DNA of 63,888 nt, the filler included, from Olpidium bornovanus S191 (taxonomy: Eukaryota > Fungi > Olpidiomycota), in assembly GCA_017911155.1 (NCBI GenBank). It is 28 parts of 28 records of this genome, joined end to end, with 100 filler letters (N's around TTAATTAATTAA, not from the genome) between each part and the next. Parts side by side here need not be neighbours in the genome. Positions count along the whole stretch, not along the records: positions 47,777 to 53,660 come from JAEFCI010003893.1; 27 more parts are not named here. One strand, 5' to 3'. The notes below the pieces were generated by a model. That model made no database searches and was not told the DNA's origin. It saw only the letters and a program-made list of their open reading frames with translations. Both the position numbers and the translations under genes were made by a program. Below, piece by piece: positions 1 through 63,888 of this stretch. Position 1 is the first letter of the stretch. The number at the start of each line of letters is the position of its first letter.

Positions 1-1747
1 GCGTGTGGCAGTACTCCCACCGGGCGGTAAGAGGCAACGAGACCAGAATGCTTTCTGTCCGTGCGCCGGGCTGCCGTTGGGCAAATGCGGAAAATCAAAA
101 AAGAAGTCCGAGACAGCCATGTGAGCAAACGTCAACCGTTTTCAACCTAACCAATGATTCCCTGGCCCTCCCCTTCTCTTTCATTTTTTTTTTATTCTCT
201 TGCTCACAGTCGTCAGGCCAAATTTGGTGCCGCGGTCCTGGACGAGGTTGAACTCCACGTATCGCCCACGGCGCAGCTGTTGCCAGCGGAGGTTCTCTTC
301 CGTGTATGGCATGTCCTTACGCCGGCGGACGATGGGCACGTACGAGGGAACGAACGCCCTGCCGCAGTCCCTGGCGAGGGCGAACAGCCTTTCGCGGTCG
401 GCGAGCGTGCCGTCGCCGGCCTGGTCGTCGTAAAATATGCCGCCGACGCCGCGACACTCTTTGCGGTGGGGGAGGTAGAAGTACCTGTCGCACCACTCCT
501 TGAATTCCGGGTAATACCGCGGGGAGTTCGCGTCGCACGCCCGCTTGATCGTGGCGTGGAAGTGCTCGGCGTCCTCCTCGAAGAGGTACGCGGGCGTGAG
601 GTCGGTTCCGCCGCCGAACCACCAGAGGGTGGCCTCGCCCGTCTCTTCGTCCTCGATCTCGAAGTAGCGGTAATTGAGGTGCACGGTGGGGGCGAAGGGG
701 TTGCGCGGGTGCACCACCAGGCTGATTCCCGCGGCGAAAAACGGGAAGGGACCGTCGCCCTTCAGGTCCTTGGACCGTTCGCTACGCATCTGCTTCACCG
801 CCGCTTCCGGCAGCGTGCCGTACACCACCGAAACCAGCACGCCGGCCTTCTGGAAAACCTTGCCGTCCTGCAGCACGCAGGACACGCCGTCTCCGCCCTC
901 GGGGCGCTTCCACTCGTCCACCAGGAACCTGGTCTCCGTCTCCCCTCGCTCGAGACAGCCTTCGTTTTCCACCTCTTCCAGGCTTCGCACGATCTCCGCC
1001 TGCAACTCCTTCACGAAGGCGGCCATCCGCGCCCGCATCGGCGCGCTGCCGTCGTCGGGCGTCTACTTTTCCGGTTAAAACCAGCCCAAAGGGGCTCGCT
1101 GTCAGGAACAGAAGGGCGGCCGAGCAACCACCGGTACCGCCGACCGCCAACCCAAGATCACAGCGACGACCCTGCGCCGTCGCCGCTCACCGCTTTAGCA
1201 TCCCGACCGGCCCTTTCGGTGCCGCTCAAAAGGGACTTCACCCGGACGCCCTGCTCGGAACCGCGCGACGGGGCCGGTTTTGCCGCTTCTGCGTGGACGG
1301 GGTTCTGGCCGGACGAGCGCGAAGCACGCCAGTAAGCCTCACGCCAGTAAGCCTCCGGTTGCGCCCGCGAGTTTTGTTTTTTTTTTACGGCGCAAAACGC
1401 CTGGCCGACCCGGTCAAACCGCGTCCGAGACCCACGTTCCGGCCCGACGTGAACACTCGGCATAAGGCCGCGGCGGCCGCGCAGACGCCCACCGCGCCGA
1501 ACCAGCGAGCGCGCGTCGCGCAGGCTCCCGCGGCGGCGCTTCCCGCGGAGGAGGGGCGGGAGAAGGAGCAGGAGCACCTGCGGGCTTGACGGCAGACGGC
1601 GGGCCGACCGGCGACGCGGAGGGACCACAAGGACCGCGGTCCGGCAAGCGCGGCCGGTCCCGGGGAAGCTGCGGCGCGGCACCGCGACGCGGACGCCGGG
1701 AAGACCGGCAGGAGGCGTGGCGAGCAGCAGCGGCGCGCCGCGAGCAT
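1..1747 (-). CDS. HEM13: Oxygen-dependent coproporphyrinogen III oxidase with long N-terminal presequence, 3' truncated; model complement(join(<1..70,208..1062,1191..1304,1436..1747))
   Basis: Conserved CPO motifs (GGGxSCVLQDG-like, [63 protein letters not shown]). Splicing 207(GTGAGC)..71(CAG) restores GTKFGLTT|[22 protein letters not shown]. Upstream exons join in phase 0 at GT..AG boundaries; the two 5' exons are less certain than the core. Confidence 0.95.
1326..1355. repeat. Exact 15-bp tandem duplication (acgccagtaagcctc x2) inside the predicted first HEM13 intron
   Basis: Read directly; on the minus strand each copy contains a GCTTAC branch-point-like motif upstream of the CAG acceptor at 1305-1307. 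Confidence 0.9.
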
Positions 1748-2268
1748 TTTTTTTTTTTTTTTTTTTTTTTCCTTTTTTTTTTTTTTTCTCCGTTCGGGCG
1801 GGGTTGGCGCTCGCTCCCCCCAAGGCAGGCCGTCGGCCGCTTGCTGGGCCGTCCCTCAAAACCAGACGGAAACGACGGCACAATCTCACGGTGATTTCTA
1901 GACAGCCCCACGCCCCCACCACGCCCCTTTGGCGCTTTGGCAAGAGAGAAATCTCTCTGACTGCAGCAGGTGAGAGAGAGAGAGAGAGAATGCACGGCAT
2001 TCACCGCGGCACAGGGACATCGCGCGGCGGAAGAGGCCCGGAAGAACGCGGCGCAGAAAGAGACTGAAATCAGGTTTTCCGGCCCGCGGGAAAGATCATG
2101 ATCCGCGTGCACTCTTGACCTTCGGTTGCGCAAGCGAATTTTCCTCTGCATTAGAAAAAGCCGGCGGGTTTCGAGTACCCCGGGCGGCATGAGGGCGCCC
2201 CGCGCGCGGCGGCCCCTTGTTCGTCAGCTGGGCCGGGCGCTGCTGCGCGCGACGTTGGAACAGCGCTG

Positions 2269-2340
2269 CTGCGCGCGGCGCAGGGAAAGCTGCGCGCGGC
2301 GCAGGGAAAGCTGCGCGCGGCGCAGGGAAAGCGGCGCGCG
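2269..2340. repeat. 21-bp minisatellite ctgcgcgcggcgcagggaaag x3 plus a partial copy
   Basis: Copies start at 2269, 2290 and 2311. Confidence 0.9.
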
Positions 2341-2442
2341 CCGGGTGGGCAAGAAAGAGGGAGAGGGCCAAGCTGCTGCGCGGCGACATGCGGGCTGCGG
2401 AATACGGCTGCGCACAGCTTCCGCTTACGGGTCCGATGCACT

Positions 2443-2572
2443 CATGCAGTCGCATTGACACGCGTTCATGCAGTCACATTGACATGCACACATGCTTTCA
2501 CACTGACATGCTGACATGCACACATGCTTTCACACTGACATGCACACATGTTTTCACACTGACATGCACACC
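2443..2572. repeat. Degenerate CATG-rich minisatellite (core ttcacactgacatgcacacatg)
   Basis: Several imperfect copies read directly. Confidence 0.8.
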
Positions 2573-2784
2573 CTTTCACTTTTTTTTTTTTTTTTTTTTT
2601 GTTTTGTCCTGTCCCGCGGCATTGGGGGCGATGGTGCCCCATCTCATCGTCAAAAAAATCCCCCCCTTTCCCCCCCGCTCCTCTGAGAAATTTTTTTTTT
2701 TTTTTTTTTTTTTTCGTTTCGTTTCGTCAACGGAGGGGGATAAAGGGGGCCGGGGCGGGGGGGAGAAGAAGAAGTAGAAGAAAG

Positions 2785-2830
<46 letters not shown>

Positions 2831-2865
2831 CACCACCCAACCCCCCCCCCCCCCCCCGCCCCCCC

Positions 2866-2965
2866 NNNNNNNNNNNNNNNNNNNNNNNNNNNNNNNNNNN
2901 NNNNNNNNNTTAATTAATTAANNNNNNNNNNNNNNNNNNNNNNNNNNNNNNNNNNNNNNNNNNNN
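2866..2965. other. Artificial contig-joining spacer N44-TTAATTAATTAA-N44 (first of 27)
   Basis: Identical 100-nt spacers start at 2866, 6762, 10688, 12447, 14880, 16647, 18210, 19313, 21089, 23133, 24401, 26745, 30739, 33375, 36937, 38600, 40892, 42113, 46070, 47677, 53661, 55209, 56746, 58583, 59892, 61528 and 62773. The core is palindromic and has stops in all six frames. Confidence 0.99.
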
Positions 2966-2975
2966 AAACCCCCCC

Positions 2976-3042
<67 letters not shown>

Positions 3043-3070
3043 CCCCCCCCCCCCCCCCCCCCGGGGGAGG

Positions 3071-3112
<42 letters not shown>

Positions 3113-3813
3113 AAACCGGAAAGAGGACAACCCCGCTTCCCCCCTTCCCACCCCCGGCGCACCCTCCGCTCGCTCGCTCGCCTCCGCTCTCGCCTCCGCT
3201 CGCCGCTTCCCCCGCGCCCTCTCGCGGCTGAAAACCCACACGTCTGTTCCACCACCCCGCCCTCCATCCCCCGGCCCCCCGCCCATTCCCCGGGACGCGG
3301 TTGGGGCGCTGCCGCCTTGGGTGCATATCTGCTGTGCTGTGTTCGGGAGGAGTGCGCGGAGGCGGCGGCGCCGGAGGGGAGGGGGGACAGAGAGAGAAAG
3401 AAAGATAGAGTCGACGGGGAAACCGCAAGCACCAGTCTGGTTTCCCGCGCCGCCCACAAGGGTAGTGCCGTGTTCCTGTCAGGTGCCCCCGCAGGTTCGC
3501 GGTCGCCGCTGCCCTGAAAGGAGCAGCGCAGCACGAGCCCCTCCTCTGCTCTCCGCGCGCTCTCTCTCCCTCTCTGGGCTAGGGGGAAAAAACGCCCCCT
3601 CTCCCCCTCCTCCCTGACGCGCGAGGAGGTCTGGTCCGGGAGCGGATTGCCGCCCGGGACGCGCCGAGGGATTTTTGGGCGGGCGGCGCCGCCGCCCTCC
3701 CGGTTCGCAACCCGGCCGCGGTCCTGGACGATCCCCCCCCAGGCGTGGTCACGCCGCCGGAGCGAGAGAATACGCGCGGCTAAAAAATAAATAAAAAAAC
3801 AAAATCCGGCGAA

Positions 3814-6150
3814 ATGTCTACGCGGCAAGCCGAGCTGCCTCCGGCAGGCGAGCCGCCGCGCAAGCGGTCCATCACGACGTTCGGCTGCTCCGTCGACTTC
3901 CAGAACCTGTACGCCACCGCCGAGCACGACAAGAACTCGGCGGTGCTCATGCCGGACCTGTCGGACGACGTTCTGTCCCTGGCTTCGGCATACGCGTCCG
4001 GCACGCCGCAGGTGGAGCCGCTGGTGCTCCCGTCGACGGAAGCCCGCTTTCGCAGTCCCGCCCAGGCGCTCGACCGGCAGCGGCACGTTTTTGAGGACAG
4101 ACAGTTCTTTCAGCCGGGCGCGTGGGACCAGCCGCGGGCTTCGATTACGCCACTCAACGATAGCCTGCAACAGTTCAGCCTGCAAGACTTCGAAGATACA
4201 ATCTGTGAGTCTGCCCCTGTTTGCTCTGCGATCCGAATCGCGGAAAAGATTTCGCTACCCGACCGCCGAGTTTTGGAGTCTTGTGGTGTAGGGATTGACC
4301 CGAGACGCCACACGTTACTGCCTAACTGAGACTGCTTTTTTCTCCCTGGGACCGAACCCGTTTTCGGTCGACAGGCTTTGGCGACGCGAACTGGGAGGAG
4401 TATCTCCGAATAGCGGGCCCTGCTTCCGACAACGGGCGTTTGGTCTTAGACCGGCGAGACTCGGTATTCTCCGTTCTCTCTACGGCGAGCTCGGAACGGG
4501 AGGAGAGGCCCAGGGAGGATTTTTTTCATTGCCTCGCGGCCGGTCCCGCGGAGCAAGAGAAGTGCAGCTCGAACGCGTCGGCCGACGAAAAAGAGCCGAC
4601 GGCGGTGGAGAAACCAAAAAAGCGGGCAAGGGCGAACCCGGAACAGCTGGCGGTCCTTGAGGAGACGTTCCTGACGAACACGTCGCCGAATGCCGCGCTC
4701 AGGGAATTCCTGGCCGCGCGGTTGAACATGAGCGAGCGGTCAGTGCAGATCTGGTTCCAGAACCGGCGCGCCAAGGTCAAAAAAGCCGCGAAGAAGGCGC
4801 AGGCGAAGCAGGACGAGGAGATGATCAAGCCGCTCCTTGTCAACAGCCCTCACATGGCTTTTTACTCCCCGCTAGGGCTCCACTTGAGCATGTCCGGGAG
4901 CGGTGTGGGCAGCCGGCAAGAACCACACGACGGCCCTTCGTGCGCGAACCACGTCGGTTTAGGGTTGGCGTCCCGCTCGGCGGAGACGGCCGACGGAGCG
5001 TCCGTTTCGGTTTTCCCCGGCACGTTCGCCTCCCGTCCGAACGGCGCGGCGATGGATGCTCCATTTTCCGGCGGGGACCTGACTTCGCCGGATACGCCGA
5101 GTCCAGATTTTGTGATGAAGAATGGTAAATGCGTTTCGGTTTCCGGTCTGTGCGGACGCGGTTTTTGTGACTGATATGGTTGTTTGCCGATCCAAAACCC
5201 GCCCGGACGTAGGTTTTGCAATGAAGAACGGTAAATGCGCGTCGGTTTTCCGGTCTGTGCGGGCGTCGGTTCTGCGGCTGTTGGTTGACATATCTGTGTC
5301 GCGAATCCCCGATATTCCGGACGCGCGGAATTCTGCAGGATGCCCGTTGTTCAGTTGCGTCATTCTTGCAATAGGCACGTGGACACGCGTGAGCTCGGAC
5401 GCTGGCGAACTTTACTGCGGATACAATCCTTCGTCGCAGACGTTCCAGTACGAGATCTTGGACCGCGGCGTGTGCTTCAAGATGGAACTACCTTTCGCGA
5501 ACGTGACGCGGCTGGAGCTCCTCGTGCACCCGGCTCCGTCTCCGCTGCTCGCGGCCTCGCAGGTCGGGACTCTGGGTTCTCCGTCGATACCGCAGTCTCT
5601 CGGGCAGCTGGTGCTGGATGTCGTCCGGCCGCCGGATTTTTTCATAATGCAGCCGTACGCCGGGGCGGCGGGGCTGCGCCGGACGCCGCAGTTCCGCTGG
5701 GCGCGGTGCGACGACTTCACCGAGGGGCGGCAGGCGACGCTGTCGTCGCGACACGTGATCAAGGGCGACGCCCGCATGCTCATGGCCCAGCTCGACCAAC
5801 TGTGCCACCTGTGTCCCGACGTCCGGATGATCCTGGTCCATCACCATCACCTGCCGCGCCACCACCTCGCCCAGCGGTACCAACCGCGGCCCTCGGACCA
5901 GCGGCGGTATTCCCTGCAGCAGACCGTGCCTATGCAGCGGCGGCGAGGCGTGCTGCCGGCGCTTTCCCGTCAGGCGTCAGCACCGTCCCCGTTGCAAATG
6001 CACTCGACGCCGTTATCCGGGCTGTCCGTGTCCGCGCCGCCGGACGGCGAGGGCCTACAGCATCTGCAGCACCAGCACCAGCACCAGCAACATCAGCAGC
6101 AGGTGCTGTACCGTCAGCAGACCCCCGTAGAGGTACCGCTGTCGCGATAG
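3814..6150 (+). CDS. Pho2/Grf10-type homeodomain transcription factor; model join(3814..4204,4375..5124,5213..5230,5339..6150)
   Basis: Homeodomain KPKKRARANPEQLAVLEETF...LNMSERSVQIWFQNRRAKVKK. Downstream domain LAIGTWTR..MELPF..RPPDFF..WARCDDFTEGRQAT resembles the conserved region of fungal Pho2-like proteins. All introns are phase 1 GT..AG with branch-like motifs; Q-rich tail. Confidence 0.85.
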
Positions 6151-7449
6151 CTCTTCGGCGGCGTCGCAGCTGCCGGGCGTCGATCTTCCAACCCGGGCGT
6201 CCGCCATCCCGCCTCTCCGAGTCCGCTGTTCTCCGCTGAGTCGTCTCCGAGGCCTGCGATGCCTTGTCGAATTGCACCCGGAGTTCCAAAAACTTCCCGT
6301 GCGGTCGTGTCGCAGCCCGGGGGGGCTTGTACAAGGTACCGCCGTGTGCGCGACAATTTCTGCGGCCGGATCCTGCTGGATATCCTCCCCCCCCTCCCCC
6401 TCCCTCCTCCCCAACTTCCGCTTCCCTCCCACGAGATCGCCGTCCCCGCGCCTTGGACTGCGGAGAGTATAGACGGGCGGCTTGTCTTTTTTTTTTTTTT
6501 GCTGTTGCGCGTTCTCGCGTCTTACAAAATCCCTCCTTTCCGCCTTTCCCCGCCTCGCGCGCTTCCAACTCTTATGTATTATGTCGCTGGTTTACACGGT
6601 TAGCCCGCTTCATTTGCTCGACGTTCGACACGGCAATTTCTCCATGCTTCTGGAAATCCCCAACATCGCAAAGCTTGGCCCTGGCCCTGACTCGAGGAAG
6701 AAGGCAATTAGCAAGCCGTTCCGGAGAGCGCTGGATTACCACGAAAGACAGGTGTTTACAGNNNNNNNNNNNNNNNNNNNNNNNNNNNNNNNNNNNNNNN
6801 NNNNNTTAATTAATTAANNNNNNNNNNNNNNNNNNNNNNNNNNNNNNNNNNNNNNNNNNNNCATGGATGCCAACCAGAGCAAAGACCCGACTGCCGTGGC
6901 GTATGTTAAATCTCGCGCGGTTGAGGGGCGGAAAAAACAAGCCCCATCGCCTTCATCACAGACACACACACACACACCACATTCTCACTCACTCACGCAC
7001 GCTCTCTTCTCCCCGGGTGCACTGCGACCCTTCTGGAGAGCCCCGGCAAACTGGCCTAGCAGGCCATCCTCAACATTCCCGGTATCGTGAGTACTGTACC
7101 CGTTTCCCGTCCCATCTCATCCCGCGCACCTCTTCCCCCCTCTTCCACCGGGGTCCCCACCCACACCCCACCACCACCAAGTGCCGACCCGTGGGAAAGA
7201 TCACTTCAACGAAAGGCAGGGGTATACATGATCCAAGATGCAGCAAACAAGCGAAGGCAATGGGGAGAGCTTACAGGATTAGCCCCGCAGCTTGGAAGGT
7301 GACGGGAAAGGAGATGTGTGCCGCCGGTTGAAAGCGGACCAAAAAGCATAGGTACCCGGTCTCAACATGCGGAGAAGAAAAAGAATTGAAGGCGGAGGGG
7401 AAAGAAAGGGGCCAAGACGGAAAAAAAAACGCGCAAACCAGGAAACCGA

Positions 7450-9176
7450 TCAACCCCCTTTCTTCGGGCCCTCCGAGCTCCTTTTTCCTCTTTGGGCAGC
7501 GATGAACGCGGCCCGCGTGCGCCGCGAATTCGCCAAAGGCGCGGGCTGGCGCGCCTCGGGCGTTTCGTCGCCCTTGGGGCTGGTGATGTCCTTCATCGCC
7601 TCCGGCGGCGACTCTGCGGTCGCGGAGCCGACGGAGGCATTTGACGCCGCCTTGAACCTTTTGGTCCACTTCCCCGCCGACGGCGCCGCCGACGCCGCGC
7701 TGGACTTCCGTTTGATCACCGAGGCCGGCCTCCCCCTCGGCCTCGCGGCTTTTTTCTGCCTGGCTTCGCCGTCTGCGAAGAGCCCGCATTAAAAAAAAAA
7801 AAAATAAAAAAATACGCACCCGGCGGCCGAAGTCGTCCGAGTCCACGTGATCAGCGCGGAAGAACCCTCGGTGGCTTACCCTCTTCGTCCTCCGACGACT
7901 CCGACTCCGGCTCCAAATCCGACTCGTCCTTCGCGCCGGTGGCAGCGGTGGCCGCCGGCAGAAGGGCCTGCGTGCGCTTCCGCTTGCGGGCGGCCGGAGC
8001 GCCGGAGGCGACCGACGAGTCGAGGACGGCCGACAGCGGCGGATTTGCTGCCGAGGCGGCGGCGCCGGAGAAGCTCGCCTTGTCTAGTTTTCCCTTGTTG
8101 GCAGAGTCGGCGGCCGCGGCGGCCGCGGCCGGTGGAGAGGAGACCGCGCGACTGTGGGATTTGCTGTCCCTGAGACCGGATCCTGAGCCGACGCCCCGCT
8201 CCGAAGCGTTCGTCCTCCGTTCCGTCATCAAGGCCTGGAAGTCGTCCGGCGGAAGCTGGAAGTCCGCTTTCCTCTCGAGCGGGTTTTTGACCGATCTCCT
8301 TCCGCGGACGCCGCCGTCAGGACTCGCTATCCTGTCCGCTGCGTCCGAGTCCGACTCGTCGTCGTCCTCGTTGTAAGCGTTCTCCGCGACCGAGGCGAGG
8401 CAAGGCGGAGGAAAAGGGACGCGTTTCGACAAACGCGTTTTTTTTTGCAAGCGCGTGAGCAGGCCACTGTTCGCCCCGTCTCCCGCGTCCTCCCCTCGCG
8501 AGCAAGCAATATCTACTCCTAACTCACTGCAGCTTCGATCATGTCGAGGTTGTACAGCTGGCCGAGGCGGGCCCATATCTCGGAGGTGGACAGCTGTCGC
8601 GGGCTGTGGCAGTTGAAGTGCCTCTGGACGCTGATCATGCGAAAATGCCTATGCGCACCTGGCCGGGGGTGGGTCGGATGTTGCGTGTGGGGTGTGTGTG
8701 TATGTGTGTGCGTGTGCGTGACGTTCGCGCAACGAGAAGGGAGGAGGAGGAGAAAAAGTAGGGAGGCCTGCGTCAGAGTTTTTTCATATTTTATTTTTTT
8801 TTTTTGTTGCGTCGCCGGTTTTTCGCCCGGGAGGGGGGGTTAGGGTTAGGGTTCATCTTTCCGTTTGGGTGCGCCCGGGGTTCGGCGGCACAGGCGGTGC
8901 GACAAAGGGGAAGGGGGGGAGAATGACGGGCGGGCGGGCGTGCGTGTGACCAGGCCACACGCACCAACGGGCTTGTAGTTCGCTATTGCAGCAAACAGCG
9001 CAATGTCCATGTCGGCCGACCAGTGGTTCGGGTTCAGCGGCGCGGGCGACGCGGCGGCGGCGGCCGGGACGTTCGGAGCGCCGGGCGCGGCGGAGGGTTT
9101 CTCGGCTTCGGCGGCGGCGGCGGGGGGCGGCTTCGCGGGGCGAGAGCCCTGCTTCGTCGGATATATGGGGGGCTTC

Positions 9177-9207
<31 letters not shown>

Positions 9208-9310
9208 GCGGCACGGGCTGCTCGGCGGGGGGCGGGGCGGTGTCGGCGTCGTTCTCGAGCGGGGCGGGGGACGCGCCGGGGGCGGGGGGGACGTCGTCGG
9301 CAATGATCAT
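7450..9310 (-). CDS. EAF7: Chromatin modification protein Eaf7/MRGBP (CT20 family, NuA4 subunit); model complement(join(7450..7772,7880..8381,8528..8658,8965..9310))
   Basis: WSADMDIALFAAIANYKPVG|AHRHFRMISV...EIWARLGQLYNLDMIE and DFQLPPDDFQALMTERR match CT20. Intron phases are consistent; one acceptor is a GAG. The ORF-track start at 9355 is TTG; the first ATG is at 9310. Confidence 0.85.
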
Positions 9311-9404
9311 ATCGCTGGGAGCAGCGGCAGGAGCGGCAGCGGCAGCAGAGAGCAAGCGAGCGGGCGAGCGAAAGAGAAAGAGAAAGAGAAAGAGTCAGTG
9401 CGAG

Positions 9405-9433
9405 ACCGGGAAAAAGCGAGAGAGCGAGAGAGC

Positions 9434-9473
<40 letters not shown>

Positions 9474-9482
9474 AAAGAGAGG
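9405..9482. repeat. (GA)n/(GAGC)n purine microsatellite in the ~400-bp divergent EAF7/TXNL4B intergenic region
   Basis: Read directly. Confidence 0.9.
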
Positions 9483-9709
9483 AAGATCCTCCTCCTCGCC
9501 TTCCTCCACCTCCTGTCTCTCGTCCTCCGTTTCGCTTACGAGAGGGCGGCGGCGGGAGAAGGAGGGGCGGGGGCCGGAAGGCGGGAGAAAAATACACACT
9601 CTATTTCCGCCGCCGCCCACCCCCTCCCGTCCCTTGGGCACCTTCCCCCCCCCACGCCCGCCACACGCCCACACGCCCACTCGCCGCTCGAGCCTGGCCC
9701 TCGCCCACC

Positions 9710-10612
9710 ATGGACGGCCCGCGCCGGCAGCGGCCCGCCCGACCACCACGCCGCCCGCCGCCGCAGGCGCCGCCCGCGAACGCCGCCGCTTCCGCCCTGC
9801 CCACGCTGCGGACGAAGGCCGACGTCGACGCCGCGATCCTCACCACGGAGGACAGGGTGCTGGCCCTGCGCTTCGGCCGCCAGGGCGACCCGGCCTGCCT
9901 CGCGACGGACAACGTGGTGCGCCTTTTTTTTTTCTTTCTTTTTGCGACGGGGGTGGCGCGGCGTGGCCCCTGACGGGGGTTGTGCGACCCGCGCGCGCGT
10001 GTTTCAGCTCGAAAAGGCGGCGCCTGCGCTCCGCCGCATGGCGGCCGTGTGCCTCGTCGACGTGGACGCAGTACCGGAGTACGCGAGCTACTTCGAGATC
10101 GAGTTCATACCTTCCACGGTGTTCTTCTTCAACGCCCACCACGTGAAGGTCGACTGCGGGTGCGGGTGGTGGCCTTCATTTCTTTTTTTATTCTATTTTG
10201 AATTTTTTTATCTTTCATTTCCTTCTCCTATGTTAACTTTCCTTTTTTTTTCTTTCTCTTTTCTTTTTTCTTTTCATTTCTTTCCTCTTCGTTTTTCTTC
10301 TTTCTTTACTTTTAAAATCTTATACCCCAACAAAGCATTTTTGATTCTTTCTTTTTGCTTTTCTTTTTTTTTCCTTTCCTTTCCTTGTCTGTTCTCTGGC
10401 GAGAGCACCGCTGATTACTGATTGCCCCTCCCCTCCCACCGTCTAGGACGCCAGACCACACCAAGTTCGTCGGCCCCGTGGCCACGAAGCAGGACTTTAT
10501 CGATCTCGTAGAGACCGTTTACCGCGGCGCAATGCGCGGCAAGCCCATCGTAGACTGCCCAATCGACCCGGCGCGGATTCCCCGCTTCGAACTCTATTAC
10601 GGCGAGCAGTAG
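9710..10612 (+). CDS. TXNL4B: Thioredoxin-like U5 snRNP protein Dim2/TXNL4B; join(9710..9916,10008..10159,10447..10612)
   Basis: [72 protein letters not shown]. The DHTKFVG and GAMRGK motifs match the Dim2 paralogue rather than Dim1 (NNNKINW, GARKGRG). Confidence 0.9.
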
Positions 10613-11211
10613 CAGGCAGGCCCCGCCGCCCTACCCCGTCGTGGCGGTCGGGAGGTGGGGGGCAAGCAATTTTTATTTTACAACATGNNNNNNNNNNNNN
10701 NNNNNNNNNNNNNNNNNNNNNNNNNNNNNNNTTAATTAATTAANNNNNNNNNNNNNNNNNNNNNNNNNNNNNNNNNNNNNNNNNNNNACGCGGGGGGGGG
10801 GGGGGGTGGGGGGGGGGTGTGGGGGGGGGGGGGGGGGGGGGGGGTGCGTGGAGTATGTAAGCGAAGGCCGTTGAAAATGTAGACATTATGTTCTCGCAGA
10901 GGCACTGCAAAATCGGCCGGCAAAATCTAATTTCCTGCGAACCGTCTTTTTTGATGCTGCGTACGGGCGGACTGTTGCAAAGCGCCGCTCATGGAGAAGA
11001 ATTTGACTGTACTCTTCAGAGCAAGAGCTGTAGTACCTTCGAAATGCCATCCTTCGAGTCAAAATCACTTTCAAACAGCACAGGTATGTGGACACCATTC
11101 CAGGGAGAACGTTTTACACTGAGGGCGTTTACGGCGGGTGAAGCCACGGCGTTAACGGGGCGCGGAAATTACTTTACGGGGGTCAAACGTGCCGGCCAAA
11201 AAAAAAAAGTT

Positions 11212-12446
11212 CTATAATCTCCCCATCGACTCGAGAGCTGCCCACTCCTGCTCCGCAAAAGCTTCGGAGACCAGGGGCTTCAGCCTCGGCAGCGCGTTGG
11301 CGAGCCGTCTCTGCTGCCTTTCGTCGAGGATCTGTTGGCCGATTGTCTTCTCCTGGTCGCGCAATGTCAGCAGCGCGCGAAGCACCTGGCAGGGAGAAGA
11401 ACCGTTCCCGCGCCGCGGTTAGGATGGTCGTATTCTGGTACGCCGCCGCTCGGAGAAAGAGCGAGACTTACGAGCTCGTCGACTTCAGCACCGGCGTTCT
11501 GATCTGCTCGGTCGAGAATGGAGACCAGGCGGTCCGGGAAGCCCTCGTTCACCAGGAAGATTGCGGCCTTTGGATTCACGGCTGCCAAAGAGTTGAGGAG
11601 GGCTAATGTCTTCCTCCGCACTGCCGGGACTGCGATATGGAAAGAAAGAAAGGCAGGGCCCGAGAACACTAAGCCGGACAATCGTGCTCCCGGCCGCCCC
11701 GCTCGCTGGCAGATCCAATGTGAACCCGGGGGAGGAAAATCGACTGTCTCGCACCTTCATCTTCTACAGTTCGCTTCAGGACTTCCCACCCGCCCTGGAT
11801 CTCGAAAGCCATGTACCCTGCGACAAAGTTCTTGATGAGCCCGGCAAGCGCGTACATCGCCTTAGTTCGAACGGCCGGATCATTTTCCTCCCGCAGGAGA
11901 CGGAGTAGCGGCGGTAATCCGGATGCGTTCAAGAACTGGCAAACAAAAAACAGCAAGCGAGAGTAAATCACCGAGCACGCGAGCAAAAAAAAAAAAATAA
12001 GTTTCCTTGGCAACGACTAGCACACACACACCGCCAGCTGCGCTTTCGGGTTGTTCTGGATCGCGGTTCCGCATATCCACGCGGCATGCATTCGCGTGGC
12101 GGTCTCATCGTCTGATAGCAGCTGGACTAGTTGTGGCCACATCCCCAGCGGTTCCAAGTCTGGAAAAGTCCGTTTGCACGGTTAACCGACATCCGTGCGG
12201 TGCGTCGAGCATCAGCACGCGTACTGTACCCGAATCACACGGTCCAGAAGGTCATTCGAAGTACGCACCGCACGCGTTATCGATGTGTTCGATCAGCTGC
12301 ACGTTTGAGGGAAAAGTAAGCAAAATGCCGGTATTTCCGGAGGTTGTTCCGCTTTGACACCGTCGCCAAGTTTCCCGGGCCGTACCATCTCGAAATTGTC
12401 GAAAGCTTGCTCTCGTTCGTCCAGCGGCCTGCTTTTATCCACCATG
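11212..12446 (-). CDS. FES1: Hsp70 nucleotide exchange factor Fes1/HspBP1, 5' truncated, multi-exon
   Basis: Exons read LDEREQAFDNFEM | LIEHIDNA | LEPLGMWPQLVQLL..RMHAAWICGTAIQNNPKAQ | VRTKAMYALAGLIKN | VRRKTLALLNSL; stop TAG at 11214-11212. Confidence 0.9.
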
Positions 12447-13559
12447 NNNNNNNNNNNNNNNNNNNNNNNNNNNNNNNNNNNNNNNNNNNNTTAATTAATT
12501 AANNNNNNNNNNNNNNNNNNNNNNNNNNNNNNNNNNNNNNNNNNNNCATGATGTAGAACCATCCGACGGAGACACACAATTCGTAAATCCAGCTTTTCTC
12601 CGCGCCGCGCTTCCGCCGAGCTCTTCTGCCGCGCCGAGTTTCCGTGCTGCTGCACGCCGGACACAGCCCGCCGAGTACTGCGTGCCGGGCTTCCGCAGAA
12701 GAGCAGCCGCCACCCCTCACCCGCGCGCCGAGCTCTTCGCGCACTCTGCGCTCTTTTCCGCCGCGCCCTTCGGTTGAGGGCGGCTCACGTGGGGATGGTT
12801 CACGGGTTGTTTCACGGGCAGGCCGCATTGTATTGAGCGGAGTGGGGCGGAGGATGTAAGGGAATACGCGGCAGGGGGCACGTGATATGCGCTACCCTTC
12901 TACAACATCTTATATGCATCCATGACGTCGCAATTAATGGAACCAACCTCGAGGGAAAAAGGACGACTTGAGTTGTTGGCGGCATTCTCCTCAAGCTATT
13001 TGACGGAGTCACATCTTACTGTTTCAGCATCAACAATCAGCATCGCGTTGACATAGGCCTGTGATATCTCGGTCTGTATTGGATTTCTCTGGAAATCGGG
13101 CTCTGGCAGACTCCAACATGATAACTGCCGATGGCATCCAACGGTAGCGTTTCGGCGGCAGGCGCGCGCGCGGCGAGGAGAACGACGACGGGCTAAGTCG
13201 GTCCGGAAGACGCGGACGACGAGGGAGCTCGCTGTGACGGCGTCATCGCTGGGAAAGTTGACGGCGACGCCACGTCGCGGGGTCGGCGCTGACTTATTAC
13301 CGGGGACTCCCACCACGCGGAGGATCACGTGACCAACCCGAGCTTTCACGCTCTGGTGTGCCATCGGAACTTTGCAGCAGGTGCGTATGCGCGTTCGGTC
13401 CCAACCGCTCGGAGCGTCGGCCCCCGCCCTTTCCGCCTTGCTTTGCTGCCCGGTTTGGACTTCGGAATGCGACGCCCCCCGTCCAGGGCGCGAACCACCG
13501 GCGGAAGCACGCGTGAGAGGCCGTCCATGTCAGAAGCGGCTTGCACTGGCATTCCCGCT

Positions 13560-13613
13560 GCGCGACAACGTCATACGGCCTACCGAGCGCGACAACGTCA
13601 TACGGCCTACCGC
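13560..13613. repeat. 27-bp tandem duplication just upstream of the receptor ATG
   Basis: gcgcgacaacgtcatacggcctacc at 13560 and 13587. Confidence 0.85.
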
Positions 13614-13627
13614 GCGCACCACCGACC

Positions 13628-14879
13628 ATGCGGCCCTGCAGCTCCCTCCCAACTCTTTCTGGATCCCAAAGCGCCGCCTCGCAGCAGCCCGCAGTGGCGT
13701 CGAGCAAACGGCCCATCAGGATCACTTTCGGGACAAGGGTTGCCGTCTGGGCTGGTTCGTTGACGTTGCTATGCGTCAGCATCACGGCGGTGGTGGCGTG
13801 GTTGATATCCGTTAAACTGCTGTCTTCCGAGCTGTCCACAAGGCTTTCGACCATTACCGACTTGCGGAAAAAACAAATCTTGGACTTTGTAGACAATATC
13901 TTCGCCATTGCTGGGCTCATATCCTCCAGGATGTTGATCCAGAGTTATCTGATGCAGGTGAAGGACGGCAAGAGCGTGACACGTCAGCAATTCCAAACCG
14001 TGCAAGGGGATTTGCTTAGTGCAATGCAAACGTTCGACACTATTATCATGGCAGAGTTCATAACCCTAAATGGGACATCGGTGATTCGCTCGTGGGCTTC
14101 TCCATTCGACAAACCACCTTATGAGAACATGACGTACACGTTTGACGATTATGGCCAAATCGATAAAATCTCGAACGCGTTTCCTCTGCCGGGCGGACGG
14201 GGATTTGGCATGGCGTTTGAGTCCTTGGTGGTTGATAACCAGACCGACGGGAAGACACCGGAAACGCTCGGAAAGATCCGCCTTGTATTGAATACCGAAA
14301 ATTTTGAGGCCATTGTTCATGACACGACGGGGTTGCAAGACACCGGCCAGCTGGTCCTCGTCAAGTTGCCACCGACCAAACAGTTGTACAATTTTATCTT
14401 CCCGCCAGTTCGCGACCCCGTTCCGGTCTCGGAACATTTTCCCGTTTCTTCATATGGATGCCTGTTGACCGCCCTTTCGCTAAATGAAGAGGCAGTTATC
14501 GAGTCTACATCGTTCCGAGGTGAACGCGTGAAGTGCGCGTACCAGAAACTCAACACCGACGAAAGCTGGGTTTTGCTTTCCGAAATCTCCGTAGCGGAGT
14601 TCGGTGAACCGATTAAGAGCATGCAGACATACCTATTGATCGGAGTCGTTGGGACCTTCGTCTTCTCGCTGGTTTGCTCGGTTATTTTCGCTCGCTACAC
14701 CGTGAAGCCGATCCGTGGACTGAGGAAAGCGGCGACGGAGTACAGCAAGGGGAATTTCCATGAGTTCTTACCTCAATCTGGCGTTCGGCGGTTCCGAGAC
14801 GAGATTGCAGACCTGTCTCAGACGTTCAATGAAATGGCCGTTCAGATATCTGCGCAAACGCAGACGCTGGAGAAACGAG
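13628..14879 (+). CDS. TM - extracellular sensor (Cache-like) - TM - HAMP receptor, Sln1/TcsB-like histidine kinase N-terminal half; output domain lost at contig end
   Basis: TM1 VAVWAGSLTLLCVSITAVVAWLISV; ~290-aa loop with RLSTITDLRKKQI and DTTGLQDTGQLVLV; TM2 YLLIGVVGTFVFSLVCSVIFA; HAMP KPIRGLRKAA..DEIADLSQTFNEMA. Intronless ORF. No kinase domain is visible. Confidence 0.75.
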
Positions 14880-15469
14880 NNNNNNNNNNNNNNNNNNNNN
14901 NNNNNNNNNNNNNNNNNNNNNNNTTAATTAATTAANNNNNNNNNNNNNNNNNNNNNNNNNNNNNNNNNNNNNNNNNNNNAAAAAAAGAGCTCGTCGAAAA
15001 AAGAGGGAGGCCACTGCGCTCCCCCCCCCCGCCCGCCGGCTGAAAACTCCGTCCGATCCAAATCTGTAGGGCAGGACGGAGGGAATGGGGAGCTCCTTCG
15101 AAAACCCTCGAACTCAAAAACCAGCAGTTTTCCCTCCTTCCCCACCGCCGCCGCGCCTCCCGTAAATCCACACTCGCCCCAGACCCTCACACATTCCGCG
15201 AACAATCACGAAAAAAAGAAAAACCACACATAAACTTAAAAACGTAAAACATTAAAAAAGAACAATTATTGCGAGGGGAATTCTGCGTGGGTCAGAAACA
15301 GCGTAAAACATAAAAAAACAACCTTTGCGGGGGAACTCTGCGTGGGCCGAAAACACGTGATTCTCCGCCCGTTCCGGCTGTGTCACGCGTGCGACGAATG
15401 TGGGCGCGAAGGGGAGGTTTGCTCCGTTCGCCAGTCTCGAACGGGGGGAAAAGGGGGGGGGGGGGGCAG

Positions 15470-15795
15470 TCGCCTTCGGGATCCAGAAACAGGCCCTTTC
15501 GCCCACTCCCCGCGTTTCTCCACAGGCCAGCTGCCGTCTTCGGGATCCACATGTTTTCTTTCCCAGCCCTGCCACCTCGCAGCCTTCCGCCATGCTCCAG
15601 TCGTCTTCGGTATCCACGAACAGGCCCTTCCTAGGTTCCGCCCACTCCCCGCGTTTCTCCACAGACCAGCTGCCGTCTTCAGGATCCACTTGTTTTTCTT
15701 TCCCGGCCCTGCCGCAGCCATGGCCCAATCGTCTTCGAAATCCACGAACAGGCCCTTCCTAGGTCCCGCCCACTCCCCGCGTTTCTCCACAGACG
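15470..15795 (-). repeat. Degenerate tandem repeat (units of 139 and 128 bp) within a frameshifted acidic ORF
   Basis: gcccactccccgcgtttctccac recurs at 15501, 15640 and 15768; the peptide VEKRGEWAxPRKGLFVDxEDDW reappears in successive frames. Confidence 0.85.
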
Positions 15796-16599
15796 GTTCG
15801 TTTGGTTCGTTCGCGCCGTTGTCATCCGGGCTGTCGGCCATTTCCTCGTCATCCTCGGCGGCTCTCCCGCCTTCACCGTCGTCGCCGGGGCCGCGGTGAT
15901 TTTCGTCCGCATCCGTCGGAACCCCCCCTCGTTCCCGTTGCCGCTGTCGCATGTCGCCTCATTGCCTTTGACCCGTCTTGCGACGGTTTCGGATGATTCG
16001 CCGTCACCGCGATCTTCGTTTGTGTTGCCAGGCTCCTCGACGCCGCCGGTGTCCGCCTTCTCGGTTCCGACAGAATCGGCAACGGCGCCGGGCCGGCCGG
16101 CCGAGGTGACGCGCTGCGCCGGCGGATCGTGGGTCGGAACTAGGCAGCGCTTCGCGGCGTTAGGCTCGGAAGCGTCTCCATGGAAGCCGCCGAGCGACAG
16201 GGCCCGCTTGGTATGTTCCCTCAGGCAGAACTTCGCACGAGAGGTGGGCGGCGTCGAAGTGCTCGGGGCGGGCCGGGGGCAGTACGTAAGCAGTCGAGGA
16301 GGGCCGCCCGGACGCGTGATTGCCTCCGTCGACGTGGCGGCTCTTGCTTGGAGCGCGGGTCACGCGGGAGCGCGCGGTAGTTGGCGAAAAGCAGCGCCGG
16401 CCTGCCGAGAGCGCTCACGTCGCGTCTCGGTCCGCTGACGGCCGCGCGAGGTCGAGGAGAACGGCGAGCGGGGGGTTGCGAGCGAGCGGTGGGCGCGTGC
16501 GCGCGCGGGGGTGGGCGAAGCGGCAGAGACGCCAAAGACGCGCGCGGGGAGAGGAGTGGGTGGAAGCGGGGGGTGGGGGGGTGGAGGAAGGGAAGCGGG

Positions 16600-16636
<37 letters not shown>

Positions 16637-16746
16637 CGGACCCCCCNNNNNNNNNNNNNNNNNNNNNNNNNNNNNNNNNNNNNNNNNNNNTTAATTAATT
16701 AANNNNNNNNNNNNNNNNNNNNNNNNNNNNNNNNNNNNNNNNNNNN

Positions 16747-18209
16747 GAACACTTCGACCTGCGGGCACGACCACGCCCAGGCCCCCTTTTCGATCTCAGA
16801 CGGAGGCTCCGGGCCGGGTACCCTCGCTGCGTGGACACGACCGACCGACGGTCCCCTTCCAACCGGGACGGCGTCCTCCTCCGGCAGCTGGATCACGTCG
16901 AAGTCGAGGTCCTGCCGCTCGCCCGCTCTATCCGGTGACGTGTCCGTCCTGTCCTCTTCGAGCTGCGTCGCTTGGACAGCCACCCTCTTTGTCCTCAGTT
17001 GCTGATTAATTGCCCGCAGCGTAGATATAGGGACCACGTTTAACAGGGTCGCAACATCGACTGTCACGGTTGCGTTGACAACCGCATCGACGGCCAGTTG
17101 CTCCAGGTCTTTCTTTCGTACTGGGACCTGCAGCGTATACGCCGGTTTTGCCGACTTGTCCTTCTTGGTCGGGGCCGAGACGCCTGCGATTCCTACGGCA
17201 TTGCTCTCGCCCGACGCAGGAAACGGCTTCGACGCACTTCCCTTTCCAATGGCACTCGCAGGCTCCCAGAATCCTGGAGGCGGACGTTCGCCCCCGTTCG
17301 CCTGGCGACCCTTGCCCTCGGTGACCGCGCGCGCCCCCTGCCGTGGTCGCTTCGAAGCGGCCACATCGTCGCCGACCGGCCTCGCTCGCTTCTCGTCGAC
17401 TGTCATCGTTTGTACGCGGACGCCAACTTCGGGCCCCCCGAGGCGAATGGCACTGTTTCTGCCAATGCTCGCCGACGCTCCCTGGTCTTGTTCAGCCAGT
17501 AGTACCACCCGCATCCCCCCGGTGCCCGGGCAAACGACGAGGAACGGTCGAAAATCCGGCCGGCAAACAAGGCCGCGGTCATCGATTCGCACTTCTCCCC
17601 GGTTGATGGTCTGCCGCAGATCCGCGCAGTCACGCCGGATGTGTGGAAAGGTCCTTGGGGAGGTCCTTGGGCAGGTCCATGGCGTACGGCGGTGCGGTAG
17701 GTGGCCGAGGGCGCCGGAGATGGCGCGGCGGGCGGCAGGAAGCGGCATAGGCGGCGCGGCAGGTGGCTGAGGGCGGCGGAGATGGCGCGGCGGGCGGCAG
17801 GAAGCGGCGTAGGCGGCGCGACAGGTGGCCGAGGGCGGCGGAGATGGCGCGGCGGGCGGCAGGAAGCGGCGTAGGCGGCGCGGCAGGTGGCGGTGGAGAC
17901 GGCACGGCGAGCGGATGCAGGCGGCGCAGAGGTGGCCGGACGCGGCGGAGATGGCGTGGAGGTAGCCGGAGGCGGCGGAGATGGCGCGGAGGCGGCCGGA
18001 GGCGGCGGACCGCCGCGGCGAGCGGATGCAGGCGGCGCAGAGGGCGCGGCGGGCGGCCGGAGGCGGCGGAAGCGGCGCGGCAGGCGGAGGCAGGCGGCGC
18101 AGACGGCGCGGCAGGCGGCGCAGACGGCGCGGCAGGCGGCGCAGACGGCGCGGCAGGCGGCGCAGACGGCGCGGCAGGCGGCGCAGACGGCGCGGCAGGC
18201 GGCGCAGAC
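16747..18209 (-). mobile_element. Ty3/gypsy-like gag fragment running into the start of the protease, with repeat-expanded Pro/Ala linker
   Basis: HIRRDCADLRQTINRGEVRIDDRG (degenerate knuckle/DUF4100-like), ATVTVDVATLLNV..LRTKRV, and AWSCPQVEV preceding the protease. 62-bp x3 repeat at 17701-17886; 21-bp x5 repeat at 18105-18209 (SAPPAAP). Confidence 0.65.
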
Positions 18210-18589
18210 NNNNNNNNNNNNNNNNNNNNNNNNNNNNNNNNNNNNNNNNNNNNTTAATTAATTAANNNNNNNNNNNNNNNNNNNNNNNNNNNNNNNNNNN
18301 NNNNNNNNNGTTTGGCGGCGTGGGAATCCTATGCGTGATTCCACGTGGGTGCGCCAGGCGTGCGGGTGTGCCCCCCTGCGCGGGCACGCTGAGCGTGTGG
18401 GCCCCCCTGCATAGGGCCGCCACGTGCCAAGGGGGGGGGCTGGCCACACCAGGCGAGGGGGCGGTGGGGGCCCGCACGCCGCAACGCCGCGCGTGCGTGT
18501 GTTGTGTGTGTGGCGCCGCACGCCGGTCCTTCGGCACAGGCGAATGTGCGCAGTGCAAACGAATGTGTGCGAAGACGGAGAGCGCGCTG

Positions 18590-19060
18590 CTGCGACATTC
18601 ATCTCCCCAAGTTCCAGCTCAGAGAGATGGTACATCGGGAAAAAATTAGACCTGGCGCCGGGTTCCAAGTTGATCTCATGCTCGGCGGTCGAAGACAGCT
18701 GCGCTACGAGCGGCAGCTTGTCCGGCATGACGGGGGTGAAGCTGAGAAGACGTTTTTCAAAGCGCTTGCAAAGGGGCCCCCGCAGTTCGACGAGCTTGGC
18801 CTTTATATGCGCCGCCAGGTCGATGGCGGCGCGGTCGGTGTCGAAGTAAACAAGGGGGTTTTGGGCTTCCTCCTCGTTCCGGGTCGGGTTTGTCTCGGCC
18901 TCGACGGCCGAGAGCTTAATGGTCCGGGGATTCAATATGACCCCCCACGAGTCAGGTTGCCGCAGGGCGTGGCAAGCTTGTTTGGCCGAGATCAAATTGA
19001 CCTCAGCCCCGGGTCCTGACGAATGGAGGTAAGGCCGGTCTGGGGTCTCCATCGTCGACG
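18590..19060 (-). mobile_element. Ty3/gypsy pol fragment (protease-RT linker), truncated
   Basis: AEVNLISAKQ.., MPDKLP..AEHEINLEPGA..PMYHLSELELGEM is the typical segment just before gypsy RT; homology stops abruptly. Confidence 0.75.
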
Positions 19061-19773
19061 CGGCGGCCAGCCGCGTTGTCCGGATGAGCATCGGGTGCGG
19101 GGCGGTCGGCCGCGCGCCGGAACAGGTCGAGTTAAGCTCCGCGCTTGTCAGGCGCGGGCCGGTCGGATTAGGCTTCGGCTGCGCGGTCGTCGACCGCTGT
19201 CTGGCAATTTCTTGCCCGGGCGGCCGGGGTGCCCGAACGGAGCCCGTTGTTCCCCCCCCCCCCCCCCCCCCCCCACACAACCCCCCCCCCCCCCCCCCCC
19301 CCCCAAACAAAANNNNNNNNNNNNNNNNNNNNNNNNNNNNNNNNNNNNNNNNNNNNTTAATTAATTAANNNNNNNNNNNNNNNNNNNNNNNNNNNNNNNN
19401 NNNNNNNNNNNNGTGGGGTGCCAAAGCTTGCTTCACACGACGGACGTCCGTGCTGTGCCGGCTCTGCCGGGAAAGCGCGATACTTTGTACACTCGCAATG
19501 CGAACAGGCGAGAAAAAAAAAAAAAAAAAAAAAACGCAGAGAAACCCGTTGTCGGAAGAGATCCCTATTGCTAAGCACCCCGAAAACTTCCGATGAGCGT
19601 GGGAGGTTGTGATTTTCAGGTTTTTTTTTCTTTTTTTTTTTTCTTTTTTTTTTTCCGTCTCAGCCCATCCCCCAGCGCATTTTGCGCCCAATGTCCAGCC
19701 GAGAACGCGGGGCACGCTGGAAGCAGCAGCGCCGGTGCACAACCTGCCTCCCGCCCGCTCGAACCCCGACAGC

Positions 19774-21088
19774 ATGTCGTCCGCGTCGGGCTGCGCCGCA
19801 GCCCGTGCCGCCCGCTTGCTGCTTCCCGGGGCTGCCGGTGCAGCTGCAGCGGCGAGCGCCGCGGGCAATGCCCGCTGGGCCGGATACCTGTGGCCCCCGC
19901 ACGGGGTGGCGTCTGCGTCGGCGGCCCTCCGCCCTTGGCGTCCTCGCTTGTCCGCGCCCGCCGCCTTTTTACACTCCGGTGCCGGCGACGGGCTCGGCAA
20001 GAAGCCAGATAGCGTGAAGAGGCTGAAGCGCTACCGCTCGACGTCGGTGCGGGAGCGGCTGGGCATGCCGCCCATCGTTAGGGAGGACCCGAAGAAAAAA
20101 TCCCGGCCAGTCATATCCATCTACGAGGCGGAGTGGAACAACCCGGGAACGCTCGCCGCTGAAGTCGACATACCGCCGGCCGCCGACGAGGCGCACGCCG
20201 CTGCGGAAGCTGTGGCCGCCCAGATAGCGATTCCGGAAGAGGCTGCGAAGGAAGCAAACGCCTCTGCCGCTTCGTCTGCGGCGGCAACGACGACAGGTAG
20301 TGAAGGGGAACAGTGATGGAGAGTACAACAAAGATATATTTACTGAACCGCGATCCGCAACTTGAACGAACACGATCGGAAACGCAGGTTCAGGAAAATT
20401 GCCGGTTATGAATTCGGCCACGGAGGCGACGACAGAGGTCGCTGCCAAAATATCCCATGACAAAAAACCCGCAGGGTACTTCACTTTTCTCGCAGTTTAT
20501 CTTACCTTGTGGAATAGCATGCGGTTGCGTTCAATATCGCTTTTCTGCCTTTCAGGGCAGGTGAGATAAAAGATGCGAAGCTCGTCTTCAGCCAGGCATG
20601 GGCCAACATTGACAGCCGTTACGGCAAGAACAATCTCACGTAAGTTGCATTGACCGGAACGGTGCCAGCCCCCGCCCCCGGGTTAGCCTTGATGGAATTA
20701 TAAGTGAACAAGTCATTTCATCAATATTGCTGCCACAACGCGCGGGATTCGCAGGTTCCCAAAGGAAATCATCTGGTTAATGGGTAGGCGGATGAATTTT
20801 TATGTCATCTTCGCCTTTCGGCGCCAGAAAATTCGTGCGATATCTTATGTTGGTCAAGCACTGCCCTCACACATGTCGCTATCGCTACCAGGTGCACCGG
20901 GTTCTGGCAAGGGCACGCACACTCCTTTCCTGCTGCAAGCCCGCGGCATCACCAACCCGCCCATAAGCATGTCCTCGTTACTGTCTAATGCGCCTGGATC
21001 CTATGATCTCCCGTCGGAGAACATTTCTAAGAAGTCACCGACAGGAACGGAGACGTCGGCGGAGTCGAAGGCGAAGAAAGCTGACGAA
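19774..21088 (+). CDS. Adenylate/nucleoside monophosphate kinase-like protein with mitochondrial-type presequence, 3' truncated; join(19774..20297,20388..20475,20556..20639,20755..20783,20892..>21088)
   Basis: Spliced product EIKDAKLVFSQAWANIDSRYGKNNLT|FPKEIIWLM|GAPGSGKGTHTPFLLQARGITNPPISMSSLL contains the ADK P-loop; all four introns are phase-consistent GT..AG; N-terminus is Arg/Ala-rich with no acidic residues. Confidence 0.8.
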
Positions 21089-21385
21089 NNNNNNNNNNNN
21101 NNNNNNNNNNNNNNNNNNNNNNNNNNNNNNNNTTAATTAATTAANNNNNNNNNNNNNNNNNNNNNNNNNNNNNNNNNNNNNNNNNNNNCAGTATCGCAAC
21201 TACCTCCCACGCTCGAGCATAAACAAGACTTTGCGCTACAAACCTGACATTTTATACAGGGAGACATTTTTCTCCCGGCCAAAAAGTGCCCCAGTTTGAG
21301 AGGTGCATGTACACCTTAAACGGTTTGGGTTGGCCAGGAAGCCGAACCCAAGCCCATCCATTTCCTATATCGAATGCAATACGTT

Positions 21386-22730
21386 CTACGCTTCGCGCTC
21401 TGTCATCTCTTCCCCCTCCTCCACGTCGTCCTCCAGATTGTACCCCTTCGTCCTCGCGTTCAGTTCTATCCGTTCGATCTCTTCGGGCGTGAAGGCAGTC
21501 GGGATGTGGACAGGTCGCCTGTCCGGGATGATCGGATCCTCTTCCGCGTAGATCTCCGTGCTTTTAAAGAACTGTTCCCAGTGCTGCGAGGCGATGACAG
21601 CCCTCCGCCATCCCTCCCGCAAGCTGCTTCCGAGGGACACCTCCACGACCGTTTTCAGCGCGGAGGCCAGACGCTCCAGCCTGTCCGGCAGATGCTCGTA
21701 CCGGCCAAGGACGGCGAGCGTGAGGTACATCTGGTCCAAGGCCACTAGCTCGCGGACGGGATCGTTCACCCTTTTCGCCTCGTCGAACCGGCGGACGCAC
21801 TCGGCGAGCACGAGGTCGAAATGCGAGCCGTCGGTCCGCACGTCGTGTTCCTCGGGGTTGCCGAGGTACCTGAGCGCCAGGTCCGGATCGCCGAACCGCA
21901 GCGCTTTGTTCACGACGGCGGACGTGTGCTCCGCGGTCAGCGGCAGCAGGGGTTTGCGCCAGGAGACCAGGACGTCGAGAACAAATTCCAGCTCCTTCGC
22001 GCTCGACGCCAGTCCGATGAGATCGCCGAGCGCGTGGGGCGCGGGAGGAAACGCTTTTTGGCCTTCCGGGACCGGCATGGTACGCACGGTGAGCTCGCGA
22101 TACAGGTCCCAAAACTCCTGGTTCACCCCTTCAGGCGCTTTTGCGAGTCTGGCCAGCTCCTCCTCCCTTTGCCAGCTGACACCTTCCTCCGCCACCTCTT
22201 CTTCCTCTTCGACCTCGACAGCTCTCATCTTCCCTGACGGTATTTTCTTCGCGCCTGGGTGAACGAAGAACAAAAAAAAGTAAGTGTCACCCAGCTTCGG
22301 AGCAACAGTCCCGCTGTCTTGACATACAAAATAACCTTAGGCGATCGCGCCCAAACAAACTGAGCCAAACGCCTACCTCGCGGCGCCGACAGGTGAATCA
22401 ACCGGCACGTGGGATATCGGTGCGCGCCAAGCGCTTCTCCACTGACTAAAATATTTTTGGAGAAGCCACGGCGGTCCAGGCGGGCAGAATTGAGCAGGGG
22501 CACCGCGAAAGGGAAGTCAGCAAAGCCCGCGACATCAGGGTTTAAGGAGAACGTGAAGGTGCAGTGGCGGAAACGGTACAACGCACTGCACGAGACCCAC
22601 GTGAACCCCGAGAAGCTTTGGCAGCGAGCCGGCAGCTGCTCCCTCCGCTTTGGCCCGCATAGCGCCGCACTGCACCGCCGGTGATGAGCGCGCAGCCCCT
22701 CGCGACGGAAAGCAGCGTGGTTGGGAGCAT
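21386..22730 (-). CDS. Uncharacterised alpha-helical (PPR-like?) protein with probable mitochondrial presequence; join(22601..22730, 21386..22254), an extra middle exon is possible
   Basis: 295-aa ORF with natural composition; upstream exon MLPTTLLSVARGCALITGGAVRRYAG.. ends at a GTGGGT donor in matching phase 1. Confidence 0.6.
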
Positions 22731-23236
22731 GGTGCGCGGCGACATTGCCGATGTCGATGTTTGCGTTGTGTTCGCAGAAGGGGGTTACCACGGGAGGTTT
22801 TTCCCGAGGGATTTTATTATTTTATTGGGGCACCTGTGGCTTTCCCGCACAAAAAAAAAAACATCACGGATGGTGCACTTACGCAGCTCCAACCTCCTTT
22901 TCCCATCCACACGAGTTCTCGCCGCCCACGTGACTTCCCCTCCACACGACCTCTCAGCATCTCCACCGTCTCGTCCAGGGCGAGGGTCGACAACTGTTAT
23001 AGGGTAATGCGAGGAAGGGGACGGGGGGGTTGGGGGGGAAGTATAATTAGAACGGAATTTAGGATCTGATATTGTCACCTCAAGCAGCAGGTGGGTAGAA
23101 ACGTAAGAGTGTCCACACTTTTAGACACATGANNNNNNNNNNNNNNNNNNNNNNNNNNNNNNNNNNNNNNNNNNNNTTAATTAATTAANNNNNNNNNNNN
23201 NNNNNNNNNNNNNNNNNNNNNNNNNNNNNNNNCTAC

Positions 23237-24400
23237 ATGAATTACACGGTGCTGAGGACCAAAGTCGCAGTGCAAATGCTATCCCCTGGGAGCCAAGCGG
23301 ACGCGCCCTCGCCGGCGGCGCCGACTGGCGCGTCCGGCGACGCTGGCGGCCGTTATCCGCGGACGGCGGGAATGCACGACGACCGAAGGTGGAACGTCTC
23401 CTCGGAAACCCTCCCAGTGCGTGAAATGAGTCGGAGAATCACGGCAGACAAGATTGATTTTGTGTTGGAGGGAAGGACGATGCTGCGCCGCAGTGCGTTT
23501 GACGAGTGCTGGCATCCCCGGAAGATTGCGATGGCGCCTCAACATAACCGGAGAAAGCGCCGTCGTCCGAGCTTGATCCGCGCCTTTTTCCGGGACTGGA
23601 AGTCGTTCAACTGGTCAAGCCTCAGCCTCCATTCGGTGCTTCAGCTTGCCTCGCTGCTGGGAGGGAGTCTGACCGCCTCCGTTGTCTGGCACGCGTGGTC
23701 TGCTTATTGCAGACACGCCGCGGCCGACAGTGGATTGGACACGGCGGACCCCAGCCGCCCTATTATCTTCGGCTACCATTCCAGAGGACCTCCCAACGCA
23801 GTATTCTTCATATCGCTCCCTGTGGCAATTGATATCGGCAGCACCGTTTTTCGGTGGACCGTTGTGCGGCTTATATACCAGCCCGTGATCGCCGTCTCTT
23901 CGTCGGCGTCGGGGCCGTCCTCGGGCGGCGGACTCCCGCTTAACGCCACGTGCCTGGCCGCCGGTATCCGCCTGAGGCGCGCTCTGCGAAATGCGCGCGA
24001 GTGGCTCGAGGACTGCTCGTGTTTCACAGCCGAGACTCTCTCCCGGATAGCTGGCACCGTCGGGGCGCACGTCTTGACGTTCATAATCGGCCCCTGCCTG
24101 CAGGCGATGCCGATACTGATGCTCCTGTGGGCGAGTTCGGTTTTCGGCCCTACCGTAATCGACATAGGCGGCGACCCCGCGAAGGTCAAAACGCAAGTCG
24201 CCCAGGTCATCACGTTGGGCATTCTCCTCCCCGTCATGCGCGACGTGTGCGTCCGTCTGCGCGTCCATTGCTGCATCGCCATGGTCACGAAAGGCATATC
24301 TGGGCTGGAATCGCTGGAGGAGACGATGCACACCTCCAACGGCAATTCCAAGCAAACGTGTTCGTCTTTGCGAGTCAACGCAGTCGACGAAGAGGAGGAA
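23237..24400 (+). CDS. Uncharacterised multi-pass membrane protein fragment (open across the whole contig)
   Basis: Uninterrupted ~388-codon frame with about four hydrophobic segments; no family recognised. Confidence 0.55.
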
Positions 24401-24500
24401 NNNNNNNNNNNNNNNNNNNNNNNNNNNNNNNNNNNNNNNNNNNNTTAATTAATTAANNNNNNNNNNNNNNNNNNNNNNNNNNNNNNNNNNNNNNNNNNNN

Positions 24501-24679
<179 letters not shown>

Positions 24680-26636
24680 CTTCTTCTTATTTCATGTCAG
24701 CTCCGCCTGGTCGTTTTTTTTTTTCCGCGTTGCGTTTCGAGCTCGTTCGCGAAATATCGGCTCAATCCAGCCGGGTGAGCAACCACATGAGGCGATTGTG
24801 GAGCCGCCGTTAGGCAGGGTGGCAAAGCCAGGTCACTGTGTGAAGAACGCGCGGAACTTTTCCGGGCCATCTTCCCTCACCTTCGCAGGCGACAAGAACA
24901 AGAAGGGAGGGTGTAAAGCACGGCCTTGAACGGGGCGTGAGGCTCGACGAGGGAGGGGTCGAAAAATGGCAGGAATCAATCATTATTGCCTGTTGCCGAG
25001 CAGTATCTGTTGCCGCTCGGTCAAACACCGGCCGACCGGCGGCTACTCCACGGGACGCGCAATGCTCTACAATGGAATCCTGTGCCGTGCGGCCTACAAT
25101 ATTTCAGGGTTTGGGTGGGATGAAAGCGGTATCGCACGGTTTGCCGGAAGAGGCAAACTTTAGCCGCGCCCCACCGAGGGGGGCCGGGGAGGGAACTTTA
25201 GATGCCATTCTCCCTCATCAGCAGAGAGTGACAGCTCGCCGTACTAAACCGCAACCCGCCCCTGACCCGCGGGAGGCGGCCCGGGCTAACCACTGTGCCC
25301 TGCTGAAACGCCCTGGGAGACCCGAAGGCCGTCGACCGGTGAGGGAGAAACCGGTGAGTTTTCGGGCTTGGGGGCAAAGGCCAAGTCCACGCACCGTAGG
25401 CGCCCTTTGCTCTCGCCGATCGCCCGTTCGAGATCTGGCGGCAAAGGGCGCAGAAAGTTTCCCCGACTCGATGTGGCCGCCGCTTGATCGAGGGATGTCG
25501 CTGGCGGGGATGGGAGGGGTTGAAAAGGAATGATCGGCAGATGCAACGGGCGGCGGCTAAAATTTGCTGACCTGAGTGGTCTGGAGAAGAAGGCCGCCTG
25601 TGCTGGATTTTTGTTTCGGGGCGGTGGGGGTTCAGGTGAAATGGGACGCGTTTTGGGGCGGGGGCGGAGAAGGTGGCGGGGGGGGGCGCGAGCTGCGAGG
25701 GACCCGCGGGGACGGGTCACGTAACCCGCCACCCTTTTCCCGCTTTCCTCAGCGTTGTCCGCCCTGTGTGTACGCGGATAAGCCGTCCCCCCCCCCCCCC
25801 CCCACCCCTCCCCTATAACCGCCGCGCGCCAAATTCGACCGCCGCATGTTTGGCGATGACAGCGGGTCAGATGGATGCGCTTTGCGCTGTCGGAAGCATT
25901 TGAGGAACTTGGCGGGGCAACCACTCTCGTAATTCGTGCGAAACGAATTGTGCCGCGTCGTTGGCTCCAAAGCGCGCAAGCGGGCGTTTTATCCCCTACC
26001 GCGCAGGAAACCAGCAACCAACAGTTCACCCCTCGTCAGCGAATTTGCGGATGCTCTGCCCGGCAGTTGATTTGGCCGCGAAAGGTCTTTCCTCGCAACT
26101 ACGTTCATGCCGGTCACAAGCACCGTGTCCGTGAACGGCAGCACATCCGGTATCGGTGTTCAATCGCGTTAGGAGCATGTTAACATAATGCCAGTATTTA
26201 TAATTGTAAAACGTAACCAATAATCATACATCAGATTGTATTTTGTATATTTGACTGCACTTGAGTTTAGCTTAAGTAACATCAGTGCAGCTTACAAGCA
26301 AATCTTTTGGAATGCTTGACGTCTGCGGCTGGCCAATGCTGGCAGTTGCCGAAGAATACTGCGAATTTGCTTTCTCAAAACTGCTCGAGATGCGGAATTC
26401 GGCCACCTATAGTGCTAGGAGATCGTCCAGGTTTTCAGGGTATCCACGAGCCAATGCTGGAGGAACGCTGCGAGAGACACCGGCAGGCGACGCAGGTCGG
26501 CAGCCTTTGACTATCGGGTGCAGCTCGGGCCCGCCGCGCAGTTCAGTCTGCGCCCTCGTGCAGAAACCGAATCTGTGAGTGCATTAAATAATATTGCGCT
26601 CGCACACGGTGGGGTGGTGCACTCGCACGTGCGGCT

Positions 26637-26744
<108 letters not shown>

Positions 26745-26949
26745 NNNNNNNNNNNNNNNNNNNNNNNNNNNNNNNNNNNNNNNNNNNNTTAATTAATTAA
26801 NNNNNNNNNNNNNNNNNNNNNNNNNNNNNNNNNNNNNNNNNNNNCATGCTCCTCGCTGGGGTGCCCCGCTTTTTCCCGTGAATTTAGCGCCGCCTAAAGC
26901 CCGAAATTCCCCTTGACTCTGTAGGCGGAGGAGATGTGGCTGCGGTAGA

Positions 26950-27638
26950 GTTCAATATCATTGACCGAAAGACGCCGTTCGTAATCGACAGGATGACGTT
27001 CCAGCCGTTAGAAGGTTGCGTGGCAATTCCCATCCTGGCGGGCTGCAGACGTTTTCTGTGGGGTTCAGGAGCTGATGATCTCTCCTGGGGCCAACGCCGC
27101 AGTACAGCACGGGGTCGCAGGAAACGAGCCGTATTGGGCCGTCGGGTTCCGATTCGGTAACGTCAGTTATATCCCCGACGTGTCGCGTATTCCAGAAGAA
27201 ACCCGGCCGTTGCTGCGAGGAACGGACGTTATGATCCTCGACGCACTCAGCGGTAAGTCGAAACCGGCGCATTTTCGAGCGCCGCGCTCGGCTTCCCGCG
27301 GCCTTTACGCCGACTAATGTCTCCCCTCGAACTGATCCCCGCCGTCCTCGGCTGGTAATCGATCGGGCTCTCGCGTTCCAGACAGAAGCCACACCTCTCA
27401 CTTCAGCTTCGCCGAGGCGGTCGACCACCTGCGCCTTTTCCGGCCCAGACTCGGCCTTTTGACCGGTTTCTCGCATTCGCTCGAACACCGGGAGATGGAA
27501 GAGCGGCTGAGGAAGGTGGAAGAGGCCGAGTCGCTGGACGTCCGCCCCGCGTACGACGGGATGCGCGTCGACTTGTCCCGCCCGCAGGCAGTCGCCGTCG
27601 TGAAGGGCGAGCAAGGGGCGGCCGCCTCGTTGCCGTAA
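26950..27638 (+). CDS. PhnP-like MBL-fold metallo-hydrolase, C-terminal exons
   Basis: FQPLE | VQHG..GFRFGNVSYIPDVSRIPEET..DVMILDAL | HTSHFSFAEAV..LLTGFSHSLEH..VRPAYDGMRV; GT..AG introns; stop TAA at 27636-27638. Confidence 0.85.
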
Positions 27639-28509
27639 GCGTCGGATACTTGACGGGCCCACGAGAAAGGCTGCGCAGTTTTGCGGGTTCCTCGACCTGG
27701 GCAACACCCAGGACGCCCCTGCGCGGGTTGGACAGGAACATCACTCTGCGCCGCCAATATTGTCCAAGAAACCGCTCATACGTAGAAGATACTTCTTACC
27801 TTGGGAAGATGTAATTGATGGAACCGGATTTTTTTTATGATTGAACAAAAACCGGGGTTTGAAATTACCCGAACTCCCTGGCAACCCAGGATGCTCGGGT
27901 TCCATCCCTGCGGAATCTTCTATCACCAACCAAATTGTCCTACCCCAACTGATGGCGGGGCCGGTGATCGTAGCCCGTCTCGAGGAACAACGAATAAAAC
28001 GAGTGAGAGCTCCAAAATTCCAAGGGCGGTAAACTTCATTCCCCTAGCAGATTACCCGTCTAAACTCCCTTTCCCCTCCCCCCACGGCCCGCTTTCTTTC
28101 AACGTCCTGTCTGAATCCCGCAGGGAGTAGGGGGAAAACCAAAAAAAAAATGAAAAAGAAAAGAAAAGGAAAACCCGGGCGCGTGCAGGAGGGCCCCGCT
28201 GCGTCCCGGCCAAATCGCGGAAACGCGGGGGGACCCGTGCTGACACGCGCAGAAACCAAAAAAAAAAAAAAAAACACTGCGGCTAAGAACGGGAGGACAA
28301 CCGACGAAGGGAACGGGAATGCTCGAGCAAGTCCGGCCGATCCTGCGGTCGGGCCCCATCAAGCGGCGGACTTCCCTACCCCGCCCACATCCCCCCGATT
28401 ATTCCCCCTCCTTTGCTGTTTCGTCAGACGGGAGAGCCGTCCCTAAAAAAAGACAAATAGGAAAAAAAGAAAAAAAAACAACCAAAACAGTTTCCGCCGT
28501 TCGTCTGGT

Positions 28510-30599
28510 TCACCTCCGCACCGCGGCGAAGTCCTCCCCGTGTTTGATGTACTCGACCATCCAGCCGGCGATCTTGGCGACCGCGGCGTCGGCCGCAAGG
28601 GCGACTTCCCTGCGGGCCGCCTCGGCGAGAGGCAGCGCTTCTTCGAAAAACCAGGCGTCGAATGCCCGGACAGCCGCCAGCGTGGCGGCGGCGGCGGCAA
28701 AGCCCGCCGAAACGATCAGCGAGACCGCCGACGCCAACGCCGCGGAGGCGGAGGCGGAGGCGGCGGCGGCGGCAGGTCCCGCGGCGTCGACGACGGCACG
28801 CGCGGCCGAGGCTGCCGAGGCAGCCAGGGCGGGAGCTGCGACGTCCGCGACGAACCGGCCGGCGGTCCGGGCCGCGGCCAGGAGGAAACCCGACGCGGCG
28901 GTGCAGCACTCCGCGGCGGAAGCGGCGGCGTCGGAAAGCGTGGCGGCGACCGGCCTCGCGGCCGACCGGACGAAGCGGCTTATTTTCCGGAGAACCGGCG
29001 GACACTTCGCCAGTGCCGGCCACGCGATCCGCAGCGCGGCCGTCTCGACGGCGTGGTAGAAACGGAAGGATACTCTGACGGCGACCTTATGGAGTCCCGG
29101 GAGACGTTTCACCGTCGGCAACGCAAGGTTGGCCCACGTCCAGACCGACAGCGCGCCGGCGGCCCGTCCGGCCGTCATAATGCCTCGCAGCACCGCCTCG
29201 CCCCCTGCCAGCGCCTTGGAGGCAAGGAGGATCAGAAGCGGCGAAAGCACGCGACCGGATGTCCGGCGCGCGACCGTCCCGAGACGCCGCAGCACGACCG
29301 ACGACGACACCGTGCAGGCCGACGCCCACTCGGCCAAGGTGACCGCAACCATGAAGCCGGCGACGTAAAGGGCGAAAGCCAGGAAAACCAGCGTCGGCGC
29401 CGCGAAGTTCCACGTGGGAAGCCAGACCGATTCGGCGAGAAGCGCAAAGGTGTCCTTGGCAAACGCGGCGCCCAGGCAGAGCGCCCGGAAGGATTCCTCG
29501 GCGGCTGGTTCCAGCAACCGGGAGCGGACTACCCTTACGCAGCCGGCAAGCGCGTGGCACAGGTCGGTGGCGTCACGGTAGAGACCCCTTCCCAAGACGA
29601 CGGCGCACTGTCGGGCAAGAATTAGCAGCACCGCAGCCTGGGCGGCAGTCCACCTTGCCGGGTTGATAATAGCGGAAGCCGCAACCTTGGCCGTGGCCGT
29701 CAGCGGGCCAACAGATGCTGCCGCAGCGGCCACCGTTCGAGCCGCCACCTTGTGCGCCGCTTCTGCCAGAACAGCCGCAACGCGCGCGGCGCGTGCCGCC
29801 AGGCGGGCGCCGGCGTCCGCCAAGAACGGAGCCAGCACGTCCGACCACCAGCGGAACAGTCGCTCGGCAGGGCTGACGAGATAAGCCGTTAACAGCGGGA
29901 AGCAGAGGCGCGCGAGCGCGGCGACCGCCGCGGGGCACGCTTCGAAAGCGCTTCGCGCCAAGCTGCCCGCCAAGCAGACCAGGTCCAAGAACGTGTAGGT
30001 GAGCAGGCGGTGAACCGACCAGACCACGCGCACGGCGAGGTACGCCGCGGCAAGCGGCAGCACGGGCAGGCGAGCCAGCAGCCGGCCCGGCACGCGCCCC
30101 ACCGGCACGGCACGCAGCTGCCGGCCCGCAAACCCCGCGCTGTCACGACGCCCTTCGTCGTCCGCCTCCGCCCCGGCCGGCGGCGGCGGCGGCGGCGGCG
30201 GTCCGACGCCCGCGACGGCCGCCGGCGGGCGCTCTCTTCTTTTCCGAGCGCCGGCGCCGTCCTCTCGCCGTCGTTCCGCGCCGACCGCAACGCTTCTCCG
30301 TCGCGCCCTCTCCCTCTCCCGAGCCTTCCAGTCCCTGGTGTAGTCCTTCGCGGCGAACAAGGACATCGCGAGCGCCAGCGCCGCGGGCGGCCACCACCGC
30401 GGAAGGGCGAGCAGCAGCCCGCGAGCGGCAGCTCCGGCGTCCAACTCGTGGCAGAGCAGCGCGGCGGCCGCCAGGCCCGCCCCCAACGCCGCCGTCCCCG
30501 CGGCGGTCGGCGTCCTTCTCGGGCGGCGGGCCGAGGCGGGCGCGCGCGCCTTGGTGGCAGCGGCGGCGGCTGGGGAAGGAGGAGGCGGCGGCGGCGGCA
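28510..30599 (-). CDS. Long Ala/Val/Leu-rich hypothetical protein with hydrophobic and amphipathic helices; 5' end uncertain
   Basis: 658-aa ORF that stays open upstream; protein-like hydrophobic segments (LAAAYLAVRVVWSVHRLLTYTF, FAAPTLVFLAFALYVAGFMVAV). No family recognised. Confidence 0.6.
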
Positions 30600-30676
30600 G
30601 CTGGTCGGGGGCGGCAGGCCGGCACAGGTGGGGGGCGGCGCGGCGGGGGCGCGGCCCCCCCGCCGGGGGGGGCGGC

Positions 30677-30726
<50 letters not shown>

Positions 30727-30838
30727 GGCGGGGGGGGGNNNNNNNNNNNNNNNNNNNNNNNNNNNNNNNNNNNNNNNNNNNNTTAATTAATTAANNNNNN
30801 NNNNNNNNNNNNNNNNNNNNNNNNNNNNNNNNNNNNNN

Positions 30839-32180
30839 CAGCGTCCTACCACACCTCGACAGCTGTAGGCCAATCCGGAGTCCATTAGGCTTAGACTTGG
30901 ATGGTGTTGCGCTCGCTCAGAAGGACAGGACAATCTAGAACAAAACAGAGCAACCATGATTCACGCTGGACTTCCCGTCAAAGTGTGGGATAAGATGTAA
31001 AAGGGACCAGTCTGCACCTACAATCGATCACCTCACGCTTACCCGGATGGGGACATACACCACCTCGTTTTTCACAAGGAAAAAAACCCTCAACCTCGGC
31101 CACTTGCGGATATTCGGAAGTGCCGCTTATTCTCTCTTCACCAAGGAACAACGAGTTGGAAAACTCGCGCCAACCACAGAAAAACTTGTCCTGGTAGGGT
31201 ACTTATCTCGAGCAAAGCCTATTGGCCCTGGAACCCGGCAACGGACAGAGTAGTCGACCGTTTTACGTCACGATTGATGAGACAAATCTTTATACCAGGG
31301 ACAAGCCACCGAAAACGCGCAGGACGTTGGAGTCAGAGACGATGCGTAACAAAACCATAAACAGGATACTCACATATGAGCATGCCAAGAGAAAAACGCC
31401 CAAGTAGAACACCAAATGGTTGGACGGAACATCCTGGGTCGGGATTATACTGAAATTGGGACATGGTTTGCACATTTCTGTGAGGGACAAGGACTGCTGA
31501 AGGCTGATGTCAACGACGACACCGCCGCCGGTATGTACTTATGAAGAGAATGCGGTCTACGAATTGGAACAGGCGTTCGCGATGACGGGACAGTATGATC
31601 ACGAACCCCTTCTCTTACCAAGAAGCAATGACCAGTAAGTAAGGTCCACAACGGCGCAAATCCATGCGGAAAGAGACGAAGTTTTTGTTCCCAGACCCAG
31701 CGGCAGAGAAATTCGACAGGACGGCGGGTATTCAAGCGCAAGCTGAGCCCGGATAGATCAATCAACAAGAATGAGCCAGATTCGTCGCCAGGAGTTTCTC
31801 TCAGATCAAGGGCATCGACTGCACCGCGACCTTTTCACCCGTAATATCCGCAACCGCCGTCCGGACCATCATTTCGCCACAAAACTTTTATGGGCAGTGT
31901 GAACAGCGAGACAGCGACCCTTTGCCTACTTAAACACAGCGGGCTCGAGGAAGAATTGTTATTTGAGCAACCGGAGGGCTTTCGGCGTAGAAATAGCGAA
32001 AAAAAGTTCTGCAAACGACGCCGTTCGTTATGCGGATTCAAACAAAGCTGCCGCGCACGGAATCCACGATTACGTGCCAAGCTAGTCCGGCGAGGGTCGA
32101 CTCGGCTCCCAAACGAGCCATGCGTCTTCGAGCTCCCGAGCTCGCGAAAGGACGTGGGCATCGTCGGTACGTGGGCCTCG
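30839..32180 (+). mobile_element. Heavily degenerate Ty1/copia integrase-RT fragment
   Basis: Across frameshifts: MIHAGLPVKVW..YNRSP; LGHLRIFGSAAY..KLAP..KLVLVGY; VFKRK..ARFVARSFSQIKGIDCTATFSPV; EEELLFEQPEGF..CKRRRSLCGFKQSCRARN..NEPCVF. Confidence 0.85.
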
Positions 32181-32585
32181 GCGCGTTCGCTTTTTGCGAA
32201 AACAGGCCCCTGAACCCGGAATGACCCTGGTCCCCGACTGACCCTTTGCTCCCTTCACCCTCGCCCTCGCCCTCGCCCCCTTCTTCCCCTCCCCCGTCAC
32301 CCTCCCTCGTCACCCTCCCCCGTCACCCTCCCCCGTCACCCTCACCCCCTTCAACACCCCCCTCCCTTCCCCCTTCTCCGGAGCGCCACAGCAGAAACGA
32401 AAAAAAAGGAAAATCCGAAAGCGGCCCCGCTCGTTTGCCGCGCCCGAATCCAACAGGCCCGGTCTGCCTCCAGACCAGGCAAACCAGGCTGGAAACCAGT
32501 GGCCGCAGCTGCGCGCCGAAACACCCCCGCGGGCTGAACCCGAACCGGACGTCCACCCGAAGTCCCGCGCGCCTCTGCGCCTACC

Positions 32586-33374
32586 ATGGTAGGTCTGCGT
32601 TCGCCGGTCGCCTGTTCTCCTGCCGCCCGACGGACCCGTGGCCTAAACGGGACGGTCGACGTCGCAGGGCCACGGGAGGGTCGGCAGCCGGCTCCCCGAT
32701 TCCTTTGCCGCATCGCTACCTTCTCTCTGACCCCGTACTCGCTTTGGCGGCCCCGGCTGCATTTCTCTGTTCGTCCGGCTTCAACGGTTAAAAGCCGCAG
32801 AACGAGTACATCGAGGAGGCCATCAAGCGCCACGGGCGCAGGCTAAATCATGAAGAGAAGAAGCGGAAGAGTAGGTGTTTTTTTCCCTCCTTTGCCCCCT
32901 CTTGCCAGGTGTCGTTATTTGTTATTTTGCAGGTGCGCGAGGAGCGACGTAGTTCCTGGAATTGTTCTCGTTGTCGACGCTCTCTACAATCCCTTCTGCC
33001 TATTCCGCAGAGGAGGCCCGCGAGGTCCACAAGCGTTCGGCCTTCGCGCAGAAGATCCACGGCGTGAAGGCCAAGCGTTACAACAAGCAGCGGCACAACG
33101 AGAAAATACAAATGAAGAAGACGTGCGTTCCATTTCTCAATGCCCGTTTTATTTGTCGTTTCGCCGGCTCGTTCGTCGACGGCTTTTTCGTCGCGAGTCC
33201 CATTTTTACGTGCTGGCGACGTCGAAAACGCGTCTTGATTGGCTTGCAGCATCAAGATGCACGAGGAGAAAGGTGCGAAGCAGAAGGACGCTGACGCCGT
33301 GCCCAAGGGCGCCGTTCCGGCGTACCTGCTCGACCGTGAGGGCCAGCAGTCCGCCAAGGTGCTCTCGAACATGG
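32586..33374 (+). CDS. NSA2: Ribosome biogenesis protein Nsa2, 3' truncated; join(32586..32588,32795..32870,33011..33122,33250..>33374)
   Basis: M|[25 protein letters not shown]|[23 protein letters not shown]|[20 protein letters not shown]. The first exon is the bare ATG followed by GTAGGT. Confidence 0.95.
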
Positions 33375-33474
33375 NNNNNNNNNNNNNNNNNNNNNNNNNN
33401 NNNNNNNNNNNNNNNNNNTTAATTAATTAANNNNNNNNNNNNNNNNNNNNNNNNNNNNNNNNNNNNNNNNNNNN

Positions 33475-34930
33475 CATGGTTGTCTTCCCGTATGGTGATG
33501 GCCCCTGCGTCCCTCACTCCCAACTCCCTCAACAGGCGGCGAAGCCACACCACCTCTTTCGCCGCTTCAGCCAAGTCGTACTGTGGTAGTATCTATATTA
33601 TTAGTAAGTATTGATATATATGTAGATAAGCCTAGACAGGTATAATGCATATATTAGATACCGGAGGAACGAGCCGTCCTGATTTTTGGGAAACACACCA
33701 AAAAAAAGTCACCGAGATTTTATACTATTATGCATATATATCTAATTACACTATTATGCATATTACTATTGGTATATTTATGATTCTGTACTCCGCCTCG
33801 GTGGTAGATGTCGCCATGATTTCCTGGCGGCGACTCCTCCAGGTCACTGCTCCTCCGGCCATGGTAAAAACGTCCGCTGGTGGAACGCCTCGTTCCCAGA
33901 CATTCGGCATAGTCCGCGTCGCAAAAACCCTGCGGCCAGAGTGCGTTCGTGCCGGCGTCACTGTCGCGCTTCCTGTAGGTCAAGCACGTGTCCGCCGTTC
34001 TCGTCAGGTAGCGTAGCACTCGGAGTGCCGCTGTCCAGTCGAGAGCATGAGGTGCTGATTGCCGTCGCCCCAGATAACCCACCACAAATTCCACTTCCGG
34101 CCGAGTGCACATGGCGACAAACAAGAAGGCGCCAATGAGTTCGCGGTACCGCGTGACATCGGTAAGCCGCTCACTTCGGTAGTGTGGCTTCTCTGTGACT
34201 CCGCCTGGTGTGCTGGCACGGCCTCCGACAAGCCGTAGCGCGCCGCGAGGGCCTGGATGTATGCCGTCTGGTCCTGCGCGATTTCTCCCGCCGTTCGGTT
34301 CTGGGTGACGAGTAGGCCCACCACGGACGCCAGTTCGCCGGGTTCTATAATTCCAAACTCTTCCTTCAGACCGGCCTTCACTCGCTGAATGGTTTCCACA
34401 GAGGGAGCGAAGGTCACCAAATCGTCCACCCACGAAAGAATCCAGGTGACCGTGTCCCTTCCGCTTCCGTCCTTCTCACGCCGCGCATACGCCCCGTGGT
34501 CCGCCTGTAAACGATCAAATCCCAGCCGCCTAAGCACATTGTCCCTTCGCGTAACCCAAGCTCTACCGGCTTGTTTCAACCCGTACAAGAGGTCGACGGA
34601 GACGTAGTCCAGCCCCCTCAAGTACGCCCGTAAGCGTGACTCCTTCAGGGATCTCAATGTAGATTTCCTCGTGCAGGTCTCCGTTCAGGTATGCCGAATT
34701 CACGTTAACTGCCTCCATCTCCAAGTCGTTCTCCGCGGTCAACGCCAGTCCCACGCGTAGTGTGCCTAGGCGTATAACGGGTGCAAAGGTTTCCTGGAAG
34801 TCGACTCCCGGCACTTGGGGGTACCCTTTTGCGACCAACCTTGCCTTCCGTTTTTTGATGGTTCCGTCTGCATTCTGCTGGGTCTTCCGGCTGCGTCCGG
34901 ACGTCCTACCAGCGTAACCTTTTGACAAGG
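33475..34930 (-). mobile_element. Degenerate Ty1/copia RT-RNase H
   Basis: KARLVAKGYPQVPGVDFQETFAPV, SAYLNGDLHEEIY, LYGLKQAGRAW, WVDD, YRELIG..TRPE, GFCDADYA..RRSTSG, WRSRRQ..ATSTTEAEY, LAEAAKEVVWLRRLL; several frameshifts. Confidence 0.95.
33583..33787. mobile_element. AT-rich 205-bp insertion splitting the copia RNase H, flanked by a GTACT direct repeat
   Basis: GTACT at 33578-33582 and 33788-33792; removing the insert and one repeat rejoins TTEAEY to DLAEAAKE. No terminal inverted repeat seen. Confidence 0.6.
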
Positions 34931-36089
34931 ACATACTGACACTGTACTTAAATTATGATGCGCAACCATTCACTTGGGTAGGCTCGCCTCCGGCTCGAAA
35001 GCGGCGGCGTTCAGGCCAACCGAAAAGGTCCAAACTCTGCCGCAAAGTCTACACTCCGGCGGACTCCGCTCCCTCTGAGACAACACCAGGGGTTGCCCTA
35101 AGTTTTACTTGCGGGCGCTCTGACGACGGATGGCGCTGGTCAACCTGTGCTAATGCACCGCGACAACAGGAGAAATGCGTGCCAGTGGTCGCCAAAAAGA
35201 AGAGGTACGCCGGAGACAGCCAAATAAAAAAAGAGGAGGGGGTGGAGTGAAGATGATGAATGCGGGCTTAATTTGCAAAGTAATTACACATGAAAGACCA
35301 ATACGCAAATAAAATGAAAAGTTTATGAGCGCAATGACTAACCGTCTTTGCTGCACTTCAGCAGCGCAACAAGCGTACGGTGACATCGCTGAGCACGCTT
35401 CCCTACTGCCCCCCATTGCCCCCCTGGAGGGCAGAGGGATTTTCAGGGCAGCTGATGTGCGACATGCGGCAACGCACGGACGTGCAAAAACCACACCCAC
35501 CGGCATGGTCGCGCATCCCACTGCTCCAACACCAGGGCCCATATCGACGTGTGACACGCATCACAGACAGAAACAGCCTTTGCCGCGTTTTCCACACCTT
35601 TGCTGCTGAGCTTTCCGCTCACCTTTGACGTGCCTTTGCTTCCCGCTGCTCCTCACCGAATGCGCCAGGCAGCAACGCTTCCCGCAGCAGCCCTCACCAA
35701 TATTGCGGTTTTTCCGCTTCTTCTTGCTGCCATGCAACATGCAACAACCCCACTGACATTGTCACGCTTCCCCTCGTCTTTTCCACTATCGTTTGCTCGC
35801 TGCTGCTCCTGCCGCCGTGCAATATGCAGCACAGCCGGTCTTTGTTGTGCATTCCTTTAAATTCCCCACCACCACTGCTCGCCAATCTTCCTATTCCGAG
35901 ATTGCCTCTCCTGCTGATTTGCATGCCGATCCTTTTGCCCCTGGCTGTTCTTGTCACACATATTTCGTACATAGACCGGCGCAACGCATGCTGAAAGAAA
36001 GAACTGCGCCGAACCTCGCGACATGATGTGGGCCCGCCTCCTCGGACCACCTACGTCCTACGCGCGACGGTCCTCGCGGCCCGTTCCCA

Positions 36090-36490
36090 GCCCTCATCCT
36101 GCGGCTCGCGCAGTCACCTTCGGCCATCCTCGCGCCGCCACCTACGGCCATCCTCGCCGTCACCTTGGGTTCGGCACATCACCTACGGTTTGCGAGCCAT
36201 GAAATGCGGTTTGCGCCGTCTCAAACGGCCGCCGCTGTCCTTCTACGGTTCGCGACGTCATCGACTTCACGTCATCACCGGGTTCGCACGGTCGACTACG
36301 GTCTTCGCTATCACCGAATTCGCACCGTCGACTACGGTTTTCGCTCCGTCACATTCGGTTCGCGCCATCACCTGCGACTCGAGCCGTCGACTTCGGACAT
36401 ATTCTCGCCGTCACCTACAGCCATCATCCAACCGTCACCAGCGGTCCTTACGGCCCATCACCAACGCTCACCTACGGTTCGCGCCGTCAG
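36090..36490. repeat. Highly degenerate ~19-22-bp minisatellite (tcacctacggttcgcgccg-like and cacctacggccatcctcgccgt-like units)
   Basis: Recurrent cacctacgg / ggttcgcgccgtca / gtcgactacggt motifs. Confidence 0.6.
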
Positions 36491-37984
36491 CCCTACAACA
36501 AGAGAGAAGGGAGAAATGCCGCCGTCCAACGCTGGCTCCTCGCGCATTGACGACCAGTGCCCGCCTGTGCATTCCCTCACGATCCAAGATTTCTTTTAAT
36601 TTTTTACCAATTACATTCGGAACTGAGGCATCACGTGACCATACACAAGTCGGTGTCTCCGTAGTCCTAGTCCTTGCCAAAAAATCCTACTTTGCAATTA
36701 AATATTATTGCGTTGACCTAAATAATAAATGCCATATCACGTGTAACTACGTATTGACACCTACGTTGAGAACAGGTTTGGGTACGCGAAGACAGGAACT
36801 TTCTTCTCTGATACCCATGCCATCCCTTGGCCAAATCCACGGAAAACCTTGCTGCTGGCGTTCCAATTCTGCGTTCTGCGGTTCGCAGCGAACTGGGCGG
36901 CGAACGCCTTGTAACACAACACAATCGTATCGAAGGNNNNNNNNNNNNNNNNNNNNNNNNNNNNNNNNNNNNNNNNNNNNTTAATTAATTAANNNNNNNN
37001 NNNNNNNNNNNNNNNNNNNNNNNNNNNNNNNNNNNNCATGAAAGGCCGGGCACTCGCAAAACAAAACACATTCCTGTGTGCCGATTCTGATCAAAAACAT
37101 TGGCCCTGATCCGGGATCGACCGGAGACCTCCTCCATCCGAACGAGGAATCATACCACTAGACCATCAGGGAGAGTATTGCCGGCTAAAAATGAAGAGGT
37201 GAAGACAACGTTGCTTCTCTCGTTTTTGCGTTCGGACGGTTTGGACGGTCTCTGGTGGTTCTAACGGGGGAACAGGGGTTGTAGGGGTATGATGGATTGA
37301 GCGAACTCGGTCAGGAACGCACGGGTCGTTGTCGCCGCGCATGGAGAGAGAGATCCGCCAGCCGACCGGCCTGGGGCGTGTGATGGTCATCGGGTTGCGG
37401 TCGGCGGGACAAGACGCGCCCGGGTCAAAAGAGGACGCGCCGAGTGGGCGTGGCCGCGGGGTGTGCAAGGCGTCCCTCGCCTGTCGTTCACGGGCTTACC
37501 GTCCGCGTGCTCTCGACGCGCCCGCCGGGTTCAACCGTCCACAAACAGGCATCTCGCAGAGAGAAGCAGCTCTGCCGCAAGCAGAAAAGAAAACGAAAAG
37601 GGCAATAATGGTGCGTTGGAATGACAAAGGGGTGGGGGAAGGAGAATCAGGCGCCCGCTCAGGATGCTGCCGCGGGCAGCGTGTGACGCAGTGCCGCCGG
37701 CGCGTCGACGGCGCACGACCGCAGGCGCCGCCACGCTCTGGACTTGAAGTGTCCCAGCACGCGAACGAAGCACAGTCGAAATGTTCCCATTGCCGGCGGT
37801 CGCGGGGCACGCCACGTCGCTGGTGCGCGTACCGACGCGTCTGTCGACGGCGGCTGCTGGGCGGTGGCCGTTCGCGGAACGTCCGCATCGCTCCTGCACC
37901 AGCAGCTGCACGCAGCTCACCGCGGAGGCGACGGGAGTGCGCGGCGCTCGTAAGGCGACGCGCCGCCGCTCTGGCCGCAAGCGC

Positions 37985-38519
37985 GTCGCAAGTGCAATGG
38001 GTCAGCCCAGAAAGGCGGTCGCCATTGAGACCAGGCAGCCGTGCGCGCTCCGCGGCACCGTGCTGAACGCCACGCCACCAAACTCAGACAGGATGGTCTG
38101 AACCGCTGGCTTCCCCACCAAGATCCGATAAACAGCTGGTTGCGATGCACGCCACGGAAAAAGGCTCCACTGCTCGCACGCGGGAGTTCAACTCGCTGAA
38201 GAGATGCATCCGCACGAACGCGTTGAAGACCAGCGTCTTGAGGATAGCCGCCTGGCCGGGGTCCGATGTGTCGAGGCCCCAACGGAAGCGCCGGCGTTGA
38301 AGATCGCGAAGTTGACCACAACCTGGAAGACCGCCAATGTGGTGATGATCATCATTTGCATGTTCCGGTCCACCAGCGGCTCCGCCTGGCGTGCGGTGGG
38401 TACTGTATGATCTGCCGCTGGTCCGACAGGTCCGTGGCGAGGGGGGGGGCGGCGAACGCGTCCGTGATCAAGTTAACCCACAGCAACTGGACCGCGGAAA
38501 AGGCGCTGTTGTGCGGATC
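37985..38519 (-). pseudogene. PMC1: Pseudogene fragment of a PMCA/Pmc1-type P-type Ca2+-ATPase (C-terminal TM region)
   Basis: SAVQLLWVNLITDAFAAPPLATD, PLVDRNM, TLVFNAFV..FSELNSR, FFRGVHRNQLFIG, VQTILSEFGGVAFSTVP, spread over about four frameshifts plus an in-frame TGA. Confidence 0.85.
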
Positions 38520-38945
38520 CTAAAAGGTGAGTTCGGCGTAACCAAAGTGCAGGCTCTGGGGTAGAATCGAGGTATAGGGACATTGCGCAGATGATCATGN
38601 NNNNNNNNNNNNNNNNNNNNNNNNNNNNNNNNNNNNNNNNNNNTTAATTAATTAANNNNNNNNNNNNNNNNNNNNNNNNNNNNNNNNNNNNNNNNNNNNA
38701 TGTAGTGCAAGATGCTTGTTTAGAAGGCGTGTAGGGGCGTGGATGCATACAAAACGCAAATGCAAGGATAAATTATTCGAAGGGGGGTATGGTTAGAGTA
38801 ATTTGTGGTGACTTGCATGTGACACGACCCAAGGTTCGCAGGATGCATGCTGGCAAAAACGTTAAAGACGATTTTAGAGATCGGTCAGATGTCGTGAAGC
38901 CAAAAGCAGCGGCGTATCATAAATTCATTCGCAGACGCGTACCGT

Positions 38946-39671
38946 CTAGTAATGGCGGCCGTTATTTCCTTTAACAATCTTGATTACTTTGGCTCCGCCG
39001 CCGAGCTTCCCCCTGTAACTGCTGTGGCCTTTGGAGTGATGTCCCTTGTTGGCAATAATTATCACCTTTCCGCCGCCGTGCTTTCTGTTTGCCCCTCCAT
39101 GGCGGTAGCCGTCGCCGCGACCGTTCCTGTTGACTTTAATGAGGACGTTTCCGCCTTTGTGTCCGCCGCGGTTGCCGCCGAAACCGCCAAGGTGGCCGCC
39201 GAAACCGCCAAGGTTGCTGCCGAAACCGCCACGGTTTTTGTTGTGCTCGTCGACGATGATGATCTTCTTGCCGCCTTTGTGTCCCCCTCGGCCGCCGCCA
39301 CCGTAGCCGCCGCGGCCTCCGCCGTGCCCGCGATAGCCATCGTCGTGGCCGTCGCGGCCTCCGCCGTAGCCGCCGCGGCCTCCGCCGTGTCCGCGATAGC
39401 GCTCGTCGTGGCCGCCGCGGCCTCCGCCGTGCCCGCGATAGCCGTCGTCGTGGCCGCCGCCGTGGCCGCCGCCGTGGCCGCCGCCGTGGCCGCCTTTACC
39501 GATAAAAATGACTTTTCCTGTGTCCCCGTGTTTCGGTCCGCGGGAGCCCCCACCGCCCTTGCCGACGACGACGACCTTGCCGCCGTTATGACTGGGCGAT
39601 GTCGGAGCGCACGCCATGAGCTGGGCGGCCGAAACGAGGACGAGTCCGACGAGCGCGACAGCGGACTTCAT
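38946..39671 (-). CDS. Secreted Gly/His/Arg-rich repetitive protein, 241 aa, intronless
   Basis: Signal peptide MKSAVALVGLVLVSAAQLMA; ATG verified at 39671; internal repeats; complete ORF with an upstream TATA box. Confidence 0.85.
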   Translation of the reverse strand: MKSAVALVGLVLVSAAQLMACAPTSPSHNGGKVVVVGKGGGGSRGPKHGDTGKVIFIGKGGHGGGHGGGHGGGHDDGYRGHGGGRGGHDERYRGHGGGRGGYGGGRDGHDDGYRGHGGGRGGYGGGGRGGHKGGKKIIIVDEHNKNRGGFGSNLGGFGGHLGGFGGNRGGHKGGNVLIKVNRNGRGDGYRHGGANRKHGGGKVIIIANKGHHSKGHSSYRGKLGGGAKVIKIVKGNNGRHY

Positions 39672-39889
39672 TGTTCGGAGTTGTGCGCGTTAAATAGATT
39701 AAAAATTACGTAGGAGGTACTGCGGAGGAAAAGAAGGGGCTTCTCGGCGGCGGATGGAGAAAAAGGGTAGTGGGCGTTCTTCGCGCAGCGCGTCGTTCCG
39801 GGGACCGGGAAAGGGTGGGAGTAGGCGGGGGGAGGGCCGGAGGGGAGGGGGAGGGATGCGGGACTGGGGGTTGCTGCTCGGTCGCTTGC

Positions 39890-40116
39890 TTTATAGACGA
39901 ACTCGCTACTTCGTCCGCCGTCACGGACGGGCGCCGCGTTTCCCGCGGCTTCCCAGGGCGTGCTTTCAAGCGCGGGGCGGCTGTCAATTCGAGCTCGCTT
40001 ATTGGTCCAAGTTCTCGTTTATTGCTCGCAGGCGGGCGTGATTGGACTTAACGCGTCCCAGATTGGACCGGGACGCGAACTGCCAGACCGAGGCCGCCGA
40101 TGACCGGAAAGCCAAT
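39890..40116 (-). promoter_or_regulatory. Putative promoter: TATAAA plus CCAAT boxes and a GC box upstream of the Gly-rich gene
   Basis: Minus-strand TATAAA at 39895-39890; CCAAT at 40005-40001, 40045-40041 and 40066-40062; an opposite-orientation CCAAT at 40112-40116; GGGGCGG near 39974. Confidence 0.6.
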
Positions 40117-41419
40117 CAAATGCGTGGATTCAGCTTACTAAAACACCTCACGCGCACACAAAAAGAGCCTTTTTTTTGTGTTCGGCCGTCGAGAAAACAG
40201 TGCCGGGGGCACCTGAGACCTCTGATTCGTGCCGAGGATTACTCACGGCCGATGTCACTCGAGCTTTGGAGAGTGCGGACCTTCCGTGAGAGCCAGGCAG
40301 AGTACTCCGCAATTCGCAATGCATCCGCCGGCAGACGTCCTTCGCCAACCCAAAACGGGTAATGGCTGAAGGGCTCCTGTCCCAGATGGCAGGATGCAAC
40401 GATCGCTATGCAGCCCCCTAAAAACCACGAAATTATTCTAGACCCTCTTCAAATCTTGAGTCCGTACCCTGCTCTCCGGCTTTCGTTTCGCCCGTTGCCG
40501 GCATTGGCTGGCTGAACTCAAACAAACATAAATTACTTTCCGTTTCGTACGCTGGAGATCCTCTCTATGGTGGAGTAGCCTAACGGAAAGAGTTTCGTCA
40601 TTGATTTCACGTTACACAAAGCGCTACCGCCTTCGACAAGCCGTCGCGGCTTGGCCCCTGCTGGGATTACGGCTCATACAGCGCACGATTGTATCAGAGT
40701 GGTTATAGGGTGGGAAATGCGGAAGTCCAGTAGTTGTCAAATCTCACGTTTCCAACGGCGCGACTGTCGTCAAGGCAAAAAAAATGTCAGCGAGATTATT
40801 GTAGAATTATCATAGAATACAAAACTATTACGCTGGACGGAAGACTCACCGTCGCATTAGCAGTGCGCAAAGCAACATTCGGGAAAACATGNNNNNNNNN
40901 NNNNNNNNNNNNNNNNNNNNNNNNNNNNNNNNNNNTTAATTAATTAANNNNNNNNNNNNNNNNNNNNNNNNNNNNNNNNNNNNNNNNNNNNCATGAACCC
41001 GGCGAACTCCCCGTGCCAGTGCCGCATATCGGTTGGGGAAAGATGATGAAGCCCAACGCGAGACTTGATTAACTTCCCGAAGAACTCCCCGGCTGAAGAA
41101 CCACGGACTGAGGAGCCGGGAGAACGTCTGCGTCCCCATCGGCGTGCCTTCCTTTTTCGGGTAACGCTGCCCCACCTCCGCTTTCTCCGCGTGCTCTCTT
41201 AAAGCTCTTGGCGAGCGCAATCGTGAGCACCAAAACCCGGGCATAACAAGCTCTCCGCACCCGTGCCGATGCCGTCCGCTCCGGTCCGGACTGTTTGAGC
41301 CTCATCCCGATTGCCCGACGTTTATGTCACGCTTCACGCCACAACCTCCCTGTCCGTTAGGCTCCGAATCACTTCCCTTTTATTTCCGTGTTGTGAACGG
41401 AGAAAAAACAGTCTCGTTT

Positions 41420-42112
41420 TCATTGACCTGGGTTGGCTTGAGACCCAGAACCTAGATCGGCTTGAGACCCAGAACCTAGATCGGCTTGAGACCCAGAACC
41501 TAGATCGGCTTGAGACCCAGAATCTAGATTGGCTTGAGACCCAGAACCTAGATTACGCGCGGCCACCGTTAGACCAAGATTTCCCGAGAAAGCGGAGGCG
41601 CGGCAAAATATTTAGGCAAAAAAACTCAACTTAGTATGTAATTGATATCAGCCACTCGCCAATTGAGCTCGTCGGTCAAATCGCCGAACCTCAACGCGAT
41701 GGGTTGGGACATGAAGCTGAGCACAATTTCGACGCGTTGCTTATCGCTCGCCAACGCCACGGGCGGTGCCGCCATGTCCGTGCCGACCGGCGGGATCTCG
41801 ACGCTGGACTTCACGTTCGCGAGCACGGCGGCATCGATGCGGAAATGCAACAGCTCGGGCCGGAACTGCCGGCGGATCGCAAAGCCCATGCCTGTCGGGT
41901 TCCCGCTGGCGTCGTCCACGGTGGGGCGAACCCCAAATTTCACGCCCGGCGTGGACCCGCCGGCGTCATTATCGTCGTCGAACTCCTTGATCATGTCTCG
42001 GAGAATGGTACACGTCGAAAACCGAAGAGAGGTGCAGGGGCGGCCAATGCCAATTGAAGGGTCGAAATGCCAACGGGGCGCCATCTTCATCCACAGCTCT
42101 ACGATCCGCGCG
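41420..42112 (-). CDS. Uncharacterised protein, 3' part; ends at 41626 unspliced, or at 41420 if intron 41548..41630 is used
   Basis: Protein-like frame open from the contig end (FSTCTILRDMIKEF..ELLHFRIDAAVL..DKQRVEIVLSFMSQPIALRFG); no family recognised. Confidence 0.55.
41434..41553. repeat. Near-perfect 24-bp VNTR x5 ((c/t)ggcttgagacccagaacctagat)
   Basis: Copies at 41434, 41458, 41482, 41506 and 41530. Confidence 0.95.
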
Positions 42113-42249
42113 NNNNNNNNNNNNNNNNNNNNNNNNNNNNNNNNNNNNNNNNNNNNTTAATTAATTAANNNNNNNNNNNNNNNNNNNNNNNNNNNNNNNN
42201 NNNNNNNNNNNNCATGCATTTGGAGGTGGCTGAAGGTAGCGTTGTGCCC

Positions 42250-42370
42250 GGTCTGCCCGGCTGTACCTTATAAATAAGTGTGGAAACCAGTGTTGGAGTG
42301 TGGCCGCGGACTGGGTCCTGCCATTTTCCGCCCGCTTCCCGGCATCGCGTGCGACCCTAGCGTCTTTTTC

Positions 42371-42404
<34 letters not shown>

Positions 42405-43160
42405 GTTTGTTTGCTGCCGACGGAAAGGGAAATTGTGGAAACGATCAAAGAAAATGCAATTTCCCAGCTCTTGAAGGCCAAGAACGGGACAATCCCTTCA
42501 ACAGGCAAGGGGCCCACACCAGGATGACGGAGGCCTCCTTCGGAGCGCAAGAAGTAGCTCTTCCCAGAAGGGAACCACACTTTGAAGCCCAAGGAGCAGT
42601 CACCAGAAAAGGCTACGGGTAGGCAAGAAAGACCTCTCACGAAAATTGACCAATGAAAATGAAAATAACGTAGCAGGGGCTTTTCCCTTTTCGAGGTTCA
42701 ACCTAAATCTTAAAGTCTGTTATGTTATGTTTTGCTCGGGAGGTTTCCAGACGATAACCACGGAAAGTGCCAGGGTTAACCTTGGCATGCGCCAAAACCA
42801 CACCAACGTAAAACCGAACAAAGGAATAAGAACAGTGGAAACCATTGGTCAGAACCACACCCGAAAGAGGTCTTCCTAAGCGATGACTTACCGGACAATC
42901 TTCGGGAACAGAAAAAATCACCTCAGACAGTTCATTGAGGCGCTCCTCGACTAGAAGAATAAGCTCTTGGAAGCCTGAAAAACTGCAATCCGTCCCCAAG
43001 ATGCGCGCCTCACCACGCTCCTCAAGAAGTGGACGCTAGTGGTCACAGTTATCCGTGTACCTTCACCAGTCTCCTTGAAAACGCCGTGCGTAGATGGTCT
43101 TTGCCGGTCCGGTTTGGAATTCTGCTGAGAACCCTTGAACGGTTCATCTGGATGGCGCTG
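42250..43160 (-). CDS. Probable multi-exon gene of unknown function, divergent from EMC2
   Basis: Short GT/AG-bounded open segments (..VFKETGE|GFQELILLVEERLNELSE|; TQSAATLQHWFPHLFIR|); no homology recognised. Confidence 0.3.
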
Positions 43161-43535
43161 CGAAGTTGCAATATCGCACGTCGGACGTTGAGCCGTTCGT
43201 TACCCATGTGCGATCTCGAGCGCCTCTGACGGGATTTATCGTCGTCCTCGTTGCGGCAAAACGCAGAACAGCGCCCCCGCCGCTAATTTTGGTGAGGAAT
43301 GCACTCAAGTACTGTATCGTTTTATGGAAGTCACCCCTTGCACCTGCCCTTACGTTTCGCCAAAGGCCACCTCGGCACTCCTTGATACACCATCCAAAAT
43401 TTGCATTTAATTGAGAATTTGATGCCAGAATATGAAGTGGCCTTTTTTATCTCAATTGATTTGCGCTCGCGGACTCCCGGGAAAAAAACTGGAACTTTCC
43501 AAAAAAAAAAAACCCGGCCGCACCAGCCGAGAGCC

Positions 43536-43969
43536 ATGCCCTACGACGACCTGAACACGTCACCGGCCGGACTTAGGGAGGCCTGGAGGAGGGCCGCGGC
43601 GCTGAACAACCCGGAGAGGACCGGCGGACTGGCGGATGCGATCGTCGCCAGGGGCCTGGACGGGAGGCTCGGGGACGACAGTGCGTGTCTGCTCCGGCGG
43701 CCTTTCCCCTCCTAACCGGGGAAAAAGGAGAAAAGAACGAAAGCGCAAGGGAACGCCCTGAAGCAGCAGGAACCTGAAGTCGTATTTCATTCCGCCCTAC
43801 TCTCTTCCTCCGTGGACGCGTGCAGGATGGAATTTCTACGAACAGGCGTTCATCGCCGCGATGGACACCGGCAAAAAGGCGCTGGCCGACGTGCGTTTTC
43901 GTCCTTCGGCCCCACAAGATGTGCTGCCGGGCGCGAACTGGGTTCCCCCCCCGGGGGGGGCCCCAGGGG

Positions 43970-44006
<37 letters not shown>

Positions 44007-45230
44007 AAAAAAAACCGGCCGCCCGGCGGTGCTGACGGTTCCTCCGTCCGGCCGTTAGACCTGCTACTCGCGACTCGAGTGCCGGTTCCCGTCCTCGGCG
44101 CGCGTGCGGAGGCTGAAGGGCCTCCAGCTCGAATCTCAGGGAAAGTACGAGGACGCGCACAAGGTCTACCGCGACATTCTTAAAGAGGACGAAACGAACA
44201 TTGTGAGGAGCCCGGGGCGTTTTCCCCCCGTCCATCCGTTGTTGGGACGCGTATTTCCGGGGGAAGAGGGCTCGTTTCCTGTGCGTCGCCGTCTCAAAGT
44301 CTGACGCGGCCAGCGAACCGAAATAACGGGGGTTCTTCCGTTGCCCTGATCATCGCCCGTCTCGCCATCCCCGCGGTCAGCTTGTTACCAAGCGGGTGAT
44401 ATGCCTTGCGAAAGCCAAAGGGAAAACGACGGAGGCGATCGCTGCGCTGGTTAAATTTCTCGACGTCGTGTACAACGACCAGGAGGCGTGGATGGAGCTG
44501 TCCGATCTGTACGCAAAGGAGCACATGTGCGTTCTCGCTTCGACCCCTCGGTTCCCGTTCTGGAAGTTTCCCTGGCTACCATCCCCCTTCCCAGACTGTT
44601 ATATTGAAATCCTGCGGTCTTCGCGCCCTCGGTGTGGTCGCCGTTGCAGGTATCAGCACGCAGCATATTGCATGGAGGAGCTAGTACTCCACCAAGTGCA
44701 CAATCCATTGTACTATTTGCGTCTAGCGGAGGTATTATCACCACTGCGGGAAGTCGGGTTAGGATTACGTGACGACTGCCTCTCTTATCCCTCACTCTCA
44801 CGATTGTGCGGCGCCCGGCTCAGATCTTGTATACGATGGGCCAGTTCGGCACGGCGCTCAAGACTTACTGCCGGGTGTTGGAGCTGACCACCGATCACGT
44901 TCGGGCTCTCTATGGACTCAAGCTGGTATGACGACCACCACAAACTTTCCCAGCCGGTGTTCCCTCTCCCAAGTGGGGGCGCGGCTGTCACCTGCGCCCG
45001 TCACAACGCTGAAACGCGCGCTTCGTTTTCGGAAAAATCGGGGAAAGTGCGCGCGCAGACTCCTAGCGCTACCGCAGTCCCAAATGGGGTTGCCGAACAC
45101 CTCCGTCGTAGAGCAGCTGGACCTCTTGGCCACCGAAAGGCTGCTTCGGGTGTACGGCGAAGCGGCAAAGGGCTCCGACAACAGCAGCAAACTCCTATAC
45201 GTGATGCGGGGTTGGCTTGAAGGCAAATAG
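43536..45230 (+). CDS. EMC2: ER membrane protein complex subunit 2 (TPR protein), about seven exons
   Basis: WNFYEQAFIAAMD, RRLKGLQLESQGKYEDAHKVYRDILKEDETN, KRVICLAKAKGKTTEAI..YNDQEAWMELSDLY, AAYCMEELVL..NPLYYLRLAE, YCRVLELTTDHVRALYGLKL. Confidence 0.92.
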
Positions 45231-46269
45231 AAACGCCGTTGGACGTGGGAACGCGCCGCCGTTTTGTGGGCCCCAAAGTTTACTCGTCCAGTTATTCCCG
45301 GCGCTCCGCGGTGACCCCGCATGGACCTCTCCGGGCAGCGCTTTTTTTTTTTTTACCTCGCTGCGTCGCAGATCAACTGCGCCGCGTCCAGGGCGCTCGA
45401 TCACCTTTCCCAAAATAAAAAGGACGTGGCAGACTAGATTCGCAGGCGCGTCAATCATACATTAATACAAATACATGCCTGGGAGGCTTGAGAGAAGGGA
45501 GACGCGGCGAGCGAACATCCAACCCGAAAGTTCTTCATCAGCGGCGGGGAAGGAGCGGAAGGACAACCACTGCACGTCACCGTCTCGAAGGAAACCACTC
45601 TTACATCCCTGCGGCGTTACTCTCCGGCGCCCGCGTTTGCGAGTTCTGCCACGCGAGGTCGACGGAGAAGGCGCCGAGTGGCCGGCCGAACACAGTTGGA
45701 CGTCGCGGCAGTTCTGCCAAGGCACACGTTCTTCATCACGGCCGGGGGGGGGAAAGAGGGGGGGAGCAAAACCGCAGGCATGTCACCGTCTTGACGATAT
45801 CCCTTTACGTCCGCGCCGGCCAGGCGGCTTTCGGCTGCCGCGTGCGACTCTGCCACTGAGAGCCGTCGACGACAGCGAGGCCTGTTGCCGGCCGTCAGCG
45901 GCGGACATCTTTGCGCTCCGCCGCCGCTCGTCCAGGTATCTGCGCGCAGCAAGAGTTCAAAACGGGGGCCACCGCTTACAAGGAGGCAGCAGGAAATGAA
46001 AAGAGACGCGCACCTGGTGACTTCGGACTCGATATCTTCTTGCAGGCTCGGGAGCCGACGTAGCCCATGNNNNNNNNNNNNNNNNNNNNNNNNNNNNNNN
46101 NNNNNNNNNNNNNTTAATTAATTAANNNNNNNNNNNNNNNNNNNNNNNNNNNNNNNNNNNNNNNNNNNNGACGGCTTCTCCAAGCTCGGAAAGGTGCCCA
46201 ATTGAAACGAGCGGCGTCCGCGGAGCACCGGCCTGTCCAATTTTTTAACATCCCTGTACGACCGCGCAG

Positions 46270-47066
46270 GTGATGAAGGCTTCCGTCATGTACGACCCTC
46301 ACACACGCGAGTCTCGCGGTTTTGGTTTCATCGATTTCGCCACGGTGGAGGACGCCCAGAACGCGGTGCAGAACGCCGACAGCGTCATCCTCCACGGGCG
46401 GCGCGTGCGAGCCGAGATGGTGAGTAGGCGGCAAGCTGTTCGGCTGCCCGCTGCTAGTCCGCGACCATCGGCTTCGGAAGCTCTGCGTTTTTTCGTGCGC
46501 CGGTGGCAGCGCGCGCGCTTCATCTTGCTAACACCTGCGGGCCGTTTGTGCCTCGTTCGTCGAAGGCGAGGCGCGGTCGTCCCCGCACTCCGACGCCTGG
46601 ACGCTACTATGGCCTTGTGAGTACCCCGCGGGCGACTGACTGTGTCCCCCCGCTCGCGTTGAGTTACTCACGGAACCCCGTCCGAATCGGATCTCAGAAA
46701 TCCAAGCACCGCCCGAGATACGGTAGGTTTCATCGAAATCTCGCCGGTTAATCTTTTCCCCGCGCTGCGCGGTGACTGCCCCGATGTAATTCGCGTGTTA
46801 AACGACGATGACGCGCGGGTTGCCGTCTGGCAGAAGCTTCCCCCAACTACGACTCTCGCCGTTCCCCGGATCCCCGCGACTCCTGCCGCCGCCGCGAGCC
46901 GTCCCCGCCTCCCCGTGCGGGCGACAAGTTCCGCGACGCCTACCACGACCGCGACTACTACCACGAGCGGCCCCGCGGCTACGACCGGTACTCGTCGCCG
47001 CCCCGCCAACACGACCGCCGCGCCGCTTCTTCTCCTCCGTACGCTTACAGGAGCGGGAGACGCTAG
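46270..47066 (+). CDS. SR45a/Tra2-like RRM splicing factor, 5' truncated
   Basis: VMYDPHTRESRGFGFIDFATVEDA..GRRVRAEM | ARRGRPRTPTPGRYYG | RS/RD/Y-rich tail ending at TAG 47064-47066. Confidence 0.85.
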
Positions 47067-47555
47067 GTGGAGGTGGTGGGAGGGTGTGGAGGAGGGCCGT
47101 GTGTGGGGGAGGGAGAGGGGGAGAATTCTTGATCTCAGTGTTTTGTCTTTACCCGAATCGACAGATATTTGCGCGCCCGCACTTTGACATAATTTCTTTT
47201 GTCGTTTACTCGCCGTTTTTTTTTTTCCCCGGTTCCCTGTTTTTTTTTTTTTTTTCTTTTTTTCCCCTTTTCCCCGGTCGGGTTCTCGAGTTTTACCTTG
47301 CGCTCCGTGTCGGCCCCTTCCGTTATTTGTTACTTAGCGTTTGATTTACTTTTGTGCCGCATATAACCCTTCGTATTTTTTTTCTTATCAATCTTCGCTG
47401 TCTGCGGCGACGTTGGTTGCGCGAGTGGTGTCCCCCACCCCGTTGGTTCGCCCTTATTTTGTTTTTTTCCCGCCCGTCGTAAAATACCGAGAATCGGCGC
47501 GCGGACGGTTTTTTTTGTTGTTGTTGTTGTTTCTTGTTTTCCAGCTCGGCTGAGT

Positions 47556-47676
<121 letters not shown>

Positions 47677-47901
47677 NNNNNNNNNNNNNNNNNNNNNNNN
47701 NNNNNNNNNNNNNNNNNNNNTTAATTAATTAANNNNNNNNNNNNNNNNNNNNNNNNNNNNNNNNNNNNNNNNNNNNAAAACAAAAAAACAGCAAAAACAA
47801 AAAAAGGTCGAGCGGCAACCCCGCATTCCCGGCCCGGCCCGAGACCGGCCGACCCTGACACGGTCCGACTCCTTCCTGGGGGTTAAAAAAAAAAAAAAAA
47901 G

Positions 47902-48422
47902 TCGTACGGACGTGGGACGGACGGCGCCTGATCAACCCGCTGTCGTCGTTCACGACGAGCTCGTTCGAAAACTGGTCCAAGACGTCGCCGTGGAAGATCG
48001 GCACGGTGTTCTTCTACTTCGACCCGCTTATCCTGGGCAACCTTGCGGACCTGCGGGCGCGGCTGGAGTCGATCCTGACGACGACGGACGGCGGGCGGCG
48101 GCTCTGGGACGGCAAGGTCATGTGCCTGCAGGTGACGGACGTGAAGCAGACGGGCGTGGTCGAGGTGCGGACGCTGACCAGCGCGCGCTGTCCCGGCGAC
48201 AACTTCGCCCTCCGGTGCCTTGTGCGCGAGCTGCTCATGGCTTACGTGGTCGAGAAGTTCCCGGGCGCCCTGTGCAGGACCCGCGCCGAGATCAGGGTGT
48301 TCAACGACGCGAGCTGCACGTGGAACAGGGGCGGCAAGGCAAAGATCCGATCGCTCGAGACGATGGCGAGCAGCACCGACATCGACAAGGCCCTGGAGCA
48401 GGCGGAGGTTGCCGTGGCGTGA
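47902..48422 (+). CDS. Bacterial-type small-conductance mechanosensitive channel (MscS family), last exon
   Basis: VRTWDGRRLINPLSSFTTSSFENWSKT..GTVFFYFD..LRARLESIL..LWDGKVMCLQVTD..VRTLTSARCPGDNFALRCLVRELLM..FPGALCRTRAE follows the MscS beta/alpha-beta cytoplasmic domains; preceded by CTGAC..AAG acceptor at 47901. Confidence 0.85.
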
Positions 48423-48710
48423 AAAAACCCCTCGCCCCGAGTGAAAGAGAAAGAAAAGTCTAAATAGCAAAAAAAAACTGTGAACGACACCAAAAACTTG
48501 CCCTTCTCCCCTTCCCACCCCACCCTCACCCCACCCACAGTTCTTTCACCGCGCGGGCGGAAGGGGCGAGATGGGGAAGGGGCTTCCTTTCCAAGTGAGG
48601 GGGCGGCGGCGGCCCCGCGAAGCCCGCGTGCCGGGAAAGAGCGGGGGAGGGTGGGGTAAAGGACGTCCCGACCTCCGCAAAACGCACGTCTTTCCCTTTT
48701 TCTTCGCTTC

Positions 48711-48741
<31 letters not shown>

Positions 48742-49447
48742 TTCTGCCCTTCGCTTTTCCACTTTATATTTTTTGTTTTCTCATTTTTTATTTCGGCACC
48801 GCTCCCTCGCACTCCGAAACGCTCCAAAGGCTTTTCGCTGTTCACAGCCCGAGCGGACTGGCCGCGCGCCCGTCGCCGCCGCCGCAGCCCCACCGCTCTT
48901 CTCTCACTCACTCTCTCACTCTCTCGCTCTCTCTTTCTATCTCTCTCACTCCGCACGCATAGGAAAGAGAAGGAAAAGAAAAAAAAGTATCTTAGGCTGG
49001 ATTTATCCCCCAGACCGTGTTTATGTGCGCGTTCGCGCGGGGCCCGCAACGATTGTGCGTATACGTATGTGTTTTTATATATGATATACGTGCATATATA
49101 TATCTTGTATATATGTGCGCCGGGAGGGTGAAAGAAAGGAAACCGCCACGCGCGCATCGGTTAAAGGTGCAATTCTTTGTCTTCTTTAATTTTTCTTTCT
49201 TTTTTGTGTATGTGTGTGTGCATTACGGGGGAGGGGGGAATTGGGGAAATCTGCGGGGCGAGCGGGTGTGTGCTGGCGCGTGCGGCGCGCGTGCGCCGCG
49301 AGAAACGCGCCTGAGGGGCCTGCGCGCGTGCACGCGTGCTGCTGCTGTTTGCCGGCGGTTTCGCGCGCCGCGCGTTGTGATGCTCCGGGGGAAGGGTGTG
49401 TTGCGGTGCCGGCCACCTGATCTTCTCCCCCCGCGCGCGCGCACTAC

Positions 49448-52400
49448 TACCTGAACGCGGACTGCGAAGGAACAAACAAACAAACAAACAAAAAAAAAAC
49501 ACGCGAAAAGGTTATAAAAACAAAAAACGGGAGGGCGGCGGGGTCGGGAAGGGCGGGTGACGAGCGGTGGCGGGGAGCCCGTCTCGTTTCTCAGCGGAGG
49601 CGCTCGTCCCCAGGCCCCCCCCCCCCCCCGGCGCGGACAAAATAAGATGCAGAAATAAAAACAATGTATGACCCACGGTCTGAACACTCTTCGTGCTCCG
49701 GTTGAACAAGTCCACCTCCCGATCCCGCTTCAGCTGGCGGACCGAGTCTTCCAGCCGCCGCCGTTCGGCGTCCTGCCGCCGCCGCTCCTTGGACTGCTCG
49801 GCGCGGATGCCGTCGATGAGCTTCCCGAATTCCTGCCTCAGAGCCGCGCCGCTCTTTGCGTTCCCCGCGCGGTCGCCGAGCGCCTTGAGCTGGCCCTCGG
49901 AGAGCTGCTCCTCCAGCTCCTGCACCCGCGCCCGCAGCGCGTCGACCTCGCCGGCCAGCCGGCTCGCCCGCTCGCCCTCGTCCGTGCTGCGAGACACGAC
50001 GCTGTCGAACTGCTTGAGGATCGCGTCCAGCTCCTGCTCGAGCTCGGCCTGCCGCTGCAGCATCTCCTCCTCGCGCGCGGCGTACTCGGCTCTCAGTCCT
50101 TCGGCCTCGGCCTTCCGGTCGGCCGCGTCCCTCCTCGCGTCGTCGAGCTCGGCCAGCAGCGCCTCCTGCTCCCGGGCGTCCGCGCGCGAGCCGCCGCCGC
50201 CCTTCTGCAGGCGGTCGAGCTCGTCCTGCTGGTCGGCGTAGTCGGCCTCGAGGTCGCGGTACCTCTGCGTCAGCGTCTTCAGCTGACCCTTCACGCGCTG
50301 GAGGTCCTCCCCGACTTGTTCGAACTCGCTCGCGCTGCGGTACTCGCCCATCATGCGCTCGGCCTGCTCCGCGGAGATCTTGGCCTCCTGCTCGAGGACG
50401 GCGACCCGCGCCAGGAGCTCCTGCGTCTTGGCCTCCTTCTCCGCCGCTTCGGCGAGCGCCGCCTCGAGCTTCGCCGAGAGACCTTCCGCCCTGGCGTCCG
50501 CGTCGCCGAGCTCCCCCTCGACCTCCGCCAGCTCGCGCGCGAACTGTTCCTTGACCGTCAGCATCCGCTCCTCCATCGACGCCATCTCCTCCTCGTGCGC
50601 CCTCGCGGCCTCCGCGGCCTGCTGCGCAAGCCGTTCGGCGTCCCTTCCGGACCCTCTCCTGGCTTCGTCCAGCTCGTCCGTCAACTGCTCGACCTGGTCC
50701 TGCAGCCGGCCAACCTCGTTCTCGGACCGTTTTCGCATCTGCTGGAGCTGCTCCTTCAGCTCCGCGGCCCCGGCCGCCTGCTGGGCGCTCGCCGCCGCCT
50801 CCTTTTTGAATTTCGCCATTTGGGTGACCATGTCTTCAATTTCTCTGTCGGCACTGTCCCGAACGTTCTGCAGGTCTTCTTTCAGCCTCTGGATTTCCGC
50901 CGACTGCTGGTCGGCCAGAGCGGCGTCTCGCGACGATCTCGACGACTCCTGACTTCGCCGTTTGCTACAGCGCCGCGGCAAACCGTTCGAAAGGCAAAGA
51001 TCAGCCCCGTCGTCCTCGACAACGCGAATGGGGCCGCGGTGGGTGATCCGTCACCTCGATTCATCCACAGCGCTCTTCATGTCCAGGTAGCTGGACGCCA
51101 TCCGCCGCGCCCTGCGGACGAACGCTTCGACGGAAAATTCCTCTCTCGACCTGTCGTCGCCTTCGTCGATGTCCAGGTTCTCCACCGTCCGCAGAAGCCT
51201 CCACGCGGCTCGCAGCGACTGCGCTACCTCCTCGTTTTGGCGGCGCAGAGAGGCGACGTCGACCATGGACTGCGTGAGCTGCTCCTGCAGTTCTTCGTTC
51301 TTCCGCATCAGCGCCTCCGGGGAGGCGCCGTTGTCCATCCTCCGCGGCGTTCTGGTCCTGGAGGACATGTCTTTCATCATTGCGCGGAGCGCGTCGCACT
51401 CGTCCTCCGCCTCCTCCCGGAGTCGCCGTTCGCGGGCGATTTCGCGGTCCATCTGTTGGACGTCGCCGCCGCCGTCCTCCAGGTTTTTCAGGGCCGCCCT
51501 GCTCCCCTCCAGCTCCCTCTCCGTCTCCGCCAGCCTGTCGGACAAGTCGTTCACCGCCCTCTCGCTCTTTTCGAGCTTTTCTCTGCCGCTTTGCAGCGCG
51601 GCTTCCGAGGTTTTCAGGCGCGCCAGGGCATCGTTCAGCTGCCTCCTGACACCGTCGTCCGCCATGACTTTCTGGAGCCGATCTTTGTACTCCCGGATCT
51701 CTTCCTCGGCGGCGTCCAACTGCCGGTTGAGGGTCGTGATCATCTTCTCGTCACCCCTTTTCCGCTCGGTCGCCGTGCTGCTACCCAACCCGGAGTCTCT
51801 GTCCCTCTCGTCGCCCTGCCTGTTCTGAAGCGCTTCTTCGAGCTTCCTCTTCTCGATGCTGAGGATGTCCGATCGCGTGACCGCCTCCTCGAGTTCCGTG
51901 CGAAGGCTGGCGATCTCGCGGTCGCGCCGCTCGAGGAGGGCGCGCCATTGGGAGTTCGTGTACCCGGTGTACGTGGAGTCTGACGCCGCCTGGGAATCGA
52001 TTTCGTCGTCGCGCAGCTGAGCCGCGGGCGTATCCGCGGCCATCGGCTGTCGCCCGGACCGCCGCTCGACGGCTGCGTCGGCGCGGAACTTGGGCCGCAG
52101 CGCCGTCATCCGCGTCCGCAAGGACGTCGCCGAGCTGGGCGTGTCGTCCTCACCGTTGCCGACGGCGTTTTCGGAGGCCGCGGCTCTCGGCCTGCCGGTC
52201 CGTCTGCCGCCGTCCGACGCCGCCGCATCCCCCGGCCCCGTCTCGTCGTCTTCCGGGATGACCGGCGTGGTGCGACCGGGCTTTACGATTTTCACTCCGA
52301 GGCTGGTCCCGGTGCTCATCCGCAGACTTGCGGTCACGGGCTTGACGTTAACCATGTTGACGGCCGCTTCCTTTTCCTCGTTTTCGGCCGGGCCGCCGCC

Positions 52401-52784
52401 TCCGGCAGCACCGACCGACCTTAAGGGCGGGGGCGCGTCCGTTGGCATCAGCGAGGTCCGGTTGGCCGTACTGGCCTCGATGTACGCGAACTTGACCTGC
52501 TGCGGCACGGGAGGCTGCTCGCCGTTTTCGCCGCTCCGCACGGTGCCTGCCTCGCTGCGGCCGCTTCGCGAGCCGTCGGTTCTGATCGACCGCGTAGGCC
52601 GCGCCGGCCTAATGCCCGCCCGCGGCGGCGGCGCCTGCGCGGCCGCGAGCCGCGGCCTCCGAAGTGGGGGGTCCTGGGGCATCGGTCTCGACTGCTGCCG
52701 CAGCACGGAACCCGACGAAGACGGGCCGGAATCGAACGGCCTGCGTATCCGGGAGACATCGTCGTCCTGCTTGCCGGGCAACAA
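49448..52784 (-). CDS. Large coiled-coil protein, possibly Uds1/involucrin-repeat-like; about join(51055..>52784, 49676..50967, 49448..49462); 5' end uncertain
   Basis: Disordered N-terminus then long heptad-rich E/R/A/L sequence; C-terminal LRQEFGKLIDGIRAEQ..ERRRLEDSVRQLKR resembles the conserved tail of fungal Uds1-type proteins (from memory). Two ORFs join at a phase-2 GT..AG intron; 52784 is a TTG. Confidence 0.65.
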
Positions 52785-53501
52785 AGGTTCCCGGGGGCGC
52801 GACGTGTCGGAGGAGTCGCGGGCGGGCGGTCTCCTCTGGGGAACGCAGGGGGGCGCGGGGGGAGGAGGGGGGGGGGGGGGGGGGGGGCGGAAGGGGCGGA
52901 AGAAAGCGCCGTCGGGATATGAGAGTTTGCGGGGGAAGAGTGGGGAAAGCGAATGCCATCGGCCGGTTTCCTCTGCGGGGCGAAGCGGGCTCTTACCCCG
53001 GCCTGCATGCGGCCGCCGGCGAGGGTCCTCGGAGGACCCGCGTTTCCGCTCGACTTGAAGGGGACGTGGAGGAGGGAGGGAAAGAGGGAGAGAAGAGGCG
53101 GCGCAAAGCCGACGTCAGGACGCGGCGATGCGATAGGCCGTGCGGAGCGAAGGAAGATGTAAGGCGGGGGTTGGAGACAGGCGCACCCGCAAGTTCCTGC
53201 TCCCACCATTTTGACGGGAGCCTGTCCAGGGGGTCCCGCGGAAGGGTGAAAGAGGGGAGCGCGGCGTGCCCTGCTCTCGCGAAGGCGGGAGACGACGACG
53301 GCGACGGGCGGGGCTGGCGCGCGCACGCGCACGGGCCGGGGTGGGGGGCGGGTGGACCGGTGCGGCGGGGGTTCTCGAGACGGAAAGGAGGACGTGCGGC
53401 GGGGCGGCGGGATTCGCACTGCTGCCCATCCGCGTCCCCGGGGCGTTCAGGACGCGCGTAGTGGGGGGGGGGGGGGGGGGGGGGGCCCCCGGGGGGGGGG
53501 G

Positions 53502-53548
<47 letters not shown>

Positions 53549-54005
53549 CGGCGGCGGACAACCTTGAACGCTTTTTCTCCGCGCACCTTCTCTGACCACC
53601 CGGAGCTTCCGACCAGTCCACAGCAGGCAGACGGCGATCCAGAGCCACGGCGCAGACCCCNNNNNNNNNNNNNNNNNNNNNNNNNNNNNNNNNNNNNNNN
53701 NNNNTTAATTAATTAANNNNNNNNNNNNNNNNNNNNNNNNNNNNNNNNNNNNNNNNNNNNAAGCGGGTTGACCGTCGACATAACTAAAGAGTCGACACGG
53801 AGAAACAATAGAGAAAAAGAAAGGCGTAACAGCAGGAGCAAACGGGAGGTACCGTCCCTGGACAAACGCGCAGATATCATGGTACGTTTCCCTGGTTTTG
53901 GCAAAAGTAGAAACGGATCGGGAAGCGCGGAAAATATGTGTTCCCCCGTCGCCTTTATTTTTCTTCAGAGAAGAAAAGGATCCGCCTCGGTCTCTTGTCG
54001 GCTCT

Positions 54006-55111
54006 TCAAGGATACTTGGACCGGTCGCGCAGGAACCAATGGCCGTCCTTGCGGCTGCACGAGAAGTGGGGACCACGTAATGGATCCCGCCGCGATTTTT
54101 TTTTTTTTTTTTTTTGTCGCGGAGAGGTCAGAGGAAAAGCAGGGGAGGATTAGCAGTTGCCAGTAAAAATAGTCAAAACTAAGTCAACAACCGGAATATA
54201 CCCCAGGTTCGAACAAAAAAAGAAAAAACCAGCCACGCCAACGCCGGTCGGACAGTGCTCGGGAGCAAAACGGCGGTTACGCGGCTGCTTCCTTCACGAG
54301 AGACCCGCCCCGCGCTCCATCAACCGACCGGACCAGCAGCGGAGCGGAGAACTTACAGTTGCCAGGCGCAATGGAGGATAGGGATAGAGGCGGCGGAGGC
54401 AAAGAAGAAGATGAACTTCAGCGGGAACAGCTTCGAGCTCGAATCAAACGGAAGATGCTAATTTCAGGTGCAGTGCAGACCCGGTCGGTTGTGATACGGA
54501 AGGGAAATCAGTCAGGAGTCAGCGTCGGAATTCGGAACACGCTGACGAGCGGATGCGGCGGGGCGGGGGAGAAGTTGGAGAGGGAAAAGGGAAAAGAAAG
54601 AGAGAGAGAAAGAGAAAAAAAGAGAGAGACAGAAATAGGAAGAACAAGCGCAAAGAAACTGCGGTTCCGAGCAGCCAAGTGAAATTCAGCTTTGGAAATC
54701 CCTCCTGTCATTCCGGATCCCCGTGCCTCTCCCCCTGTCACGGCGAGGGGGAATCGCCGGGCGCCTCCGCAAAGCGCTCGGGACGCGAAGTGGCGGTGGC
54801 AAAAAAAAACCCAAACGAAAAAAAAAACCAAAAAACAACAAAAAAACCAAAAAGGCAACAAAAAAAAAACCAAAAAAACCAGAAACAACGGGCGACGAGC
54901 GTTCCAAAACGTCGTCTCCCGCACTGCACGAGGGTGTGGGGGGGGGGAGCGCCGGCCAAAACCCCCCACGCACATCCTGCTTGCCCGGCCTGTTCTGGAA
55001 GTGTTGTATTTTGAGCCAGGGGAAACAGCCCTTTTGCGGGCCGGAATTGCGCCGCAGCTGCGCGGCCCAACCCGCGGTCCTGAGCAGCGAGCCCGCGCGG
55101 AAGGGCGTCAT
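54006..55111 (-). CDS. COX7C: Cytochrome c oxidase subunit VIIc (yeast Cox8); complement(join(54006..54054,54357..54457,54974..55111))
   Basis: Spliced product MTPFRAGSLLRT..HFQNRPGKQD|HLPFDSSSKLFPLKFIFFFASAASIPILHCAWQL|RKDGHW..: presequence, HF..G..LPF motif, one TM helix, WQL+K/R. Strong GTAAGT donor. Absent from the ORF track. Confidence 0.65.
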
Positions 55112-55737
55112 CCTGCGTTCGTCTTTATTTTCTTTTTTTTTTTTCGCGTTTCGCCGGGAAGTTTGACGCTGCGGGCGGCGAGGCGGGCGGCGAGGCGGGC
55201 TGCGGGGGNNNNNNNNNNNNNNNNNNNNNNNNNNNNNNNNNNNNNNNNNNNNTTAATTAATTAANNNNNNNNNNNNNNNNNNNNNNNNNNNNNNNNNNNN
55301 NNNNNNNNGCGGGAGTACGCGTCAAGAGTGGGCGGGAGAGAGAGTGGGAGGAAGGAGAGTTGGCTGCCTGTCGTGTGGGTTTGCACGCGTTTTTAGGGGA
55401 GGAAGGAGAGGCCTACGCGTAGTACAAAGTTGCTCCGCGGCAGCCAGCTTTTCACTCTTACGCAGTAGTTGGAATTCTATGCTCGGTTTCTGGAATTTAA
55501 TGCGCGGTTTTTGGTTTGCTCACAGTTTCTCCCGTTTTCCCCTCGTACCCTTCGTTTCCCTTCACTACAGCCGCCCCCCCGTGACTGATGAGCTTATCTC
55601 GAAAGTTACGGTCCGCCACGTGACTGACAGCTCTTTTGGTTTTTAACGAGTCGGATTTGGCTCCACCAACGCCACTCGCCCTGCACCATTACTCCGCACT
55701 TCAGTCTCCGCCGCGTCCACCCGTTCACCTAGTCACA

Positions 55738-56745
55738 ATGTCGTCCTCTGCGTCCGCTGCCCCTGTGTCCGCCTCGTCCGCCTTCACCGAGAGGCGTCTC
55801 GACGCTGCCACCCGTCGGATATACATGGCCTTCTGGGCGCACCGGTTACGAGACTCCCGGAGTTTGCTCTCGGCCGCAGCTGCGTGCGTTGCCGATCGGC
55901 CGACGCCAGAACGTCAATGCCGTCTGCGCGGGCGGATGATCCGTTTTATCCATTACGCGTGGAGGTTTCGTGCCGTCCACGAGGACGGAAATACCGAAGC
56001 CTGCGTCGCCCTCCTCCAGTCAGTTTTGGTCCCTCCTTTGTACTGTAACTCCACTTTGATAGATAACTTCTTCCACGTCTACTTGCAGACTTCGCTGATT
56101 GATAATTGACGCCTTCCTCCAGGTCATGAATTGGCCAGCCTCCTTTTGGCTTCCCGCAGATTCTCGCGATCTGGAATTCCTGTTCTCGCCGTCAGACACG
56201 CAGTATTGTGGCCCCGGCAGCCCCAAAGATCGCGACTATGATCCGCGCTCTGCTCCCGTCGCTGACGGCAGTTATATTCAGGTTCGCGTCCTCATGCACC
56301 CGGTTTCTCCGCCGCAGCCAGACGCCGAGCTTGCAGACGATGCCCCGGCAGCCATTTCTCCCCGCGCTCGGAGCTCTTGGTTCCCGGAGCTCCACCAAAA
56401 CGCCAAATCCTATAATTTTCTCCGCCGGCTCGCGGTCGCACGAGAGGATCCTCCCATTGACATGTCCCGGGTCGACCTAGGCTAAACACGCTCACGAAAT
56501 TTTCTCTTCTCAGACATTTGGCGGGACGTTCCGCGCGACGACGACGACAATCCTGAAGGAGACGGCAGGGACGAGGATGCTCCTCCCCTTTCAGATCGCG
56601 TCACACGGTCGCAAGCTCGCGCCAGCCGCGCCTCCGCATCGACGACCAGACACGCGCCTGCCTCGGCAACATCCGGTTCCTCCTTCGCTTCCACAACAAG
56701 TCGCAGGATCGCGACTGCCACCGCCCCCAGCAGTCATCGCAGCAC
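55738..56745 (+). pseudogene. Disrupted ORF (frameshift near 56100, in-frame TAA at 56483-56485), possibly a decayed retroelement gag-like ORF behind an LTR-like end
   Basis: Protein-like sequence continues in frame after the stop (DIWRDVPRDDDD..RVTRSQARAS); upstream segment ends ..cgtgactgaca near 55629. No PBS or pol domain seen. Confidence 0.35.
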
Positions 56746-59604
56746 NNNNNNNNNNNNNNNNNNNNNNNNNNNNNNNNNNNNNNNNNNNNTTAATTAATTA
56801 ANNNNNNNNNNNNNNNNNNNNNNNNNNNNNNNNNNNNNNNNNNNNCCCTGGGGGTATAAAAGGGTCCCAGCCCCGGTCGGCCGCTTCCACGCCCTCCGCC
56901 AGTCCCCGACACAAACCACAAAAACTCCCGAAAGGAAAAACAAAGTCTTTCTTTCCTTTTTTCAAACCACTGTAGCGGCGCCCTCCGGGGAGAGGAAAGG
57001 AAGGGGAAAGGAAAGGGGGAGGCTCTCTCTCCCTCTCCCGCCCCCCCTCTCTCTCCTCTCTTTCGGGCGCGCCCCGTCGCCGGTCGCTTCCCCGGACGCA
57101 CCTTTTGCCCGCGACCCGCCCCCCGGGACGGATGCGCGCGTGGTGTATGTGGTCTGACCGGTGCAGTGAAGAGCGAAACGGAGCCGAAAACCGCACCTCG
57201 CGTGCGTCTTTTTTTGGCATCTGCCAACGTACATTCTATGCCTTTCCGTAACCCGGTTGCTACGCGGCCTTGACGGTTGAGGAAAACCGTACGGTGGATA
57301 TTCTGCTCCTAGCCCCCCTTTTTTTGCGAGTTGTTACTTGTCGGTTGTCGGTGGTTGGTGGAAAGGGAACGTATATAGAATTTTATATGCCTCGCCACGC
57401 TTGTGTGCGGACTGCCCATGGCCCCCGGACACGAACGACGTTTTCGCGCCCCTTCCGGGAGCGCTTCCGAAACCGACGGGTTTTATTTCTCCGGAGCCGT
57501 TCAAACAAAGAGAAAATTACGTCGGGCCCCACCGCCCTTTTCCCGGTGAGGATTGGAGGAAAACCGCGCGTTGGCGCAAACCACGTGCGGGAAACAGGAA
57601 TCCTTCGCCGCCCGTCTGCCAAAAGTGCCGAGCAGAATTCTATCGAGCTTTTCGGCCGCCGAAAAATCTTATGTACCGCTTCGTACTCGGACGCGGGACC
57701 GCCCACTTGCGCGTCATGCTTTTGTCTGCGGGGGGGGGAGTCGAGCGGAGCGGCGGTCTCGGCGGATTTGGACAATGCAGGTTTTCCCACCTAATGTAGA
57801 AATACTCTCTTCGCACTGTTCGCAATTAATTGCTTTGCGTCTCGTGCCTCGGCGGTGATTTACGGACAGGAACCGGCAGGCCTGCGCTTCCAACCCAAGA
57901 TAGTCCGTGACGTGACTTTGCCGTCGTGCCTTCGCCGCCAGATCTTTGCCGGACCTTCGTCTCGCCAGGCGAGACGTTCACACCGCGCGCTTTGACTACA
58001 CTACCTCCTTGCGCCGCAGGCAGAGCACCTTCCGTTCCCGCGCGCAACCTTTTTCTTGTGCTTTTCTTGTGCTTCGTGGACGGTCAGGCGGCGCCGATTG
58101 CGCGAGGTCGCCTGGTGTGCAAAAATAGTGCTCGCCGCACGGAATGCTTGCCGGAGTGCTCGGCCAAGGGCGACCCGTCGCCGCGGGATGCTCGCCGTAT
58201 GACGCTAATCCACGATGACGGAAACGCGACGGCGGCGTAGAAGGGAAATAAATAAAAGAGAATGAAACGATGTTGCCTATGTCAGTCTCGTATGCCCGCG
58301 GTGGGATGCCGAGGACGGCAATCTCAACTGCCGAACTCGATCTGACGGCAGATTTCCACGGGCTTTCATCCTGCAGCCGCGGGAGCAATGGTCGGCAGCT
58401 TGTAGTGACGGAAAACGCTGTGCGCGTCGCCGATCGACAGAGGTCCTGCCGGAAGCGTCCGGGCGTGCTGTGTGCCGGGTTTTTTGACGGGCGCGAATGG
58501 GGACGAAGGGGTGGAAGGACCCGGTGAACGCGCGCGCCAAAAAGAACGAGAAAAAAAAAAAAAAAAAAAAAAAACAACCGCGNNNNNNNNNNNNNNNNNN
58601 NNNNNNNNNNNNNNNNNNNNNNNNNNTTAATTAATTAANNNNNNNNNNNNNNNNNNNNNNNNNNNNNNNNNNNNNNNNNNNNAGTTGCCTAAATTTTTTT
58701 TTTTTCAACCGCCACTTCCTAGTTTTGAACACGCTCGTTCGCATCGGTCTTCTTGCTTCTGGGTCATTTGATTTGGTTTTTTTTCTTCTGCGCTTTTTTT
58801 TTTTCTTTTGCGCTTTTTCGGGGTTTACCGGAGCTGTCCCGGAAGCTCCATGGCAACGCGACGAGCCCGCCTTTCCCCTCCCGCCCCCCCCTCCCCCCCC
58901 CGCCGGCCTTCGCGCTGGGTCGCAAACGTTCTGGCAGACTGGGCCGCCATTGCGTGCTGTATGTGCAACGTGTGCGCCGGACAGGCCCGCTGCACCACGG
59001 AGACGAGGCGACGAACCCGTGCCCTTCCGCTCCCTCCCGGCCCCATCCAAGCGCCACGCAGTTCCCTGCAGCGCCGCCCGCGTCGCGTTTTCACGTCAAT
59101 GTGGCCGAAACAACACACAACCCCTTTTTCCTTCCCCCTCCACCCCCACCGGCTTTCCGTCCGCGATCAGTTTCTCTCGACTCGGCGCCCCGCTAACCGC
59201 ACCCGCAGCCGTAAAACCTCGCCAAAAATAAAACAAAAAGAAAAGCAAGAGAGCGCCGACGCCGCTTCGCAAAAAAGGTACAATATATAGAAAAGGTGGG
59301 TTCACAGCGATGTGCCGCCGGACGTGGCATGTGCGACGCGCAAGCTACAGAATGCATGCACGACTTCGTGCTTTCCCCCCGCCGGTCCGCAACTGCCACA
59401 ATCGTTTGACCGAAGACGAACGGGAGGTGTCGGGCGCTCCTCCCGCGGCACGTGAACGTGGCGTCCGTTTGGGCGAGCGGGTCTAATTCCCCACCTTCCC
59501 CCCCCCCCTCCCCCCCGCCCTGCCGCGCGCCTACTCAGGAGCGAAGGGCGCGAGGCGGGGGGCAGCCCGAGGACGAGACCCTGTCTGGCACGCGGGTTTC
59601 ACTT

Positions 59605-59641
<37 letters not shown>

Positions 59642-59991
59642 GTTTTCGGTCGGACCGGCCGCCGGCGAAGGCGGGGGGGGAAGGGGGGGGGGGTGGGATA
59701 CTCGGGACGCGCGCGATTGCCCCGAGGCGGAATCCGTAGTCCCCGGGCCAGGAGGAAACATCGCTTGCGCGCGTGCGTGCGCGTGTGAGTTTGGGGAACG
59801 CGGGGGAAGAGGGTGCGGGGGGGGGGGGGGGGGGGGGGGGGGGGAGGGGGCCGGGGGGGGGGGGGGGGGGGGGGCCCTTGGGGGGGGGGGGNNNNNNNNN
59901 NNNNNNNNNNNNNNNNNNNNNNNNNNNNNNNNNNNTTAATTAATTAANNNNNNNNNNNNNNNNNNNNNNNNNNNNNNNNNNNNNNNNNNNN

Positions 59992-61527
59992 ACGATTGGA
60001 CAAGGAAGCGACAATTGTTCAACCCCGCGTTCAGCGTAGGTTTTTACTTTTACTTTTTAAAAAAAAGGGGGCAACATCGGTTTGCAATTCTGCGAATGCG
60101 AAAATTTGCATGGTCGCGACGTGGGTCAAAATGTTTTGGCGGAACGCCGTGTGCTCTCGAAACAGGTGCCGTACCTGAAACAGGTCGCCCCGCCGGCTAT
60201 CACCGCCATTTGTGCCGAGCTGGTCCGGAAGATCGAGGCGAAAGGCCAAGCTCCGGTCGACATCCACCGCCTGCTTTGCATGGGTTCATTAGCCCTGATC
60301 GGGCTTGTCGGGTGCGCACGCGCCCCCCCCCCGCAAATGGCGTTCTCGTGAAAATTTTGTTTATTGACTGCCGACAGCTTCCCCCCCCCCCTTTTTGCAG
60401 TTTTGGCTACGGTGAGCAGATGCGGGGTTTTCGTGCCTTGACCGAGCGCGTCGCGCCAACCCCCGCTGCGGCCGACAAATAAACGATTTCTTTTTTGCAA
60501 ACTCTCGGCCAGATTTCGGCTGCACCAAGGGGAAGGTGAAGGCCGACGTCTTGCACATGATGCACGTCTGCCTTCAGGAGCCGACCACCCGCCTGCTTAA
60601 CCCGCTGGCGCGCTTCTACCGAGTGCGCGAGACCCTCGACTTTCACAAACAGCTACGCTTGTTCACGGACTTCTCCTTGCAGATCATTCGCGCGAACAGG
60701 ACCGGGCGAGACGGGTGCGCAACGGAAAAACAGCGCAACAACATCATGGGCCTGGCCCTGGGATCGGGCGGCGGCAAAGGGGGGTGCGCCTTCAGCGATC
60801 AGCAGCTGGTGGACGAGGTGTCGACATTCCTGTTCGCCGGTGCGTCATCGGGTTTCATTTCTTTATTTTTTTCTTTCCTTTATTTTTTTTTTTTTTTTTT
60901 TTTCGCAACCCGAAGATTTCGGGTCCGCAGAATGTCTACAAGCACCCGCACTAACTAAAAAAAATTACACTATTGGAAACATTTTTACAACGGATAACGT
61001 CCTGTCTGCAGGGCACGAAACCACCTCGGCCACCATGTGCTTCGCAATCATGCTGCTCGGTGTCCACACTGACTGGCAGAATAAGGCGCGCCAAGAGGTC
61101 GACAGAGTGCTCGGCGACCGGATGTCTCCCACGCACGAAGATCAGCTCCAGCTGAAAACTTTGACAATGATTCTCAAAGAGAGTGAGTTAAGGTCCCCGT
61201 GCCTCGGGGCGGGGATTGCGCGCAGCGGATGCGTAGAAGAGAAAATAATTCTCTTACTCTGAATTTGGTTTCCCTTTACCCCCACTCTCGTCCAGCGCTT
61301 CGCCTTTTTCCGGCTGCGCCCGGCACGGTGCGCATCACGGAAAAGGCCACGCCCGTGATCCACTTTGTGCTTCCCCCGAAAGTCCACATAATGCCGGTGT
61401 TCATGGCCATGCAACGTCACCCCAAGAACTTTGCGAACCCCCTCAAATTCGACCCGACCCGTTGGCAAACCAACAAGACGGCGGAGGAAATCGACGAGAA
61501 CGTCGAGGAAGGGTCCCCGAAGGATAA
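59992..61527 (+). CDS. Cytochrome P450, internal fragment, multi-exon
   Basis: WTRKRQLFNPAFS (C helix), DEVSTFLFA|GHETT (I helix), ARQEVDRVLG, LKE|..LRLFPAAP (ExxR), HPKNFANPLKFDPTRW; the heme-Cys region lies beyond the contig end. Confidence 0.93.
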
Positions 61528-61627
61528 NNNNNNNNNNNNNNNNNNNNNNNNNNNNNNNNNNNNNNNNNNNNTTAATTAATTAANNNNNNNNNNNNNNNNN
61601 NNNNNNNNNNNNNNNNNNNNNNNNNNN

Positions 61628-61722
<95 letters not shown>

Positions 61723-61883
61723 ACCCCCCCCCCCCCCCTCCCCCCCCCCCCCCCCCCCCCTTTCCCGCCCGCGAAACAAAACGCGAAGGCGCGTGATGTT
61801 CTTACCCCTTCCACCCAACGGGCCCGCACTTCCCCTCTGGCGCGCGGGAAAAAAAAAACGTTTGGTCCGCGGAAACATTGCAG

Positions 61884-62334
61884 ACGTCGTGTGCGTCGTT
61901 TCGCCGAAAGGCGACGGATACGAGTGAGTATCGCCGGCGGCGTGGGCAAGGGTGTCCACCCCACCCCTTTCCCCTTCCCTCTCCCCTCGCGCTCAGTGCT
62001 CCGGTTTCCCTTGGTTCCCCGCCCCCAATTTTGTATTACCCATGAGCTTATCGGGCGGCCCCATCACCCGTCCCCACAATCCCCCAAAAAACAAGCATTC
62101 TGGTGTGCCCAAAAGACGGCGTGCCGCCGTTTACCCCCGAATGGCCAGAGCCGTCTCACATCAAGAAGGACGCAACTTCGAGGGACTTCCTCCTGCATAA
62201 ACGTGCGTTTGCCTGTTTTTTATCTTTTTTTTATTTGTGCTTCCGAGCCTACTCCAAAAAGGGTTTGAACTTCCGGGCGGGGGGGGGGGCGGGCGGTGGA
62301 CGGGGAGGGAAGCAAGAAAGGTGGTTTTATTTTT

Positions 62335-62370
<36 letters not shown>

Positions 62371-62508
62371 CCCCCCCCTGGCGCTACAAAAAAAAAAGTG
62401 GTGAACGGCGAACGAGCATCGTATAAAGCGCCCTCCTTCGCCAGCAAGATAAGCCGAACAAGGCGAGTCCTGCTCGCGGACGTCGCCGAGAGATTCACCA
62501 CCGCTTAG
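61884..62508 (+). CDS. Rap/Ran-GAP domain protein, last three exons; join(61884..61923,62096..62202,62399..62508)
   Basis: VVCVVSPKGDGY|DILVCPKDGVPPFTPEWPEP..RDFLLHK|LVNGERASYKAPSFASKISRTRRVLL matches the RapGAP C-terminal motifs; splice phases are consistent. Confidence 0.85.
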
Positions 62509-62725
62509 GAACGCTTGCGGCCGGGAGAGGGGGCGAAAATGCGGGGGGAGGGGAAGGGGGAAAAGACGGGAGGGGAGAGTGAACCTGTAGCGCACGTTGT
62601 TTCTCGCGTGATAAAACTTGTTCAGAAGGTAGAGAAAAATAAAATCCTAGTTTATCCCGCCCACCGCTTTTCCCTCCACCCTCCATCCTCTCCATCCTTC
62701 CCCAATCCACATCCCTCGCCCGCCG

Positions 62726-62772
<47 letters not shown>

Positions 62773-62872
62773 NNNNNNNNNNNNNNNNNNNNNNNNNNNN
62801 NNNNNNNNNNNNNNNNTTAATTAATTAANNNNNNNNNNNNNNNNNNNNNNNNNNNNNNNNNNNNNNNNNNNN

Positions 62873-62903
<31 letters not shown>

Positions 62904-63364
62904 GCTCGAGCCGACCGGGCATCGAGCCACAGCCCCCCTCCCCTCCCCAAGGCTCAGCTCCGTCAAAAGAATTCGCGAGAATTTGACGGGCGTTTGCGCG
63001 CGGCTCTACCGCTCGGCACGAGCCCTCGTCCCCCCGCCTCCCAAAAAACATCTTTGTTTTCGGAGACCAAACAGATGTTAGCCCGACAGGAGAGTTCCCG
63101 CGGGATGTCCCCTTGCGGGGGATGTTCGTCAACAAGCGAAATGCCACAACCCCGGCCTTTACCGCCGCGCTCAAATTTACGGCCGGGGTTCAACTGAGGT
63201 TCAACATCGTCCGGCTGCCCCCCCCCCCCCCCCCCCCCCGCCCCCCCCCCCCCCCCCCCGCCGGCTGAGCCCCACCCCTGGAAGAAATTGATAGCTCTCA
63301 CCGGCCCGGTCGGCTTGGAGCTACGAGCAAGGCCGCCTGTGGTTTCACTCGACGCGGACCGGGC

Positions 63365-63372
63365 TATTTATA
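63365..63372 (+). promoter_or_regulatory. TATA-like element TATTTATA ~90 bp upstream of the secreted-protein ATG
   Basis: Read directly in an otherwise GC-rich context. Confidence 0.5.
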
Positions 63373-63460
63373 TCCCGGCTGGAATGCTTCCCTTCCCCCA
63401 CCGACCCGCCCACCCGCCCGCTCGGCCGCGCCCGCACACCGGAAAAAAATCGCAAAAAAT

Positions 63461-63888
63461 ATGTTCGTGATTTTCCTCCTCCTCCTGGCCGGCGTCTGCC
63501 CTTGGCCTCCCGTTCAAGGCCGCCCGCTGCTCGAAAAACGCGGAAACGTCAACGGGATCCCGGTCGTCAGCCAGGTCAAAAGTCTGGCTCAGTCAATCGC
63601 CGGAGATGCGGAAGGCGCCCTGCGAACCCAGGAAGATTTCGTGCAGCTTTGTCCTGTCATATCGCAAGTCACGTCGGCAGTTCACGCGGCTCACGGCGAC
63701 AACGAAAGAGCAGCACAAGTCCAAGTAAGTGATTGCCCGGAGATTTTCAAGGAAGCTTTTCGTGTGGGGGGGGGGAAAAAACAACAAGAACAACAACAAC
63801 AACAACAACAACAACAAAACAAAGTATTGACAGCAACGTTTTATCAGGTGGCTTTCGGCAACAACGCTCTAAACGCCTTCGGCATGGA
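63461..63888 (+). CDS. Secreted prepro-protein with a 31-aa internal repeat, 3' truncated; join(63461..63724,63848..>63888)
   Basis: MFVIFLLLLAGVCPWPPVQG-RPLLEKR-GNVNGIPVVSQVKSLAQSIAGDAEGALRTQEDFVQLCPVISQVTSAVHAAHGDNERAAQVQ|VAFGNNALNAFGM; GTAAGT..TTGAC..TCAG intron. Not in the ORF track because the frame has no stop in the window. Confidence 0.8.
   Translation, partial: MFVIFLLLLAGVCPWPPVQGRPLLEKRGNVNGIPVVSQVKSLAQSIAGDAEGALRTQEDFVQLCPVISQVTSAVHAAHGDNERAAQVQVSDCPEIFKEAFRVGGGKKQQEQQQQQQQQQNKVLTATFYQVAFGNNALNAFGM

Follow-up and report, generated by a model that had tools for sequence, protein, structure and literature searches.

The last exon of an expressed MscS-type channel gene in Olpidium bornovanus and the probable ancient bacterial origin of its fungal family

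Two convergent genes on one contig

We analysed a stretch of 63,888 nucleotides of DNA (the window) from the Olpidium bornovanus S191 assembly GCA_017911155.1, made of 28 parts joined end to end. The piece under study, JAEFCI010003893.1, occupies window positions 47777-53660. It carries an MscS-like gene, represented by its last coding exon at the contig edge, and a coiled-coil gene convergent with it (Table 1).

Table 1. Features of the piece JAEFCI010003893.1 (window positions) and exons of the re-modelled Olpidium relative (positions in L006)
Feature	Position	Strand	Details
Last intron of the MscS-like gene, 3´ end	47777..47901	+	at least 125 nt, extends beyond contig edge; poly(A) 47885-47900, AG 47900-47901
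Last coding exon, MscS-like gene	47902..48425	+	173 residues; first codon split in phase 1; TGA 48423-48425
MscS beta-domain signature	47937..47981	+	in register: P13, F17, F22, N24, W25, K27
Alpha/beta C-terminal (cage) domain	47991..48260	+	residues ~31-120: strand-helix-strand-strand-helix
Lineage-specific C-terminal tail	48276..48422	+	residues ~126-173; helix predicted at 160-172
3´ UTR, MscS-like gene	48426..48862	+	includes (ATT)n microsatellite ~48718-48747
Convergent coiled-coil gene	49007..53232	-	1054 residues; X1 record 3
Exons of the coiled-coil gene	53232-53207, 53053-52997, 52835-51055, 50964-49677, 49461-49007	-	ATG 53209-53207; TAG 49449-49447, remainder 3´ UTR
Exons of the re-modelled KAG5462791.1 gene (L006)	957-1150, 1384-1745, 1860-1931, 2051-2137, 2314-2831		

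The plus strand reads 173 codons in frame over 47901-48422 up to the TGA stop, and the closest in-frame stop on the 5´ side lies at 47856-47858. The exon is preceded by sixteen consecutive A and the AG acceptor; its first two bases complete a Val codon, so that it is entered in phase 1.

Transcript contigs define the exon from the other side. Record 1 of run X1 (1614 nt, depth 46) fits the genome over 47905-48699 and carries a further 781 nt upstream which lie off the piece. Transcript depth is zero over 47777-47904 and run X11 breaks at the same point; the breakpoint at 47905 has to be read with the caveat that 47871-47904 is repeat-masked by read mapping. A splice junction at the predicted acceptor would produce just such a break. 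The acceptor proposed in the sequence-only reading is thus supported by the AG at 47900-47901, by the transcript leaving the genome at 47905 and by a phase-1 intron shared with a second Olpidium gene, KAG5462791.1, described below. The 3´ UTR is covered by X1 record 1 up to 48699 and by record 2 over 48751-48862, its gaps being masked repeats. Since they are spliced, the X1 contigs derive from RNA; contigs mapped to the piece behave as RNA throughout, and all gaps fall on masked repeats.

The 781 nt upstream would encode at most about 260 residues before the 173, limiting the protein to about 433 aa and leaving room for transmembrane exons. Exons for the transmembrane helices and the pore lie further upstream, outside the contig, so that the exon in the window encodes the cage and not the pore. 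A scan of JGI metagenomes for the upstream exons found nothing, and a search with the C-terminal region of KAG5462791.1 did not recover the full-length protein of the window gene. Two runs of raw RNA reads filed under the same organism, X21 and X24, gave 2 and 0 reads and are uninformative on expression. Codon choice is similar in the exon and its convergent neighbour (GC3 of 0.93 and 0.86, respectively), and orthologues of the gene contain two to four introns and have eukaryotic neighbours. The exon belongs to an expressed, intron-bearing nuclear gene.

The neighbouring gene was predicted in the sequence-only reading as a spliced coiled-coil gene, and its four introns are directly visible in X1 record 3. 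This contig skips 49462-49676, 50965-51054, 52836-52996 and 53054-53206, all bounded by CT..AC on the plus strand, that is, four GT..AG introns of the minus-strand gene, and the joined exons form an open frame of 1054 codons. In NCBIfam, the protein has only generic coiled-coil matches (SMC, Rad50), far under the cut-offs.

Several further features of the piece were recorded. Roughly 150 nt separate the transcript contigs of the two convergent genes (ends at 48862 and 49007). The region between their 3´ UTRs (48700-48960) contains, besides the microsatellite at ~48718-48747, CT-rich tracts at 48890-48950. Two G homopolymers with few interruptions, at 52860-52890 (~30 nt, within an intron of the coiled-coil gene) and at 53465-53550 (~85 nt), are possible assembly or sequencing artefacts. 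Transcript depth is zero across 53293-53489. At the far end, X1 and X11 contigs fit only from 53587 (to 53660) and share the same non-matching sequence before that point; positions 53585-53586 read AC, consistent with a minus-strand GT donor. Either 53587-53660 belongs to another gene, as an exon whose splice partner lies beyond the piece, or it is the product of misassembly at the poly-G tract 53465-53550.

A single exon at a contig edge might come from contamination, from a chimeric contig or from a dead gene fragment. The long homopolymers, the loose ends at 53587 and the presumed linkage of the two genes at the DNA level would be compatible with such an origin. Against it, a spliced transcript contig of depth 46 spans the exon with its 3´ UTR and runs on upstream beyond the piece, the KAG5462791.1 gene has an intron at the same position, the reading frame is unbroken and retains every conserved residue, and the nearest relatives are fungal. 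We regard this explanation as extremely improbable; the view that the gene is eukaryotic rather than contaminating, already taken in the sequence-only reading, is upheld by the spliced transcript contig, the spliced neighbour and the matching codon use.

Family assignment of the exon

The peptide contains the motifs WD.RRL..P, F.NW, LWDGKV..LQVTD, SA....F.LRC.VRE and P.AL.RTR.E. Every one of the MscS motifs named in the sequence-only reading is present and aligns with proteins of Pfam family PF00924. All 11 invariant columns of an 83-sequence alignment (A2) are retained in the exon, P13, F22 and N24 being among them, together with 15 nearly invariant ones. The beta-domain motif of MscS has been described as PNx2-hydrophobic-x4-hydrophobic2-Nx2R (PMC9367656); the signature in the exon differs from it in having L where MscS has N and K where MscS has R. 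In BLASTP, exon residues 2-27 align with residues 155-180 of Escherichia coli MscS and 229-256 of YbdG. It follows that the exon comprises the last strands of the beta domain, the whole alpha/beta cage and a tail. This tail, of about 48 residues, is lacking in bacteria, the bacterial relatives ending near residue 132. Its first ~20 residues are conserved in Olpidium KAG5462791.1, the phmmer alignment to which runs to residue 145.

An exhaustive phmmer search over 1.84 billion cluster representatives returned 1249 proteins at E<=1e-3, of which 491 reach E<=1e-10, the best at 3e-45. Identity to bacterial PF00924 proteins is 41-52%; seven proteins of comparable length match the exon at 41-47% identity, PF00924 being assigned to five of them. 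With the exon alone, no MscS match was obtained in NCBIfam and no useful match by phmmer against the PDB, which is due to the half-domain length of the query and not to lack of homology. PDB profile matches of the exon alone are weak (E 0.007-0.5), and each of them hits the correct place in MscM, MscK or YnaI. With the full-length Spizellomyces orthologue as query, the solved structures of bacterial MscS, MscM and YnaI are matched (E 8e-8 to 1e-4), as are NCBIfam MscS models. A Gly/Ala-rich block of TM3 type, GASLLASAG..G...AAKP, is present in the orthologues (alignment A3) and in the re-modelled KAG5462791.1 gene.

Structure prediction agrees with this assignment. An AlphaFold2 model of the exon (m72b435cc6b1b), built on the 83-sequence alignment, has a mean pLDDT of 82, with values of 90-98 over residues 31-120 and 57-78 in the tail. 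When it was compared with the PDB by Foldseek, the top 34 matches were all of the MscS family (MscS, YnaI, FLYC1, i.e. Flycatcher1, MSL10, MSL1 and MscK), with probability 1.00, E-values from 2e-3 and a TM-score of about 0.46 for the whole fragment; the E-value is modest because the fragment is half a protein.

Taken by sequence and model, the exon is confirmed to encode the C-terminal half of a member of a bacterial-type MscS subfamily, within the MscS superfamily (PF00924/PF21082). The bacterial-type character claimed in the sequence-only reading is borne out by the 41-52% identity to PF00924 proteins, by the retention of all invariant columns and by the exclusively MscS-family top matches in Foldseek. 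The complete product would be a small MscS-type mechanosensitive channel of about 400-430 aa; by analogy with bacterial MscS, we infer a heptamer that would open under membrane tension and release solutes on hypo-osmotic shock.

Relatives, shared introns and origin of the gene

The best phmmer match is KAG5462791.1 of Olpidium bornovanus (58-59% identity, E 3e-45). The next-best fungal matches come from Spizellomycetales (Gaertneriomyces, Geranomyces, Powellomyces, Thoreauomyces, Fimicolochytrium and Spizellomyces); Rhizophlyctidales (Rhizophlyctis, Borealophlyctis) carry the gene as well. Logan contigs add two chytrid-like proteins, P0011 and P0012, and bacterial proteins follow at lower identity. 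P0040, which branches beside the fungi, proved to be Basidiobolus ranarum KAK9717632.1, whose gene has three introns and a eukaryotic neighbour, a P4-ATPase. The exon is 36-45% identical to the chytrid proteins (48-51% over the stretches matched by phmmer) and 38% to that of Basidiobolus. Family members are 370-440 aa long, a few having longer tails. Other public orthologue records include Spizellomyces punctatus SPPG_02582 and Geranomyces variabilis KAJ3177110.1, and public records already label the orthologues as MscS-domain proteins.

The Logan sequences (L089 and L090 from ERR12075085 and ERR12073413, L091 from SRR8816572) encode two proteins, of 723 and 401 aa, as uninterrupted reading frames on short contigs. 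Both proteins group with the chytrids within the clade and probably come from unsequenced or unlabelled chytrids.

Among the named hits of the best-scoring proteins, no non-fungal eukaryote was found, most hits being nameless, and no chytrid order beyond Spizellomycetales and Rhizophlyctidales appeared among named hits. A wide distribution of orthologues over eukaryotes had been set down at the outset as the observation that would speak against transfer; such spread exists within fungi, and no other eukaryote is seen among the named hits. No synteny was found between the window piece and the contig of KAG5462791.1. The window gene, its Olpidium relative and the chytrid genes share a WKIG motif and an insertion of two to four residues before LWDGK, both missing in Basidiobolus and in the aligned bacteria.

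The deposited KAG5462791.1 protein (526 aa) is translated in wrong frames over its first ~350 residues, the N-terminal two thirds. A homology-guided re-model on L006 (JAEFCI010001608.1, 445-2831) gave a protein of 410 aa from five exons with GT..AG introns, homologous throughout (Table 1).

Next, we compared intron positions. The window acceptor and the last intron of the KAG5462791.1 gene (L006 2138-2313) interrupt the same codon in phase 1, which specifies a Val and is separated by one residue from the Arg of R-T/I-W-D on its 3´ side. This site is uninterrupted in the genes of Basidiobolus and Spizellomyces. A phase-2 intron in the codon before K-W-P is found in Basidiobolus (L005 1109-1202), Spizellomyces (L007 4147-4222) and re-modelled Olpidium (L006 1151-1383). 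For the window gene this region lies off the piece, and the intron has no bearing on its placement. With two to four introns per gene of ~1100-1230 nt and uniform insertion, rough arithmetic puts a coincidence of both position and phase in three lineages at about 1e-5, so that chance is very unlikely. Bacteria have no such introns. Evidently, the fungal genes share an intron-bearing ancestor. Since orthologues with shared introns occur in Olpidium, chytrids and Basidiobolus, any transfer either predates the divergence of these fungi or the gene has moved between them.

On the bacterial side, a scan with one genome per GTDB species, whose query was an alignment headed by the Basidiobolus protein, found the subfamily in at least 491 species of more than ten phyla, including Acidobacteriota, Bacteroidota, Planctomycetota, Pseudomonadota, Chloroflexota, Gemmatimonadota, Verrucomicrobiota, Desulfobacterota-type bacteria, Chlorobiota and Actinomycetota; among the 80 loci listed, none exceeds 47% identity to the Basidiobolus protein. 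The genes around P0176, a bacterial relative, are densely packed in an operon-like bacterial arrangement. The E. coli proteins MscS, YbdG, YnaI and YbiO are only ~25% identical; the subfamily is therefore a distinct one, which E. coli lacks.

Three bacterial loci deserve comment. The MscS gene of L088 (Nocardiopsis yanglingensis JBJNRH010000028.1) is near-identical to Stenotrophomonas genes (branch length 0.007), which suggests a contaminating Stenotrophomonas contig in the actinomycete assembly. L086, from a Vulcanimicrobiota MAG, falls within Acidobacteriaceae, and L033, from a Verrucomicrobiia MAG, lies beside a Terriglobia MAG.

A single fungal clade was present in a quick maximum-likelihood tree of 95 rows, and in a FastTree of 405 rows one clade comprised exactly the 18 fungal rows. 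A careful tree of 51 rows (LG+C20; support given as UFBoot/SH-aLRT) yielded the fungi at 100/99 and the window with Olpidium at 100/99. A quick tree of 118 rows with GTDB sequences departed from this pattern: window and Olpidium moved to the bacteria P0014/P0029, a placement which the AU test did not reject (p=0.17) before the Olpidium protein was corrected. This split arose because both rows were partial and the deposited Olpidium protein is in wrong frames N-terminally. With the re-modelled row, support was 100/99 for the fungi and 99/89 for window and Olpidium joined to the chytrids, and the grouping with P0014/P0029 was rejected by the AU test (dlnL 55, p=0.0018). A careful tree of 74 rows with named bacteria gave the fungi at 100/100. 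Over the careful trees, window with Olpidium has a support of 100/98-99.

These results bear on the possibility that a bacterium passed the gene to this genome recently and that the intron was gained afterwards. P0014 is 52% identical to the exon over 132 residues, level with the chytrids, and the quick 118-row tree did place window and Olpidium beside P0014/P0029. However, KAG5462791.1 is closer, at 58-59% identity, and has an intron of the same position and phase; all careful trees join the fungi at 100/99-100, with the AU test at p=0.0018 against the bacterial placement; and the WKIG motif and the insertion before LWDGK are common to the chytrids and missing in the aligned bacteria. A recent transfer is highly improbable. 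The picture implied originally, of transfer into this very genome followed by intron gain there, is not supported in view of the orthologues in other fungi, their union in one clade (100/99-100) and the shared introns.

The bacterial sister of the fungi varies with the sample: Acidobacteriaceae at 91/87 in one tree, Erythrobacter plus a Phycisphaeraceae MAG at 90/79 in the 74-row tree. Acidobacteriaceae were thus a candidate donor that was lost with denser sampling. Since the sister group is unstable across samplings, we assign no donor. Actinomycetota, P0014/P0029 and P0035 are separated by starred splits from the remaining bacteria together with the fungi, so that the fungi come out nested under every root placed among bacteria. 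Rooted on Actinomycetota or on the E. coli paralogues, the trees place the fungi inside the Gram-negative radiation, with saturated outgroups and a shifting sister. As outgroups, E. coli MscS, YbdG, YnaI and YbiO are saturated (branch lengths 7-10), so that the nesting of the fungi in bacteria rests on distribution and the starred splits rather than on a secure root. Bacterial rows group mostly by phylum, and the alphaproteobacterial rows form a separate clade of their own.

The insecure root leaves some room for an ancient vertical gene of eukaryotes, e.g. of mitochondrial ancestry, which would have been lost nearly everywhere; one fungal clade, deeply branched inside and with introns in common, would be expected in that case too. 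Nevertheless, non-fungal eukaryotes are missing from the named hits, the fungal clade does not exceed clades of single bacterial phyla in depth and lies inside the Gram-negative radiation, and the alphaproteobacterial rows stand separately. We consider vertical inheritance from early eukaryotes most unlikely.

Within the fungi, Basidiobolus branches outside Olpidium plus chytrids (99/89-91). The published species tree places Olpidium nearer to the non-flagellated fungi. Owing to this mismatch between gene tree and species tree, losses alone may not explain the observed pattern. It is conceivable that after a single bacterial acquisition the intron-bearing gene spread from fungus to fungus among early-diverging soil fungi. 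The patchy set of carriers (Spizellomycetales, Rhizophlyctidales, Olpidium and Basidiobolus, with no other chytrid order among named hits), the outlying position of Basidiobolus and the habitat of the carriers, all of which dwell in soil or roots, would fit such spread. On the other hand, the shared intron fits either route, there is no direct sign of transfer between fungi, and branches within the clade are long (0.3-0.9), as for old divergences. Fungus-to-fungus spread as the main explanation is unlikely in our estimate.

An ancient transfer of a bacterial MscS gene to fungi, where it has been patchily kept, remains the explanation which we consider probable, with the window containing the last exon of an expressed small-channel gene. 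One Gram-negative (Gracilicutes-type) bacterium would have donated the gene to an early fungus in a single event; intron gain, vertical descent and many losses would have followed, and some later movement between fungi may have taken place. A narrower version is possible and put forward tentatively: one bacterial MscS may have entered the common ancestor of Chytridiomycota and terrestrial fungi, gained its intron before they split and been kept in few soil lineages as an osmotic valve, for instance for wall-less zoospores. The link to a wall-less stage, suggested in the sequence-only reading, is plausible for zoospores and otherwise speculation, since Basidiobolus bears the gene and has no zoospores.

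Comparison with known channels

MscS channels of bacterial type are known from eukaryotic organelles, from trypanosomes and, via transfer, from Microsporidia. Our literature searches found no paper on the present fungal clade or its origin and no experimental work on the Olpidium, chytrid or Basidiobolus orthologues. As far as these searches show, a clade of bacterial-type MscS in free-living early-diverging fungi is undescribed. Introns shared by three phylum-level fungal lineages are an uncommon kind of evidence, internal to the gene, for the great age of any transfer; if the ancestral transfer is true, it would be among the oldest datable transfers from bacterium to fungus, marked by an intron. 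For the window itself, the result is a genuine gene which does not point to contamination or recent transfer. A compact channel of ~400 aa in organisms whose wall-less zoospores face fresh water could also aid the study of chytrid osmoregulation, and some chytrids can now be transformed.

The closest known system is the bacterial subfamily itself (~350-400 aa; Granulicella, Edaphobacter, Mucilaginibacter, Pontibacter, Stenotrophomonas, Phycisphaerales). Its members align over their full length with the fungal orthologues and share the same motifs and PF00924; introns and C-terminal extensions distinguish the fungal side. Our searches found no solved structure and no characterised member of this subfamily of "small-conductance mechanosensitive channels".

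In Microsporidia, MscS2 is a bacterial-type MscS acquired by horizontal transfer, drastically reduced and specific to that group (Nakjang et al. 2013, PMC3879972), and it has been reported from Nematocida displodere (PMC11262690). It provides a precedent for fixation of a transferred bacterial MscS in a fungus-related eukaryote. Going by this description, MscS2 would differ from the fungal clade reported here. Microsporidian proteins were absent from the phmmer hits and from the PDB matches at E<=0.01.

The characterised fungal channels, Msy1 and Msy2 of Schizosaccharomyces pombe and MscA and MscB of Aspergillus nidulans, are proteins of 840-1011 aa, extended at both the N- and the C-terminus, which group with plant channels of the MSL9/MSL10 type, apart from bacterial MscS; they are built on the MscS core fold and contribute to survival of hypo-osmotic conditions (PMC9367656). 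The core fold is shared with the family in the window, whose best sequence matches among solved structures are bacterial. The distinction from the Msy1/Msy2 type drawn in the sequence-only reading holds: relatives of the window gene are 370-440 aa long and its transcript allows for about 433 aa at most, in contrast to the 840-1011 aa of the characterised channels.
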